From a virus (lineage: Duplodnaviria; Heunggongvirae; Uroviricota; Caudoviricetes): 5,028 nt of DNA. This document shows positions 1 to 5,028 of this stretch, piece after piece (positions within the stretch are counted from its first letter, which is position 1; the number at the start of each line of letters is the position of its first letter). The DNA lies in the IMG/VR virus record IMGVR_UViG_2606217110_000024; one strand, written 5' to 3'. The position numbers were made by a program, and so were the translations under genes. The notes under the pieces were generated by a model. The model saw nothing but the letters and a program-made list of their open reading frames with translations. It had not been told where the DNA came from and made no database searches.

Positions 1-227
1 AAGTCGATATACCGGAAACAACGCGCGGCGCTCTTTACTCATTCGTTTACAACGTGGGTGCTGGCAATTTCAGAACATCGACGCTTCTTCGCAAAATAAA
101 CCAGGGCGATATCAAAGGCGCATGTGATCAGTTACGTCGCTGGACATATGCTGGCGGTAAGCAATGGAAAGGTCTCATGACTCGTCGTGAGATTGAGCGT
201 GAAATCTGTTTGTGGGGTCAGCAATGA
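1..227 (+). CDS. R: Endolysin, T4-type lysozyme (phage 21 R / DLP12 RrrD-like), 3' partial; the 5' end lies upstream of the window
   Basis: Frame 3 is open from the window edge to TGA at 225-227 and translates as [74 protein letters not shown], which matches the C-terminus of the lambdoid T4-lysozyme-family endolysin as I recall it. It is not the lambda R transglycosylase. Its stop overlaps the Rz start as ATGA. Confidence 0.85.
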
Positions 228-685
228 ACAGAGTAACCGCGATTATCTCCGCTCTGGTTATCTGCATCATCGTCTGCCTGTCATGGGCTGTTAATCATTA
301 CCGTGATAACGCCATTACCTATAAAGCCCAGCGCGACAAAAATGCCAAAGAACTGAAGCTGGCGAACGCGGCAATTACTGACATGCAGATGCGTCAGCGT
401 GATGTTGCTGCGCTCGATGCAAAATACACGAAGGAGTTAGCTGATGCGAAAGCTGAAAATAATGCTCTGCGTGATGATGTTGCCGCTGGTCGTCGTCGGT
501 TGCACATCAAAGCAGTCTGTCAGTCAGTGCGTGAAGCCACCACCGCCTCCGGCGTGGATAATGCAGCCTCCCCCCGACTGGCAGACACCGCTGAACAGGA
601 TTATTTCACCCTCAGAGAGAGGCTGATCACTATGCAAAAACAACTGGAAGGAACCCAGAAGTATATTAATGAGCAGTGCAGATAG
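224..685 (+). CDS. Rz: Rz i-spanin (inner-membrane spanin subunit), 153 aa
   Basis: ATG at 224 overlaps the endolysin stop (caATGA). The product [41 protein letters not shown]... has an N-terminal transmembrane helix and coiled-coil periplasmic domain and is near-identical to lambda Rz from memory. The track ORF 212..685 starts at an upstream GTG; ATG 224 is the canonical start. Confidence 0.93.
444..626 (+). CDS. Rz1: Rz1 o-spanin (outer-membrane lipoprotein spanin subunit), 60 aa, embedded entirely within Rz in the +1 frame
   Basis: Product [24 protein letters not shown]...[18 protein letters not shown] has a signal peptide with lipobox VVGC and a proline-rich mature region, matching lambda Rz1. 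The embedded-gene architecture is classic. Confidence 0.9.
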
Positions 686-689
686 AGCT

Positions 690-705
690 GCCCATATCGA
701 TGGGC
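690..705. terminator. Putative hairpin between convergent Rz and bor (GCCCAT-atcg-ATGGGC)
   Basis: A 6-bp perfect inverted repeat with a 4-nt loop lies in the 31-bp gap between the Rz stop (685) and the bor stop (717). There is no clear U-tract on either strand, so terminator function is uncertain. Confidence 0.3.
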
Positions 706-716
706 AACTCATGCAA

Positions 717-1010
717 TTATTGTGAGCAATACACACGCGCTTCCAGCGGAGTATAAATGCCTAAAGTAATAAAACCGAGCAATCCATTTACGAATGTTTG
801 CTGGGTTTCTGTTTTAACAACATTTTCTGCGCCGCCACAAATTTTGGCTGCATCAACAGTTTTCTCCTGTCCAATTCCCGAAACGAAGAAGTGATGGGTG
901 ATGGTTTCCTTTGGTGTTACTGCTGTCGGTTTGTTTCCAACAGTAAACGTCTGTTGAGCACATCCTGTAATAAGCATTGCCAGAGCGGCAGAAAACAACA
1001 TTTTTTTCAT
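717..1010 (-). CDS. bor: Bor lipoprotein (serum-resistance / lysogenic-conversion outer-membrane lipoprotein), 97 aa
   Basis: Minus-strand ORF; the track product contains MKKMLFSAALAMLITGCAQQTFTV...YTPLEARVYCSQ. I place the start at the internal ATG (plus 1008-1010) giving 97 aa, with signal peptide and lipobox LITGC and an AGGATAA-like RBS just upstream. The track's longer 113-aa form (717..1058) starts at an upstream ATG that is probably not used. Matches lambda Bor from memory. Confidence 0.92.
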   Translation of the reverse strand: MKKMLFSAALAMLITGCAQQTFTVGNKPTAVTPKETITHHFFVSGIGQEKTVDAAKICGGAENVVKTETQQTFVNGLLGFITLGIYTPLEARVYCSQ

Positions 1011-1023
1011 CTTATTATCCTGC

Positions 1024-1055
1024 ATTGTTAAAAACGGCAGAATCCTATGTGACAA
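1024..1055 (-). promoter_or_regulatory. Putative bor promoter (minus-strand -35 TTGTCA, about 16-17 bp spacer, weak -10 TTTTAA/TTTAAC)
   Basis: AT-rich region immediately upstream of bor on the minus strand. The hexamers are imperfect and the assignment is by inspection only. Confidence 0.25.
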
Positions 1056-1370
1056 CAATTAAACGATAGTTAAATGGATTGATGAAAATTAAAACTATAT
1101 AGGTGGATGCTCAGCCTATTGGAGGAGGGGGGGCACTCAGAATCCTGTGGAATGAAATAAACCGCTCTATCTGTCCATTACCCTTTTAGCTGCGCTGTAT
1201 CGTCGCCGTATTCCCGCATTAACCATGACCGTAGCCCGACGGGGAATTCCTTCTGCGTGAGTGTGCGGGAATAATCAAAAACGATGCACACCGGGTTTTA
1301 CTGTGCTGACAGACGCAGGGTTACCCTCATAGTCGCTTTTCCGGTGCGATGGTGGAAGAAACCGGGATGT

Positions 1371-1565
1371 TCATCCATCATCACTTTGGATTGATGTATA
1401 TGCTCTCTTTTCTGACGTTAGTCTCCGACGGCAGGCTTCAATGACCCAGGCTGAGAAATTCCCAGACCCTTTTTGCTCAAGAGCGATGTTAATTTGTTCA
1501 ATCATTTGGTTAGGAAAGCGGATGTTGCGGGTTGTTGTTCTGCGGGTTCTGTTCTTCGTTGACAT
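1371..1565 (-). CDS. ylcI: YlcI/YnfO-family small protein (DUF3950), 64 aa, predicted ribbon-helix-helix-like DNA-binding fold
   Basis: Product MSTKNRTRRTTTRNIRFPNQMIEQINIALEQKGSGNFSAWVIEACRRRLTSEKRAYTSIQSDDG has a basic N-terminus, then a strand-helix-G-loop-helix pattern typical of RHH proteins. I recall it as the small ORF found next to cos at the right end of lambda and as YlcI in DLP12. Confidence 0.8.
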   Translation of the reverse strand: MSTKNRTRRTTTRNIRFPNQMIEQINIALEQKGSGNFSAWVIEACRRRLTSEKRAYTSIQSDDG

Positions 1566-1764
1566 GAGGTTGCCCCGTATTCAGTGTCGCTGATTTGTAT
1601 TGTCTGAAGTTGTTTTTACGTTAAGTTGATGCAGATCAATTAATACGATACCTGCGTCATAATTGATTATTTGACGTGGTTTGATGGCGTAGATGCACGT
1701 TGTGACATATAGATGATAATTATTATCATTTTGCGGGTCCTTTCCGGCGATCCGACAGGTTACG

Positions 1765-1776
1765 GGGCGGCGACCT
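1765..1776. other. cosN: cosN, the 12-nt cohesive-end sequence GGGCGGCGACCT (terminase nicking site)
   Basis: Exact lambda cohesive-end 12-mer, preceded by ...CCGACAGGTTACG (lambda right-end terminus) and followed by CGCGGGTTTTCGCTATTTATGAAAATTTTCCGG (lambda left-end start). Confidence 0.92.
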
Positions 1777-1953
1777 CGCGGGTTTTCGCTATTTATGAAA
1801 ATTTTCCGGTTTAAGGCGTTTCCGTTCTTCTTCGTCATAACTTAATGTTTTTATTTAAAATACCCTCTGAAAAGAAAGGAAACGACAGGTGCTGAAAGCG
1901 AGCTTTTTGGCCTCTGTCGTTTCCTTTCTCTGTTTTTGTCCGTGGAATGAACA
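1777..1953. other. cosB: cosB terminase (gpNu1) binding region with R3, IHF site I1, R2, R1
   Basis: Three copies of the Nu1-binding core CGTTTCC: R3 at 1817-1823 (+), R2 at 1878-1884 (inverted, GGAAACG), R1 at 1918-1924 (+). An AT-rich stretch at 1836-1862 (cataacttaatgtttttatttaaaatac) sits between R3 and R2 where the IHF site I1 lies in lambda. Nu1 follows immediately. Confidence 0.85.
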
Positions 1954-2473
1954 ATGGAAGTCAACAAAAAGCAGCTGGCTGACATTTTCGGTGCGAGTAT
2001 CCGTACCATTCAGAACTGGCAGGAACAGGGAATGCCCGTTCTGCGAGGCGGTGGCAAGGGTAATGAGGTGCTTTATGACTCTGCCGCCGTCATAAAATGG
2101 TATGCCGAAAGGGATGCTGAAATTGAGAACGAAAAGCTGCGCCGGGAAGTTGAAGAACTGCGGCAGGCCAGCGAGACAGATCTCCAGCCAGGGACTATTG
2201 AGTACGAACGCCATCGACTTACGCGTGCGCAGGCCGACGCACAGGAGCTGAAAAATGCCAGAGACTCCGCTGAAGTGGTGGAAACCGCATTCTGTACTTT
2301 CGTGCTGTCGCGGATCGCAGGTGAAATTGCCAGTATTCTCGACGGGATCCCCCTGTCGGTGCAGCGGCGTTTTCCGGAACTGGAAAACCGACATGTTGAT
2401 TTCCTGAAACGGGATATCATCAAAGCCATGAACAAAGCAGCCGCGCTGGATGAACTGATACCGGGGTTGCTGA

Positions 2474-2499
<26 letters not shown>
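1954..2499 (+). CDS. Nu1: Terminase small subunit gpNu1, 181 aa
   Basis: Product MEVNKKQLADIFGASIRTIQNWQEQGMPVLRGGGKGNEVLYDSAAVIKWYAERD... has the N-terminal winged-HTH cosB-binding domain and is near-identical to lambda Nu1 from memory. Its 3' end overlaps A by 26 nt, as in lambda. Confidence 0.97.

Positions 2500-5028
<2,529 letters not shown>

Follow-up and report, generated by a model that had tools for sequence, protein, structure and literature searches.

A lambda-like late region with a minus-strand bor/iss gene

The window (the whole stretch of DNA that was analysed, 5,028 bp) is the complete contig JNMR01000097.1 of draft assembly GCA_000700445.1, from Escherichia coli 3-267-03_S4_C2. 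It begins within a lysozyme gene that is common to lambdoid prophages and finishes within an insertion sequence (IS) of which some complete E. coli genomes have as many as 13 copies, both ends being repeat-induced assembly breaks. A six-frame list of open reading frames together with profile searches revealed a standard lambda-like late region on the plus strand and two genes on the minus strand (717-1010 and 1371-1565).

On the plus strand, the C-terminal part of endolysin R (1-227, the contig starting inside the gene) is followed by the Rz i-spanin (224-685; PF03245, E 2e-53) with the Rz1 o-spanin embedded in it (444-626; PF06085, E 9e-20). Further downstream lie the 12-nt cohesive end of cosN, GGGCGGCGACCT (1765-1776), a cosB region that is identical to lambda up to nu1, the full-length terminase small subunit gene nu1 (1954-2499; PF07471, E 4e-101) and, from profile searches, the full-length terminase large subunit gene A (2474-4399, 641 aa) and the full-length head-tail joining gene W (4396-4602). 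Portal gene B starts at 4599 and is represented by its first ~53 codons (4599-4756), after which its frame enters the right end of an IS21-family element (4757-5028, minus strand) and reaches a stop at 4817. Within that element, inside which the contig ends, we found the terminal repeat TGTCAACGCCAAGAT and the C-terminus of IstB (4814-5026, minus strand; PF01695, E 1.2e-20). The two minus-strand genes are bor/iss (717-1010, 97 aa; Pfam Lambda_Bor) and a YlcI/YnfO-family DUF3950 gene of 64 aa (1371-1565). A tRNA search of the window found none, and searches against Rfam at E values up to 1 returned only chance miRNA-like matches on the cosB inverted repeat. A paper on the prophage small RNA svsR deals with the cI region and has no bearing on this DNA.

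The bor/iss gene is opposite in strand to R, Rz/Rz1, nu1, A, W and B, and it lies between Rz/Rz1 and cos, convergent with the late genes. The first-pass annotation had drawn attention to this antisense placement, which we confirmed, though the same position and orientation occur in lambda, in phage PhiR68_2, in the prophage of E. coli strain 64 and in DLP12; judging from these relatives, the orientation is the canonical lambda arrangement and no peculiarity of the window. Lambda and DLP12 differ from the window in having ~1 kb more between bor and the DUF3950 gene (ybcV/DUF1398-like and ybcW-like genes), and the lambda endolysin is a transglycosylase whereas the one here is of the RrrD/phage-lysozyme type, differences that are ordinary lambdoid mosaicism. 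DLP12 of E. coli K-12, which carries BorD (VboR), shares the gene order rrrD-rzpD/rzoD-borD-...-ylcI-nohD, but it is degraded, with a terminase large subunit pseudogene and no head genes, whereas nu1, A, W and cos are complete here.

The gene is intact and carries an iss-type allele

The reading frame at 717-1010 runs on the minus strand from ATG to TAA over 97 codons, with neither a frameshift nor a stop, in agreement with the earlier description of the gene as intact. Its product matched PHROG 260, 'Bor-like outer membrane protein', over 1-97 of 97 (E 4e-59) and the Pfam family Lambda_Bor (PF06291) over the whole model (1-75 of 75), scoring 106.7 bits where the cut-off is 25 (E 6.4e-31). This full-length profile match above a curated threshold places the protein in the Bor/Iss family and bears out the initial identification of a bor-family lysogenic-conversion gene. 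The precursor has a signal peptide, MKKMLFSAALAMLITG, ahead of CAQQ, with the lipobox ITGC, Cys17 and Ala at +2, from which the rule for outer-membrane sorting (lipobox, invariant Cys and no Asp at +2), applied by eye, predicts an outer-membrane lipoprotein. Cys17 and the two cysteines of the mature part, Cys58 and Cys95, are invariant in the Bor/Iss alignment.

Three starts are available to this frame, and the 97-aa start (ATG at 1010) was favoured over the 102-aa (ATG at 1025) and 113-aa (TTG at 1058) starts because of the placement of a Shine-Dalgarno AGGA (1018-1021, minus strand, read from the sequence) 7 nt before the ATG at 1010. Some annotations use the 102-aa start for bor/iss.

Comparison with annotated relatives revealed that E. 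coli strain 64 carries a gene, annotated 'iss', matching this one at all 294 of 294 nt, and that the protein is identical (97/97) to the chromosomal WP_000738423.1, 'increased serum survival lipoprotein Iss', which occurs in identical form on at least 1,000 contigs. The protein matches plasmid Iss at 96/97 residues and lambda Bor at 89/97, the differences from lambda Bor being concentrated in the signal peptide and in the mature protein's first third. The name bor that had been given to the gene thus stands for the family and gives way for the exact allele, which on its nucleotide identity is of the iss type and not lambda bor; for annotation, the worth of the comparison lies in this choice of allele name.

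The one residue that separates the protein from Iss of the ColV/IncF virulence plasmids is L83 (here) versus F83 (plasmid), and the ~75 nt upstream of plasmid iss, which hold the ribosome-binding site, the -10 element and a box-like repeat, are near-identical to those of the window, with 2 substitutions. The plasmid gene differs in its setting, being plasmid-borne where the gene here sits in a prophage late region. Lambda Bor, by comparison, shares family, length, lipobox, the position between Rz and cos, orientation and an almost identical 3' hairpin, and it differs in protein sequence, as above, and in the upstream box described below. A sequence search of the PDB for Bor returned no relative with a solved structure, and an AlphaFold2 model built on a shallow alignment had a mean pLDDT of 49.8 and was unusable.

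Moron features and a candidate promoter

We evaluated the features by which a moron is recognized. The G+C content of bor is 41.8% and that of its upstream DNA 38.9%, as compared with 50-54% in the flanking genes, so that bor is ~10 points lower. In the 31-nt gap between the convergent stop codons of Rz and bor lies an 11-bp GC-rich hairpin (685-710) that differs by one base from lambda and folds with z-scores of -3.75 on the minus strand and -2.71 on the plus strand; it is likely the 3' end, or terminator, of the bor transcript. A second, small hairpin with a T-run (644-658) is terminator-like on the bor strand and lies inside Rz. Opposite orientation, lower G+C and a 3' hairpin are thus present, while a promoter was recognized by homology only, the generic scan being negative. 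With its own ribosome-binding site and an upstream control region added to these features, bor/iss would be a classical moron.

The first-pass annotation had credited the gene with its own putative promoter, a claim that fares differently by method. A generic sigma-70 and terminator scan of 600-2000 gave no minus-strand promoter upstream of bor, whereas homology to the upstream regions of lambda bor and DLP12 borD points to a candidate. Its putative -10 element is TAGGAT (1042-1047, minus strand), which reads TACGAT in lambda and DLP12, and the block CACATA(G/C)GATTCTGC is conserved across the lambda, DLP12, plasmid iss and Escherichia albertii alleles. Twelve nt upstream of the -10 lies a PhoP-box-like direct repeat, CATTTA-ACTAT-CGTTTA (1060-1076, minus strand), that agrees at 9/12 positions with the pattern of PhoP-activated promoters, (T/G)GTTTA-N5-(T/G)GTTTA placed ~12 nt upstream of the -10. 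Taken together, the elements at 1042-1076 are a candidate bor/iss promoter, inferred from homology.

The two upstream types are parallel in layout. Lambda bor and DLP12 borD, whose upstream regions are identical to each other, carry a perfect box, TGTTTA-GGGTT-TGTTTA, then 12 nt, then TACGAT, so that the promoter of DLP12 borD belongs with that of lambda and not with the iss type. In the window, in plasmid iss and in the E. albertii alleles, the order at the corresponding place is CATTTA-ACTAT-(C/T)GTTTA, 12 nt and TAGGAT. Between the lambda/DLP12 and iss types the half-sites, the -10 and a subsequent TCTGC are conserved, and the 5-nt spacer has diverged. PhoP-box matches with up to 3 mismatches numbered 16 in the window against 9.8 +/- 3.1 expected, which is chance level, and because the 9/12 box is by itself no better than chance, we put forward PhoP control of the iss-type allele here only as a hypothesis. 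The borD gene (vboR) belongs, as is documented, to the E. coli PhoP regulon (PMC5740661; PMC2789325), and it is for borD of K-12 alone that transcription dependent on PhoP and Mg2+ has been shown. Lambda bor is transcribed in lysogens (PMC1151598).

Two further observations were made upstream of bor homologues. The plus strand has a run of 7 G at 1126-1132, ~115 nt upstream of where bor starts; in prophage loci that are identical elsewhere, this run counts anywhere from 5 to 10 bases, a variation that could reflect slippage or sequencing error. The bor homologues of Salmonella enterica subsp. diarizonae and arizonae, at 66-69% identity, have ~60-110 nt upstream the sequence AATGATAAAAATTATCATTT followed by TTGTATATAAT, a Fur-box-like palindrome and an extended -10, hinting that in these subspecies bor may be under iron regulation instead of a PhoP box.

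A proposed route from transcription to serum survival

A proposed route from gene to phenotype runs as follows. In the lysogen, transcription of bor/iss would begin ~35 nt upstream of the ATG, from a promoter made up of the -10 TAGGAT and, further upstream, a direct repeat with its homologue in the PhoP-activated lambda bor/DLP12 borD promoter. The precursor would then be exported, lipidated on Cys17 and, given Ala at +2, sorted to the outer membrane; lipidation at the Cys and outer-membrane sorting follow established knowledge of lipoprotein biogenesis. At the outer membrane, members of the Bor/Iss family may modestly raise serum survival.

It is on this last step that the evidence divides. 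A serum-resistance effect has been reported for lambda bor, as cited in PMC1151598. In avian pathogenic E. coli (APEC) O78, by contrast, neither chromosomal iss nor bor could stand in for plasmid iss in serum survival: even over-expressed, they did not restore survival to a plasmid-iss mutant (PMC4313913). The serum phenotype of the iss-type chromosomal allele in the window is, on present evidence, uncertain. The gene might accordingly be intact and expressed and yet be no meaningful serum-resistance determinant, its real role being some other envelope function within the PhoP/Mg2+ regulon. Besides the APEC result, this alternative draws on the induction of borD together with the PhoP regulon by osmotic upshift and on a borD deletion for which no phenotype was found (PMC5740661; PMC2789325), but it has to reckon with a protein here that is one residue off plasmid Iss. 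We regard a non-serum role as a tentative alternative, plausible although on balance not the one we favour.

A conserved non-coding element upstream of bor/iss

A non-coding element of ~85-100 nt (~1195-1290) accompanies bor/iss in lambda, in DLP12, in ColV-type plasmids and in the prophage here, while the DNA surrounding it differs. It contains a 9-bp inverted repeat, ATTCCCGCA/TGCGGGAAT, in which lambda shows one compensatory swap of C:G to G:C, and on the plus strand it folds better than shuffled sequences (z -3.17). The element had no match in Rfam, and a test for RNA covariation gave a term of about 0, with just 2 compensatory pairs among 9 variants. It might act as a structured RNA within the late transcript, or else as a site of recombination or regulation. 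A 37-aa reading frame overlapping it (1178-1291), which is a gene call in the assembly, was rejected, having no family match and losing its frame in lambda through a 1-nt indel. On a broader interpretation, the bor/iss moron would be more than a bare gene, with a functional cis element upstream and a regulation of the iss type that has diverged by way of the degenerate PhoP box; we consider this unlikely as it stands.

A probable single recent insertion in the portal gene

The match of gene B to phage portal genes ends at 4756/4757, exactly where the IS end TGTCAACGCC... begins, and the gene is cut after ~53 of its 533 codons. The claim that the portal gene is destroyed was thereby upheld, and its cause is the IS21-family element. 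This element is 99-100% identical in DNA to annotated IS21-like elements; it has the gene for the IstB helper ATPase beside a terminal inverted repeat starting TGT, which places it in the IS21 family, and its terminal repeat is the same as the end of the copy in E. coli E24377A. Several of the closest IS copies come from strains that we take to be enterotoxigenic E. coli, which their records do not state. As regards packaging, the lambda-type cos module falls short of a functional one only at the portal: cosN/cosB, nu1, A and W are intact and portal B is truncated.

The rest of the window is close to that of phages and prophages elsewhere. Over positions 1-4757, identity is 99.4% to Escherichia phage PhiR68_2, deposited as a complete phage genome whose host is named, and 99.6% to prophages of many E. 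coli strains. Counted base by base, there are 30 differences from PhiR68_2 and 20 from an E. coli prophage, all of them substitutions except for one length change in the intergenic G-run, and the genes contain no indel or stop. Rz, Rz1, the DUF3950 gene, cosN/cosB, nu1, A and W are all full length, and at least 80% of the window is present in ~36% of complete E. coli genomes (1,973). The junction, by contrast, appears to be private to this strain: its 72-aa chimeric portal::IS product is represented by 1 member on 1 contig among ~15 billion proteins, the junction was in no complete E. coli genome among the matches listed, and an exact search in one genome per species did not find it.

Because positions 1-4757 are near-identical to phages and prophages and the junction product is unique, the simplest reading of the portal disruption would be one recent, strain-specific IS21-family insertion and not decay. 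What had looked like a defective packaging module would then be a single recent hit at the end of a draft contig. We hold it highly probable that the window carries an iss-type bor at the canonical site of a lambda-like prophage, that one IS has struck B, and that the prophage is newly disabled at most; this judgement covers the 5,028-bp contig, and further defects are possible in the part of the prophage that lies beyond the IS and off the contig.

The first-pass annotation had gone further and proposed that a host-beneficial moron is being kept in a decaying prophage, that is, that selection holds bor intact for the benefit it brings the host through serum resistance. An interrupted portal gene is what such decay might look like, DLP12 offers a precedent in borD lying intact beside the terminase remnants nohD/aaaD, and bor/iss is very widespread, copies at 90% identity or more being present in 3,499 of 5,426 complete E. 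coli genomes (64%; 4,150 chromosomal and 665 plasmid places). Only B has been hit, however: the other genes and cos are as intact as bor, leaving no contrast between bor and its neighbours, divergence from isolated phages and prophages is 0.4-0.6% with no coding indels, and the IS junction is unique to the strain. Because every neighbour of bor is equally intact, the window offers no evidence for preferential retention of bor. An intact bor is expected in any recently disabled, or even functional, prophage, and an intact moron beside a single broken gene is no sign that selection has retained it. We thus did not retain the proposal and judge decay with selective retention quite improbable.

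Another alternative, which we consider very improbable, is that the strain's prophage is actually intact and that the junction arose as an artefact of assembly or is confined to a subpopulation. The contig is indeed a short one from a draft short-read assembly with both ends in repeated DNA, but it reaches 271 bp into the IS, and it leaves the portal gene precisely at the terminal repeat TGTCA..., which is also the IS end at the genuine insertion of E24377A. A true insertion would look just like this.

In E24377A itself (locus 8003-10143), a near-identical IS21-like element with an ISEc62-type annotation interrupts a portal gene and is accompanied by a 5-bp AACTC duplication. We rejected this as the same event, as it concerns a different prophage and a different site.

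Prevalence and annotation of bor/iss

The bor/iss finding is real, ordinary and already known. Among the accessory genes that prophages bring to E. coli, the gene is one of the most widespread, and knowledge of its position, orientation and presumed role goes back to the 1990s. A moron kept in a degraded prophage is likewise a textbook concept, as in the case of DLP12 borD. Our listing of Bor homologues consisted mostly of near-identical sequences and of error-laden copies on contigs of ~3.5 kb. Assemblies under the names Kitasatospora, Cohnella, Flavobacterium, Pedobacter, plants and others also contain lambda-type bor (92% identical to the query), in most cases on ~3.5-kb contigs, and these copies are likeliest to be contamination with lambda control DNA rather than genuine genes.

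Follow-up and report, generated by a model that had tools for sequence, protein, structure and literature searches.

The perfect inverted repeat in the spacer between bor and the YlcI-like gene is, as judged from comparison of its copies, the core of a conserved two-hairpin element of about 175 bases at the junction of the lysis and packaging modules of lambdoid phages. The element is very probably a conserved structured nucleic acid, and the molecule that folds is quite probably the plus strand. It is best filed as a new, unnamed conserved structured RNA motif of phage operons. Lambda is probably the most closely studied of all phages, yet the element carries no annotation in the inspected records and has no family in Rfam.

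Genomic setting and distribution

The window, that is, the whole stretch of 5,028 nucleotides analysed here, comprises the right end and the cos-proximal left end of a lambda/434-like prophage, in which portal gene B is interrupted near 4757 by an IS21-family element (Table 1). The spacer (1011-1370) is 99.4-100% identical to phage 434 and several lambda-like isolates. In the phage 434 record, the sole annotation inside it is the ribosome-binding site of bor. As the preliminary description had stated, all ORFs inside the spacer fall short of 60 aa; they are 31-37 aa long. The only longer ORF that enters the spacer, a mechanical TTG extension of bor (717..1058), takes up its first 48 nt. Window positions 601-1064 align to lambda 46343-46809, 1188-1298 to lambda 46865-46974 (82% identity) and 1354-1764 to lambda 48092-48502. 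The approximately 1 kb of additional DNA that the preliminary description gave for lambda in this interval is indeed there, in the form of p78 and p79 (~1.1 kb), which have no counterpart in the window.

The repeat was described correctly as a perfect one, with arms TATTCCCGCA (1209-1218) and TGCGGGAATA (1264-1273), 45 nt between them and an EcoRI site, GAATTC, inside the loop (1244-1249). Among 1000 shuffles of the spacer that preserve dinucleotides, 3.3% contain a perfect repeat of at least 10 nt with a loop of 3-100 nt. Taken alone, the repeat is merely mildly unusual; its significance comes from the comparative data. The compensating change described there for lambda is also real: the lambda arms read TATTCCCGGA (46886-46895) and TCCGGGAATA (46941-46950), which amounts to a double change from C-G to G-C.

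Table 1. Features of the window and positions of the element in lambda and DLP12
Feature	Position	Strand	Basis or remark
R C-terminus	window start side		followed by Rz/Rz1, 212-685
bor/iss lipoprotein gene	717-1010	-	Pfam PF06291, E = 6e-31; left neighbour of spacer
Putative bor promoter	1042-1076	-	PhoP-box-like cATTTA-N5-cGTTTA (1076-1060), 12 nt, TAGGAT (1047-1042)
Whole conserved non-coding element	1191-1367	+	hairpin I, variable linker, hairpin III
Hairpin I, outer helix	1197-1203 with 1281-1287	+	RNAalifold, pair counts
Hairpin I, middle helix	1209-1219 with 1263-1273	+	repeat arms plus U1219 and G1263
Hairpin I, inner helix	1230-1232 and 1234-1235 with 1255-1259	+	RNAalifold, pair counts
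Hairpin I, apical helix	1242-1244 with 1249-1251	+	EcoRI site at tip
Variable linker	1299-1338	+	alignments
Hairpin III	stem 1339-1345 with 1361-1367	+	15-nt loop
YlcI-like DUF3950 gene	1371-1565	-	Pfam PF13132, E = 2e-20; right neighbour of spacer
cosN	1764/1765		followed by nu1, A, W, portal gene B
Element in lambda	46868-47040
Element in E. coli K-12 DLP12	579009-579182

The edges of homology are sharp in many phages, at 1188/1191 on the left and at 1365-1370 on the right, and beyond them the sequences are unrelated, with at least six kinds of flank on the left and at least six on the right. The covariance model R1 scores the window copy (1191-1374) at 194.5 bits. A BLAST search with positions 1185-1305 retrieved 432 phage records, all with at least 80% identity. 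The carriers include lambda, 434, 21, 933W, many Stx1/Stx2 phages, POCJ13 and the Salmonella phages ES18, SPN3UB and S107. Of 5426 complete E. coli genomes, 3669 have megablast matches to positions 1191-1367, with a median of one and a maximum of seven copies per genome, a number that follows the number of prophages. No PGAP annotation lies under the element match in the E. coli RefSeq genomes. A scan of genome contigs with a degenerate pattern returned almost solely chance matches.

The polarity of the element is constant across the 117 loci compared. On the strand of the element, Rz is the upstream gene in 96 of 96 cases, and the genes downstream are Nu1 (57/57) and TerL (62/62). The immediate neighbours vary: on the left these are bor, rha or KilA-N-associated genes, and on the right ylcI, ybcV/p78, small genes of phage 21, an HNH-terminase module, the terminase of 933W/ES18, or cos directly. 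In genomes devoid of cargo genes, the element is located ~85-190 nt upstream of the small terminase gene. Since the polarity is constant and Bor and YlcI are found in a minority of the loci (36 and 48 of 117, respectively), the element is neither the upstream region of bor nor the downstream region of ylcI, but a free-standing unit bound to the orientation of the late operon. The right ends of P22, HK97, HK022 and phi80 contain no homologue detectable with nhmmer and the covariance model, so the element is accessory and dispensable; a marginal match in HK022 was discarded as it falls inside a coding ORF. A mobile repeat of the MITE, REP or ERIC type was also rejected, given a single copy per prophage, always in the Rz-terminase interval and in one orientation.

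Predicted fold, covariation and strand

The consensus fold was computed with RNAalifold from 42 distinct copies of block A. The repeat is predicted to be the middle helix of a long hairpin I (1197-1287, ~90 nt), in which helices of 7, 11, 5 and 3 bp are stacked with internal loops between them. The 11 pairs of the middle helix correspond to the 10-bp repeat and one adjoining U.G pair. The inner and apical helices are the weakest part of the model: they are rich in G.U pairs and were obtained by folding the plus strand, and POCJ13-type phages have a 10-nt deletion within this region. The linker of most other phages contains a short GC hairpin, CCGCG..CGCGG, followed by CCCTCAT(G/A)nTCGC. The hairpin in the ES18 linker is CAGC..GCTG, phage 21 lacks part of the linker and the window retains CCCTCAT (1324-1330). 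Hairpin III, which in the window ends 3 nt from the stop codon of the YlcI-like gene, has a loop with an almost invariant 3' half, GGAAGAA (GGAAGAAAC at 1354-1362). The other near-invariant unpaired stretches of the element are ATTAAC, GAGTGT and AATAATCAAAA. Thermodynamic signals are small. The folding energy over 1150-1400 has z = -0.9 and -1.45, and folding of 1191-1298 as RNA gives z = -1.21 for the plus strand, which is no clear gain over shuffles, and z = -0.13 for the minus strand. A pseudoknot or alternative helix between the loop of hairpin III and the segment upstream of this hairpin was considered and rejected, as even the best candidate is paired in no more than 86-88% of cells and the upstream segment is missing from phage 21.

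The case for the fold comes from covariation. Across 57 distinct full-length copies aligned with MAFFT, standard pairs make up 97.7% of 1855 cells, and 10 of the 33 pairs are doubly changed. None of 500 column shuffles matches the observed values on any of five measures, and when the partners are slid by 1-3 columns, pairing falls to 29-63%. A larger set of 95 distinct copies, assembled from two independently seeded retrievals and the BLAST matches, has 97.2% pairing and 16 of 33 pairs doubly changed (0/500 shuffles). The shuffle controls take no account of phylogeny; the two measures robust to relatedness are the doubly changed pairs and the extra pair types. The pattern used for the first retrieval, AAAACGATGCACAC, leaves no room for variation in the 3' arm of the outer helix, whereas the second pattern was restricted to loop positions, and in the copies from the second retrieval the outer pair 1198/1286 appears as U.G, U-A and C-G. 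Outer-helix double changes are also present at 1200/1284 and 1201/1283 in a divergent copy with an epsilon34-like context (locus L293).

Among lambdoid copies, the arms of the repeat are both conserved and co-varying. Of the two options offered in the preliminary description, a conserved stem or a protein-binding palindrome, it is the stem that the alignments favour: 6 of the 11 pairs of the repeat helix are doubly changed across the 95 copies, and the stem runs on into further co-varying helices. Thus, 1217/1265 changes from C-G to G-C in lambda and DLP12, 1213/1269 from C-G to U-A in the L010 type and to A-U in ES18, 1212/1270 from U-A to C-G through U.G, 1214/1268 from C-G to U-A in SPN3UB, and 1216/1266 from G-C to A-U in L293. 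In hairpin III, all seven pairs are doubly changed across the same 95 copies. Its stem occurs as CCGGU/ACCGG and CCUGU/ACAGG, as CUCGAU/AUCGAG in ES18 and as CUGGA/UUCAG in L293. Mismatched hybrid stems of hairpin III occur in viable phages; that of phage 21 is CCGGU/ACAGG. As read from these alignments, base pairs are kept through compensatory and G.U changes beyond the level of the controls, which is the generic hallmark of a conserved structured RNA.

Pairing is maintained while base identity alters at half of the positions, which argues for a folded single strand rather than a protein operator. Several observations point to the plus strand. Approximately 450 cells are G.U when the plus strand is read, versus 22 that are G.U solely on the minus strand. 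Frequent intermediates exist solely in the plus sense, as at 1212/1270 (U-A in 55 copies, U.G in 33, C-G in 7) and at 1343/1363 (G-C in 55, U-A in 24, G.U in 10). In the 57-copy set, pairing amounts to 97.7% on the plus strand versus 83.9% on the minus strand. The asymmetry is modest when events rather than sequences are counted; raw transition counts in stems versus loops reveal no general mutational bias, and the strand signal at the level of events is weak. The Salmonella copies (ES18/SPN3UB) contain C.A mismatches, which would be G.U on the minus strand. The plus strand is here the sense of the Q-dependent late (pR') transcript, which has to run through this region and cos before it comes to nu1 and A. 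In a CRISPRi screen, the non-essential plus-strand gene lambdap79 scored as essential through polarity, whereas the minus-strand genes bor and p78 did not (PMC10695390), consistent with the plus strand of the element lying within the late transcript.

Known classes of elements and possible roles

Searches of Rfam 15 with cmscan in E-value mode gave no match in 1011-1370 of the window. In seven other carriers, including lambda, 933W, 1717 and SPN3UB, nothing was found at the element even at E-values up to 10. A coding origin was rejected in view of indels of 1, 10 and 11 nt in block A and a linker whose length varies by non-multiples of three. The sole shared ATG (1284) is ATA in a large subfamily, the ORFs at 1178-1291 (minus strand) and 1284-1394 (plus strand) have no Pfam match, and the frames of the 37-aa minus-strand ORF, the 36-aa plus-strand ORF and an 81-aa ORF of 933W are not conserved. 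A scan of both strands of 1011-1370 detected no intrinsic terminator; the loops of the element measure 15 to ~45 nt, and neither helix I nor helix III is followed by a U-run. A scan limited to promoters of the sigma-70 type found no consensus upstream of 1191 or inside block A. An independent sRNA gene was dismissed, as the element has no promoter of its own and its upstream flanks depend on the context. Genomes of the 2B8-/Stx-type have a separate plus-strand terminator-like hairpin after the element, GUGCGACCGUGGUCGCAC followed by ACUUUUGU, located ~7-15 nt past hairpin III and including a compensatory GCAAC/GUUGC variant.

The exact Chi octamer GCTGGTGG is present in none of the 95 copies, in which the hairpin III loops read GATGGTGG, GGTGGTGG, GGGGGTGG or TGACACGG. 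This loop resembles Chi and ops in 7 of 8 positions at best, and the hairpin III region has nut-like features reminiscent of boxB and, in the segment just upstream, of boxA; over 10 nt its minus strand also matches the type I-E CRISPR repeat of E. coli, though not in the window copy. All these resemblances are incomplete and vary from one variant to another. The literature searched contains no description of an RNA at this locus; the Pas sRNAs, PreS/LPR1, LPR2, 6S and the small RNAs of P22 map elsewhere.

The reading we prefer, to which we assign a probability of roughly 45%, is that the element acts as an accessory, cis-acting structured plus-strand RNA within the late (pR') transcript. Positions 1191-1367 would fold within this transcript at the border of the lysis/moron and packaging modules, with hairpin I spanning some 90 nt and hairpin III displaying a conserved purine-rich loop, GGAAGAAA. 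Such a structure might provide, for example, an endonuclease entry site between protective hairpins, by which the lysis-gene and head-gene parts of the 26-kb late mRNA would be uncoupled in their fate. Of the specific roles, one in processing or stability seems the likeliest, though its own probability is low; its models are the hairpins between cistrons in T7 and the RNase III sites of lambda. Such a role would bear on the long-known differences in functional stability among segments of the late message. RNase III acts on intergenic hairpins in phage mRNAs, as at the R0.3/R1.1-type sites of T7 and at the sib and N-leader sites of lambda. Like these sites, the element would form large irregular sense-strand hairpins that are non-coding, have fixed polarity and lie between gene blocks of a long phage transcript. 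There is no sequence similarity to these sites; hairpin I has large asymmetric internal loops and is thus no obvious 20-bp substrate, RNase III sites comprising about two helical turns of dsRNA. Moreover, the known RNase III sites of lambda belong to early transcripts. The distance from the element to the next translated gene, from ~85 nt to >1.5 kb, sits awkwardly with a mechanism of the leader type.

A second comparison is offered by the put sites of HK022, cis-acting antitermination RNAs of a lambdoid phage located just downstream of pL and pR. Here, too, there are two stem-loops with compensatory conservation of the stems, particular loop bases matter and, for put, a single orientation is active. 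Unlike put, the element is separated from pR' by more than 2 kb, Q has already antiterminated the operon in which it lies, and HK022 itself does not have it. There is also a comparatively small chance that the element represents a novel family of structured non-coding RNA, within or released from the late transcript, with a partner such as a nuclease, an RNA chaperone, a ribosome or another RNA at the GGAAGAAA loop. Such a family might, in the same not very likely case, tune the output of virions or toxin phages or host physiology upon induction.

Control of late-mRNA processing, stability or translation by the element would bear on how a single 26-kb transcript yields unequal amounts of lysis and morphogenetic proteins, and would offer a handle on the output of phages and toxin phages. 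Its presence in about two-thirds of complete E. coli genomes and in the Stx1/Stx2 phages that drive EHEC disease gives the matter weight. Even a mere recombination linker would mark a precise, recurrent site of module exchange and cargo insertion.

Among the alternatives, our order of preference runs from a processed trans-acting RNA through a recombination linker, a minus-strand RNA and a protein operator to neutral hitch-hiking. It is quite unlikely that the element is a stable non-coding RNA of ~180-230 nt acting in trans, cut from the late transcript or ended at the terminator-like hairpin that follows in many phages, with the GGAAGAAA loop and the A-rich internal loop binding either a protein of the Hfq, ProQ or CsrA type or an RNA of the host or the phage. 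Covariation and strand evidence support this possibility as well as they do the preferred one. The near-invariant unpaired stretches, the terminator-like hairpin after hairpin III in 2B8-/Stx-type contexts and an accessory distribution suited to a moron-like regulator are also in its favour, and lambda operons yield Hfq-bound sRNAs, which provides a precedent (bioRxiv 10.1101/2024.10.31.621285). However, the RIL-seq analysis of lambda named only LPR1, LPR2 and 6S, none of which is encoded here (bioRxiv 10.1101/2024.10.31.621285), no target was identified, no conserved promoter lies upstream of the element, where the flanks are context-dependent, and the window copy has no terminator after it. 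The known sRNAs of prophages (6S/LPR2, PreS/LPR1, StxS, AgvB, AsxR, Esr41, Pas, DicF, IpeX) are similarly non-coding RNAs of lambdoid phages or prophages, and some are cut from longer operon transcripts, but they are sited between Q and the holin gene, in ea10-ral or in the immunity region. A function at the level of DNA has a low probability. The element would then be a shared linker where homologous recombination exchanges the modules on the lysis and packaging sides and brings in cargo genes, and its hairpins would matter, if at all, as single-stranded DNA or as descendants of terminators. Linkers at module junctions are known from the PeSL cassettes of T4-type phages, and 'boundary sequences' have been proposed for lambdoid phages. 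The element resembles both in being a short conserved intergenic stem-loop block at mosaic joints and cargo insertions, but unlike PeSLs, which combine a promoter and a terminator, it has neither. Consistent with a linker, the edges of the element coincide with mosaic joints between the many unrelated flanks, a second copy of hairpin III lies past the p78-p79 cargo in lambda and DLP12, Qin carries hairpin III alone, and the hybrid stem of phage 21 resembles the product of a crossover inside the loop. Recombination, however, needs identity and not pairing. Base-pair covariation is not expected of linkers, and the 16 compensatory pairs, the G.U intermediates and the strict polarity are left unexplained. 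Furthermore, the element is more divergent than the flanking genes (82% versus 91-96% identity between the window and lambda).

A minus-strand RNA in the lysogen, serving as a 3' UTR, stabiliser or insulator for leftward cargo (ylcI, ybcV/p78) or as a leader or upstream element of bor, is distinctly improbable. In the window, lambda, DLP12 and Qin, the stop codon of a minus-strand gene does lie 3-4 nt from hairpin III, Watson-Crick pairs fold alike on both strands, and the C.A mismatches of ES18/SPN3UB would be G.U on this strand. By contrast, 933W, POCJ13, ES18, 29485, 2B8 and phage 21 have no minus-strand gene on either side, Bor accompanies the element in just 36 of 117 loci, the fold has z = -0.1, no U-tract follows either hairpin on the minus strand, and pairing would fail in 14% of cells, among them the majority states of four pairs. 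That the inverted repeat is instead a two-fold symmetric operator, bound by a regulator of bor or its neighbours, is scarcely credible. In the window the palindrome is perfect and lies upstream of bor, and symmetric double changes preserve the dyad, but 45 bp separate the half-sites, 6 of the 11 pairs change identity with pairing kept, and frequent G.U pairs (33 of 95 copies at 1212/1270) break the symmetry of the DNA. In addition, the element occurs in loci without bor, and no candidate regulator gene travels with it. Very improbable, too, is an absence of function, with the element being neutral hitch-hiking DNA or a decayed gene and its covariation due to relatedness. Lambdoid phages swap DNA freely, many of the copies are near-identical, the shuffles ignore phylogeny and some lambdoid phages do without the element. 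Yet none of 500 shuffles exceeds the observed values of the measures robust to relatedness, double changes arose in separate lineages (the lambda type, the L010 type, Salmonella ES18/SPN3UB and L293), and the block, which has no coding signature and no Pfam match, is kept beside unrelated flanks.

Copies of hairpin III and the remainder of the spacer

Hairpin III is also found separately from the rest of the element. In the Qin prophage of E. coli K-12 it occurs alone, beside the stop codon of ydfO, with a further compensatory change from U-A to C-G. Lambda and DLP12 have, in addition to the full element, a second, degenerate copy beside the stop codon of the ylcI-like gene, on the far side of the p78-p79 cargo. 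The lone copy of Qin and the second copies of lambda and DLP12 show that cargo genes entered at the 3' edge of hairpin III, and they form the principal argument for the linker reading at the level of DNA. The occurrence of lone or duplicated copies by the stop codons of minus-strand cargo hints at a DNA-level or minus-strand role of hairpin III.

The preliminary description had allowed that the spacer could simply be the bor promoter region. This holds for ~1011-1076, but not for the repeat, which lies ~130 bp upstream of that promoter and belongs to an element that bor-less phages also carry. The segment between the two (1077-1190) is common only to 434-/21-type phages, and lambda has different sequence in its place; the one notable feature seen in this segment is a direct repeat, 12 nt long, of the -10 region. 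The segment includes the G7 run that had been pointed out, which is indeed at 1127-1133. In relatives, this run is G6 (434), G7, G9 or AGTTGGGGA (phage 21) and hence not conserved; it is probably irrelevant. The putative promoter of bor lies ~30 nt upstream of the start codon. PhoP-dependent promoters were recognised by a direct repeat (T/G)GTTTA-N5-(T/G)GTTTA ~12 nt upstream of the -10 hexamer. PhoP control of borD was reportedly described by Minagawa et al. in 2003; a search of the open literature for the link between borD and PhoP returned no paper. A PhoP-box-type repeat at this position fits such control, as far as the sequence indicates: the window has cATTTA-actat-cGTTTA, and the equivalent in lambda (46805-46821) is a perfect TGTTTA-gggtt-TGTTTA.

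Hairpins related to the element and the YlcI-like ORF of lambda

Lambda carries a second copy of hairpin III, the 3' hairpin of the element, which is degenerate and adjoins the stop codon of an ORF for a YlcI-like DUF3950 protein (lambda 48109–48303; 96% DNA identity to window 1371–1565). This ORF is unannotated in NC_001416, where only p78 and p79 are listed in the region. Since the second copy lies by the ylcI-like stop codon, the p78–p79 cargo is bracketed by hairpin-III-like sequences. The solitary hairpin III of the K-12 Qin prophage likewise adjoins a stop codon, that of ydfO, and no hairpin I is present at this locus. A terminator-like hairpin is found 7–15 nt 3' of hairpin III, directly ahead of cos or the next gene, in phage 2B8 and in many Stx-type loci. 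It includes a compensatory variant in which G-C is replaced by A-U.

Coordinates of the additional hairpins and of features flanking the element (L-numbers, loci compared)
Feature	Location	Strand
Degenerate second hairpin III, GTCCTGTTCGGAGGGAAGAACGCGGGAT	L001 2680–2710 (lambda ~48079–48109); L125 4225–4255 (K-12 DLP12)	
Solitary hairpin III, UCCGGC...GCCGGA, loop ...GAGAGAA	L249 5460–5563 (K-12 Qin prophage)	−
Terminator-like hairpin, GUGC(G/A)ACCGUGGU(C/U)GCAC followed by ACUUUUGU	L255 592–621 (phage 2B8); many Stx-type loci	+
PhoP-box-like direct repeat and −10 hexamer upstream of bor	window 1042–1076	−
IstB C-terminus, IS21 family (PF01695)	window 4814–5026	−

Variation within hairpins I and III

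In the copy of Stx1a phage 99E13 (L252 388–420), hairpin I has an 11-bp tandem duplication, CCGTATCGTCG, on its 5' side, and the right arm of the repeat described earlier, which forms the 3' arm of the middle helix, has a 1-nt deletion. Despite both changes the stem is kept, with one base bulged. A G-run in the loop of hairpin III, within its 5' half, ranges from 5 to ~10 G across phages (L046, L056, L090 and L122; equivalent to window 1348–1353). Along with the G7 run (1127–1133) pointed out in the preliminary description, this makes two homopolymers that are prone to slippage.

The bor promoter region

The PhoP-box-like repeat upstream of the lipoprotein gene bor/iss is imperfect in the window (cATTTA-N5-cGTTTA); the corresponding repeat in lambda (46805–46821) is perfect, TGTTTA-N5-TGTTTA. 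Together with the −10 hexamer, the repeat is consistent with expression of bor/iss in lysogens being under Mg2+/PhoPQ control. Two copies of CAGAATCCT(A/G)TG, 100 bp apart, form another direct repeat (window 1038–1049 and 1138–1149). The first of these overlaps the putative −10 hexamer of bor, which points to a possible duplication of part of the promoter region.

Portal gene B and lambda-identical contigs

The match of portal gene B to other prophages ends at ~4757 of the window, and an IstB C-terminus is encoded further to the right. This arrangement at the right end of the window, 4599–5028, looks like an IS insertion truncating B, and with B so truncated, the prophage is probably defective. 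Genome contigs L164, L171, L241 and L242 are identical to lambda across the element region; they are labelled Pseudomonas sp. 30_B and a Chromatiales MAG, among others. Most likely, these contigs represent lambda spike-in or contamination in the assemblies.

Follow-up and report, generated by a model that had tools for sequence, protein, structure and literature searches.

The window analysed here, a stretch of 5,028 bp that makes up the entire contig JNMR01000097.1 of draft assembly GCA_000700445.1, carries between its lysis genes and the terminase gene Nu1 a run of sequence resembling the two ends of lambda DNA joined to each other. Two questions arise: whether this interval (positions 1730-1953) is the cos site of a resident prophage, and whether a one-base irregularity in a hairpin of the cosB region marks this copy as damaged.

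Alignment with the joined ends of lambda

Positions 1-3500 and 45400-48502 of lambda (NC_001416) were taken, the right end was joined to the left end, and the product was aligned with the window, gaps being allowed. Window positions 1354-4757 matched lambda 48092..48502 joined to 1..2994 as one piece (3,405 columns, 98.2% identity, 59 mismatches, 1 gap; E = 0), which is far beyond chance. Lambda 48502 falls at window 1764 and lambda 1 at 1765, and the alignment runs unbroken through the junction, bearing out the proposal of an earlier note that a complete cos lies inside contiguous DNA at this location. In this alignment, the 12-mer GGGCGGCGACCT is intact and R3, R2 and R1 follow one another in lambda order. 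With the 12-mer at 1765-1776, the nicks would be made at 1764/1765 and 1776/1777; these are the positions originally claimed, and they match the lambda alignment base by base.

Three differences from NC_001416 are found within 1730-1953: a G for an A at 1733 (lambda 48471), a C for a T at 1748 (lambda 48486), and the absence of one G of the pair G138/G139 (window 1902). The missing G, in the R2-R1 spacer, is the sole difference between cosN and the Nu1 ATG, R1 included. Upstream of cosN, the window departs from lambda by five substitutions, at lambda 48447, 48459, 48467, 48471 and 48486. Subsites, order and orientation are otherwise those of NC_001416 48446..48502 + 1..182, and Nu1 lies at the same distance, its start codon (lambda bp 191) being at window 1954. 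Positions 1708-1945 correspond to lambda 48446-182, a 238-bp fragment that has been used experimentally as a complete cos (PMC4856287). We consider it very likely that interval 1730-1953 is the cos of a lambda-type lambdoid prophage (with a complex cosB) in an Escherichia chromosome, placed between a lysis/bor/ylcI region and Nu1-A. The feature is the textbook lambda cos in its normal prophage position.

Table 1. Features of the 5,028-bp window, in order of position. Lambda coordinates are those of NC_001416.
Feature	Position	Strand	Basis or remark
T4-type phage lysozyme, 3' end (PF00959)	54-227	+	Gene call and Pfam
Rz	224-685	+	Gene call and Pfam; Rz1 embedded at 444-626
bor/iss	717-1010	-	Gene call and Pfam
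DUF3950 (ylcI-like) ORF	1371-1565	-	Gene call and Pfam
85-aa mechanical ORF crossing cosN	1581..1838	-	Not a gene
cosQ, GGGTCCT	1735..1741	+	Equivalent to, and identical with, lambda 48473-48479
cosN, ~22-bp nicking site	1760..1781	.	Identical to lambda 48498-48502 + 1-17
Nicks	1764/1765 (top strand), 1776/1777 (bottom strand)		Predicted from identity to lambda
12-nt cohesive end	1765..1776	+	Lambda bases 1-12, directly after lambda 48502
I2, AT-rich, statically bent cosN-cosB spacer	1782..1814	+	Identical to lambda bp 18-50, no indel
R3, critical gpNu1 (TerS) binding site	1814..1829	+	Identical to lambda bp 50-65
I1, IHF-binding/bend region between R3 and R2	1838..1855	-	Interval identical to lambda
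179-aa shadow ORF antisense to Nu1	1855..2394	-	Not a gene
R2, gpNu1 binding site, inverted relative to R3/R1	1873..1888	-	Lambda bp 109-124
Imperfect inverted repeat in R2-R1 spacer	1900..1914	+	One G fewer than NC_001416
R1, accessory gpNu1 binding site	1914..1929	+	Lambda bp 151-166
Nu1, terminase small subunit, 181 aa	1954-2499	+	PF07471, E = 3.9e-101
A, terminase large subunit, 641 aa	2474-4399	+	PF05876 and PF20454
W, head-tail adaptor	4396-4602	+	Identical to lambda
Portal gene B, 5' stub of ~53 codons, then out of frame into IS	4599-4757	+	
72-aa ORF beginning as portal protein B	4599-4817	+	
IS21-like element end interrupting B, with istB 3' end on the minus strand	4754..5028	-	
IS21-type istB, 3' end	4814-5028	-	Gene call; PF01695 IstB_IS21

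The elements that define a lambda-type complex cos are all present: cohesive end, cosQ, I2, R3-R2-R1, I1 and adjacent terminase genes (Table 1). Positions 1734-1747 (lambda 48472-48485), within which cosQ lies, are identical to lambda and leave its spacing to cosN unchanged. The exact 7-bp extent assigned to cosQ is the one reportedly defined by Wieczorek & Feiss 2001. The cosQ sequence is nearly invariant among 66 natural haplotypes (see below); its role is in packaging termination (PMC4669245, PMC4856287). For cosN, a size of ~22 bp was adopted (PMC4856287), its placement being our own, obtained by centring on the 12-mer. The extent and essential role of I2 follow published work (PMC4856287), as do the coordinates of R3 (lambda bp 50-65; PMC9026076) and the accessory role of R1 (PMC4669245).

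A repeat finder used with no prior knowledge recovered R3 (CGTTTCCGTTCT, 1817-1828) and R1 (CGTTTCCTTTCT, 1918-1929) as direct repeats and R2 (1873-1888) as an inverted one. R2 on the minus strand and R1 on the plus strand (1914-1929) share the identical 16-mer CTGTCGTTTCCTTTCT, and one identical 16-mer is likewise carried by R2 and R1 in lambda (PMC9026076). In lambda, I1 is located between R3 and R2 (PMC4669245, PMC4856287). The IHF consensus WATCAANNNNTTR has two overlapping minus-strand matches at 1838-1855, with 1 and 2 mismatches; such matches are weak by themselves against a background of ~9/kb, and I1 was called because the interval is identical to lambda. Two further repeats, both also present in lambda, were seen in this region. 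The exact 8-mer CGACAGGT occurs at 1753-1760, just left of cosN, and at 1883-1890, inside R2; the left copy may be the historical "R4" half-match. A 17-nt direct repeat of 71% identity (1745-1761 and 1768-1784) flanks the top-strand nick.

Two plaque-forming lambdoid phages, Turner (PP925837) and PhiR11_1 (PV340547), give collinear, gap-free alignments with window 1-4757, lysozyme gene through B, at 99.0% and 98.8% identity, respectively. They were obtained independently, Turner from surface scum on flowing water and PhiR11_1 with K-12 MG1655 as its listed host. Between 892 and 2147, the only position at which the window differs from either is 1709 (A versus G in both phages); interval 1730-1953 is therefore 100% identical to that of two phages that form plaques.

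Natural variation was examined by comparing 66 distinct haplotypes from three sources: IMG/VR contigs, contigs of species-representative genomes, and phage records. Wherever these haplotypes vary within 1710-1953, the window has the majority allele. Because the haplotypes were retrieved by an exact match to a pattern spanning 1893-1918, part of the conservation seen in the R2-R1 spacer of this set reflects ascertainment. The A at 1709 (lambda 48447), 26 bp upstream of cosQ and outside any defined subsite, is rare: 2 of the 66 haplotypes have it, and 63 have G.

Both terminase proteins are intact and at least 98.9% identical to those of lambda. Nu1 recognises cosB, while gpA nicks cosN as an endonuclease and also acts as the packaging ATPase. 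Nu1 differs from its lambda counterpart only by A75T and L132I, both outside the recognition helix (residues 17-24) and the wing (residues 31-39; PMC9026076), and residues 1-74 are identical. The gpA protein differs by T151S and I459V, the other 29 of 31 nucleotide differences being silent.

The R2-R1 spacer and the reference base

The earlier note had described the stem of the spacer hairpin as imperfect by one base and had given GAGGC as the lambda sequence. Alignment to NC_001416 confirmed both statements: positions 1900-1914 read GAGC-TTTTTG-GCCTC, versus GAGGC-TTTTTG-GCCTC in the reference, and the R2-R1 spacer measures 25 bp in the window versus 26 bp in NC_001416. Folded as single-stranded DNA, the window allele gave -1.3 kcal/mol, no better than shuffled sequences, and the reference allele -5.5 kcal/mol. 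When either allele was folded, the dominant symmetric feature was the R2/R1 inverted repeat. The possibility that the hairpin acts as an intrinsic terminator or as a structural element of cos was considered and set aside: a terminator scan found none at this position, folding of the window allele was at the level of shuffles, and the reviews consulted name no such subsite.

The distribution of the two forms identifies the odd one. A 70-mer of the window was matched at 99% identity or above in 1,333 E. coli records and the corresponding 71-mer of the reference in a single one, which is not among the top full-length matches. A scan with a pattern permitting both forms returned the single G for 119 of the 120 IMG/VR contigs and for all 21 genome contigs. 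In the phage collection, again at 99% or above, 42 records have the single-G form and 6 the GG form, the latter being J02459, NC_001416, the derivative O276 (twice), OR474059 and OR974322. Exact full-length matches to the single-G form include records of lambda itself (KT232076, PV340536 and LC730321) as well as lambda imm21, lambda imm434, DE3 and HK629/HK630. Lambda-contaminant contigs from Pseudomonas, Oceanobacillus, Neobacillus and a Chromatiales MAG show zero mismatches to NC_001416 over 3,500 bp and exactly one gap, located at G138/G139.

Judged by these records, the single-G form is the prevailing natural allele and NC_001416 the outlier. The extra G at 138/139 in NC_001416 and J02459 probably reflects either an error or a variant particular to one stock, in which case lambda itself would have a 25-bp R2-R1 spacer; by the same comparison, 25 bp appears as the state found in functional lambda-type phages. 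Since the single G is common in nature and occurs in other lambda records, the hairpin difference is no defect of the window copy. A literature search found no statement that lambda lacks a G at 138/139, and the papers on lambda stocks give four NEB point mutations (37589, 37742, 43082 and 45352) without mention of position 138. A vendor note reading "138 delG", which reportedly exists for lambda, found no support in the literature retrieved. Anyone comparing the window only with NC_001416 would mistake this position for a one-base cosB "defect", when it is the reference that carries the rare allele.

Lambda sequence was encountered repeatedly in assemblies of unrelated organisms, either as lambda DNA or as a ~400-bp cos fragment (lambda 48299-199). 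Examples are found in Kitasatospora, Bradyrhizobium, Pseudomonas (contigs of ~48.4 kb), Raphidiopsis and an Alicyclobacillus "plasmid"; a Leeuwenhoekiella assembly also belongs to the contaminants without mismatches to lambda. Such sequences evidently represent contamination with laboratory lambda or with vector.

Flanking genes, minus-strand reading frames and the interrupted portal gene

Prophages with the layout of the window are widespread in E. coli. Among 5,426 complete E. coli genomes, 1,973 match the part of the window up to position 4757 at 80% coverage or more, and the chromosomal matches of highest identity (99.6%) lie in prophages of the DLP12 type. The 224-bp interval 1730-1953 is present in 3,985 of the 5,426 genomes, the median number of places in each being two. 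Strain F8704-2 has its match within a full lambdoid prophage of this type, in the order emrE, ybcK-ybcO, rusA, quuD, a porin gene, essD, rrrD, rzpD, iss, ylcI, nohD and complete head and tail genes. The contention that the arrangement is that of a prophage thus stands: the same contiguous layout recurs in the 1,973 chromosomes, cos is found within an entire prophage in F8704-2, and the IS21-like insertion in the portal gene of the window (see below) fits chromosomal residence.

Gene order around cos in DLP12-type prophages (essD-rrrD-rzpD-borD/iss-ylcI-cos-nohD) is the same as in the window. The relatives found in complete genomes possess full sets of head and tail genes, whereas the window retains Nu1, A and W with B interrupted. 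K-12 DLP12 is truncated soon after nohD. The DLP12-side content of the window consists of the rrrD-like lysozyme gene, Rz, bor/iss and ylcI only, with no att site, and its assignment to the DLP12 type is by similarity only.

Several peculiarities of the left half of the window deserve mention. The lysis cassette is mosaic: the lysozyme gene encodes an RrrD-like, T4-type enzyme (PF00959) and has no nucleotide match to lambda R, and over Rz/Rz1 and bor combined the identity to lambda is 94%. The bor-to-cos interval (1065-1353) is ~1.1 kb shorter than in lambda, lambda 46975-48091 with p78/ybcV and p79/ybcW being absent; within it, just 1188-1298 still resembles lambda (46865-46974, 82%), and a 37-aa ORF of no family was called at 1178..1291 on the minus strand. 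This short architecture is common to Turner and PhiR11_1. The DUF3950 ORF just upstream of cos (1371-1565, minus strand) encodes a 64-aa, conserved member of the YlcI/YnfO family; lambda holds a homologous stretch at ~48109-48303, which is unannotated in NC_001416. An Rfam scan of the whole window returned zero matches.

Two minus-strand reading frames overlap the cos region; both exist as mechanical ORFs, and the earlier note had held that they are not genes. This was borne out by their pattern of variation and by the absence of Pfam matches and PGAP calls. Of 47 distinct haplotypes, 26 have the 1581..1838 frame interrupted; variable sites in this frame are distributed 22/12/15 over the three codon positions, with 14 synonymous and 37 non-synonymous changes, showing no coding pattern. 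The 1855..2394 frame is open in most haplotypes, its variation falling mainly on the first codon position (30/9/14), with 10 synonymous and 44 non-synonymous changes; its first codon position is the third position of Nu1. For comparison, Nu1 itself gives 10/7/29, with 31 synonymous and 16 non-synonymous changes. Neither frame has a Pfam match, and in finished genomes PGAP leaves the stretch from ylcI to nohD without any annotated gene. ORFs in this region are called, as "hypothetical protein", in some phage records that are circularly permuted and were annotated automatically. The conservation argument against both frames is stronger than the argument that they cross cos elements, and gene callers should omit the 85-aa and 179-aa minus-strand ORFs.

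At the other end of the window, identity to lambda B stops at 4757/4758, and matches to other prophages and phages also end at 4757. Matches to insertion sequences start at window 4747-4754, with hundreds of copies annotated as IS21-like IstB; matches of this kind come from 2,951 genomes, and the element is present in thousands of copies. The end of similarity at 4757 and the IS end beyond it indicate that the portal gene is cut after ~53 codons; in Turner and PhiR11_1, by contrast, this gene is intact. About 275 bp of the IS21-like element lie within the window, the contig ending inside it, as is usual for draft contigs at repeats, so that istA and the other IS end are outside. A simple insertion into B is what one would expect, a deletion or a rearrangement being the alternatives given a contig that terminates within the IS. 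The particular B/IS junction is absent from all complete E. coli RefSeq genomes. From the sequence, it is this insertion in B, and not anything in cos, that probably disables the prophage.

E. coli E24377A was examined as a possible second instance of the same B::IS21 insertion and was rejected, as prophage, orientation and position are all different. At NC_009801 2189093-2192793, an IS21-like element of the ISEc62 family, oppositely oriented and inserted elsewhere in the gene, splits the portal gene of a different lambdoid prophage. This represents an independent disruption of a portal gene by an IS21-like element.

Alternative readings and use of the site

Three other accounts of the interval were weighed. 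According to the first, it would be the non-functional cos of a decaying relic, a cryptic prophage comparable to DLP12 or Qin of K-12, too recent for decay to have set in. DLP12 of K-12 is indeed cryptic, the portal gene of the window is disrupted and the closest chromosomal relatives occur in DLP12-type prophage context. However, plaque-forming phages have a cos interval 100% identical to the one in the window, which carries majority alleles throughout; Nu1, A and W retain their full length, and the changes in gpA are almost all silent. At the sequence level, cos and terminase are undecayed and B alone has been hit, which makes the relic account improbable. The site is probably competent, while the prophage that contains it is probably defective.

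The second account, an assembly artefact or contamination in which the contig would join the linear virion ends of laboratory lambda or of a free phage, is somewhat less probable still. It could draw on the window being a short contig that stands by itself in a draft assembly and on the presence of lambda DNA as a contaminant in many unrelated assemblies. Yet 59 positions distinguish the window from lambda, neither its bor-to-cos interval nor its lysozyme gene is that of lambda, B contains an IS21-like insertion, and the identical junction is found in thousands of finished chromosomes. Moreover, intracellular circles and concatemers of phage DNA also carry a joined cos, so a joined cos requires no artefact.

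That the site belongs to a phage-inducible chromosomal island (PICI) hijacking a lambda-like terminase is hardly credible, for although such islands in E. coli chromosomes do have a cosQ and a cosN of lambda type (PMC9026076, PMC6739421), their cos has no R sequences or I1 and is followed by rpp (PMC9026076), whereas the window has R3, I1, R2 and R1 identical to lambda, followed by Nu1-A-W-B. The PICIs of Gram-negative bacteria share with the window a cosQ and cosN of lambda type but lack the R repeats, with rpp standing where the window has Nu1. The same two subsites are common to the window and the simple cos of phage N15 (PMC4669245, PMC9026076), in which one R3-type site is present and I1 is lacking, unlike the tripartite cosB seen here.

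If interval 1730-1953 is read as a prophage cos, its mode of action can be sketched from established lambda biology (PMC4669245, PMC4856287, PMC9026076). Once anchored, gpA would nick cosN at two points 12 bp apart, 1764/1765 and 1776/1777. Terminase would then remain on the cosB end and dock on the portal, and DNA would be translocated rightward, the Nu1 end first, until the next cos is cut with the help of cosQ. We infer that the window cos would be cleaved and packaged, because 1730-1953 is 100% identical to the site of phages that form plaques. The prophage, on the other hand, would be unable to package itself: with B interrupted, it would make no proheads of its own, and use of its cos would need a helper or a co-resident lambda-type phage. 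In lambda work, it is standard practice to have a helper package passive prophages that are bounded by two cos sites.

Few DNA sites in biology are as well characterised as the lambda cos, and the window copy is a consensus example of it, of a kind present in most E. coli genomes. It is conceivable, although we regard it as rather unlikely, that a portal-less prophage with a perfect cos and an intact Nu1/A pair might serve as a chromosomal packaging-initiation site for the proheads of a lambda-type phage, whether co-resident or infecting, resulting in helper-dependent mobilisation. If this were so, and if cos were cut in situ, packaging would proceed unidirectionally into the DNA rightward of cos, in a manner resembling lateral transduction.
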